From a virus (lineage: Duplodnaviria > Heunggongvirae > Uroviricota > Caudoviricetes), in the IMG/VR virus record IMGVR_UViG_2609460346_000006, positions 1 through 42,345 of that record: a DNA stretch of 42,345 nucleotides. The stretch is one strand, 5' to 3'. A model generated the notes under the pieces. That model did no database searches. It was given only the letters and a program-made list of their open reading frames with translations, and had not been told where the DNA came from. Every line of letters starts with the position of its first letter. The stretch's first letter is position 1. The translations under genes and the position numbers were made by a program. Below are positions 1-42,345 of the stretch, in pieces.

Positions 1-1143
1 CTATGCTGTTTTGATATCTACGATAATCCAGTCTTTACCACGATCATCATTGTATCGGTCGGTCATTTTTCTGGATTTATGACCTAACAACTTTTGCGTA
101 TCCAGACCCTGTTCCCGATATAACCGTTCTGACAGAGATCGCTGCTCATGAAATGTGGGCGCAGTTCCTGGCTCCCATTTTATGCCACATTTTTCCCTGG
201 CCTTTTTAAAAGCCGTTGTAAGAGTATTTGCAGAAACCTGGTCTCCTCTGTTTGCTTGAGAGGTAGTGTGACGGTAATGGACCAGATATTTACTAACAAC
301 AGCATCCCTGCACTGAGATATAACTTCACGAAGGGTAATATTCAGAGCATCGCATTTCAGGCTAAGCGGAATAGCAAGTTTTGAACCGGTTTTTTCCTGA
401 GTAATGTGCAACATGTCGTCCCATATATCAGAGAATTTCAAATTGCAGATATCGCCTAAACGTTGTCCAGTAACAAGAGCAAGTAGCATGCCGCATTTTA
501 AATAGGGCTGCCGTCTGCTTACGCTTTCAAATATTGCCTGCCATTCGGGCAGTGATAATCTTTGGCGGTTTACTCGATTTCGCGGTTGTTTTGTTGCCTG
601 CGCTGGGTTAAATCCTGGCGGAACATGTCCTGCGTGTTGTGCTTCTTTGAAGACGTCGATCAACACCATTCTCACGACTTGCGCCATCCTGTTATGACCT
701 TCAGCCTTTACAGCATCAATTATTTCGGCAATATCAAGTGCGGTAATATCCTTGAGGTGTTGCATTCCACAATGCTCACGGAAAAGACGAATGGGTTTAC
801 CTTTTTGCCGATAGGAGTTGGGTTTTAGTTCATTATGTTGCAGCCTGTCCTCCTGGATAGAAATATATTTATCAAGCCATTCTGTCACCGTAATGTCTGA
901 ACGCCTGCCTTTCATTCTTTCTAGACGCTCATTGACGCTTAATATTTGTCGGGTACGTTGTTCAGCAATAATGGTATTTGCTTCAGTAGCAACTTGTTTT
1001 GCTTCATTCTCATCAGTTCCTAAGCTATGAAAACGACCGGATAGTGGATGTTTGTATTGCCAATATACCTTTCCGGTTCGCTTATCTAATTTGCAATATA
1101 AATTGGGTATAGAGATTTTGTGAGATCGGGGTCTAGCAGCCAT
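1..1143 (-). CDS. int: Tyrosine integrase, lambda Int family; window begins at its stop codon
   Basis: 380-aa ORF; C-terminal region aligns with lambda Int from memory (…TGQRLGDIC…, …HEQRSLSERLY…, …LLGHKSRKMTDRYNDDRGKDW…); start overlaps upstream xis as in lambda; lambda-type att core found at the other prophage end. Confidence 0.9.
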   Translation of the reverse strand: MAARPRSHKISIPNLYCKLDKRTGKVYWQYKHPLSGRFHSLGTDENEAKQVATEANTIIAEQRTRQILSVNERLERMKGRRSDITVTEWLDKYISIQEDRLQHNELKPNSYRQKGKPIRLFREHCGMQHLKDITALDIAEIIDAVKAEGHNRMAQVVRMVLIDVFKEAQHAGHVPPGFNPAQATKQPRNRVNRQRLSLPEWQAIFESVSRRQPYLKCGMLLALVTGQRLGDICNLKFSDIWDDMLHITQEKTGSKLAIPLSLKCDALNITLREVISQCRDAVVSKYLVHYRHTTSQANRGDQVSANTLTTAFKKAREKCGIKWEPGTAPTFHEQRSLSERLYREQGLDTQKLLGHKSRKMTDRYNDDRGKDWIIVDIKTA

Positions 1144-1369
1144 CAGCGATTATCCGTTGGAGTTTTGGGTTTGCGTTTATTGGGAGTTGCGGTTCTGCAA
1201 GCGTTCCTACAAAACGGGAATTTCGGTCAATCATCCAGTAGCGACCAACTTTTATAGCGGGTGGGGCCATCATTTTCCCTTGCGCGTATTTTTTCAGAAC
1301 TCGCTCACTTGGTGCTAAGTCCCCAAATTCTTCTTTAGCCCAGTCCTGTAAAGTGATTAGTCGAGACAT
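1133..1369 (-). CDS. xis: Excisionase (Xis-like)
   Basis: 78 aa starting at internal ATG (1367-1369) preceded by GAGGAGG RBS; small basic protein overlapping the int start as in lambda; the 5' part of the listed ORF is treated as an extension. Confidence 0.7.
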   Translation of the reverse strand: MSRLITLQDWAKEEFGDLAPSERVLKKYAQGKMMAPPAIKVGRYWMIDRNSRFVGTLAEPQLPINANPKLQRIIADGC

Positions 1370-1507
1370 TTGTCCTCCTCTTACTGCTGAGGGAGTTTGT
1401 GACCGATATATCTGACATGATATTAAGCTCATGGCAGGTACATCTCTTGACTGGTCATAGAGATAAATTTAATGCTGAGAAATGCAGTATTGAATTTATC
1501 AATTTTT

Positions 1508-1747
1508 CTATTTCCTGCGTATGGCACGTAACTTCTTAATGTGTTCTGCTGTATCGATCTCTTCGGCTATCCGATCTGCATCAGCTTTATTCACAGGTTC
1601 AAAGTCATGATTAAAGCGGAACATGCTGGCGATACATGTTCTGCCTTTTTGGATGTAGTGAACTTTGTTGTGGGTAGAACGCAGGATTTTGCAGGGAGTG
1701 CCGTGGTGGTCGACGTACCAGGTGTTAGGAAAAATGATTCTGAACAT
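1508..1747 (-). CDS. Hypothetical small phage protein (ea region)
   Basis: 79-aa ORF with GAGGTG RBS 5 nt upstream of ATG; co-oriented with int-xis block; no family recognised. Confidence 0.5.
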   Translation of the reverse strand: MFRIIFPNTWYVDHHGTPCKILRSTHNKVHYIQKGRTCIASMFRFNHDFEPVNKADADRIAEEIDTAEHIKKLRAIRRK

Positions 1748-1794
1748 TTTTACACCTCAGTTGGACGATGTTGAAATTTGCTGCTTTGAGGCCA

Positions 1795-2013
1795 TTACAA
1801 TCCCCATTGTTTGTTCTTAAGTTCGATCTCCTCCTGGCAACTTGCACAAGTCCGACAACCCTGAACGGCCAGGCGTCTTCGCTCATCTATGGGATCGCCA
1901 CACTCACAACAATGAGTGGCAGATATAGCCTGGTGGTTCAGGCGGCGCATTTTTATTGCTGTGTTGCGCTGTAATTCTTCAATTTCTGATGCTGAATCAA
2001 TGATGTCTGCCAT
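1795..2013 (-). CDS. TraR/DksA-family C4 zinc-finger protein
   Basis: 72 aa with CxxC…17 aa…CxxC (…HCCECGDPID…CRTCASCQ…), typical of phage TraR/DksA-like proteins. Confidence 0.7.
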   Translation of the reverse strand: MADIIDSASEIEELQRNTAIKMRRLNHQAISATHCCECGDPIDERRRLAVQGCRTCASCQEEIELKNKQWGL

Positions 2014-2111
2014 CTTCCATTAATCCCTGAATTGTTGGTTAATACGCTTGAGGGTGAATGCGAATAATAGAAAAGGAGCCTGTAGCTCCCTGATGATTTT
2101 GCTTTTCATGT

Positions 2112-2327
2112 TCACCGTTCCTTAAAAACGCCGTTTAACATGCCGATCGCTAGGCTTAAATGAGTCGGTGTGAATCCCATCAGCGTTACCGTTTCGCGGT
2201 GCTTCTTCAGTACGCTACGGCAAATGTCATCGACGTTTTTATCCGGAAACTGCTGTCTGGCTTTTTTGATTTCACAATTAGCCTGACGGGCAATGCTGCG
2301 AAGGGCGTTATTATGTTCTATTGTCAT
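2112..2327 (-). CDS. Hypothetical small phage protein
   Basis: 71 aa from internal ATG (2325-2327) immediately downstream of the preceding gene stop; the N-terminal extension in the ORF track overlaps the upstream gene and is not used. Confidence 0.45.
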   Translation of the reverse strand: MTIEHNNALRSIARQANCEIKKARQQFPDKNVDDICRSVLKKHRETVTLMGFTPTHLSLAIGMLNGVFKER

Positions 2328-2334
2328 ATTGGCC

Positions 2335-3087
2335 TCACACTTCGAATGCCAACTGAGGGGTAAAGACGTCCCGTTCAGCGTTGTAATTAAGTGAACTGGC
2401 ACTGTTGAATGATTCAATGCGTTCCACAAGAACTTGCGTACGGGTTTCTTTACTTGCGGGAGCATATGGCGAACCTACCCAGGATTTGTCGATGCCTATA
2501 TTTCTTGCGACGTTCGTGCTGTCTGCAGACGAAAGCGGTACATGAGTAAAAATGTCTTTATTTAACATCCGTAACCCATGAATCTTGGTGATTGGGTAGC
2601 CGTACTGATCTACAACATGACGTATAAGATCGCGTAGTTTAGCCCGACACGCTCTCGGTCGTTTTGCATCGTATTCCCCCATCGAGCCGATGCAGACGCG
2701 GGGAAACTCATGGCACAGACGAATAAATCGCTCATCTGGTTCGTTCATGTGCCACACCGGAGCACCAATAAATTTACCGTGAGGCCATGCCGCAATCAGG
2801 GCGTCATTCTCTTCACTGGTTCCGCCGATAACATCCGGGATAACCGCGAATGAGAAACGAGGGTGATTACCCCAGCGTTCAACAAATCTGTAATATTCAT
2901 TCCAGTCTACGGCCTTGTTTTTTGTCCAGAATGTGAATGCACCATTATCAAGAGCAAATGATTGGGTGACTTCGGAAGCCAGATCAATCTGAGCTGGATT
3001 AGCAAAACTGATGAATGCGTGTCTGCCTTTCCAGGCTTTCAACGCACAGGTATCGGGAGTTATTGGACCACCGTGAAAATGAATCAT
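2335..3087 (-). CDS. Conserved 250-aa ea-region protein; possible tRNA-guanine transglycosylase (TGT/DpdA)-superfamily enzyme (hypothesis)
   Basis: ORF coupled by ATGA overlap to upstream small ORF; motifs …LDNGAF… and …ADSTNVARN… resemble TGT substrate-Asp (DSGG[FY]) and catalytic-Asp/…RNAR… regions by eye; no search run. Confidence 0.6.
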   Translation of the reverse strand: MIHFHGGPITPDTCALKAWKGRHAFISFANPAQIDLASEVTQSFALDNGAFTFWTKNKAVDWNEYYRFVERWGNHPRFSFAVIPDVIGGTSEENDALIAAWPHGKFIGAPVWHMNEPDERFIRLCHEFPRVCIGSMGEYDAKRPRACRAKLRDLIRHVVDQYGYPITKIHGLRMLNKDIFTHVPLSSADSTNVARNIGIDKSWVGSPYAPASKETRTQVLVERIESFNSASSLNYNAERDVFTPQLAFEV

Positions 3088-3242
3088 ACACTCTCCCGTT
3101 TATTATTTATCTCCTCAGCCAGTCGCTGGGCTTTCAGCGGATTTCGGATAACAGAAGGCCCGGGAAATACCCAGCCTCGCTTTGTAACGGAGTAGACGAA
3201 AGTGATCGCACCTACCCGGATATTATCGTGAGGATGCTTCAT
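3084..3242 (-). CDS. Small hypothetical protein translationally coupled between exo and the 250-aa gene
   Basis: 52-aa ORF ([11 protein letters not shown]…) whose ATG overlaps the exo stop (ATGA) and whose stop overlaps the next ATG (ATGA); below the ORF-track size cutoff. Confidence 0.4.
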
Positions 3243-3919
3243 CGCCATTGCTCCCCAAATACAAAACCAATTTCAGCCAGTGCCTCGTCCATTTTTTCGA
3301 TGAACTCCGGCACCATCTCGTCAAAACTCGCCATGTACTTTTCATCCCGCTCAACCACGACATAATGCAGTCCTTCACGCTTCATACGCGGGTCATAGTT
3401 GGCAAAGTACCAGGCATCTTTTCGCGTCACCCACATGCTGTACTGCACCTGGGCCATGTAAGCTGACTTTATGGCCTCGAAACCACCGAGCCGGAACTTC
3501 ATGAAATCCCGGGAGGTAAACGGGCATTTCAGTTCAAGGCCGTTGCCGTCACTGCATAAACCATCTGGAGAGCAGGCGGTACGCATACTTTCGTCGCGAT
3601 AGATGATCGGTGATTCAGTAACATTCACGCCGGAAGTGAACTCAAACAGGGCTCTGGCGTCGTTCTCGTACTGTTTTCCCCAGGCCAGCGCTTTAGCGTT
3701 AACTTCCGGAGCCACACCGGTGCAAACCTCAGCAAGCAGGGTGTGGAAGTAGGACATTTTCATGTCAGGCCACTTTTTTCCGGAGCGGGGTTTTGCTATT
3801 ACGTTATGAACTTCTGAAGCTGTGATGACGCCGAGCCGTAATTTGTGCCACGCATCATCCCCCTGTTCGACAGCTCTCACGTCGATCCCGGTACGCTGCA
3901 GGATAATGTCCGGTGTCAT
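3239..3919 (-). CDS. exo: Lambda exonuclease (Red alpha)
   Basis: 226-aa translation is near-identical to lambda Exo as recalled ([50 protein letters not shown]…GEQWR). Confidence 0.97.
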
Positions 3920-4701
3920 GCTGCCACCTTCTGCTCTGCGGCTTTCTGTTTCAGGAATCCAAGAGCTTTTACTGCTTCGGCCTGTGTCAGTTCTGACGAT
4001 GCGCGAATGTCGCGGCGAAATATCTGGGAACAGAGCGGCAATAAGTCGTCATCCCATGTTTTATCCAGGGCGATCAGCAGAGTGTTAATCTCCTGCATGC
4101 TTTCATCGTTAACCGGAGTGATGTCGCGTTCCGGCTGACGTTCTGCAGTGTATGCGGTATTTTCGACAATGCGCTCGGCTTCATCCTTGTCATAGATACC
4201 AGCAAATCCGAAGGCCAGACGGGCACACTGAATCATAGCTTTATGCCGTAACATTCGTTTGGGATGCGACTGCCACGGTCCCGTGATTTCTCTGCCTTCG
4301 CGGGTTTTGAATGGTTCGCGGCGGCATTCATCCATCCACTCGGTAACGCAGATCGGATGATTACGGTCCTTGCGGTAAATCCGGCATGTACATGATTCAT
4401 TGTCCTGCTCAAAGTCCATGCCATCAAACTGCTGGTTTTCATTAATGATGCGGGACCAGCCATCAACGCCCACCACAGGAACGATGCCGTTCTGCTTATC
4501 AGGGAAGGCGTAAATTTCTTTCGTCCACGGATTAAGGCCGTACTGGTTGGCGACGATCAGCAATGCGATGAACTGCGCATCGCTGGCATCACCTTTAAAT
4601 GCCGTCTGACGAAGAGTGGTGATCAGTTCCTGTGGGTCGACAGAATCCATGCCGACACGTTCAGCCAGCTTCCCGGCTAGCGTTGCGAGTGCTGTACTCA
4701 T
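3916..4701 (-). CDS. bet: Lambda Bet (Red beta) single-strand annealing protein
   Basis: 261-aa translation matches lambda Bet as recalled ([66 protein letters not shown]…). Confidence 0.97.
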
Positions 4702-4706
4702 CCGTT

Positions 4707-5003
4707 TTATACCTCTGAATCAATATCAACATGGTGGTGAGCAATGGTTTCAACCATGTACCGGATGTGTTCTGCCATGCGCTCCTGAAACTCAACATCG
4801 TCATCAAACGCACGGGTAATGGCTTTTTTGCTGGCCCCGCAGCGTTGCAAATGATCGATGCAGAGTGATTCAAACAGGTGCTGTGGAAGACCTTTTTCCA
4901 TGTCGTCTGCCAGTTCTGCCTCTTTCTCTTCACGGGCGATCTGCTGGTAGTGACGCGCCCAGCTTTGAGCCTCAAGACGATCCTGAATGTAATAAGCGTT
5001 CAT
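4707..5003 (-). CDS. gam: Lambda Gam (RecBCD inhibitor), short form
   Basis: 98-aa translation matches the GamS portion of lambda Gam ([21 protein letters not shown]…VDIDSEV). Confidence 0.95.
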
Positions 5004-5078
5004 GGCTGAACTCCTGAAAATGGCTGTGAAAATATCGCCCGCGAAATGCCGGGCTGATTAGGAAAACAGGAAAGGGGA

Positions 5079-5369
5079 TTAGTGATTCAGGCCGTTGCCG
5101 CGCCCGTCGAGAAAAACTTCCACGAGCAAATCACGGGTATAAGTGCGCTCGATGCCGCGATGCAGATAAAGCCGTCCGCGTAAATTAGCTGATGCAGTCC
5201 AGGTACCATCTTTGTGTTTGACCAGCATTCCTGGCATGACCGCACCTCGATTAACGGTCTGCGTTCCGTAATGTTGATGAACCATAAAAACTCCTGCCCG
5301 TAAGCTGGGCTGCTGAACATATAGAGACTTCTGCGCGTATTCAGGCGGTGGATGGCCGCCGGTTGTCAT
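5079..5369 (-). CDS. Hypothetical protein, first gene of the leftward early (pL) transcript; function unknown
   Basis: 96 aa from ATG at 5367-5369 (GAGG 10 nt upstream); the ORF track extends to a TTG at 5489 adding an Arg-rich 40-aa N-terminus (…VKRTRERR…); lies where lambdoid phages carry N/kil/cIII but resembles none of them. Confidence 0.4.
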
Positions 5370-5562
5370 AACTAAGCCGCCTCGTTGAAACGACTGAGGT
5401 ATGAAGTGTTGAGTTGATTTCAGCTGGTCACACCGACGTTCACGCGTCCGCTTCACCCCTCGCACTTCCCGAAGCCTGCTGAAATTCAAGCTGCGGACCT
5501 AAGCGGTCATCGCAACGGTGAATCAGGTGGTTGCCGTATCGTTGTGTTGTTGCGATGAATTT

Positions 5563-5660
5563 ATTTAAAACTATAGTTGTTTTGTTGTCAACAACAAAAG
5601 TTGTTTTATTGGTTGTTTTAGATGTAACTGGTTGTATTTAGGATGGGTTTATTTTGTGAC
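5563..5660 (-). promoter_or_regulatory. Putative oL/pL: leftward early promoter with repressor operators
   Basis: On minus strand TTGACA (5586-5591), 17-bp spacer, TTAAAT (5563-5568); inverted repeat TTGTTG-TCAA-CAACAA overlaps the -35; repeated GGTTGT half-sites (5610-5640) match the half-sites in OR. Confidence 0.55.
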
Positions 5661-5732
5661 TTGCATCGCATAGCGATAACTGAAGGGAGATTGTGGTGGT
5701 TTTTTGAACGGTATACGTGATGAGGGGAGGGG

Positions 5733-5762
5733 ATAAAAGAAAACCCGGCACGGTGGCCGGGT
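5733..5762 (-). terminator. Rho-independent terminator after the rex-position gene
   Basis: 7-bp GC stem ACCCGGC/GCCGGGT (5743-5762) followed on the minus strand by a T-run (5733-5742). Confidence 0.7.
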
Positions 5763-5766
5763 ATCT

Positions 5767-6720
5767 TTATTCGAATGGAAGATCTATTTGCCTTTGAGGA
5801 TTCAACTGTTTTTTTACATGCTCAATTTCGAATATGGTTTTTATGGCATCTCCGATCATATATTGAGTTACTTTTAAATCTACAAGTAACATATCACCTT
5901 TAGAAAAATTTAAGGTGTTGTTATCAATATCGCTGATGAATTTCTGGTCTTTTATTTCAGCCAAAAAGCTACTGGCACCATCAGAAAACCGCCACCGGCT
6001 TCCTTCATTGAAGGAAATATTTTTAATTTGAAGGGCTTTCTCTACTGTGTACTCTGAAATTATTGATTCTGCTGGTAGATTGACTTTGAAATAATGTGCT
6101 TCTTGCTTGTTGATCGTCATGAATGTCAAACCATCATCGACAGTAGAGGCAAAGCTGTCAATGCCTTCCTGCTCTAATGGCTTACTTATAACTTCTTGTA
6201 ATGAAGAGCGAAGTTTAATATTTTTATAAAGTTCAATAACGTTACTGTCGTAGATCTCGCTTTCGTCATCAACAAAGACTTCGATGTTGCTATCAGGCAA
6301 ATTGTGTAATTTTTTTATTTTCCTTGGACCTATCCATTTTATCAGTTGAATTAGGCCTTTGCATATTTTTTCTTTAGAACCAGGACAGAGTCCAATAAAA
6401 GCAATCAAATTCGCAGCGGCTGTTGCTGAATCGCCGGATAAAAAATCAACAGCCTGTTTGAACCAAGATGTAGATGAGGCAACCAGATCTATTCCAAATG
6501 AGCCAGCTTTAAATGATGCATTGACTTTTACAGAAACAACAGTCTTGTTTCCGTAGAGAGTTTTACCGGCTTCCTCTAATGCATCTGATAGTGATAGAAG
6601 GGCAGGAGCAAGGTCTCGCACGTTCATTTCATGCGTTTCCAGTGCCGGACCGTCGTATACTATCCTGAACTTCATATCATTGGTTTCCGAATTGTTGCCC
6701 GCATCCATTATGGCATTCAC
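5767..6720 (-). CDS. Unknown 317-aa protein in the rexAB slot; candidate lysogen-expressed accessory/defence gene
   Basis: Long AT-rich ORF directly downstream of and co-oriented with cI, own terminator, followed by oL/pL; no catalytic motif, TM segment or P-loop seen; start is GTG at 6720 or ATG at 6708 (AGGTGA 8 nt upstream). Confidence 0.7.
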   Translation of the reverse strand: MNAIMDAGNNSETNDMKFRIVYDGPALETHEMNVRDLAPALLSLSDALEEAGKTLYGNKTVVSVKVNASFKAGSFGIDLVASSTSWFKQAVDFLSGDSATAAANLIAFIGLCPGSKEKICKGLIQLIKWIGPRKIKKLHNLPDSNIEVFVDDESEIYDSNVIELYKNIKLRSSLQEVISKPLEQEGIDSFASTVDDGLTFMTINKQEAHYFKVNLPAESIISEYTVEKALQIKNISFNEGSRWRFSDGASSFLAEIKDQKFISDIDNNTLNFSKGDMLLVDLKVTQYMIGDAIKTIFEIEHVKKQLNPQRQIDLPFE

Positions 6721-6781
6721 CTGATCACATATACAGTTAATTTACGATATTGTCTTAAATCTTAAAACTTCTATTGTATGG

Positions 6782-7471
6782 CTACCCATGCTTCCTATAC
6801 GTCTGCGGCATGCTCCCAATAACCTTACCGAAGATGAACACCCGGTTCATCTCGTCTTTCTCGATCGGGTCCCAAGGTGAGTAGCTCTTGTTATCAGAGA
6901 TAACCAGCAGCTTATCCTTCATCATTTGCAGACGCTTTACATGGGCTGTGTCGTCGTACAGAAACGCATAGATACCATCACCGTCGAAAGATTTAACCGT
7001 GATATCAACGAACAGCAGATCACCTGGTTCGATCGTTCCTGACATGCTGTCACCGCGTACGTTAATGATACGGATATTTTCCGCCTTCCTGCCATCGAAC
7101 ATGTGACGAGCATCGTCAAACGAATACTCAACCGAACGTAGAACTTCTACAAACTCACGGTTGATGACTCCCGGCCCGGCACTCACTTCGATATCAAGAA
7201 CGTCAATCTTAAAGTATTTGGAATGGCTGACAGTTGTTTGTATTGGTTGCACTGTACTGTCTGACATATTTCCAACGCCAGAAGATAACCATTCTGCGCG
7301 CACACCCAAAGCGTTCGCGATCTCCACGATTTTAGTTGTTTGGTTAGCTTTCCCTGTTTCGATTTTCTGAATAGCTGCTTGGCTAACCCCGACCAAATCC
7401 CCAAGCGCCTTTTGTGTAAGGCCTCGCGCTAATCTGGCTTCTTTAAGTCTTTCTGAGAGTGTTGTTTTCAT
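6782..7471 (-). CDS. CI-like prophage repressor (N-terminal HTH, C-terminal S24/LexA-like peptidase)
   Basis: 229 aa from ATG 7469-7471; HTH (…LTQKALGDLVGVSQAAIQKIETGK…), Ala-Gly cleavage site (…VSAGPG…), Ser/Lys dyad (…GDSMSG…, …HVKRL…); divergent from cro across an operator region. Confidence 0.9.
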   Translation of the reverse strand: MKTTLSERLKEARLARGLTQKALGDLVGVSQAAIQKIETGKANQTTKIVEIANALGVRAEWLSSGVGNMSDSTVQPIQTTVSHSKYFKIDVLDIEVSAGPGVINREFVEVLRSVEYSFDDARHMFDGRKAENIRIINVRGDSMSGTIEPGDLLFVDITVKSFDGDGIYAFLYDDTAHVKRLQMMKDKLLVISDNKSYSPWDPIEKDEMNRVFIFGKVIGSMPQTYRKHG

Positions 7472-7575
7472 AGTCCAAATGTACAACCAAGGTTTTATTT
7501 CATCAAACGAAAATGGTTGTTGACTAAAAACAACCATGGTTTTAATCTTGATTCAAATTAACCACGGAGGTTGTT
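7472..7575. promoter_or_regulatory. OR region: divergent pRM/pR with three TGGTTGT-type operator sites
   Basis: Sites at ~7482-7492, 7514-7524, 7529-7540; candidate pR -35 TTGACT (7520-7525) with -10 near 7541-7548; GGAGG RBS before cro ATG. Confidence 0.6.
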
Positions 7576-7806
7576 ATGAACCCAGCCATCAAAACAGCGA
7601 TCAATATCGTTGGTTCACAAAAGAAACTAGGCGCTGCCTGCGAAGTTTCACAGCAGGCCGTCTATAAGTGGCTTCACAACAAAGCAAAGGTATCCCCTGA
7701 ACATGTCGGCAGCATTGTTACGGCTACTGGTGGAGTAGTGAAGGCATACCAGATTCGCCCGGATCTTCCGAAGTTGTTTCCACACACTGAAAAGAACGCA
7801 GCTTAA
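7576..7806 (+). CDS. Cro-like HTH regulator (YdaS-like)
   Basis: 76 aa, first rightward gene divergent from cI, strong RBS, HTH-like segment (…KKLGAACEVSQQAVYKWL…). Confidence 0.75.
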   Translation: MNPAIKTAINIVGSQKKLGAACEVSQQAVYKWLHNKAKVSPEHVGSIVTATGGVVKAYQIRPDLPKLFPHTEKNAA

Positions 7807-7875
7807 ATTTCCATTTCACGCTCTTTAACAATAAGCAATCAACTTAACAGTCAATTCAAACTAAAGGAGTCAATT

Positions 7876-8415
7876 ATGCAACCACTTACATACCAACAGA
7901 CTAGCGGATTTAGCCCGACTGCGGTGATAAATCGTTCTCAAACAAAACAAGCTCCAGGCCACGAAAAAATCCGTGATGCCGTCCGCGCCTGGTCGGCTGT
8001 AGATAATCAGGATGTCGTTGCCGCACTCATTGTGAATGAGTATCGGGAGCAGGGCGGCGGCACCATCGATTTCCCTGATGATGTCAGCCGTGCACGCCAG
8101 AAGCTGTTCCGCTTCCTCGATAACAAATTCGATTCTGAAAAATACCGAAATAACGTGCGTGAACTGACCCCGGCAATTCTGGCGGTACTACCGCTGGAAT
8201 ATCGCGGTTACCTAGTTGAGCAGGATAGCTTCATGGCTCGGCTGGCTGAAATGGAAAAGGAACTCAGTGAGGCAAAGCAGGCGGTCATTCTCAACGCACC
8301 ACGCCACCAGAAACTGAAGGAGATGAGTGAAGGCATTGTGTCGATGTTTCGAGTGGACCCGGATCTGGCTGGTCCACTGATGGCGATGGTCACCACCATG
8401 CTGGGGGCAATATGA
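7876..8415 (+). CDS. CII-position regulatory protein (YdaT-like), function uncertain
   Basis: 179 aa, AGGAG RBS, sits between cro-like and O; much larger than lambda CII. Confidence 0.5.
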   Translation: MQPLTYQQTSGFSPTAVINRSQTKQAPGHEKIRDAVRAWSAVDNQDVVAALIVNEYREQGGGTIDFPDDVSRARQKLFRFLDNKFDSEKYRNNVRELTPAILAVLPLEYRGYLVEQDSFMARLAEMEKELSEAKQAVILNAPRHQKLKEMSEGIVSMFRVDPDLAGPLMAMVTTMLGAI

Positions 8416-8501
8416 CAGGTTCAGAAATGGCGAAAGCCGGTCTGCTGGAACAGAACCGACTTTCAGGTGCAAATCGTAACACACTCATTGCGGGAGGAAT
8501 T

Positions 8502-9431
8502 ATGGCAAACACTGCTGAGATATTCAATTTTCCAGTGCCGGATGCGGCACAAAAGGAGCCGCGCGTGGCAGATCTCGATGATGGTTATACGCGCATTGCA
8601 AATGAGTTGCTGGAAGCTGTGATGCTGGCCGGATTAACACAGCACCAGCTTCTGGTCTTTCTGGCTGTCATGCGCAAAACATATGGCTTTAATAAAAAAC
8701 TGGATTGGGTTAGCAACGAGCAACTTTCCGAATTAACCGGGATATTGCCGCACAAGTGTTCTGCTGCAAAAAGTGTTCTGGTAAAGCGTGGGATTTTTAT
8801 TCAGAGCGGGCGGAATACCGGCATTAATAATGTGGTCAGTGAATGGTCTACATTACCCGAATCAGGTAAGAAAAATAAAGTTTACCTGAAAGAGGTAAAT
8901 TTACCTGAATCAGGTAAAAAAAGTTTACCCAAATCAGGTAAAGGCGTTTACCCGAATCAGGTAAACACAAAAGACAAACTAACAAAAGACAATATAAAAC
9001 CTTTTTCGTCCGAGAATTCTGGCGAATCCTCTGACCAACCAGAAAACGATCTTCCTGTGGTGAAACCGGATGCTGCAATTCAGAGCGGCAGCAAGTGGGG
9101 GACAGCAGAAGACCTGACCGCCGCAGAGTGGATGTTTGACATGGTGAAGACCATCGCGCCATCAGCCAGAAAACCGAATTTTGCAGGGTGGGCTAACGAT
9201 ATCCGCCTGATGCGTGAACGTGACGGACGTAACCACCGCGACATGTGCGTGCTGTTCCGCTGGGCATGCCAGGACAACTTCTGGTCCGGTAACGTGCTAA
9301 GTCCGGCCAAACTCCGCGACAAGTGGACCCAACTCGAAATCAACCGTAACAAGCAACAGGCAGGCGTGACAGCTAGCAAACCAAAACTCGACCTGACAAA
9401 CACAGACTGGATTTACGGGGTGGATCTATGA
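8502..9431 (+). CDS. O: Replication initiator O (lambda O family, lambda-type C-terminus)
   Basis: Start at internal ATG 8502 after GGGAGG; N-domain resembles lambda O (…VADLDDGY…LAVMRKTYG…SQLSE…); C-terminus ends …TDWIYGVDL like lambda O; contains iterons. Confidence 0.85.
   Translation: MANTAEIFNFPVPDAAQKEPRVADLDDGYTRIANELLEAVMLAGLTQHQLLVFLAVMRKTYGFNKKLDWVSNEQLSELTGILPHKCSAAKSVLVKRGIFIQSGRNTGINNVVSEWSTLPESGKKNKVYLKEVNLPESGKKSLPKSGKGVYPNQVNTKDKLTKDNIKPFSSENSGESSDQPENDLPVVKPDAAIQSGSKWGTAEDLTAAEWMFDMVKTIAPSARKPNFAGWANDIRLMRERDGRNHRDMCVLFRWACQDNFWSGNVLSPAKLRDKWTQLEINRNKQQAGVTASKPKLDLTNTDWIYGVDL
8852..8964. repeat. Replication origin iterons inside O (5 copies of ~TTTACCYRAATCAGGTAAA) followed by an AT-rich stretch
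   Basis: Directly visible repeats at ~8852-8869, 8881-8899, 8900-8918, 8924-8942, 8946-8964; AT-rich 8965-9000; matches lambda ori architecture with a different iteron sequence. Confidence 0.8.
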
Positions 9432-10129
9432 AAAACATCGCCGCACAGATGATTAACTTTGACCGTGAGCAGATGCGCCGGATCGCCAACAACATGCCGG
9501 AACAGTACGACGAAAAGCCGCAGGTACAGCAGGTAGCGCAGATAATCAACGGTGTATTCAGCCAGTTACTGGCAACTTTCCCGGCGAGCCTGGCTAATCG
9601 TGACCAGAACGAACTGAACGAAATCCGCCGCCAGTGGGTTCTGGCTTTCCGGGAAAACGGGATCACCACGATGGAACAGGTGAGCGCCGGAATGCGTGTT
9701 GCCCGTCGGCAGAATAGACCATTTCTGCCATCACCCGGGCAGTTTGTTGCATGGTGCCGGGAAGAAGCATCCGTTACCGCCGGGCTGCCAAACGTCAGCG
9801 AGCTGGTTGATATGGTTTACGAGTATTGCCGGAAGCGTGGTCTGTATCCGGATGCAGAGTCTTATCCGTGGAAATCAAACGCGCACTACTGGCTGGTTAC
9901 CAACCTGTATCAGAACATGCGGGCCAATGCGTTGACTGACGCGGAATTACGGCGCAAGGCTGCCGATGAACTGTCCTGTATGACCGCGCGAATTAACCGT
10001 GGTGAGGCGATACCTGAACCAGTAAAACAACTTCCTGTCATGGGCGGTAGACCTCTAAATCGTGCACAGGCTCTGGCGAAGATCGCAGAAATCAAAGCTA
10101 AGTTTGGGCTGAAAGGAGCAATTGTATGA
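9428..10129 (+). CDS. P: Replication protein P (DnaB helicase loader)
   Basis: 233-aa translation near-identical to lambda P as recalled (MKNIAAQMINFDREQMRRIANNMPEQYDEKPQVQQVAQIINGVFSQLL…). Confidence 0.95.
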   Translation: MKNIAAQMINFDREQMRRIANNMPEQYDEKPQVQQVAQIINGVFSQLLATFPASLANRDQNELNEIRRQWVLAFRENGITTMEQVSAGMRVARRQNRPFLPSPGQFVAWCREEASVTAGLPNVSELVDMVYEYCRKRGLYPDAESYPWKSNAHYWLVTNLYQNMRANALTDAELRRKAADELSCMTARINRGEAIPEPVKQLPVMGGRPLNRAQALAKIAEIKAKFGLKGAIV

Positions 10130-10428
10130 CGGGCAAAGAGGCAATTATTCATTACTTGGGGACTCATAAGAACTTCTGTGCGCAGGACGTTGCCGCGGTA
10201 ACAGGTGCAACCGTAACCAGCATAAATCAGGCTGCGGCTAAAATGGCGCGGGCAGGAATCCTGGTCGTTGATGGTAAGGTCTGGCGAACGGTGTATTATC
10301 GGTTCGCTACCAGAGAAGAATGGGAAGGAAAGGTGAGCACGAATTTGATTTTTAAGGAGTGTCGCCAGAGTGCCGCGATGAAACGGGTATTGAGGGTATA
10401 TAAAAGAACATCAATGGGTACACAATGA
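10126..10428 (+). CDS. ren: Ren protein
   Basis: 100 aa, close match to lambda Ren (MTGKEAIIHYLGTH…ATVTSINQAAAKMARAG…). Confidence 0.9.
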   Translation: MTGKEAIIHYLGTHKNFCAQDVAAVTGATVTSINQAAAKMARAGILVVDGKVWRTVYYRFATREEWEGKVSTNLIFKECRQSAAMKRVLRVYKRTSMGTQ

Positions 10429-10495
10429 TGAAACAGGTGAGTTGAGTTCAAACTGTAGTACAATTCTCTCCAGTTTGAACAGGAAAGAATATGCT

Positions 10496-10828
10496 ATGAA
10501 TCCTTATATTTATCTTGGTGGTGCAATACTTGCAGAGGTCATTGGTACAACCTTAATGAAGTTTTCAGAAGGTTTTACACGGTTATGGCCATCTGTTGGT
10601 ACAATTATTTGTTATTGTGCATCATTCTGGTTATTAGCTCAGACGCTGGCTTATATTCCTACAGGGATTGCTTATGCTATCTGGTCAGGAGTCGGTATTG
10701 TCCTGATTAGCTTACTATCATGGGGATTTTTCGGCCAACGGTTGGACCTGCCAGCCATTATAGGCATGATGTTGATTTGTGCCGGTGTGTTGGTTATTAA
10801 TTTATTGTCACGAAGCACACCACATTAA
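10496..10828 (+). CDS. emrE: EmrE small multidrug resistance (SMR) efflux transporter
   Basis: 110 aa from internal ATG; matches E. coli EmrE (MNPYIYLGGAILAEVIGTTLMKFSEGFTRLWPSVGTIICYCASFWLLAQTLAYIPTGIAYAIWSGVGIVLISLLSW…). Confidence 0.95.
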   Translation: MNPYIYLGGAILAEVIGTTLMKFSEGFTRLWPSVGTIICYCASFWLLAQTLAYIPTGIAYAIWSGVGIVLISLLSWGFFGQRLDLPAIIGMMLICAGVLVINLLSRSTPH

Positions 10829-11083
10829 AAATAATTTGTTTTTAAACGACTAAAATATGGAGGCTCGTATATTTATATGGGCCTCGTTTTATGCTTTTTG
10901 TTAATGTCTTTAGTTTTTATTCATTCTTTTGTGCTTTCAAGATTATGGTGTAAGAAAATTGCAATGCGATTATTGTTGTATATTCAAAATAATGTGACCT
11001 TAATTGTCTTTTTAAATAAAAATTAAACAAAAATCATATCTCACCACTAAGGTTTATAAAAGCATACTTTAGCAGGTGTCACC

Positions 11084-12610
11084 ATGAAAAAAGCCATAGC
11101 ATATATGCGATTTTCATCACCAGGTCAGATGTCTGGTGATTCATTAAACCGCCAGAGAAGGCTTATTACTGAATGGCTAAAGGTAAATAGTGATTATTAC
11201 CTTGATACCGTAACGTATGAAGATTTGGGGTTAAGCGCATTCAATGGAAAGCATGCACAATCAGGAGCTTTTTCGGAATTTTTAGATGCTATAGAACATG
11301 GTTATATATTGCCAGGGACTACATTGTTAGTTGAAAGTCTGGACAGACTTTCAAGAGAAAAAGTCGGTGAAGCGATTGAGCGTCTGAAATTGATTTTGAA
11401 TCACGGTATTGATGTTATAACTCTTTGCGATAATACAGTCTATAATATTGACTCATTGAATGAGCCATATTCATTAATAAAAGCCATACTTATAGCACAA
11501 AGGGCAAATGAAGAAAGCGAGATAAAGTCAAGTCGGGTTAAATTATCATGGAAGAAAAAACGGCAGGATGCACTGGAGTCAGGCACGATTATGACGGCTT
11601 CTTGTCCGAGATGGCTCTCATTGGATGACAAAAGAACGGCTTTTGTTCCAGACCCCGACAGGGTGAAAACTATTGAGCTAATTTTTAAACTCAGGATGGA
11701 AAGGCGCTCATTGAATGCAATAGCCAAGTATTTAAATGATCATGCTGTAAAGAATTTCTCAGGAAAAGAAAGTGCATGGGGACCTTCTGTAATTGAAAAA
11801 TTATTAGCGAATAAAGCTCTGATAGGTATATGCGTACCTTCATATCGTGCAAGAGGGAAAGGGATAAGTGAAATCGCTGGCTATTATCCCAGAGTCATAT
11901 CAGATGATTTGTTTTACGCTGTACAGGAAATTCGGTTGGCACCTTTTGGTATTAGCAATAGTAGCAAGAATCCTATGCTAATAAATCTACTTCGAACAGT
12001 TATGAAGTGTGAGGCTTGTGGTAATACCATGATTGTTCATGCGGTATCTGGAAGTTTGCATGGCTATTATGTTTGTCCGATGAGAAGATTACATCGATGT
12101 GACAGACCATCAATAAAAAGAGATTTGGTTGATTATAATATCATTAATGAATTGCTTTTTAATTGTAGCAAAATTCAACCAGTTGAAAACAAGAAAGATG
12201 CTAATGAAACTTTAGAGTTAAAAATTATTGAGCTTCAGATGAAAATTAATAATTTAATCGTTGCATTGTCTGTCGCGCCTGAAGTTACCGCTATAGCAGA
12301 GAAAATAAGACTATTAGATAAGGAATTACGAAGGGCTTCGGTATCATTAAAAACTTTGAAGAGTAAAGGGGTGAGTTCACTTGGTGATTTTCATGCTATT
12401 GATTTAACCAGTAAAAATGGGCGAGAGCTATGTCGTACACTTGCCTATAAAATATTCGAAAAAATTATAATTAATACAGATAATAAAACCTGTGATATCT
12501 ATTTTATGAATGGCATTGTTTTTAAACACTATCCTTTAATGAAAGTAATATCCGCCCAGCAGGCGATAAGTACTCTTAAATATATGGTTGATGGTGAGAT
12601 TTATTTTTGA
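11084..12610 (+). CDS. ybcK: Large serine recombinase (YbcK-like)
   Basis: 508 aa; N-terminal resolvase-type catalytic domain (…AIAYMRFSSPGQ… with catalytic Ser, …LLVESLDRLSR…), Cys-rich zinc-ribbon region and coiled-coil C-terminus; AT-rich. Confidence 0.8.
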   Translation: MKKAIAYMRFSSPGQMSGDSLNRQRRLITEWLKVNSDYYLDTVTYEDLGLSAFNGKHAQSGAFSEFLDAIEHGYILPGTTLLVESLDRLSREKVGEAIERLKLILNHGIDVITLCDNTVYNIDSLNEPYSLIKAILIAQRANEESEIKSSRVKLSWKKKRQDALESGTIMTASCPRWLSLDDKRTAFVPDPDRVKTIELIFKLRMERRSLNAIAKYLNDHAVKNFSGKESAWGPSVIEKLLANKALIGICVPSYRARGKGISEIAGYYPRVISDDLFYAVQEIRLAPFGISNSSKNPMLINLLRTVMKCEACGNTMIVHAVSGSLHGYYVCPMRRLHRCDRPSIKRDLVDYNIINELLFNCSKIQPVENKKDANETLELKIIELQMKINNLIVALSVAPEVTAIAEKIRLLDKELRRASVSLKTLKSKGVSSLGDFHAIDLTSKNGRELCRTLAYKIFEKIIINTDNKTCDIYFMNGIVFKHYPLMKVISAQQAISTLKYMVDGEIYF

Positions 12611-12934
12611 GTAATAATCACTTTTTCAACCGTGCTATGGTATGAAAGTAAAGTGACTAATATGATATTAACTATCTTGAACGAAGCGCCCTGAGCTATA
12701 GTTTTACTATAGGCACTGCCACTGGATGTTGGCATTCTTGCTCTAGTAGCTCAACAATACCCAATCACAAAACAATTCACTGATAACAAACTTTGTGCAC
12801 GTGCTTGGTTATGGCGAACAGGTGATGTTAACCTCTTGCCTGAATGCCACTCCACTTCATTAAGTATCTGAGCACCGAGAGGCTGGTCACGCCCCCATTA
12901 AAAATAATTTCTTTTGAATCGAGTGAAATAGGTT

Positions 12935-12961
12935 AGCCCGCATAAGTGCGGGCTGCTTTTT
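12935..12961 (+). terminator. Rho-independent terminator (possibly bidirectional) between ybcK-like and the esterase gene
   Basis: Hairpin AGCCCGCA-TAAG-TGCGGGCT followed by GCTTTTT; abuts the esterase stop codon. Confidence 0.6.
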
Positions 12962-14003
12962 ACAGGTCAGCGTTTGTTTTTTGTTGTTGGGTAGCGGTTT
13001 TTATGGGGGTTCCCAGGTTTTTAGTAAACCACTCAACAACTCTGTTTATAATAATTGGCTGATACCATGTATTATCGCCATGCTCAGCCCCTTCTACCAG
13101 AACGTACTCAGCGTTATCGCCGTTCTTCTTCAACATCCTGAATAGTTTGGCGCTTTGCTCAGGTGAAACCAGAGTGTCTTTGCTACCATGCATAATAAGA
13201 AATGGGGGTTTTACTCCTTTCATATGTCCGATTGGACTGGCGTTTAGCGCTTTTTCTTTTGACGCTGTTATGGGGGCTCCCGCAAAACTTCTGAATGCAG
13301 GGCCATTGATCATTAAGGCTTCGGTTACGGCAGGAGATCGATGAACCTCCTGCACTGATTCAGGGAACCCCTCGCCAATATTCAACAAGTCAGAAATCCC
13401 ATAAAGTGTGGCAACTGCCTGAACATCTGCTGATTGCTGAAGAAAGTCACCTTTATTAAAGGTTTTGTCACCATTTGTAGTTCCCATCATCTGGGCAAGC
13501 CATCCACCGGCAGAGTCACCCAGAACTCCGATTCTTTGAGGATCAATCCCATAATCGCTGGCATGTTCTCTCAAGTAACGTATTGCAGCTTTCCCATCCT
13601 CAACTGGTGCTGGAAATGTATCAGGAATTGTTCTGTATTCTACAGCGGCCACAACAAAACCAGCTTCAGCCAGAGCCATTCTCATTTCAATAAATTTGTC
13701 ATGTTCAGAAGACATGAATCCGCCGCCGGGATAATAAATAATGGCTGGTCTTAAATCATTTGTTCGCGGGACAAGAACTGACATGTGAAGCTGTCTGACA
13801 GAACGAGTTCCTTTTATCTGGGAATAAACAACATCACCAATGAGATCGACCTGGTTTCTGGTGGGTGAAACACTAATGATATCTGCACCCGGGGTGTAAC
13901 CAGGAAGATTAGTCTGGACAGGTGTTGCACAACTCCCGACCGACATGGCCATTGACATACCATACAATAGTGTTGCAGATGATAATATCTTGTTAATTTT
14001 CAT
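12960..14003 (-). CDS. Secreted alpha/beta-hydrolase esterase/lipase, probable lipoprotein
   Basis: 347 aa; signal peptide with lipobox-like …SVGSC…; HGGG-like …YYPGGGF… and nucleophile elbow …GDSAGG… of the alpha/beta hydrolase fold. Confidence 0.8.
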   Translation of the reverse strand: MKINKILSSATLLYGMSMAMSVGSCATPVQTNLPGYTPGADIISVSPTRNQVDLIGDVVYSQIKGTRSVRQLHMSVLVPRTNDLRPAIIYYPGGGFMSSEHDKFIEMRMALAEAGFVVAAVEYRTIPDTFPAPVEDGKAAIRYLREHASDYGIDPQRIGVLGDSAGGWLAQMMGTTNGDKTFNKGDFLQQSADVQAVATLYGISDLLNIGEGFPESVQEVHRSPAVTEALMINGPAFRSFAGAPITASKEKALNASPIGHMKGVKPPFLIMHGSKDTLVSPEQSAKLFRMLKKNGDNAEYVLVEGAEHGDNTWYQPIIINRVVEWFTKNLGTPIKTATQQQKTNADL

Positions 14004-14352
14004 GTTTTACATGCCTTGACTTATCGGATGAAATTCTCTTACTGAATTTAACGGCAGTTTAATAGCAGTACAACTCGTGGTAGCTAGGGAAATATCCCAG
14101 TCGTGGTTAAGGTTGTACTTGACGGCTATTATTTCAACAATGCTTAAAGTGAGAGCTTAAGGTTATGCGTATGTTTTACAGTCCGAGTAGATTCTGACCA
14201 ATAGCTTCTTTGTATAATTCTGTCAGAAATAAATCTTGGCTTGCATGAAGTTTGAGACCTTATCTTGTTTGATTATGAATAATCAATTCGCCATAATTGT
14301 ATCACCGGAGCCTGAACAACTCCTGTGACTTCTGCGCTAAACGGGGACGTTT

Positions 14353-14454
14353 ATGCGCACATACAATCCAACCTATCTTCTCCATTCACAGATGCAGAAA
14401 TGCACCTGCGATTTTTTGCATCCAGCGTTTGGCCTCTGCGGAGGTGAATCGTGA
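14353..14454 (+). CDS. Small ORF upstream of ybcN (YlcH-like, 33 aa)
   Basis: ATG 14353 with upstream GGGGA; stop TGA overlaps the ybcN GTG start; below ORF-track cutoff. Confidence 0.35.
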
Positions 14455-14906
14455 ACCTCCCACAAGATGGCATCAAATTGCATCGCGGCAACTTCACCGC
14501 TTTCGGCCAGCAGATCCAGCCTTATCTGGAGGACGGAAAATGCTTTCGCATGGTGCTTAAACCGTGGCGTGAGAAACGCAGTCTTTCCCAGAATGCACTC
14601 AGCCATATGTGGTACAGCGAAATCAGTGAATACCTCATCAGCAGGGGGAAATCGTTCGCTACCGCAGCATGGGTAAAAGATGCTCTCAAACACACATACC
14701 TCGGTTATGAAACCAAGGACCTGGTTGATGTCGTAACCGGCGAAATCACTACTATCCAGTCGTTACGCCATACCTCCGATCTTGATACCGGAGAGATGTA
14801 TGTCTTCCTGTGTAAGGTTGAAGCCTGGGCGATGAATATTGGCTGCCACCTGACTATTCCGCAGCGCTGCGAGTTCCAGCTGCTGCGCGACAAGCAGGAG
14901 GCGTAA
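14451..14906 (+). CDS. ybcN: YbcN / NinB-family protein
   Basis: 151 aa, GTG start after GGAGG; matches the DLP12 YbcN sequence as recalled (…[20 protein letters not shown]…). Confidence 0.8.
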
Positions 14907-15076
14907 TGGCTACACCGCTTATTCGTATCATGAACGGACACATCTACAAAGTACCAAATCGTCGTAAGCGTAAACCTGAGCTGAAGCCATCCGAAATACC
15001 AACACTGCTCGGGTATACCGCCAGCCTGGTTGATAAAAAATGGTTGCGACTGGCAGCAAGGAGGAATCATGGCTGA
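14906..15076 (+). CDS. ninE: NinE
   Basis: 56-aa ORF ([56 protein letters not shown]) found by manual translation; ATG overlaps ybcN stop. Confidence 0.7.
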   Translation: MATPLIRIMNGHIYKVPNRRKRKPELKPSEIPTLLGYTASLVDKKWLRLAARRNHG

Positions 15077-15359
15077 TTTGAGAAAAGCAGCGCGTGGTCG
15101 GGAATGCCAGGTAAGAATCCCTGGCGTATGTAATGGCAATCCTGAAACGTCAGTACTGGCACATATCCGGCTGGCTGGATTGTGCGGTACCGGTATCAAA
15201 CCGCCAGACCTGATTGCCACCATTGCATGTTCTGCCTGCCACGACGAAATCGACCGTCGCACGCATTTTGTTGACGCTGGATATGCAAAAGAATGCGCGC
15301 TGGAAGGTATGGCGAGAACACAGGTTATCTGGTTGAAAGAGGGGGTTATTGAGGCGTGA
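15069..15359 (+). CDS. ybcO: YbcO-like protein (DUF1364, putative nuclease)
   Basis: 96 aa from internal ATG 15069 after AGGAGG; Cys/His-rich (…[11 protein letters not shown]…CSACHDEID…); DLP12 gene order. Confidence 0.75.
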
Positions 15360-15718
15360 ATACCTACAGCATCACATTACCTTGGCCTCCGAGCAATAAT
15401 CGCTATTACCGCCATAATCGTGGGCGCACGCACGTCAGCGCAGAGGGGCAGGCATACTGCGATAACGTCGCCCGAATCATTAAAAACGCAATGCTGGATA
15501 TCGGCTTGGCTATGCCAGTGAAAATCCGTATTGAGTGCCACATGCCGGATCGCCGTCGCCGTGACCTGGATAATCTGCAAAAAGCCGCTTTTGACGCACT
15601 CACCAAAGCAGGTTTCTGGCTGGATGATATTCAGGTCGTTGATTACCGTGTTGTGAAGATGCCCGTTACCAAAGGTGGGAAGCTGGAGCTGACCATCACC
15701 GAACTGGGAGATGAATGA
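15356..15718 (+). CDS. rusA: RusA Holliday-junction resolvase
   Basis: 120 aa matching E. coli RusA ([34 protein letters not shown]…). Confidence 0.95.
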
Positions 15719-15855
15719 TGTTTGAGTCTTATATGGCAGAGCGTCTTCGCCGCCGCTGGGTGCGCCTGCGCTTATATCGTTTTCCTGGTTCTGTTTTGAC
15801 CGATTACCGAATACTGAAGAATTACGCCAAAACCCTGACAGGAGCAGGAGTATGA
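15715..15855 (+). CDS. ylcG: YlcG-like small protein
   Basis: 46-aa ORF ([46 protein letters not shown]) overlapping the rusA stop; found by manual translation. Confidence 0.6.
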
Positions 15856-15940
15856 AGTCAGAGATAACAATCAACTAATACTGTTTTGTTGATTTTTGCT
15901 TGTAATTGGCGTTCTGGTCTGATTTTTGTGGAGTAAGTTG

Positions 15941-16324
15941 ATGCGTGATATTCAGATGGTTCTTGAGCGTTGGGGAGCGTGGGCGGCTAATAATCATGAA
16001 GATGTGACCTGGTCGTCCGTTGCCGCCGGTTTTAAGGGATTAATTCCTTCAAAAGTAAAATCTCGCCCGCAATGTTGTGACGATGACGCGATGATCATTT
16101 GCGGGTGCATGGCCCGTCTGAAAAAGAACAACAGCGATTTACACGATTTATTAGTAGATTATTATGTATGTGGTATGACATTCATGTCACTGGCAAGTAA
16201 GCATTGCTGCTCGGATGGTTATATCGGGAAAAGGTTACAGAAGGCTGAGGGCATAATTGAAGGGATGTTAATGGCATTAGATATCCGGTTAGATATGGAT
16301 ATCGTTGCTAATAATTCTAATTGA
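15941..16324 (+). CDS. quuD: Late-gene antiterminator Q (QuuD / phage 82 Q type)
   Basis: 127 aa from ATG 15941 (GGAG upstream); Cys-rich zinc-binding region (…[16 protein letters not shown]…); position after rusA/ylcG. Confidence 0.85.
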
Positions 16325-16370
16325 TATGCAATTGTTTACTAAAAGTTATTAAAAATGGGGCGTGGAAACG
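16320..16370 (+). promoter_or_regulatory. Putative pR' late promoter / qut region
   Basis: TTGATA overlapping the Q stop with AT-rich downstream sequence; position immediately 3' of Q and ~170 bp before a + strand terminator; exact -10 not resolved. Confidence 0.35.
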
Positions 16371-16375
16371 CCCCC
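16358..16375 (-). terminator. Hairpin GGGGCGT-GGAAA-ACGCCCC; possible porin-gene terminator
   Basis: Perfect 7-bp GC stem followed on the minus strand by ATTTTTAA; could instead be part of the pR' leader. Confidence 0.35.
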
Positions 16376-16461
16376 AAAATAAAGGGTAATATATAACAGA
16401 AGGTTTATATAGTAAGAAGCAAGGTAGTGCTTCTAAAGGAAGTGGCTTGAGGGCTCCACTT

Positions 16462-16502
16462 ATATGTTGCGGAGGCAAAGCCTCCCGCAACATATCTTTT
16501 TC
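16462..16502 (+). terminator. tR'-like rho-independent terminator downstream of Q
   Basis: ~15-bp stem (ATATGTTGCGGAGGC/GCCTCCCGCAACATAT) followed by CTTTTT. Confidence 0.65.
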
Positions 16503-16512
16503 GTAAGTCAGA

Positions 16513-17595
16513 TTAGAACTGATAAACCAGACCTACAGCGACGATGTCGTCGGTATCAATACCAGCTGTTTTGGTAAACTTACTATCGTCAATTAAGTTG
16601 ATTTTGTAATCAACAAAAGTGGACATGTTTTTATTAAAGTAGTAAGTAGCACCGACATCGACATACTTGACTAAGTCTCGGTCACCATGAACACCAAGGT
16701 CTTTACCTTTTGACTGAAGGTAAGCAACAGATGGTCGCAGACCGAAGTCAAACTGATATTGTGCTACTGCTTCAAAGTTTTGTGCTTTGTTTGCAATATG
16801 GTTATTACCAAAAACGGTCATATTCTGAGTTTCAGAATATGTGGTAGCCAGATAGATATTGTTCGCATCATATTTCAGGCCTGCAGCCCATACTTCCGCA
16901 TTTTTGCCGGAGGCATTGAATTTGCTCTTACCATAGGCGACCTGACCGTCAGTGCGATCTGATTTAGCATAGGTTGCACCCACGCCGAATCCTTCATACT
17001 CATAAGTAGTGGAGAAACCGAAACCATCACCATTGGCTTCAGTTACGTCAGTGCGGTCATTTTTACCCTGATACTGAGCAGCAAAGTTCAGGCCATCGAC
17101 CAGACCAAAGAAGTCGTTGTTACGATAAGTTGCAACACCAGTAGTGCGACCAGTCATGAACACATCTGTTTGGGTCCAGGTATCACCACCGAATTCTGGC
17201 AGGACGTCAGTCCACGCACCGATGTCGTATGCTACACCGTAGTTACGGCCGTAATCGATTGAGCCGTAATCACCAAATTTCAGGCCTGCAAATGCAAGAC
17301 GGGTTTTGTCTTTGGAAGAACCTTGAGATTCAGCACGGTTGCCTTTGAATTCATATTCCCACTGACCGAAACCAGTCAGTTGATCGTTGATTTGGGTTTC
17401 ACCTTTGAAGCCAAGACGGGCATAAGTAGTATCACCATCATCTGCATCATTAGAGGAAAAGTAGTGCTTGGCATTAACTTTCCCGTATAGATCCAGCTTG
17501 TTACTGTCTTTATTATAAATTTCAGCTGCCTGAGCAGACATCGCCATCAGTACTGATGCAGCTACAGCAGAAATTGCCACTGTTAATTTTTTCAT
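16513..17595 (-). CDS. nmpC: OmpC/NmpC-family general porin (phage moron)
   Basis: 360 aa; signal peptide ending …SAQA; porin-like sequence ending in the C-terminal …VGLVYQF; antisense between Q and lysis genes as for DLP12 nmpC. Confidence 0.9.
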
Positions 17596-18023
17596 TGTAC
17601 GCCCTTTTTTTTGAACTATTATTAAAAAATGATGTCACTGCGCGATAAATATTCATCTAATCAATGCGATTATTTCAAGATGTAAGTTTTAGTTTCTCAT
17701 TTAATTTGTGAAGTAGATCTCTATTTTTATCTGAACCTTTTCTATCTAATCCTATTCATGGCTCTTGTTTGAACGAAAATAAATCTATTAGCTAATTTAT
17801 ATTAATGGCACTTATTTATAAGCGCTCTATAATTCTTTAGCTTAATTTAAACAAACTAAAAATAACATCGGAAATTATTCATTGGTTATTTGTTGAAGTT
17901 TTCTTATGTATTTGTGGTGGTGTTTTGAACACTCGGTGGCATTCTCACAAATATCATTTAGTAGTTTACGTACGTAAAAAATTGGTTATGCTGTTAAGAG
18001 TGGTTACTTCGTCACACAGCTTA

Positions 18024-18055
18024 AACCCGCCGTCGAGCGGGTTTTTCCATTTTTT
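18024..18055 (+). terminator. Rho-independent terminator upstream of the lysis cassette
   Basis: Stem AAACCCGC/GCGGGTTT followed by TTCCATTTTTT. Confidence 0.6.
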
Positions 18056-18184
18056 GAGTCTCGATATTAGCTGATAACCCAATACCTGAGTTATTCACTG
18101 ACTCCAAATCTGTTACGTTTCTGCCTTTATTGCGATACGTAGTATCCCCTTAATTTACACCCGCTTTGTCTGCGAGGTGGGGTT

Positions 18185-18400
18185 ATGAAATCCATGGATA
18201 AGTTAACAACGGGTGTCGCCTATGGCACCTCAGCAGGTAGTGCCGGTTACTGGTTTTTACAGCTGCTCGATAAAGTCACGCCCTCACAGTGGGCAGCAAT
18301 AGGTGTGCTGGGTAGCCTGGTATTTGGCCTGCTGACGTACCTGACAAACCTTTATTTCAAGATTAAAGAAGATAAGCGCAAGGCTGCGAGAGGTGAATAA
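18185..18400 (+). CDS. Class II holin / pinholin (S21 family)
   Basis: 71 aa, two TM segments, dual-start motif MKSM, charged C-terminus; matches phage 21 S / EssD-type sequence as recalled. Confidence 0.9.
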
Positions 18401-18897
18401 TGTCGCCATCATTACGCAAGGCTATTGCTGCTGCTATTGGTGGTGGGGCTGTTGCCATAGCGTCTGTGCTCATCACTGGTCCGAGTGGTGACGATGGCCT
18501 GGAAGGTGTCAGCTACATACCATACAAAGATATCGTTGGCGTATGGACTGTATGTCACGGACACACCGGAAAAGACATCATGCTCGGTAAAACGTATACC
18601 GAAGCAGAATGCAAAGCCCTCCTGAATAAAGACCTTGCCACTGTCGCCAGACAAATTAACCCGTACATCACAGTCGATATACCGGAAACAACGCGCGGCG
18701 CTCTTTACTCATTCGTTTACAACGTGGGCGCTGGCAATTTCAGAACATCGACGCTTCTTCGCAAAATAAACCAGGGCGATATCAAAGGCGCATGTGATCA
18801 GCTACGGCGCTGGACATACGCTGGCGGTAAGCAATGGAAAGGGCTGATGACTCGCCGTGAGATTGAGCGTGAAGTCTGTTTGTGGGGGCAACAATGA
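18400..18897 (+). CDS. SAR endolysin (lysozyme, R21 type)
   Basis: 165 aa; N-terminal Gly/Ala-rich signal-anchor-release segment then lysozyme catalytic region (…[19 protein letters not shown]…). Confidence 0.9.
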
Positions 18898-18985
18898 GCA
18901 TGATTTGCTTTTTCATGGCAGCGTTGCTCGCATTGAATGGCAACGATGCGTGGCCGTGGTTTCTGGCCGTTGGGGTGTTGATGTC

Positions 18986-19423
18986 ATGAGTCGGTTAACC
19001 GCGATTATCTCCGCTCTGATTATCTGCATCGTCGTCTGTCTGTCATGGGCGGTCAATCATTACCGTGATAACGCCATGACCTACAAAGAGCAGCGCGATA
19101 AGGCCGCATCCACAATCGCTGACATGCAGAAGCGTCAACGTGATGTAGCAGAACTTGACGCCAGATACACAAAGGAGCTTGCTGATGCTAATGCGACTAT
19201 CGAAAGTCTCCGTGCTGATGTTTCTGCTGGTCGTAAGCGCCTGCAAGTCGCCGCCACCTGTGCAAAGTCAACGACCGGAGCCAGCAGCATGGGCGATGGA
19301 GAAAGCCCAAGACTTACAGCAGATGCTGAACTCAATTATTACCGTCTCCGAAGTGGAATCGACAGGATAACCGCGCAGGTTAACTACCTGCAGGAATACA
19401 TCAGGACGCAATGCCTTCGATGA
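18986..19423 (+). CDS. Rz i-spanin
   Basis: 146 aa from internal ATG; N-terminal TM (…[18 protein letters not shown]…) and coiled-coil periplasmic domain; DLP12 RzpD-like. Confidence 0.85.
19185..19370 (+). CDS. Rz1 o-spanin lipoprotein embedded in Rz (+1 frame)
   Basis: 61 aa with lipobox …VVSAC… and Pro-rich mature region, entirely inside Rz; start could be 19185 or 19191. Confidence 0.75.
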
Positions 19424-19563
19424 TAGCGATAATTTTACTCATCATCCTTCACATCTGGCTCTGTAGACAGGGTGATGATCACTTCTGGAGTGAATCCAGA
19501 TTAAACATCTCATTGCTGATGCTTGATATTGAGCATCTGGCGCGCGGTAAGGGGCTGCGTTGA
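19420..19563 (+). CDS. Small hydrophobic ORF translationally coupled to Rz (47 aa)
   Basis: ATG overlaps the Rz stop (ATGA); N-terminal hydrophobic segment [14 protein letters not shown]; found by manual translation. Confidence 0.25.
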
Positions 19564-19597
19564 GATAAGAGCCAGTCATTACAAATACCAGGATTTA

Positions 19598-19622
19598 GCC
19601 TCGCATTTGCGGGGCTTTTTTA
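19598..19622 (+). terminator. Rho-independent terminator after the lysis cassette
   Basis: Stem GCCTCGCA/TGCGGGGC followed by TTTTTT. Confidence 0.6.
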
Positions 19623-19769
19623 CATCTGCAGTAAACCGCGCATCGCAGCGCGTAACAATCCCGAGTCTTTCAGAAAGCTGAGCCTGAGAATTGCCGTATA
19701 TGGTGGCGACCATCTCGGGGACGGCTTTTCTGTGCGAACAGGCTCATCTTTCTAAAAGGTAAAGACGCA

Positions 19770-20312
19770 ATGAACTACCCAACCGTTGTTAACGATATAG
19801 ATTTCAGAGACCTAATTTTTGTAGCAAACAACGATCCGGTTACAGATTCTTTTATGGTGGCAAAAGCATTTGGAAAGCTGCCGAAGAACGTGGTTCGTGA
19901 CATTGAACGAACCATAGAAGCTTGCCCTCCTGAGTTTGATACAAAGCTCAACTTTGAGCTTTGCTATAAAAACAATGAGTTACAGAATGGTAAGCCGCAA
20001 AAATTCTACCGTCTCCGCAAGGATGGGTTGATGCTTTTGGTTATGTCCTACACCAAAAAAGAAGCAATGCGTATCAAAATTGCTTACATCAACGCATTCA
20101 ACTGGATGTACGCCATGCTTCAGGTTGGTCATCGTCAATTTGAAGAAGAGAGAAATGCCGTAATGCTGGAGTACATGAAAGAGAAGGATGTTGCCAGCAT
20201 GTCAGGTCGCCTGCTAAATCGCTGGGGAAAAATTAAGAAGCCTCAGCTACTGGCGAGAATTGAACGCCTTGAACAGCACGGGCAAACCGTAATCCCCGGA
20301 CTCACTAATTAA
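19770..20312 (+). CDS. Rha-family phage regulatory protein
   Basis: 180 aa; N-terminal region with the …KNVVRDIERTIEA… pattern typical of the Phage_pRha domain. Confidence 0.65.
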   Translation: MNYPTVVNDIDFRDLIFVANNDPVTDSFMVAKAFGKLPKNVVRDIERTIEACPPEFDTKLNFELCYKNNELQNGKPQKFYRLRKDGLMLLVMSYTKKEAMRIKIAYINAFNWMYAMLQVGHRQFEEERNAVMLEYMKEKDVASMSGRLLNRWGKIKKPQLLARIERLEQHGQTVIPGLTN

Positions 20313-20539
20313 CGGCAGTACAGCGAAACAACCCAAGCCAGAAAGTGGGGAAATAACACTGGCAGCCACTGAAAGATGAACCTCCAGCCTTATGGCAAAA
20401 AAGATTCTTTGTGGTGGCGGACTGATGGAAAGACATCGGTTATTGCAGAGACCATTCAATGAGTGGTCTCGACAATGGCTTATACCCTACACGGGATAAC
20501 TTAACTGATATCCCTTTTAACGGATAAACGGAGCCAACA

Positions 20540-20782
20540 ATGGCAGAGATTATTCCCATGACTGAAGAACAGAAATTCCAGTTAGAGATTTACAAGCTGG
20601 TCATGAACCAGAACGCAGCTGCAGAGGAAGCATTTCAGTTCATTGGCACTGACGAGCTGAAGCTTGAGCTATTCAAAATTCACTTCCAGTCAGGTGGCGC
20701 TAATTCAGATATCACGACCCGAACTATCGAAGCGGTGCGTAAATCGAAGGAAGCGTTAGACCTGTTCACTACCGGAGCATAA
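20540..20782 (+). CDS. Hypothetical protein upstream of terminase
   Basis: 80-aa ORF with RBS, acidic/helical; immediately precedes TerS. Confidence 0.45.
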   Translation: MAEIIPMTEEQKFQLEIYKLVMNQNAAAEEAFQFIGTDELKLELFKIHFQSGGANSDITTRTIEAVRKSKEALDLFTTGA

Positions 20783-20784
20783 AC

Positions 20785-21225
20785 ATGGCGCGCCCAACAA
20801 AGTATCAAGAGGCGTATGCCGAACAGGCACGCAAACTGTGCTTGCTGGGCTACACCGATGCAGAACTTGCTGATTTCTTTGAAGTCAGTGAGTCAACTAT
20901 TAACAAGTGGAAGCTTGATTATCCTAAGTTTTCGGAGTCCATAAAAAAGGGTAAGGCCGTCGCTGATGCAGAAGTTAGTGACCGTCTTTATCAACGCGCT
21001 ATGGGCTTCGTGGCTCCAGACATCGATATTCGTGTTATTGAAAACAGAATTGTCGAAACTCCGCTTGAGAAGTATTACCCGCCTGATACAACCGCCGCCA
21101 TCTTCTGGCTTAAGAACCGACAGAAGGATAAATGGCGCGACAAGGTTGATCACGAATTAACAGGCAAAGACGGCGGCGCAATCCAGATTGAAACATCACC
21201 GATGAGCACTCTATTCGGAAAATGA
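20785..21225 (+). CDS. Terminase small subunit
   Basis: 146 aa with N-terminal HTH-like segment (…LGYTDAELADFFEVSESTINKWK…); overlaps TerL start. Confidence 0.7.
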   Translation: MARPTKYQEAYAEQARKLCLLGYTDAELADFFEVSESTINKWKLDYPKFSESIKKGKAVADAEVSDRLYQRAMGFVAPDIDIRVIENRIVETPLEKYYPPDTTAAIFWLKNRQKDKWRDKVDHELTGKDGGAIQIETSPMSTLFGK

Positions 21226-22634
21226 CCTCGATTAATCCTATCTTTGAACCGTTTATTGAGGCGCATCGCTACAAAGTCGCCAAAGGCGGTCGAGGTAGCG
21301 GTAAGTCATGGGCAATTGCGAGACTGCTTGTTGAAGCGGCGCGTCGGCAGCCAGTGCGTATTCTCTGCGCTCGTGAACTGCAAAACAGTATCAGCGATTC
21401 GGTAATCCGGTTGCTTGAAGATACCATCGAGCGTGAAGGGTATTCGGCTGAGTTTGAAATTCAGCGTTCAATGATTCGTCATCTCGGAACGAATGCTGAA
21501 TTCATGTTCTACGGCATCAAAAACAACCCGACGAAGATTAAATCGCTCGAAGGTATTGATATCTGCTGGGTGGAAGAAGCGGAAGCGGTAACGAAGGAAT
21601 CATGGGATATCCTGATTCCAACCATCCGTAAGCCGTTCTCTGAAATATGGGTGAGCTTCAACCCTAAGAACATCCTCGACGATACCTATCAGCGATTCGT
21701 CGTAAATCCTCCCGATGATATTTGTCTGCTGACGGTGAACTACACCGACAACCCGCATTTTCCTGAAGTTCTCCGTCTGGAGATGGAAGAGTGTAGACGC
21801 AGAAATCCGACACTGTATCGTCACATCTGGCTTGGTGAGCCGGTAAGCGCAAGTGATATGGCAATCATCAAACGTGAATGGCTTGAAGCCGCAACCGATG
21901 CGCACAAGAAACTCGGATGGAAAGCGAAAGGCGCTGTTGTCTCTGCGCATGATCCATCAGATACAGGGCCGGATGCTAAAGGTTATGCATCGCGTCACGG
22001 TTCGGTAGTTAAGCGCATTGCCGAAGGTCTGCTGATGGACATCAACGAGGGTGCTGACTGGGCTACTTCGCTGGCTATTGAAGACGGCGCTGACCATTAC
22101 CTGTGGGATGGTGATGGTGTTGGTGCAGGTCTACGCAGACAGACAACGGAAGCGTTCTCCGGTAAGAAAATCACCGCCACGATGTTCAAGGGCAGCGAAT
22201 CGCCATTCGATGAAGATGCTCCGTATCAGGCCGGAGCATGGGCTGATGAAGTCGTACAGGGCGACAACGTTCGCACTATTGGCGATGTATTCCGCAATAA
22301 GCGAGCGCAATTCTATTACGCGCTGGCTGACAGGCTGTATCTGACATATCGGGCGGTTGTTCACGGTGAGTATGCAGACCCCGACGACATGCTGAGTTTC
22401 GACAAAGAAGCGATAGGCGAGAAGATGCTGGAGAAGCTGTTTGCAGAACTTACGCAGATTCAGCGCAAATTCAATAACAACGGGAAGCTGGAGCTTATGA
22501 CTAAGGTCGAAATGAAGCAGAAGCTCGGTATTCCATCTCCTAACCTGGCTGATGCGCTGATGATGTGTATGCATTGCCCGGCATTGGTCCGCGAAGAAAC
22601 AGAAATATACGTTCCCTCATCCTCCGGTTGGTAA
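21222..22634 (+). CDS. Terminase large subunit
   Basis: 470 aa; Walker A (…KGGRGSGKS…), nuclease C-domain; ATGA coupling with TerS. Confidence 0.9.
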   Translation: MTSINPIFEPFIEAHRYKVAKGGRGSGKSWAIARLLVEAARRQPVRILCARELQNSISDSVIRLLEDTIEREGYSAEFEIQRSMIRHLGTNAEFMFYGIKNNPTKIKSLEGIDICWVEEAEAVTKESWDILIPTIRKPFSEIWVSFNPKNILDDTYQRFVVNPPDDICLLTVNYTDNPHFPEVLRLEMEECRRRNPTLYRHIWLGEPVSASDMAIIKREWLEAATDAHKKLGWKAKGAVVSAHDPSDTGPDAKGYASRHGSVVKRIAEGLLMDINEGADWATSLAIEDGADHYLWDGDGVGAGLRRQTTEAFSGKKITATMFKGSESPFDEDAPYQAGAWADEVVQGDNVRTIGDVFRNKRAQFYYALADRLYLTYRAVVHGEYADPDDMLSFDKEAIGEKMLEKLFAELTQIQRKFNNNGKLELMTKVEMKQKLGIPSPNLADALMMCMHCPALVREETEIYVPSSSGW

Positions 22635-22636
22635 AC

Positions 22637-24763
22637 ATGGCAGAGACATTAGAGAAAAAACATGAGCGGATCATGCTCAGGTTTGACCGCGCCTATTCTC
22701 CACAGCAGGAAGTGCGCGAAAAGTGCATTGAAGCTACGAGGTTTGCTCGTGTCCCCGGAGGTCAATGGGAAGGAGCAACGGCGGCTGGAACTAAGCTTGA
22801 TGAGCAGTTCGAGAAGTATCCTAAGTTTGAAATCAATAAGGTAGCAACTGAACTTAACCGCATCATTGCAGAATACCGCAATAACAGAATCACCGTTAAG
22901 TTTCGTCCTGGTGACAGAGAGGCAAGCGAAGAGTTAGCCAATAAATTAAATGGTCTGTTCCGTGCTGACTACGAAGAAACTGATGGTGGTGAGGCTTGCG
23001 ATAATGCATTTGACGACGCTGCTACTGGTGGTTTCGGTTGCTTCCGTTTGACGTCTATGCTGGTCAATGAATACGACCCCATGGACGATCGTCAGCGCAT
23101 TGCTATTGAACCAATATACGACCCGTCGCGCTCTGTGTGGTTTGACCCTGACGCTAAGAAGTACGACAAATCTGACGCGTTGTGGGCGTTCTGCATGTAT
23201 TCGTTGTCACCTGAAAAATATGAGGCTGAATACGGAAAGAAACCTCCTGCTTCTCTGGACGTAACGTCTATGACCAGTTGGGAATATGACTGGTTTGATG
23301 CAGATGTTATTTACATAGCGAAGTATTACGAAGTTCGTAAAGAGTCTGTTGATGTTATCAGTTATCGACATCCAATCACTGGAGAGATTGCAACATATGA
23401 CAGTGATCAGGTCGAAGATATTGAAGATGAACTGGCAATAGCTGGATTTCAGGAAGTTGCAAGGCGCTCAGTGAAGCGCCGTCGTGTGTATGTATCAGTA
23501 GTGGATGGTGATGGTTTCCTTGAGAAACCTAGACGTATCCCTGGTGAGCATATCCCCCTCATCCCGGTTTATGGAAAACGCTGGTTCATTGATGACATTG
23601 AGCGTGTCGAAGGGCACATTGCAAAAGCAATGGATCCACAGCGTTTGTACAACCTTCAGGTTTCAATGCTGGCTGATACTGCAGCGCAAGACCCCGGTCA
23701 GATACCTATAGTTGGCATGGAGCAAATTCGTGGACTTGAGAAGCACTGGGAGGCTCGCAACAAGAAACGCCCAGCGTTCTTGCCGTTGCGCGAAGTGAGA
23801 GATAAATCTGGCAACATTATCGCTGGAGCTACCCCGGCAGGATATACACAGCCTGCGGTTATGAATCAGGCATTGGCTGCATTACTACAGCAAACCAGTG
23901 CAGATATTCAGGAGGTTACAGGCGGCAGTCAGGCCATGCAGCAGATGCCAAGTAATATTGCTCAGGAAACGGTTAACAACTTGATGAACAGAGCAGATAT
24001 GGCTTCGTTTATCTATCTGGACAATATGGCGAAAAGTCTTAAACGCGCTGGTGAAGTATGGCTGTCAATGGCGCGTGAAGTGTACGGTTCAGAACGTGAA
24101 GTGCGCATCGTTAACGAAGATGGAAGTGATGATATCGCTGTCATGAGCGCACAGGTTGTTGACAGGCAAACAGGGGCTGTTGTTGCGTTAAATGACCTTT
24201 CTGTCGGTCGATACGATGTGACGGTTGATGTTGGACCAAGCTACACAGCACGACGTGATGCAACGGTTTCTGTACTGACAAATGTCCTTAGCTCTATGCT
24301 TCCAACAGACCCAATGCGCCCGGCAATTCAGGGTATTATTCTGGACAATATCGATGGCGAAGGCCTTGATGACTTCAAAGAGTACAACCGAAACCAACTG
24401 CTGATATCTGGTATTGTAAAACCACGCAATGAGAAAGAGCAGCAGATTGTTCAACAGGCGCAAATGGCAGCACAAAGCCAGCCAAATCCTGAAATGGTTC
24501 TCGCTCAGGCGCAAATGGTAGCAGCGCAGGCAGAAGCGCAAAAAGCAACTAACGAAACTGCTCAAACTCAAATCAAAGCATTTACTGCCCAGCAGGATGC
24601 GATGGAGAGTCAGGCAAACACTGTCTATAAACTGGCTCAAGCCAGAAACATCGATGACAAAGCAGTGATGGAGGCAATACGCCTTCTGAAAGATGTCGCT
24701 GAGTCACAACAACAGCAATTCCAGTCACCACCACAGTCACCGGCAGACTTAATGCCGAGTTAA
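22637..24763 (+). CDS. Portal protein (P22 gp1-like)
   Basis: 708 aa from internal ATG 22637; conserved core resembling P22 portal (…RRRVYVSVVDGDG…GEHIPLIPVYG…) and Gln/Ala-rich C-terminal barrel region. Confidence 0.9.
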   Translation: MAETLEKKHERIMLRFDRAYSPQQEVREKCIEATRFARVPGGQWEGATAAGTKLDEQFEKYPKFEINKVATELNRIIAEYRNNRITVKFRPGDREASEELANKLNGLFRADYEETDGGEACDNAFDDAATGGFGCFRLTSMLVNEYDPMDDRQRIAIEPIYDPSRSVWFDPDAKKYDKSDALWAFCMYSLSPEKYEAEYGKKPPASLDVTSMTSWEYDWFDADVIYIAKYYEVRKESVDVISYRHPITGEIATYDSDQVEDIEDELAIAGFQEVARRSVKRRRVYVSVVDGDGFLEKPRRIPGEHIPLIPVYGKRWFIDDIERVEGHIAKAMDPQRLYNLQVSMLADTAAQDPGQIPIVGMEQIRGLEKHWEARNKKRPAFLPLREVRDKSGNIIAGATPAGYTQPAVMNQALAALLQQTSADIQEVTGGSQAMQQMPSNIAQETVNNLMNRADMASFIYLDNMAKSLKRAGEVWLSMAREVYGSEREVRIVNEDGSDDIAVMSAQVVDRQTGAVVALNDLSVGRYDVTVDVGPSYTARRDATVSVLTNVLSSMLPTDPMRPAIQGIILDNIDGEGLDDFKEYNRNQLLISGIVKPRNEKEQQIVQQAQMAAQSQPNPEMVLAQAQMVAAQAEAQKATNETAQTQIKAFTAQQDAMESQANTVYKLAQARNIDDKAVMEAIRLLKDVAESQQQQFQSPPQSPADLMPS

Positions 24764-24776
24764 CCAGGAGTAATCA

Positions 24777-25661
24777 ATGGAAAACGAACTGATCATCGAC
24801 GGTCAGGTTATTGACCTGTCTGAAACACAGGAAAATGCAGAAGAAACCATCATCCAAACAGAGTCACAGCCTGAGAATGAAAGCCAGGATGACAACGGAA
24901 AAGAGATGGCAACTGATCCTGAAAAAACCGAAGAGACACCAGAAGATTACGCCTTGCGTATTGGTGATGAAGAAATTCAGCTTAACGCTGACGATGATGA
25001 TCACATTGACGGGCAACCTGCACCGCAATGGGTGAAAGATCTTCGCAAAGGCTTCAAAGAAACACAGAAAGAAAACCGTGAGTTGCGCCGCCAGCTTGAG
25101 GAAGCGTTAGCCAAGCCTGCGGAACATCAGCAACCACAACCAGACGCTATTCCACCAAAACCGACTCTTGAGTCGTGTGATTATGACGAACAGGCGTTTG
25201 AACAGGCATTGACTGATTGGCATGAGAAAAAAGGCCGTGTCGAACAGCAGCAGCAACAAAAAATACGTCAGCAACAGGAATACCAACAGCGTTTCCAGCA
25301 AAGGGTAGAAGCGCATAAACAACGGGCAGCCAAACTTCCTGTGAAAGATTATCAGGAAATGGAGGCCATTGTTCTTAGTGAGCTACCACCAATTCAGCAG
25401 GAAATCATCATTCACTGTGCAGACGAAGGCTCTGAACTACTCGCCTATGGATTAGGTAAGAGCCAGCAATTACGCCAGCGTGTAGCCGCTGAGACAGATC
25501 CAATTCGCGCAGCATTCCTCTTGGGGCAGATTAGCAAACAGGTAAGCCTTGCCCCAAAACCAAAGAAAGCCATCAAGCCAGAGCCGGAAGTACGCGGTGG
25601 CGGTGCTGATGCGAAACAAGACGAATTCAACAAATTATGCCCCGGCGCAAAAATCGAATAA
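24777..25661 (+). CDS. Scaffolding protein
   Basis: 294 aa, highly acidic, Gln-rich coiled coil; between portal and coat as in P22/Sf6. Confidence 0.8.
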   Translation: MENELIIDGQVIDLSETQENAEETIIQTESQPENESQDDNGKEMATDPEKTEETPEDYALRIGDEEIQLNADDDDHIDGQPAPQWVKDLRKGFKETQKENRELRRQLEEALAKPAEHQQPQPDAIPPKPTLESCDYDEQAFEQALTDWHEKKGRVEQQQQQKIRQQQEYQQRFQQRVEAHKQRAAKLPVKDYQEMEAIVLSELPPIQQEIIIHCADEGSELLAYGLGKSQQLRQRVAAETDPIRAAFLLGQISKQVSLAPKPKKAIKPEPEVRGGGADAKQDEFNKLCPGAKIE

Positions 25662-25672
25662 GGAAAAGATAA

Positions 25673-26944
25673 ATGCCTAACAATCTCGACAGTAACGTCA
25701 GTCAAATCGTTCTGAAAAAATTCCTCCCGGGTTTTATGTCAGATTTAGTTCTGGCGAAAACCGTAGACCGTCAGTTGCTGGCAGGTGAAATCAACTCCAG
25801 CACTGGCGATAGCGTTAGCTTTAAACGTCCGCATCAATTCTCATCCCTCCGTACTCCCACTGGTGATATTTCAGGGCAAAATAAAAACAACCTGATCTCA
25901 GGTAAAGCTACGGGGCGTGTAGGTAACTACATCACTGTTGCTGTTGAATATCAGCAACTGGAGGAAGCGATCAAGCTTAACCAACTGGAAGAAATTCTCG
26001 CGCCGGTTCGCCAGCGAATCGTTACCGACCTTGAAACAGAGCTTGCTCACTTCATGATGAATAACGGTGCGTTGTCACTTGGTAGCCCCAATACTCCAAT
26101 CACCAAATGGTCTGATGTTGCGCAGACGGCATCTTTCCTGAAAGACCTCGGCGTTAATGAAGGTGAAAACTATGCTGTAATGGATCCATGGTCTGCACAG
26201 CGACTTGCTGATGCGCAGACTGGTTTGCGCGCTTCAGATCAATTGGTTCGTACTGCATGGGAGAATGCACAGATCCCAACCAATTTTGGCGGCATTCGCG
26301 CACTGATGTCTAATGGGCTTGCCTCTCGTACGCAGGGGGCATTTGGCGGAACACTGACAGTCAAAACACAGCCAACTGTTACCTATAACGCAGTTAAAGA
26401 CTCATACCAGTTCACTGTAACATTGACCGGAGCGACAGCCAGCGTTACAGGTTTTCTGAAAGCTGGTGATCAGGTTAAATTCACCAATACCTACTGGCTG
26501 CAACAGCAGACCAAACAGGCGTTGTATAACGGAGCCACACCAATTAGCTTCACTGCAACGGTTACTGCTGATGCTAATTCAGACAGCAGTGGCAATGTGA
26601 CGGTTACGCTTTCTGGTGTTCCGATTTATGACACTACAAACCCGCAGTACAACTCTGTAAGTCGTCAGGTAGCGGCAAACGATGCCGTATCTGTAGTAGG
26701 CACTGCTAGCCAGACAATGAAGCCAAACCTGTTCTATAACAAGTTCTTCTGTGGACTTGGCTCTATCCCACTGCCGAAACTGCACAGTATTGATTCTGCT
26801 GTTGCAACATATGAAGGTTTCTCCATCCGCGTACATAAATACGCAGATGGCGATGCCAACGTGCAAAAAATGCGCTTTGACTTACTGCCTGCATATGTGT
26901 GCTTTAACCCTCACATGGGCGGTCAGTTCTTCGGTAATCCGTAA
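25673..26944 (+). CDS. Major coat protein (Sf6/P22-like)
   Basis: 423 aa, strong RBS, position after scaffold, followed by a strong terminator; N-terminus matches Sf6 coat as recalled. Confidence 0.85.
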   Translation: MPNNLDSNVSQIVLKKFLPGFMSDLVLAKTVDRQLLAGEINSSTGDSVSFKRPHQFSSLRTPTGDISGQNKNNLISGKATGRVGNYITVAVEYQQLEEAIKLNQLEEILAPVRQRIVTDLETELAHFMMNNGALSLGSPNTPITKWSDVAQTASFLKDLGVNEGENYAVMDPWSAQRLADAQTGLRASDQLVRTAWENAQIPTNFGGIRALMSNGLASRTQGAFGGTLTVKTQPTVTYNAVKDSYQFTVTLTGATASVTGFLKAGDQVKFTNTYWLQQQTKQALYNGATPISFTATVTADANSDSSGNVTVTLSGVPIYDTTNPQYNSVSRQVAANDAVSVVGTASQTMKPNLFYNKFFCGLGSIPLPKLHSIDSAVATYEGFSIRVHKYADGDANVQKMRFDLLPAYVCFNPHMGGQFFGNP

Positions 26945-26948
26945 TAAC

Positions 26949-26975
26949 AAGGGGCTTCCGCCCCTTTTATGTTTT
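26949..26975 (+). terminator. Rho-independent terminator after coat gene
   Basis: AAGGGGC-TTCC-GCCCCTT followed by TTATGTTTT. Confidence 0.8.
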
Positions 26976-26986
26976 AAGGAAACAAT

Positions 26987-27172
26987 ATGGATCGCATGAG
27001 TGTATTCCTTGCCGCAGATAACGAATCCGGACATGTACAGGCCGTTATCGCAGAAAAAGACTTCCAGTTTTTCGAAAAGTTGGGCTTTGTTGCCTCAGTT
27101 GATGAATTGAAACCGACCAGTAAGCGAGGTCGTAAGGCGGCAGACAATGGCAACAGTACTGACAAAGGGTGA
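26987..27172 (+). CDS. Small hypothetical protein between coat and gp4-like genes
   Basis: 61-aa ORF with AAGGAAA RBS; overlaps the next gene start by 26 nt. Confidence 0.4.
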   Translation: MDRMSVFLAADNESGHVQAVIAEKDFQFFEKLGFVASVDELKPTSKRGRKAADNGNSTDKG

Positions 27173-27629
27173 GATCGTCCTTTTTGCGCTTCGTAAGTTT
27201 GCTATTGCTTCTAACGCATCGCTGACTGATGTTGAGCCGCAATCAATTGAAGATGGTGTAAATGATCTGGAAGATATGATGTCCGAGTGGATGATTAACC
27301 CCGGCGACATTGGTTACGCTTTCGCAACTGGAGATGATCAGCCATTACCAGATGATGAGTCAGGCCTTCCAAGAAAATACAAACACGCAGTAGGCTATCA
27401 GTTATTGCTGAGAATGCTATCTGATTACAGTCTTGAGCCAACTCCACAAGTTCTCAGTAACGCCCAACGCTCATATGATGCCTTGATGACCGACACTCTG
27501 GTTGTTCCTTCAATGCGACGACGTGGAGATTTTCCTGTAGGACAGGGTAATAAATATGACGTGTTCACATCTGACCGATATTATCCAGGCGATCTCCCTC
27601 TGATTGATGGCGATATCCCAAACGCATAG
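27147..27629 (+). CDS. Head-tail adaptor / tail accessory factor (P22 gp4-like)
   Basis: 160 aa; N-terminus parallels P22 gp4 (…TKGEIVLFALRKFAIASNASLTDVEPQS…). Confidence 0.85.
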   Translation: MATVLTKGEIVLFALRKFAIASNASLTDVEPQSIEDGVNDLEDMMSEWMINPGDIGYAFATGDDQPLPDDESGLPRKYKHAVGYQLLLRMLSDYSLEPTPQVLSNAQRSYDALMTDTLVVPSMRRRGDFPVGQGNKYDVFTSDRYYPGDLPLIDGDIPNA

Positions 27630-27637
27630 GTGAATAA

Positions 27638-29056
27638 ATGCCGATTCAGCAACTTCCGCTCATGAAAGGTGTCGGCAAAGACTTCCGAAATGCCGACTAT
27701 ATCGACTATCTGCCAGTGAATATGTTGGCTACAGCCAAAGAAATACTCAACAGCAGAGGATATCTTCGCTCATTCCCGGGTATTGCCAAACGTTCCGACG
27801 TGAACGGCGTATCGCGGGGCGTCGAGTACAACATGGCGCAGAATGCTGTTTATCGCGTATGTGGTGGCAAGCTGTATAAGGGCGAAAGTGAAGTCGGTGA
27901 TGTTGCCGGAAGTGGTCGTGTATCAATGGCGCATGGTCGGACATCACAGGCGGTAGGCGTTAATGGTCAACTGGTCGAGTATCGCTATGATGGCACGGTT
28001 AAAACCGTCTCAAACTGGCCTACAGACAGCGGATTCACGCAGTATGAGTTAGGCTCAGTCCGCGATATTACGCGCTTACGTGGGCGTTATGCGTGGTCAA
28101 AAGACGGCACTGATTCATGGTTTATCACTGACCTTGAAGACGAATCACATCCTGACCGATACAGCGCACAATATCGCGCAGAATCGCAGCCTGACGGCAT
28201 CATCGGCATCGGAACATGGCGAGACTTCATCGTCTGCTTTGGTTCATCGACGATTGAATATTTTTCCCTGACTGGTGCAACCACCGTTGGTGCCGCTTTG
28301 TATGTCGCCCAGCCATCACTGATGGTGCAGAAAGGCATTGCCGGAACCTACTGCAAAACGCCGTTTGCTGACTCGTATGCGTTCATCAGCAATCCGGCAA
28401 CAGGCGCGCCGTCTGTGTACATCATCGGCTCCGGTCAGGTATCACCAATCGCCAGCGCGAGCATTGAGAAAATCCTCCGCTCCTACACTGCTGATGAACT
28501 GGCTGATGGCGTGATGGAGTCTCTGCGATTTGATGCGCATGAGCTGCTGATTATCCACCTTCCTCGCCATGTTCTCGTGTACGACGCATCTTCAAGCGCC
28601 AATGGTCCGCAATGGTGTGTGTTGAAAACGGGCCTGTATAACGATGTGTACCGCGCTATCGACTTCATTTACGAAGGCAATCAGATAACGTGCGGCGATA
28701 AGCTGGAGTCCGTGACCGGGAAATTGCAGTTCGATATCAGCAGCCAGTATGGGCTACAGCAAGAACACCTGCTGTTTACTCCACTCTTCAAAGCAGATAA
28801 CGCCAGATGCTTTGATCTGGAGGTGGAATCATCGACGGGTGTTGCTCAGTACGCTGATCGCCTTTTTCTCTCTGCAACCACTGACGGCATAAATTACGGT
28901 CGTGAGCAGATGATTGAGCAGAATGAACCGTTCGTTTACGACAAACGCGTTTTGTGGAAGCGAGTCGGGCGCATCAGGAAAAATGTCGGCTTCAAATTGC
29001 GCGTTATCACGAAGTCACCTGTCACTCTGTCAGGCTGCCAGATAAGGATTGAGTAA
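27638..29056 (+). CDS. Tail accessory factor (P22 gp10-like)
   Basis: 472 aa, same length and position as P22 gp10. Confidence 0.8.
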
Positions 29057-29757
29057 TGGTTGATTCATCACTGAATGATCCTGTCGTGGTTCAGGCTACG
29101 CGCCTTGATGCTTCAATTTTGCCACGCAATATATTCAGCCAGTCTTACCTGCTGTATGTCATAAATCAGGGGGCTGATGTCGGCGCAATTGCCGGGAAGG
29201 CAAATCAGGCTGGTCAGGGCGCTTACGATGCCCAGGTAAAAAACGATGAACAGGACGTCGAACTGGCAGATCACGATTCAAGAATCACCGCAAACACAAA
29301 AGCGATAAATCTACTTGAGGTCAGGTTAACAACTGCCGAAGGGAAGATAGTCGTACTGCGTAGCGATGTTGATTACTTGCTGGATGAGGTTATCGATATT
29401 CAGGCGCATCTGGTCACTGTTGACAAAAGACTGGATGGCGTAGAAAGCGATGTATCTGACATTAAGAGTGATTACGTATCGAAAACCGTAACCGAATTGC
29501 AGTCTCTTGAGTCACCGCTGGATGTAAAAACATCATATTCAGTTGATGGAATTCAGGTTGTTGGAGCAAGAAATACCGGATGGACTGCAGCCACGGGTAC
29601 GCCACTTCTTGGCTCATTCAACGCTAACCAGTCATACGCTGTCGGCAATACGTACACACAATCCGAAGTCGCAGCACTCGCTACAGGTTTGCAGCAGGCG
29701 CGGCAGCGTATTCTGGCGCTTGAAACGGCACTTAGATTACATGGGCTGATTGACTGA
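29056..29757 (+). CDS. Tail needle (P22 gp26-like)
   Basis: 233 aa; N-terminus matches P22 gp26 (…[32 protein letters not shown]…), C-terminus …LRLHGLID. Confidence 0.9.
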
Positions 29758-30212
29758 TGATTACATTCAAACCAACGCGAAACATCGACCTGATAGAAGC
29801 TGTCGGAAATCACCCTGACATTATTGCCGGGAGCAACAACGGTGATGGATACGACTACAAGCCTGAATGCCGTTACTTTGAGGTTAACGTGCACGGTCAG
29901 TTCGGCGGCATTGTTTACTATCAGGAGATTCAGCCGCTGACATTCGATTGCCACGCCATGTACCTGCCAGAGATTCGGGGATTCAGCAAGGAAATCGGGC
30001 TGGCGTTCTGGCGATACATTCTGACTAACACCACCGTTCAGTGCGTCACATCGTTCGCTGCACGCAAATTCCGCCACGGGCAGATGTACTGCGCAATTAT
30101 TGGCCTTAAGCGTGTAGGAACCATCAAGAAATACTTCAAAGGCGTGGATGACGTGACTTTTTACAGCGCCACACGCGAAGAACTAATCGACTTCCTGAAT
30201 CACGGGAGATAG
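29757..30212 (+). CDS. Virion assembly protein (P22 gp14-like position)
   Basis: 151 aa, translationally coupled between needle and ejection-protein genes; assignment by synteny. Confidence 0.55.
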   Translation: MITFKPTRNIDLIEAVGNHPDIIAGSNNGDGYDYKPECRYFEVNVHGQFGGIVYYQEIQPLTFDCHAMYLPEIRGFSKEIGLAFWRYILTNTTVQCVTSFAARKFRHGQMYCAIIGLKRVGTIKKYFKGVDDVTFYSATREELIDFLNHGR

Positions 30213-30214
30213 CC

Positions 30215-30907
30215 ATGTTATATGCATTTAAGCTGGGCAGAAAACTGCGCGGCGAGGAACCGTATTGCCCTGAAAAAGGCGGGAAAGGTGGCAGTTCTGA
30301 TAAAAGTGCAAAGTATGCCGCAGAAGCTCAGAAGTATGCCGCAGACCTGCAAAATCAGCAGTTCAACACCATCATGAACAACCTGAAGCCGTTTACTCCT
30401 CTGGCTGGGAAGTATGTCGGCAGCCTTGAGAACTTATCGTCTCTGGAAGGGCAAGGTCAGGCACTTAACCAGTATTACAACTCTCAGCAGTATAAAGACC
30501 TTGCAGGTCAGGCTCGCTATCAGAGTCTGGCGGCAGCGGAAGCAACAGGTGGATTGGGTTCCACCGCAACCAGTAATCAGTTAGCAACAATCGCACCAAC
30601 GCTTGGTCAGCAATGGCTGTCTGGACAAATGAACAATTACAACAACCTGGCAAATATCGGTCTTGGCGCTCTTCAGGGGCAGGCAAACGCCGGGCAGACA
30701 TATGCCAACAACATGAGCCAGATTTCACAGCAAAGCGCGGCTCTTGCAGCGGCAAACGCCAACCGACCGTCAGCATTGCGGCAGGGTGTTAGTGGTGCTG
30801 CATCCGGTGCGCTTTTGGGTGGTGGCATAGCCAGTGCTCTCGAGCTATCAACTCCGTGGGGTGCTGGTATCGGTGCTGGTCTTGGTCTGCTTGGCTCGTT
30901 GTTTTAA
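30215..30907 (+). CDS. Ejection protein (P22 gp7-like)
   Basis: 230 aa; N-terminus MLYAFKLGRKLRGEEP… matches P22 gp7; Gly-rich C-terminus. Confidence 0.85.
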   Translation: MLYAFKLGRKLRGEEPYCPEKGGKGGSSDKSAKYAAEAQKYAADLQNQQFNTIMNNLKPFTPLAGKYVGSLENLSSLEGQGQALNQYYNSQQYKDLAGQARYQSLAAAEATGGLGSTATSNQLATIAPTLGQQWLSGQMNNYNNLANIGLGALQGQANAGQTYANNMSQISQQSAALAAANANRPSALRQGVSGAASGALLGGGIASALELSTPWGAGIGAGLGLLGSLF

Positions 30908-30917
30908 GGGGTAATCA

Positions 30918-32267
30918 ATGGCTACGTGGCAACAGGGTATTAATTCTGGTGGTTTTCTGGCTGGAATTGGTGCGCAAAATGAGAATGCGCCAAAGGCAAG
31001 CGACATTAACGCAACGCTTGGTCTGATCCGCGAAAACAATGAACTGGCTCGATCAGGTGCAAATAACGTTGGTCTGACCGCGTTACGTGGTCTGGCTGGA
31101 GTTGCTGATATTTATAAGCAGGAACAGCAACAGAAAGCGATTAATGCGTTCAATAAGGTTCATGCTGATGCATGGGCTTCTGGTGATCCATCGGGACTAT
31201 TTAAGTTTGCCCAGGAAAATCCAGCGTTTGTTGCACAGGCACAACAGGCGTTTTCCGGTCTTAATGAGCAGCAACGCAACGATATGGGCGATTTAGCCAT
31301 GAGGGCTAACGTCGCTCTTTCCCAGGGACCGGAAGCCTACAGTAAATTCATTACTGACAACAAGGACAGGTTAAATCGCGTTGGTGCTAATGCTGACTGG
31401 ATGATTCAGACAGGTATCCAGAATCCAGAGCAGCTATCACACATGCTGACTACTATGTCTCTCGGTGCACTTGGGCCAGAAAAGGCGTTTGCTGTTCAGG
31501 ATAAGATGGTTGGTCGCCAGCAGGAGCAGCAAAGAATTAACGAAACCATTCGCAATAATGACATGACGAATGCGAGGGCTATTAGGGGGCAGGATCTTTC
31601 CTATAAGGCTCAAATGGCAAGACTGAATCACGACAAGTATGTGTTTAAGCAGTCACAGGCGGCCCTTGAAAGAGCAGGACAACTTCAGGATATGGATGTT
31701 TTGTCTCTTAACTCACAGATAGCAGCGACGGGAATTGATCCGCTAACCGGTAAAGCTGCAACGTCAGCCAGAATGTCTCAGGCTAAGAGATGGCTTGATG
31801 GCAACAATAATTACAACAATGCGTTGATTACTGGTGAGCGAGGGATAGAGAAAATAGATTCTTTGCTTGGTAAGAAGGAGCTTGAAGGTATCGGTCGCTT
31901 CGAAGGAAGAAATATAGATGGCTTCACAAGTGCTGAAGGGCTTGCAAACCGTAATGCGATAGAAGAATTAAAGTCGGGTGCGTTTGTCCAGAACGTGCAG
32001 ACTATGCGAGGTATGGGTAGCCTCTCCAATGCTGAAGGACAAAAACTGGAAAACCTTATCGCGAAACTCGATATAACACAGCCTGAAGAGGTCGTCAGAA
32101 AACAGTTATCTGAAATCCGATCGCAATATTCTGTATTTCAAAAGGTTGCAGCAAGGGAGGCTGAATCAATGGGATATAGTTCATCAGGTTATGACACATA
32201 TGTTAGTGAGCGAAAATCAGGAAGCGACAGCAATAAGTCCGGTTTCTCGTCTTTATGGGGTGATTAA
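30918..32267 (+). CDS. Ejection protein (P22 gp20-like)
   Basis: 449 aa, synteny and composition consistent with gp20. Confidence 0.7.
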
Positions 32268-34435
32268 TGGCTAAAGCATGGAAAGATGTTATCGCTTCTC
32301 CACAGTATCAGGCGTTAACTGAAGAACAGAAAGCACAGGCTCAAGCGCAATATTTTGATGAGGTTGTTGCCCCTAAGGCTGGTGACAAATGGGCTGAAGC
32401 AAGAGATCAGTTTTATGCAGCATACCCTCCACCTCAGCAGCAGAAAGAAGAACCATCATTGATGCAACAAGCTGGTGATTGGCTCACAGGTGGTCAAAGT
32501 GCAGGGCAAATTGCAGAACAGGCTGGTCGTGGTCTGGTAAACATACCATTTGACGTATTGCAGGGTGGCGCAAGTCTGATTAATGCAATCAGCCAGGGGC
32601 TTGGTGGCCCAAAGGTTTTGGATGATGTCTATCGTCCAGTCGATCGACCGACAGACCCTTATGCGCAAGCCGGTGAAACAATTGGTGGGTATCTCCTGCC
32701 AATTGGCACAGCGGCAAAAGCTGCTGGAGCGCCAGCAAAGCTCGCTGGAGATATCGGTTCCGCAGGAAACATGATTGCAGGTTCTCTTGCTGATGCTGCA
32801 AATCAGGAGGGCGACTTTGCACAAAATGCTGCCATTAACGGTGGTATCAATATTGGTGCTCAGGGGATACTTTCTGGGGCTGGAAGGATCTTAACCTCTA
32901 AATCACCTCAAGTTCTTGGTGGCGGGGCAATAAATTCCGCTGCTGATGTTTCGAAAATGGCAAAGTCTGGTACAGGAAGAGAGATTATTGCCAGACAGTC
33001 AGCTAATGTGTCAGACGAAATAGCAAAAGCAGCAGATACTGCTGGAATAGATATCAACGCATTAACTCCTGGCATGAGATCAGGTAGTCGTGGTCTTGCT
33101 CAGGCGGAGGGGATTCTGGCGTCAAAGCCCGGAATTACACAGGATGCACACACCAAAGCATTCAGTGAAATAGAGTCGAAATTTAACTCAGCATTGGATG
33201 AGTTTGGGGCTGAAGCAGGAACTGCATCAGAAAAAAGTGCAGCCATAAAACAAAGGGTTTTGGCAAGTATTGATAAAATGAAAAATTCAGAAAAGGCTGC
33301 ATGGGATAGCGTCCGCTCCACGATGCCTGACGCAAAGGCCAGAATGTCAAACCTGAATGCTACAATTCAGGGTGATATTTTGGCTGGCATGCCGCTAACT
33401 CCTGAGATGAAACAATTCGCATCTGCTTATGCTAAAACTGGTAAAAAAGGAATCACGTTTGATGCCATGAAGGCATGGCGAAGTAAACTTGCTGACGCAG
33501 AGCAGAAGTATATAAGGTCTGGTGAGGCAAATACGGCAAGGCGCATGGCGGAGCTTCGTGATGCAGCAACGGAAGATATGCGCATAATGGCTCAAAATGG
33601 CGGTTTTCTTGATGACTGGCAAAAAGCTAATGATCTGTCAAAGGCAAGATTTACAGCACAAGAACAGGCTGAAGCAGCGTTTGGTAGAGACCTTGCAACT
33701 GATCAGTTGGTAACTAATGGATCTAAGGCGTTACAGGGTTCAGCAAAAAGTGGAACAGGTCAGTTCCATAAAATAATAAGCGCCCTACCTGAGTCGGAAC
33801 GCGCGCCAGCAATTGCATCAATATTACAAGATGCAATGTCGCAAGGGGTACGCGGAGGTAAGTCTGAAGAGGCTGGAATTAAGCATATCGCGACTATTCT
33901 TACCCCACAAAACGTGAAGGCAATTAGTCGATATTCTCCAGAACTTGGCAGGATTACAAGTTCATACGGAGAACTTGCACGAGCAGCAACAAAGCCACTT
34001 CGATATATTGAACAGACAGGGCGATCTATGCCAGCCATTAGCACTCTTGAGAATGGCCTTCATCCAGTTTTAGAGAGCGCATTGTCTGGCGCTTTTAGAA
34101 CTACTGGCACTATCGCAGGGTTCTCTGGAGGAGGCGTTATTGGAGCAATAGCGGGTGGCGCTGCAGGTGGGGCAATTGATGCAATGGCAAAAGGAGCGAT
34201 AGCGAAATTATCCGCAACTAGAAGCGGTCGTTACGCTATTGAAAAGGCTGTTCAAGAGGCAACAAAGGCAGTTAAGGTTGGGGCAAGTGATGGTGCATTA
34301 GCGGCGGCGGAACGCAGATTTATGGCAAATAAGGCCGCCGTAAAAGCAATACGCGAGGCACTAGGAAACGAAGAGTTCCAGCGTTTAGCAAGAGCTGGAA
34401 TTGTGGCATCGCTAAGCGGAATGGCACAGGAGTAA
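32267..34435 (+). CDS. Ejection protein (P22 gp16-like), extended
   Basis: 722 aa, last gene of the ejection cassette, Ala/Gly-rich; assignment by synteny. Confidence 0.65.
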
Positions 34436-34765
34436 TTAGTCATCCATGGATGGATTGAGCTTATCTCGTGTTGATGTGGCAATTTTCCCAACATTTTTCA
34501 ACCAAGATTTTAAGAAGGATATGTCGTCCTTAATATCATGAATATCCTCATTCTTTATACGATCAACCTTATCCTCTAAGCTCTCTATAGAACGCTCAAT
34601 GCTAGACAGAGAGATTTTTAAGTCCCCTTGCTCACGTTCCAGTGAGGATTTGAGAGCACAATATTCGTTTTCTAGAATTCCTATTTTTTTTGTTAGAGAG
34701 TGCATTCGATACTCATACACCAAACCAGAAACGACTAATGCAGCCAACAGAAACCATTCAAGCAC
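34436..34765 (-). CDS. Small membrane-anchored coiled-coil protein, unknown function
   Basis: 109 aa, GTG start preceded by AGGAGG (5-nt spacer); N-terminal TM (LEWFLLAALVVSGLVY) then coiled coil; opposite strand to the virion genes, AT-rich. Confidence 0.6.
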   Translation of the reverse strand: MLEWFLLAALVVSGLVYEYRMHSLTKKIGILENEYCALKSSLEREQGDLKISLSSIERSIESLEDKVDRIKNEDIHDIKDDISFLKSWLKNVGKIATSTRDKLNPSMDD

Positions 34766-35133
34766 ACCAACCTCCTTAGTTTTGCTCAGGATACCAGATG
34801 ATACTTTATTGGTGGAGTGGTGTGTGAAAACGTGTCAACGACAAACCATCCACAACTTGGACGAATGATTTAGCAAAAAGTGCTATTTTTGGTGTTTGGT
34901 GTCATAGAAAAGTGAATAGCTCACTTTTCAACATTGCATGAAACTTGCAGGAAATGTGACATTACCTTATAGGTAACTTCGGCGAAAATGCAGTAAATGT
35001 GAAACGTAATGGTTTAAACATGTCGCTAAAGTGGTTGTAAGTTAGCCTCCGAAGGATTGCTGATAGCTTTGTTATAGTATTAAATGACATTTGACATAGT
35101 TGGATACTTAGCTGTGGCTATCAAGATGGAGGT

Positions 35134-35583
35134 GTGTTCATGCTTACTTGTTTTGATGTCGCCGACTACTTCCTGTCGCGGTGTGACGAGGATAGCGGTG
35201 ACGCAATCTCTAATTTAAAATTACAAAAGCTTGTTTACTATGCTCAGGGTTTTTCATTGGCGTTGCTTGGCGAGCCTCTTTTTCAGAATAAGATGGAAGC
35301 TTGGATGCATGGCCCTGTTGTCCCTGAGCTTTATCACCGTTATAAACAATATGGTAATGGTGCTATCCCTTCTCCAGAGTCTTTTGATGCTGAAAAATTC
35401 AGCGAAGAACAGTTAGAGCTATTAGAAGAAGTCTGGGATGTTTTTGGGCAATTTTCTGCCTGGAAACTGAGGAACATGACACACGAAGAGTCACCATGGA
35501 GATCAAACTATATTGAGGGTGTTGGTGGTTCTGAAATTAGTTCTAAGGAGATGGCAGAGTACTTTGCAACTCGGATTAACTAA
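35134..35583 (+). CDS. Panacea-domain (DUF4065) protein, GepA/SocA-like; candidate antitoxin
   Basis: 149 aa; motif …LKLQKLVYYAQGFSLALLGEPLF…AWMHGPVVPELY… matches the DUF4065 core as recalled; GGAGG RBS. Confidence 0.75.
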   Translation: MFMLTCFDVADYFLSRCDEDSGDAISNLKLQKLVYYAQGFSLALLGEPLFQNKMEAWMHGPVVPELYHRYKQYGNGAIPSPESFDAEKFSEEQLELLEEVWDVFGQFSAWKLRNMTHEESPWRSNYIEGVGGSEISSKEMAEYFATRIN

Positions 35584-35587
35584 CGAG

Positions 35588-36007
35588 ATGGCAAGAAAAT
35601 CTAAAAGGATTATCCCCCCTGCTGAATCTACAGGTAAGTTAAAGTTAGGGCCGCAGTCAGGGGGGAATTCAGATCAAAAGAAACCGAAATTTTCATTCTG
35701 TTACATCCAAAGCTCTCACTGCATAACGAAATGCCAAAAAGATGAGAAAGCTGGCTTAGCTGATAAATTATACAGATTAAGTCAACTAACATGGGCAGAT
35801 ATTAAGCAGCAAGGTAGGCATAAGCTTGGATTTGAGAAGATTGCAAGGGGTGCAATTAAAGCAGGTATCCCCAGTCATATAACGGAAGACGTAGATCATT
35901 TCTTGGCTTTTAGATTTGATGATTTGAAAGCCATGGTTGGTTATCGTCTTGGATCGACATTTTTTGTTATATGGCTTGATAGAGAGTTCAACCTATACAA
36001 GCACTAA
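35588..36007 (+). CDS. Unknown 139-aa protein immediately downstream of the Panacea gene; candidate toxin/effector partner
   Basis: Internal ATG 35588, 4 nt after the Panacea stop; basic N-terminus, Cys-containing, C-terminal …FFVIWLDREFNLYKH; no family recognised. Confidence 0.5.
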   Translation: MARKSKRIIPPAESTGKLKLGPQSGGNSDQKKPKFSFCYIQSSHCITKCQKDEKAGLADKLYRLSQLTWADIKQQGRHKLGFEKIARGAIKAGIPSHITEDVDHFLAFRFDDLKAMVGYRLGSTFFVIWLDREFNLYKH

Positions 36008-36008
36008 T

Positions 36009-36034
36009 AAAACCCCCCGTCAGGTGGGTTTTTT
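36009..36034. terminator. Bidirectional terminator between the Panacea operon and mnt
   Basis: Hairpin flanked by an A-run upstream and a T-run downstream (AAAACCCCCCGTCAGGTGGGTTTTTTG). Confidence 0.6.
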
Positions 36035-36271
36035 GTACAAATCCTTCAGCGTATCAAACACCATCTTCCTAACAAGTTCGGACTGCTCATCAGCGATGCG
36101 TTCTGCATCGTCTCGATAGCCTGCAATTGGTGATGGTTTTGATAGCGCATCCTGAACGATTTGTAATAACTCTGAGTTCATTGACCTTCCGTTAGCCTCT
36201 GCTCTTAATTTCAATTTTTCTCTTACTTCCAAAGGCATACGGAAGTTAAAGTGCGGATCGTCTCTAGCCAT
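36020..36271 (-). CDS. mnt: Mnt repressor (ribbon-helix-helix)
   Basis: 83 aa, near-identical to P22 Mnt as recalled (MARDDPHFNFRMP…EVREKLK…RAEANGRSMNSELLQIVQDALSKPSP…). Confidence 0.9.
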   Translation of the reverse strand: MARDDPHFNFRMPLEVREKLKLRAEANGRSMNSELLQIVQDALSKPSPIAGYRDDAERIADEQSELVRKMVFDTLKDLYKKPT

Positions 36272-36294
36272 GCCATCACTCCAAGTTAGTATCT

Positions 36295-36552
36295 CTAACT
36301 TTCGTCTTTATTGTTGCTATACATGCATTTCAACTTCTCAACATCATGTTCAAGATCTATCAATCGTGATGCTATAGTTGCAAGGTCTAGTGCTTGAATG
36401 TGTTTATTTTTTTCGGTCCATGCTTCAAGTGCCGCGACCATCTCAGCATTTAATGAACGAGAATTAGCCTCAGCCAGTTCAATAAGACGTTCCTTTATCT
36501 CTACAGGAAGCCTCAGATTCACTTGAGGGTTTTTGTACTTACGATCAGACAT
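36295..36552 (-). CDS. Second Mnt/Arc-like RHH DNA-binding protein
   Basis: 85 aa from ATG 36552 (track ORF begins at GTG 36558); RHH signature …NLRLPVEIKERLIELAEANSRSLNAEMVAAL…. Confidence 0.7.
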   Translation of the reverse strand: MSDRKYKNPQVNLRLPVEIKERLIELAEANSRSLNAEMVAALEAWTEKNKHIQALDLATIASRLIDLEHDVEKLKCMYSNNKDES

Positions 36553-36558
36553 CGGCAC

Positions 36559-36657
36559 ATCCTGAATAATTTTTTACCACAGGATATGTAGGTATCTATT
36601 GACTATCAATGCGTACCTAAATACTATGTATGCGTACCACATACAACGGAGGATGCA
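36559..36657. promoter_or_regulatory. immI control region: divergent promoters with palindromic operator-like sites
   Basis: Inverted repeats AGGTA…TACCT and ATTGA…TCAAT and a duplicated TGCGTACC motif between divergent RHH genes. Confidence 0.45.
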
Positions 36658-36798
36658 ATGAAGGTAAAAACACTGCGTATGCCAGAGAAGTTAGAAAAAA
36701 TCCTTGAAGAGAAAGCAAAGGAAGAGTGTCGCTCATTTAGTGCAGAAGTAATTAAACGGGTGATGGACAGCCTGAAGAGAGAGGGGATAACGGTATGA
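36658..36798 (+). CDS. Arc-like RHH repressor (46 aa)
   Basis: Manual translation MKVKTLRMPEKLEKILEEKAKEECRSFSAEVIKRVMDSLKREGITV; GGAGG RBS; parallels P22 Arc …NGRSVNSEIYQRVMESFKKEG…. Confidence 0.6.
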   Translation: MKVKTLRMPEKLEKILEEKAKEECRSFSAEVIKRVMDSLKREGITV

Positions 36799-36998
36799 GT
36801 AAAGAATGTTGTTTCTGCGGCATTAGCGAATCAGACGCTGATCAAACATACATTTACTCTAAAGAAACAGGTCGGATGCTGTGTAGTGACTGCGTGTTGG
36901 ACATCATAAGATACAAGCATCTTGGATGTTCTGCCAGCATTAGCAATATAGGTGAAGTATATGAAGGGAAAGATATAACTGATAGAGCAGAAAGTTGA
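36795..36998 (+). CDS. Small zinc-ribbon protein between arc-like and ant
   Basis: 67 aa, ATG overlapping the arc-like stop; CxxC…CxxC (…CCFCG…CSDCV…). Confidence 0.5.
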   Translation: MSKECCFCGISESDADQTYIYSKETGRMLCSDCVLDIIRYKHLGCSASISNIGEVYEGKDITDRAES

Positions 36999-37061
36999 AG
37001 CCCCAACTGCGGTAACAGTCAGGGCTTCGGTATCGTAAAACCACGCATAGGAATTAACGAC

Positions 37062-37985
37062 ATGAAAAGTATAGCAACAGCAGTATCTACTATCAATGTA
37101 CCATTCCACGGCGCAGAGCTTTATGTTGTCAATCACAACGGTGAGCCGTACACCCCAATGAAACCTATCGTTGAGGGAATGGGTATGGATTGGGCTTCAC
37201 AGTTTACAAAGTTAAAACAAAGATTTGCTAAAGGTATTGTGGAAATCGCAATACCTTCAGTTGGCGGTGTGCAGAACATGATTTGCCTTGCTTTACGTAA
37301 ACTTAATGGCTGGTTGCAAACCATCAGTCCTAACAAAGTCCGCCCTGAAATCCGCGACAATGTAATCCAGTATCAAGAAGAGTGTGACGATGTGCTATAC
37401 GAGTACTGGACTAAAGGCCATGTAGTTAACCCACGCAAAGCTAAAAAGGCGTTGCCGGGTAAAATCACCACTGAGCAGCAGGAAGCCATTAAACAACTCG
37501 TCATGAGTCGCGGTCAGTCTCTGCCAAAAGAAAAACAGGCTAAGGCGATGATCACCATGTGGTCGTCACTGAAATCCCATTTTGGATGTTCGTACAAAGA
37601 AATCAGTGAGGAGCAGTTTACCGAAGCACTATCGCTTGCAGCTCGAGTTCCACTTGAAGGTGAGTTCATTGGCAAACAAGAGAAGAAAACCAACGAGCTT
37701 TCTGCAAAAGAAGCAAACAGCCTTGTATGGCTATGGGATTATGCCAACCGCTCACAGGCATTATTCCGCGAATTGTATCCGGCGCTAAAACAAATTCAAT
37801 CGAACTATTCAGGCAGATGCTACGACTACGGTCATGAGTTCTCGTATGTTATCGGAATGGCGAGAGATGTTTTAATTAATCACACACGAGATGTTGATAT
37901 CAATGAGCCAGACGGACCAACGAATCTTTCTGCATGGATAAGACTTAAGAACAAAGAATTACCTCCTTCAGTACATAACTACTGA
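37062..37985 (+). CDS. ant: Antirepressor Ant (P22_AR_N-type N-terminal domain)
   Basis: 307 aa downstream of arc-like in an immI arrangement; followed by a strong terminator. Confidence 0.7.
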   Translation: MKSIATAVSTINVPFHGAELYVVNHNGEPYTPMKPIVEGMGMDWASQFTKLKQRFAKGIVEIAIPSVGGVQNMICLALRKLNGWLQTISPNKVRPEIRDNVIQYQEECDDVLYEYWTKGHVVNPRKAKKALPGKITTEQQEAIKQLVMSRGQSLPKEKQAKAMITMWSSLKSHFGCSYKEISEEQFTEALSLAARVPLEGEFIGKQEKKTNELSAKEANSLVWLWDYANRSQALFRELYPALKQIQSNYSGRCYDYGHEFSYVIGMARDVLINHTRDVDINEPDGPTNLSAWIRLKNKELPPSVHNY

Positions 37986-38002
37986 CAGATAAACAACGCA
38001 AC

Positions 38003-38028
38003 GACCCAGCTTCGGCTGGGTTTTTTTA
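38003..38028 (+). terminator. Rho-independent terminator after ant
   Basis: CCCAGC-TTCG-GCTGGG followed by TTTTTTT. Confidence 0.8.
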
Positions 38029-38085
38029 TGCCCAAAATTCACCGTAGCCCCGCTGCGGAGATTCCTTGTATCTGGAGCAAATTAA

Positions 38086-40158
38086 ATGACAGACATTACA
38101 GCCAATGTTGTAGTGAGTATGCCTTCGCAACTCTTCACTATGGCGCGTTCTTTTAAAGCCGTAGCCAATGGCAAAATTTATATCGGTAAAATTGACACTG
38201 ACCCGGTAAATCCTGAAAACCAGATTCAGGTTTATGTGGAGAACGAAGATGGTTCTCACGTTCCTGTTGCACAGCCAATCATCATTAACGCTGCTGGTTA
38301 CCCGGTATATAACGGACAGATTGCCAAGTTCGTAACTGTGCAAGGCCATTCTATGGCTGTTTATGATGCATACGGTGTGCAGCAGTTCTATTTTCCTAAT
38401 GTGCTGAAGTATGACCCGGATCAGTTGCGACAGCAATTATTAAACCCTGACACTGGCCTAGGAGATGCGCTTGTTATTGTTAAACAGCCATATGCTGGTT
38501 CTGTACCTATTACTCAACATCAGCACAACACCTATCTCCTTACCCCTTACCACTTCGCAGCAAAGGGAGATGGTATTACAGATGACACTCTTGCCCTAAA
38601 CCGCTGGTCCAATTGCGGAGCTAAGGTACTCTATTGGCCAGCAGGAAAATATCTGGTGAGCCCTACAAATGGTGTTTCTCTGGATATGGATAACTACCAT
38701 ACAGGGGATTCCGCACTAACGGCGTGCGTAACCGTTCCCTATGGCGTGAAAATTTATACGGCTGGGACAGAAACCCAGTTATGCGTGAAGGATGCTGACT
38801 CAGCATCGACCGTAGGTCTGGCCGTTAGCTACCCGGAGTCAAGTTATTCCCAGGGAGAAACCGACATCGGAAAATTCATGATTCGCCTGGAAAACGGAAA
38901 TGGTCGGTACGGTATTCTTACTCCACTCAGGGGGGAAATGTTCACTGCGCACCGGGCGAAGTTCAAATTAGGAGCGCATTTCGGTCCTCAACAGGGGCGT
39001 GATGACCTGACGGTGCTACAGTATTCGTGGGTAAATGGCATGCTGATTGGCGACGCTTTTAGCGGCTCAGTGCATGTCACTGGATACGGCAGCTATAACG
39101 TACAGCAGGTTGAAGGTACGCAATTCCAGTGCGTGGCCGTTAAGATGAAGTCCGTTCGAGGTAACGTAGGTGTAGACATCAGATTCAACACAAACAACTG
39201 GTGGAAGTTTGTCGAACTGAGTGACGGCGTTGAAGGGTTTGTTGTCAAGGACAGCGAAGGGCTTGGGGCATTTGTTGGAATCGACCTAACCAACCCAGCC
39301 AGCGAGCCAGGTGGATTTATCGATAACGTACACGTCAACGTTAAGCAAAACGGAGTACGAGCCAGAAACAGGCCATCCCTGCAAATCGGAAACATTGAAG
39401 TCTATAAAAGTGATGGATTTGCCACTGACCTTGTTTACGATGCGGTGCTTCTGGTTGACTGCCAGGAAGTGACTATCAACTCTATTCACGCAATCGTCGG
39501 CAACTCAATCACAAATGCTCAGTCAGTAGTTAACTCGACAAACAGCACATTCCGCCTGAACTCATACTTTGCGCAAAACATCAGGTTCGTCGATTTTGTG
39601 GTTAATAGCCCTGACTGCTATGTCGGAGAGGGGACAATTAACCAGGTCGAGGCAGTTCACTCACTTTCTGGATCACAAAGCAACGACTTCCACGGTAGTG
39701 ATGTTCTGGTTAGATCCTACAGAAACAACGTTCGCCCACTTTACGCAGTGATGGATTCCGCTTTCAACAGGGCAAGGGCGAGGTTTCCACAAAATACAAG
39801 CCTCCAGGTGAGAACCTTTCTCGACTACACTGTGGCAGCAGCTGGGACTTTAACAATAGAACCAAGGCTTGACCCATCCAGGTACTACATCATCATGAGT
39901 GCTGGTACAGGTGCCTTCACCTATTCAATTGAGCTGGATAAAGTGTCTGCCGTAGTTGGTGATATTGTTTACATAAAGATAGCCGGGTCATCATCTGCTA
40001 ACCCAACAGTTTTGGTTAAAAATGGTATTGGTGGGACAACGCTCAGCACATTCAATAATATCGGTCCGATTCGTTTGAATTGTGCTTACAGATTTAATGA
40101 GTCAGGTAACTGGGTGGCCTACTACATTACCCAAAGCGTTGAAACCACTTATGGCTAA
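38086..40158 (+). CDS. Tailspike protein: P22 gp9-type head-binding domain with a different receptor-binding domain
   Basis: 690 aa; first ~110 aa closely match the P22 tailspike N-terminus ([13 protein letters not shown]…[26 protein letters not shown]…VLKYDPDQ); remainder does not match P22. Confidence 0.9.
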
Positions 40159-40335
40159 TAGTCATTATCAATATCCTGCAGATGTGACCTAACGACAAGC
40201 GTCGCCACGATGACAACCACGGAAAGGATGCCGATAACCCACCACATAACTTACCCGCGCAAAATGAATGGACAAAAATCATCCGCAGATTAACCCTAAG
40301 CTTTGCATATTTTTTGAAGATGTGACTGTTGTGTG

Positions 40336-40378
40336 GCAAAAAATTAGCGCAAGAGGACAAAAAATCACCTTGCGCTAA
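40336..40378 (-). terminator. tI/sib-like terminator hairpin in the P arm
   Basis: 10-bp stem TTAGCGCAAG/CTTGCGCTAA followed on the minus strand by TTTTTTGCC. Confidence 0.55.
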
Positions 40379-40379
40379 T

Positions 40380-40560
40380 GCTCTGTTACAGGTCACTAAT
40401 ACCATCTAAGTGGTTGATTCATAGTGACTGGATATGTTGTGTTTTGTAGCATTATGTAGTCTATTTTTTAGACTACAGATGCTGTAACACATTGATATTA
40501 ATGGTTTTTAATGTTTCACGTTCAGCTTTTTTATACTAACTTGAGCGAAACGGGAAGGTA
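40380..40560. other. attR (P arm – core – B'): lambda-type core GCTTTTTTATACTAA at 40525-40539; right prophage boundary
   Basis: Left of core closely resembles the lambda attP P arm (CTGTTACAGGTCACTAATACCATCTAAGT…CGTTCAGCTTTTTTATACTAA); right of core is the host B' arm (CTTGAGCGAAACGGGAAGG). Confidence 0.85.
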
Positions 40561-40629
40561 AAAAGACAAAAAGTTGTTTTTAATACCTTTAAGTGATACC
40601 AGATGGCATTGCGCCATCTGGCAGAGTGA

Positions 40630-41106
40630 TTAACTAAACATCGCAGTAATCGAGGCACTCGCCAGAGAGTGAAAATGAACGTTAAACCCGACCATCGCGC
40701 CGCTGGCACCTTCATCGACATCAATACGTTCTACATCCAGCGCGTGAACGGTAAAAATGTAGCGATGGGTTTCGCCTTTCGGCGGCGCTGCGCCATCGTA
40801 CCCGGTTTTACCAAAGTCGGTACGCGTCTGCAAAACGCCGTCTGGCATAGCTACCAGACCAGAGCCAAACCCTTGCGGTAATACGCGGGTATCAGCGGGT
40901 AAATTAACAACTACCCAGTGCCACCAGCCGGAGCCGGTTGGCGCATCCGGGTCATAGCAGGTGACAACAAAACTTTTCGTTCCCACAGGAACATCATCCC
41001 ACGCCAGATGCGGTGAAATATTATCGCCATCGTAACCCATGCCGTTAAAGACATGACGATGCGGCAGCTTATCGCCATCGCGCAGATCGTTACTGATGAG
41101 TTTCAT
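40630..41106 (-). CDS. ybhB: Host YbhB (PEBP/RKIP-family protein)
   Basis: 158 aa matching E. coli YbhB as recalled; adjacent to attB-lambda as in E. coli. Confidence 0.85.
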   Translation of the reverse strand: MKLISNDLRDGDKLPHRHVFNGMGYDGDNISPHLAWDDVPVGTKSFVVTCYDPDAPTGSGWWHWVVVNLPADTRVLPQGFGSGLVAMPDGVLQTRTDFGKTGYDGAAPPKGETHRYIFTVHALDVERIDVDEGASGAMVGFNVHFHSLASASITAMFS

Positions 41107-42345
41107 TAGAATGCCTCCGGGAAACCTCGGCCTTCAGACCGGGGAGGAAAGGAGGCGGTTTTCCGACTAACTGTACTTTGCATAATCACATTTTCCTCTT
41201 TAGTATGTGAACACATGAAACGCGCATATAAATACCGGTTTTACCCGACAACTGAGCAGGCTGAGCTTTTAGCTCAGACGTTTGGCTGTGTGCGCTTCGT
41301 CTACAATTCCATCCTTCGTTGGCGTACCGATGCGTACTACGAGCGAAAAGAAAAGATCGGTTATCTACAGGCCAACGCTCGCCTTACGGCGCTCAAAAAA
41401 GAGCCTGAATACATATGGCTGAATGATGTTTCCTGCGTTCCCCTCCAGCAGTCGTTGCGCCACCAACAAGCCGCCTTTGCTAACTTCTTTGCCGGACGAG
41501 CTGCATATCCGGCTTTCAAAAGCAAACGGCACAAACAGGTGGCTGAGTTCACTGCCAGCGCGTTTAAACACCGTGACGGCGAGTTGTATATAGCAAAGAG
41601 CAAGTCGCCGCTGGATGTTCGCTGGAGTCGAGAATTACCATCTGCGCCGTCAACCGTTACCATTTCCAGAGATAGCGCTGGCAGGTACTTTGTTTCCTGC
41701 CTGTGTGAGTTTGAACCTGTATCAATGCCTGTTACCGCTAAAACGGTCGGCATTGATGTGGGCTTAAAAGATTTATTCGTCACCGATACCGGATTCAAAA
41801 CCGACAATCCCCGCCACACCGCTAAATATGCGAAGCGATTAACGCTGCTACAGCGACGTTTAAGCAGGAAGCAAAAAGGCTCAAGAAACCGTATTAAAGC
41901 CCGCTTAAAGGTCGCCCGACTCCACGCGAAAATCGCCGATTGCCGGATGGACAATCTGCACAAGTTGTCCCGCAAACTGATTAACGAAAACCAAGTTGTT
42001 TGCGTCGAATCCCTCAAGGTGAAAAACATGATCCGCAACCCGAAGCTGTCTAAAGCAATAGCTGACGCAGGCTGGAGCGAACTTGTTCGCCAGCTCCAGT
42101 ACAAAGGCAAATGGGCCGGGCGGTCAGTGGTCGCCATTGACCAGTATTTACCGTCCTCAAAATGCTGTAGTTGCTGCGGTTTCACCATGCAAAAAATGCC
42201 TCTTAATGTTCGTAAATGGCACTGCCCTGAATGCGGCGCAGACCATGATCGCGACATTAACGCGGCACGTAATATTAAAGCTGCCGGGCTGGCAGTGTTA
42301 GCCCACGGAGAGCCTGTAAACCCTGAATCGCAGCACGCGGCTTAG
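41107..42345 (+). mobile_element. Partial IS200/IS605-family element carrying only tnpB (right end beyond window)
   Basis: tnpB with ~108 bp of structured upstream sequence and no Y1 tnpA seen on the left flank. Confidence 0.5.
41215..42345 (+). CDS. tnpB: IS200/IS605-family TnpB (OrfB)
   Basis: 376 aa; RuvC-like motifs and zinc finger (…CCSCCGF…HCPECGADHDRDINAARNI…); stop codon is the last triplet of the window. Confidence 0.9.
   Translation: MKRAYKYRFYPTTEQAELLAQTFGCVRFVYNSILRWRTDAYYERKEKIGYLQANARLTALKKEPEYIWLNDVSCVPLQQSLRHQQAAFANFFAGRAAYPAFKSKRHKQVAEFTASAFKHRDGELYIAKSKSPLDVRWSRELPSAPSTVTISRDSAGRYFVSCLCEFEPVSMPVTAKTVGIDVGLKDLFVTDTGFKTDNPRHTAKYAKRLTLLQRRLSRKQKGSRNRIKARLKVARLHAKIADCRMDNLHKLSRKLINENQVVCVESLKVKNMIRNPKLSKAIADAGWSELVRQLQYKGKWAGRSVVAIDQYLPSSKCCSCCGFTMQKMPLNVRKWHCPECGADHDRDINAARNIKAAGLAVLAHGEPVNPESQHAA

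Follow-up and report, generated by a model that had tools for sequence, protein, structure and literature searches.

What is a lone tnpB gene doing at the very end of a prophage record, and is it a phage gene at all? The window considered here is the full 42,345-nt stretch of IMG/VR virus record IMGVR_UViG_2609460346_000006. A preliminary description, made from the letters and open reading frames, had placed a solo TnpB beside the prophage junction and called it truncated by the window edge. The placement is right, with the gene lying just outside the prophage: the position of a lambda-type att core, GCTTTTTTATACTAA, gives the order prophage, attR, ybhB, tnpB (Table 1). Both ybhB and tnpB belong to the host chromosome rather than to the phage. 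The window's final base is also where eighteen IMG/VR prophage contigs stop, so the apparent truncation is a prophage-boundary call set at the end of the gene. The open reading frame itself is complete; what the edge does cut is the element around it, whose final 52 bp and guide-forming flank lie beyond the window.

Table 1. Features at the right-hand end of the window, numbered from its first letter; a slash marks the insertion point.
Feature	Position	Strand	Description and support
Lambda-type att core	40525-40539		
ybhB (PEBP/kinase-inhibitor family)	40630-41106	-	NCBIfam equivalog PRK10257, 343 bits; start codon abuts element
TAM-like target motif TCAT	41103-41106	+	Directly 5' of left end; empty sites TTTCAT/GAACCC; common to 24 independent insertions
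Left end (LE)	41107-41214	+	108 bp; filled/empty boundary, ssDNA folds of relatives
LE outer stem	41113-41118 with 41151-41156		GCCTCC/GGAGGC
LE inner hairpin	41125-41130 with 41139-41144		
Promoter-like site	41182-41211	-	TTCACA, 18-nt spacer, TG-GATTAT; inside LE, towards ybhB; consensus scan only
tnpB (E. coli gipA)	41215-42345	+	376 aa, complete; Pfam, NCBIfam, ISDra2 structure alignment, LF82 protein, gipA primers
gipA primer matches	41451-41469 and 41631-41650		Exact
RuvC D181 (GIDVG)	41755-41757		
RuvC E265 (CVESL)	42007-42009		
RuvC D347 (HDRDINAARN)	42253-42255		
Zinc finger CxxC...CxxC	inside 42163-42234		C318/C321 and C337/C340
omegaRNA-like scaffold, in-window part	42280-42345	+	Overlaps tnpB 3' end; covariation, 24-sequence alignment

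The tnpB gene and its identity with gipA

The gene encodes a full-length TnpB with every catalytic motif in place by alignment. Its frame runs from ATG to a TAG stop (42343-42345) that forms the window's final three bases. Profile searches recovered the HTH/WED-REC, RuvC and zinc-ribbon (TNB) architecture of IS200/IS605 TnpB: the Pfam domains HTH_OrfB_IS605 (PF12323, residues 1-45), OrfB_IS605 (PF01385, 172-274) and Cas12f1-like_TNB (PF07282, 287-354) all scored above their cut-offs, and NCBIfam guided_TnpB reached 369.5 bits, its cut-off being 100. Among solved structures, the ISDra2 TnpB entries 8bf8, 8exa and 8h1j come closest (E = 8.8e-75 over residues 3-369), with the D-E-D triad and the zinc finger aligned. 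Judged by that alignment, the catalytic residues are intact. The frame, the profiles and the ISDra2 alignment together confirm the earlier reading of a complete 376-aa TnpB with RuvC-like motifs and a zinc finger, and a search for inactivating RuvC changes, which that reading had named as grounds for abandoning it, found the triad whole. TldR-type identity, that of a nuclease-dead exapted TnpB, was considered and rejected because D181, E265 and D347 are all present and the CxxC...CxxC finger is conserved with them. The NCBI name "InsQ/TnpB family" is a family label only.

The gene also has a history under another name. Primers that Vazeille et al. 2016 used to detect gipA, reprinted in PMC7310525, match it exactly and yield a 200-bp amplicon, as published, and the adherent-invasive strain LF82 carries an identical protein (WP_000817269.1) between ybhB and bioA. 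"GipA" was not among the protein-cluster names for this exact protein, so the identity is set by the primers and the LF82 locus. A tblastn search of phage records found the GipA of Gifsy-1, annotated "Peyer's patch-specific virulence factor GipA" (AF246666), to be 86.4% identical, and the LF82 genome paper lists gipA for LF82, 536, CFT073 and E2348/69 (PMC2941450). Far from being an anonymous tnpB, the gene is, by these sequence matches, that of the AIEC "virulence factor" GipA, an already known gene in a known element class.

Published work on gipA has run along a different line. Its reported phenotypes are Peyer's patch colonisation and macrophage survival; AIEC and Salmonella papers describe induction by bile salts and in macrophages, and in Salmonella D23580 the gene is transcribed in every condition tested. 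The AIEC association was later questioned as not reproduced and possibly phylogenetic (PMC7205867). None of the virulence-factor literature that we found presents GipA as an RNA-guided nuclease, and only Bao and Jurka 2013 (PMC3627910) identify GipA as TnpB-like.

Boundaries and conserved structures of the element

Comparison of filled and empty sites fixes the element to the nucleotide. We took the sequence past the window from E. coli chromosomes that are 99-100% identical to it (L001, CFT073, LF82). In the empty sites of K-12, ATCC 11775 and 2012C-4221, ybhB and bioA are 58 bp apart and the sequence reads TTTCAT/GAACCCTCCTTTC, whereas carriers read TTTCAT/TAGAATGCC...GCCGTCAA/GAGCCCTCCTTTC. 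The insert is therefore 1,291 bp long, from 41107, the very start coordinate of the preliminary description, to 52 bp past the window, where it ends in ...GTCAA. No target-site duplication is present: the empty site TTTCAT/GAACCC becomes TTTCAT, LE, then the right end (RE) with its terminal GTCAA, followed by GAGCCC. Insertion 3' of a short specific target, the lack of a duplication and subterminal hairpins at both LE and RE are those of an IS200/IS605 element, here with tnpB as its only gene. The same boundaries, TCAT before LE and GTCAA closing RE, recur at 24 independent insertions of relatives. P1-like phage-plasmids contain a copy, 81% identical, with these boundaries too, as do two sets of related loci (79 plus 57) on genomes and viral contigs, and beyond them the flanks are unrelated.

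These comparisons also settle what had been proposed about the ends. The structured 108-bp region upstream of tnpB had been suggested as the left end, and the three empty sites put the boundary exactly at 41107, with a two-tier hairpin whose outer stem covaries. Extending the sequence rightward recovered the right end, and inspecting the ybhB-bioA interval in element-free strains gave the exact empty site. An absence of recognisable ends, the other outcome held to speak against a mobile element, was examined, and both ends were identified.

A two-tier hairpin is conserved in the left end. Single-strand folds of 20 relatives give the same arrangement, and the outer stems differ in a compensatory manner between clades (GCCTCC/GGAGGC, CCCCCC/GGGGGG, CCCTC/GAGGG and GCGCG/CGCGC). 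The inner hairpin shows covariation in RNAalifold on a MAFFT alignment; it was the sole structure recovered there, since that alignment fails to keep the outer stem in register. LE and RE carry related hairpins with the common core TTCAGnnCGGGGAG. Folding LE and RE as single sequences gave no significant signal on its own (z about -1.3); the comparative analysis is the informative one.

A second conserved structure spans the 3' end of tnpB. An alignment of 24 relatives over the final 175 nt ahead of the RE boundary gave a consensus omegaRNA-like structure of 35 pairs, 95.8% of them paired against about 40% in controls with slid 3' partners. Compensatory double changes affect 16 pairs, whereas slid controls show 7-8; values as high as those observed came up in 0 of 500 shuffles. 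The alignment points to a conserved structured RNA that overlaps the tnpB 3' end and stops at the RE boundary. Helices supported by covariation extend from about window position 42280 to the end of RE; two further 5' helices (42246-42263) are uninformative because they are invariant. Outside the window the scaffold continues at L001 5947-6014, made up of the 52-nt right end, which closes with GTCAA, and a 16-nt guide-forming flank, GAGCCCTCCTTTCTAG. The preliminary description had put the right end and guide RNA beyond the window, which holds for RE and the flank, but the supported scaffold helices already begin inside it. The Rfam family RAGATH-18 (RF03064) matched below its gathering threshold (29 bits against 44.9, E = 0.006) at L001 5903-5968, straddling the stop codon, and 18 related loci gave zero Rfam matches at the gathering score.

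Characterised TnpB systems suggest that the 16 nt past GTCAA would act as guide and TCAT as TAM. Position 3 of this putative guide is G in all eight carriers examined and A in every empty site examined. The seed is therefore mismatched to its natural target, which counts against efficient present-day homing.

The element lies within the bioA-ybhB interval, an operon, in antisense to both genes. The CAT of its TCAT target corresponds to the start codon of ybhB on the other strand. On the other side, the bioA stop codon follows the tnpB stop by 110 bp, and bioA lies 58 bp past the element's right end. Insertion has moved the original ybhB Shine-Dalgarno (SD) sequence, AGGAGG, beyond that end, so that where K-12 reads AGGAGGGTTCATG the filled site reads GGAGGcattctaATG. 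Read from the sequence, the reverse complement of LE offers ybhB a Shine-Dalgarno, cccGGAGGcattctaATG, at 7 nt from its ATG. A promoter consensus scan of LE found two sites against 1.2 expected, one of them directed towards ybhB. LE may serve ybhB as both promoter and SD.

No transposase accompanies the gene. The preliminary description had noted a TnpB without tnpA on its left; none lies on the right either, the whole interval from ybhB to bioA at this locus being free of a Y1 (HUH) tnpA. The element, having no Y1 TnpA within it, is a non-autonomous tnpB-only member of the IS200/IS605 family. Tblastn with three Y1 TnpA sequences across 144 related loci found an adjacent tnpA at one only, in Endozoicomonadaceae (L080); nearly all of the clade is tnpB-only, and the copy in E. 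coli is non-autonomous. An IS200C tnpA near the P1-like copy was considered as a partner and rejected, since a pro gene lies between them and it belongs to a different element.

Diversity in E. coli and placement of related insertions

The element is a minority resident of E. coli chromosomes. Among 5,426 complete genomes, 342-346 carry it on the chromosome (about 6%), with one copy per genome, and CFT073, Nissle 1917, LF82 and E2348/69 are named carriers. All 11 carrier loci that we fetched place it between ybhB and bioA. The 30 best matches are 98.5-99.7% identical across ybhB and tnpB. Counting chromosomal and plasmid records alike, 333 of 391 matches reach at least 99% identity along all 1,291 bp, and the identical protein occurs on at least 1,000 contigs. 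All eight alleles examined retain the full frame and identical LE and RE sequences. Broken copies do occur, one frameshifted (L005) and one with a premature stop on a metagenome-derived contig (L006).

Sequence diversity drops sharply within the element. The same eight carriers have 11 segregating sites in 580 nt on the left, 4 within the element's 1,291 nt, none of them in LE, and 29 in 1,400 nt on the right. The corresponding values of pairwise pi, 0.0094, 0.0008 and 0.0067, make the element about 10-fold less diverse than its flanks. The deficit extends to synonymous sites, with 2 in tnpB versus 19 in bioA. The element therefore coalesces more recently than the DNA around it. Its spread by recombination or homing into diverged backgrounds fits this deficit, and so does the import of flank DNA from the non-carrier majority instead of homing. 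The deficit may be a new observation.

Relatives of the TCAT type tend to sit at start codons. In 20 of 24 independent TCAT-type insertions the element lies exactly at a start codon: the CAT forms the ATG of an ORF, 133-776 aa in length, that runs away from the element. Where the empty site could be reconstructed, 14 of 16 have a nearby in-frame stop and no alternative start, and at least nine insertions leave an orphaned SD 4-8 nt past RE. Ten of the abutting ORFs were checked against Pfam and all are real proteins, several matching their profile from position 1-3: phage tail proteins L, U and Z, a heptosyltransferase, a tyrosine phosphatase, GST, Tex, a CDF transporter, a GntR regulator and an NAD-binding (6-phosphogluconate dehydrogenase-like) oxidoreductase. 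The head-processing gene of P1 next to the P1-like copy is annotated as such in its record.

Chance placement would give far fewer such hits. Of all ATGA sites in host DNA, 16.8% open a frame of 130 aa or more and 4.1% are first-start ATGs. Of TCAT sites whose insertion point falls outside any CDS in 61 kb of annotated LF82 chromosome, 28% are at annotated start codons, and against that null the probability of at least 20 in 24 is 2.5e-8. In the enterobacterial subclade the reverse complement of LE reads cccGGAGGcattctgATG, a replacement SD; the Zobellella/Pseudomonas subclade has no replacement SD and is still at start codons in four of five insertions. TTATC and TTACC subfamilies cannot follow the rule because their target is not TCAT, and a stop-codon or gene-end rule for those two, considered by eye, was not established. 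The rule could arise from targeting, from selection for harmless sites or from selection for conserved homing targets, among which the present data cannot tell. Our literature search returned nothing relevant on TnpB at ybhB, on a TCAT TAM or on start-codon targeting by TnpB, and the placement may be new.

We raise one further idea tentatively, and doubt it more than we believe it: the TCAT-TAM clade could be specialised for SD/start-codon junctions, in antisense, with the start codon as TAM and the omegaRNA seed covering the SD, and the diversity deficit in E. coli would then be a footprint of RNA-guided homing. Few non-coding positions in a genome are as conserved as start codons and SDs. 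A guide directed there would for that reason retain a target that it can cleave in different strains, in the manner of homing endonucleases and their conserved sites, and the enterobacterial LE, by supplying GGAGG 7 nt from the ATG, would leave the host gene translatable. Were such specialisation real, some GipA "virulence" phenotypes could come via ybhB or via an anti-SD-like guide.

Interpretation and comparison with known systems

The element's anatomy and boundaries, its intact motifs, its conserved RNA and DNA structures and its identity with gipA are evident from the comparisons above. The locus probably holds a non-autonomous tnpB-only (IS1341-type) element in which an intact TnpB/GipA and its omegaRNA would target the element-free ybhB-bioA junction. 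Single-strand "peel-and-paste" transposition would have put the element 3' of TCAT, the complement of the ybhB start codon, and the flank next to it, GAGCCCUCCUUUCUAG, would provide the 16-nt guide when transcribed. If it works like ISDra2 and the Geobacillus elements, the TnpB-omegaRNA complex would cut TCAT plus flank, which is the element-free junction itself. Because the target is that junction, element loss could be undone by recombinational repair, and homing into empty alleles would be possible. We infer nuclease activity, TAM, guide use and homing from such known systems. With no cognate TnpA at the locus, the copy cannot transpose alone and is inherited as a fixed single copy. The same lack of TnpA in cis weighs against this reading, since excision should then be rare and a retention function has little to act on. 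The GipA phenotypes, which a purely selfish nuclease leaves unexplained, count against it as well.

An inert relic, an immobile fossil yet to decay whose protein and RNA are now functionless, seems to us unlikely. It would account for a single copy per genome without TnpA in cis, for the seed mismatch to real empty sites and for the occasional broken copies; moreover, carriers are so closely related within the element that a lack of decay says little. Against it stand the intact frames and identical ends of all eight alleles, the near-identity of most matching records over the full length, the reported transcription of gipA and a diversity so far below that of the flanks that it suggests recent spread rather than long passive residence.

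Less probable again is that GipA is a domesticated host factor, for example an RNA-guided regulator or stress factor that aids gut colonisation and is kept by host-level selection. The reported phenotypes, the induction by bile salts and in macrophages and the transcription in every D23580 condition tested would suit such a role, as would an intact, nearly invariant frame found on so many contigs and a fixed single locus without transposase. Yet the known exapted TnpBs, the TldRs, lost their RuvC residues, whereas D181, E265 and D347 are kept here, and the ends, TAM and omegaRNA are typical of an ordinary mobile clade that inserts at many unrelated places. The AIEC association with gipA was not reproduced and may be phylogenetic, and deletion of a 1.3-kb insert that supplies the ybhB SD could act through ybhB rather than through GipA.

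That TnpB is cargo of the P22-like prophage filling the rest of the window is next to impossible: the window and the 18 prophage calls sharing its end base do include the gene, and relatives reside within Gifsy-1, P1-like phage-plasmids and other phages, but ybhB separates the att core from the element, and the reading is refuted by prophage-free carriers, namely LF82, which has ybhC directly beside ybhB, and A25, which has non-phage genes to the left of ybhB.

The feature itself is ordinary and, as a known gene in a known element class, adds little alone. What changes is the annotation: a gene that has served for years as a virulence marker of AIEC and Salmonella is, by every sequence criterion applied here, an intact RNA-guided nuclease with its guide RNA. 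Because the element sits inside the bioA-ybhB operon and replaces the ybhB ribosome-binding site, phenotypes of gipA deletions call for controls of ybhB expression and of the nuclease and guide. Should the start-codon rule and the diversity deficit hold in larger data, the locus would offer a natural, testable case of TnpB homing at conserved sites.

Several known systems frame this element. ISDra2 TnpB with its omegaRNA, from Deinococcus radiodurans, shares its length class, a full-length alignment, the RuvC D-E-D triad, the zinc finger, a guide RNA scaffold overlapping the gene's 3' end and the right end, and a short TAM 5' of the left end. ISDra2 has its own Y1 TnpA and targets TTGAT, whereas the window element lacks tnpA and follows TCAT. 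TldR proteins have a homologous fold, are RNA-guided and are sometimes phage-borne and linked to host phenotypes; unlike them, with their lack of an active RuvC site, the window TnpB keeps all three catalytic residues. The IS1341-type (tnpB-only) elements likewise place a single tnpB frame between structured left and right ends, lack a transposase and have a sense-overlapping 3' ncRNA, as PMC4615843 describes for such genes. Gifsy-1 GipA, besides its protein identity, has the same LE (cagaatgcctcc...) and abuts the start codon of tail gene U, although its setting is a prophage tail operon rather than the chromosomal interval between bioA and ybhB that houses the E. coli copy. The gipA of AIEC LF82 encodes the identical protein at the same locus, and the published gipA primers match the window gene exactly.

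Placement at host start codons

The TCAT clade, which comprises gipA and those relatives inserted after the same putative TAM, is placed in most cases precisely at the start of a host gene. In 20 of 24 independent insertions, the element sits exactly at the junction between the Shine-Dalgarno sequence and the start codon of a host gene, antisense to that gene, and the CAT of the putative TAM is the gene's ATG read in antisense (the window copy at 41103-41106 and loci L004, L008-L011, L015, L017, L020, L025, L026, L029, L030, L077, L085, L106, L116, L130, L131 and L134). Even with survival limited to non-disruptive sites, the expected start-codon fraction is only ~28% (P = 2.5e-8).

Sister subfamilies have TTATC or TTACC before the left end in place of TCAT (L012-L014, L018, L019, L021-L023, L027, L132, L133 and Endozoicomonas L034-L060). 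Judged by eye, a terminator-like hairpin and T-tract precede several TTATC copies (L132, L019, L027), and the Endozoicomonas genomes carry many copies.

Possible ybhB signals and the prophage border

The left end contains putative signals directed at the adjoining ybhB. Its reverse complement places GGAGG 7 nt ahead of the ATG of ybhB, a candidate replacement, judging from the sequence, for the native Shine-Dalgarno displaced by insertion. A sigma-70-like site (TTCACA, 18-nt spacer, TG-GATTAT) is likewise aimed at ybhB.

The window (1-42345) matches IMG/VR prophage calls L088-L105, whose right border falls where tnpB ends. Given the position of the true attR core, both ybhB and tnpB belong to the host and were counted as prophage in error.

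Coordinates of features in and around the element
Feature	Sequence	Position	Strand
attR core	GCTTTTTTATACTAA	window 40525-40539	
Start-codon site, putative TAM	TCAT	window 41103-41106	
Left-end Shine-Dalgarno-like motif	GGAGG	within window 41107-41128	-
Sigma-70-like site		window 41182-41211	-
Predicted guide		L001 (E. coli carrier chromosome) 5999-6014, just past window end	
Rfam STnc490 match		L004 1165-1288	

Element and guide variation

The element is ~10-fold less diverse than its flanks. Across eight carrier genomes (L001, L002, L087, L147-L151; region equivalent to window 40527 onwards), pi is 0.0008 in the 1,291-bp element versus 0.0094 in ybhB and 0.0067 on the bioA side, and synonymous sites share the deficit. 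The closest flank polymorphisms lie at -25 and +15. At the third position of the predicted guide, 8/8 carriers have G, versus A in all empty ybhB-bioA sites examined (K-12, ATCC 11775, 2012C-4221). Position 15 past the right end varies among carriers.

Two other copies appear damaged. E. coli assembly NZ_AP045789 (L005) has an internal stop in ybhB and a frameshift in tnpB, leaving both pseudogenes, although the assembly itself may be at fault. In a Sutterella MAG, a contig of 1.5 kb (L006) holds an E. coli copy, 99% identical, whose reading frame stops prematurely; this contig is probably a binning contaminant.

Relatives in phages and plasmids

Relatives 81-87% identical occur both in P1-like phage-plasmids, immediately before the head-processing gene pro, and in Gifsy-1-like prophages, where the gene that follows is tail gene U, Z or L (phage-borne loci L004, L128, L129, L137; Gifsy-1, L085). 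The P1-like plasmid NZ_CP027133 (L004) also has an STnc490 match, scoring 146 bits, a short way upstream of an IS200C tnpA. The match belongs to a distinct IS200 element that has no relation to the TnpB copy, from which it lies 1.7 kb apart. Given the copies in P1-like phage-plasmids and Gifsy-1-like prophages, phages are frequent carriers of the TCAT clade.
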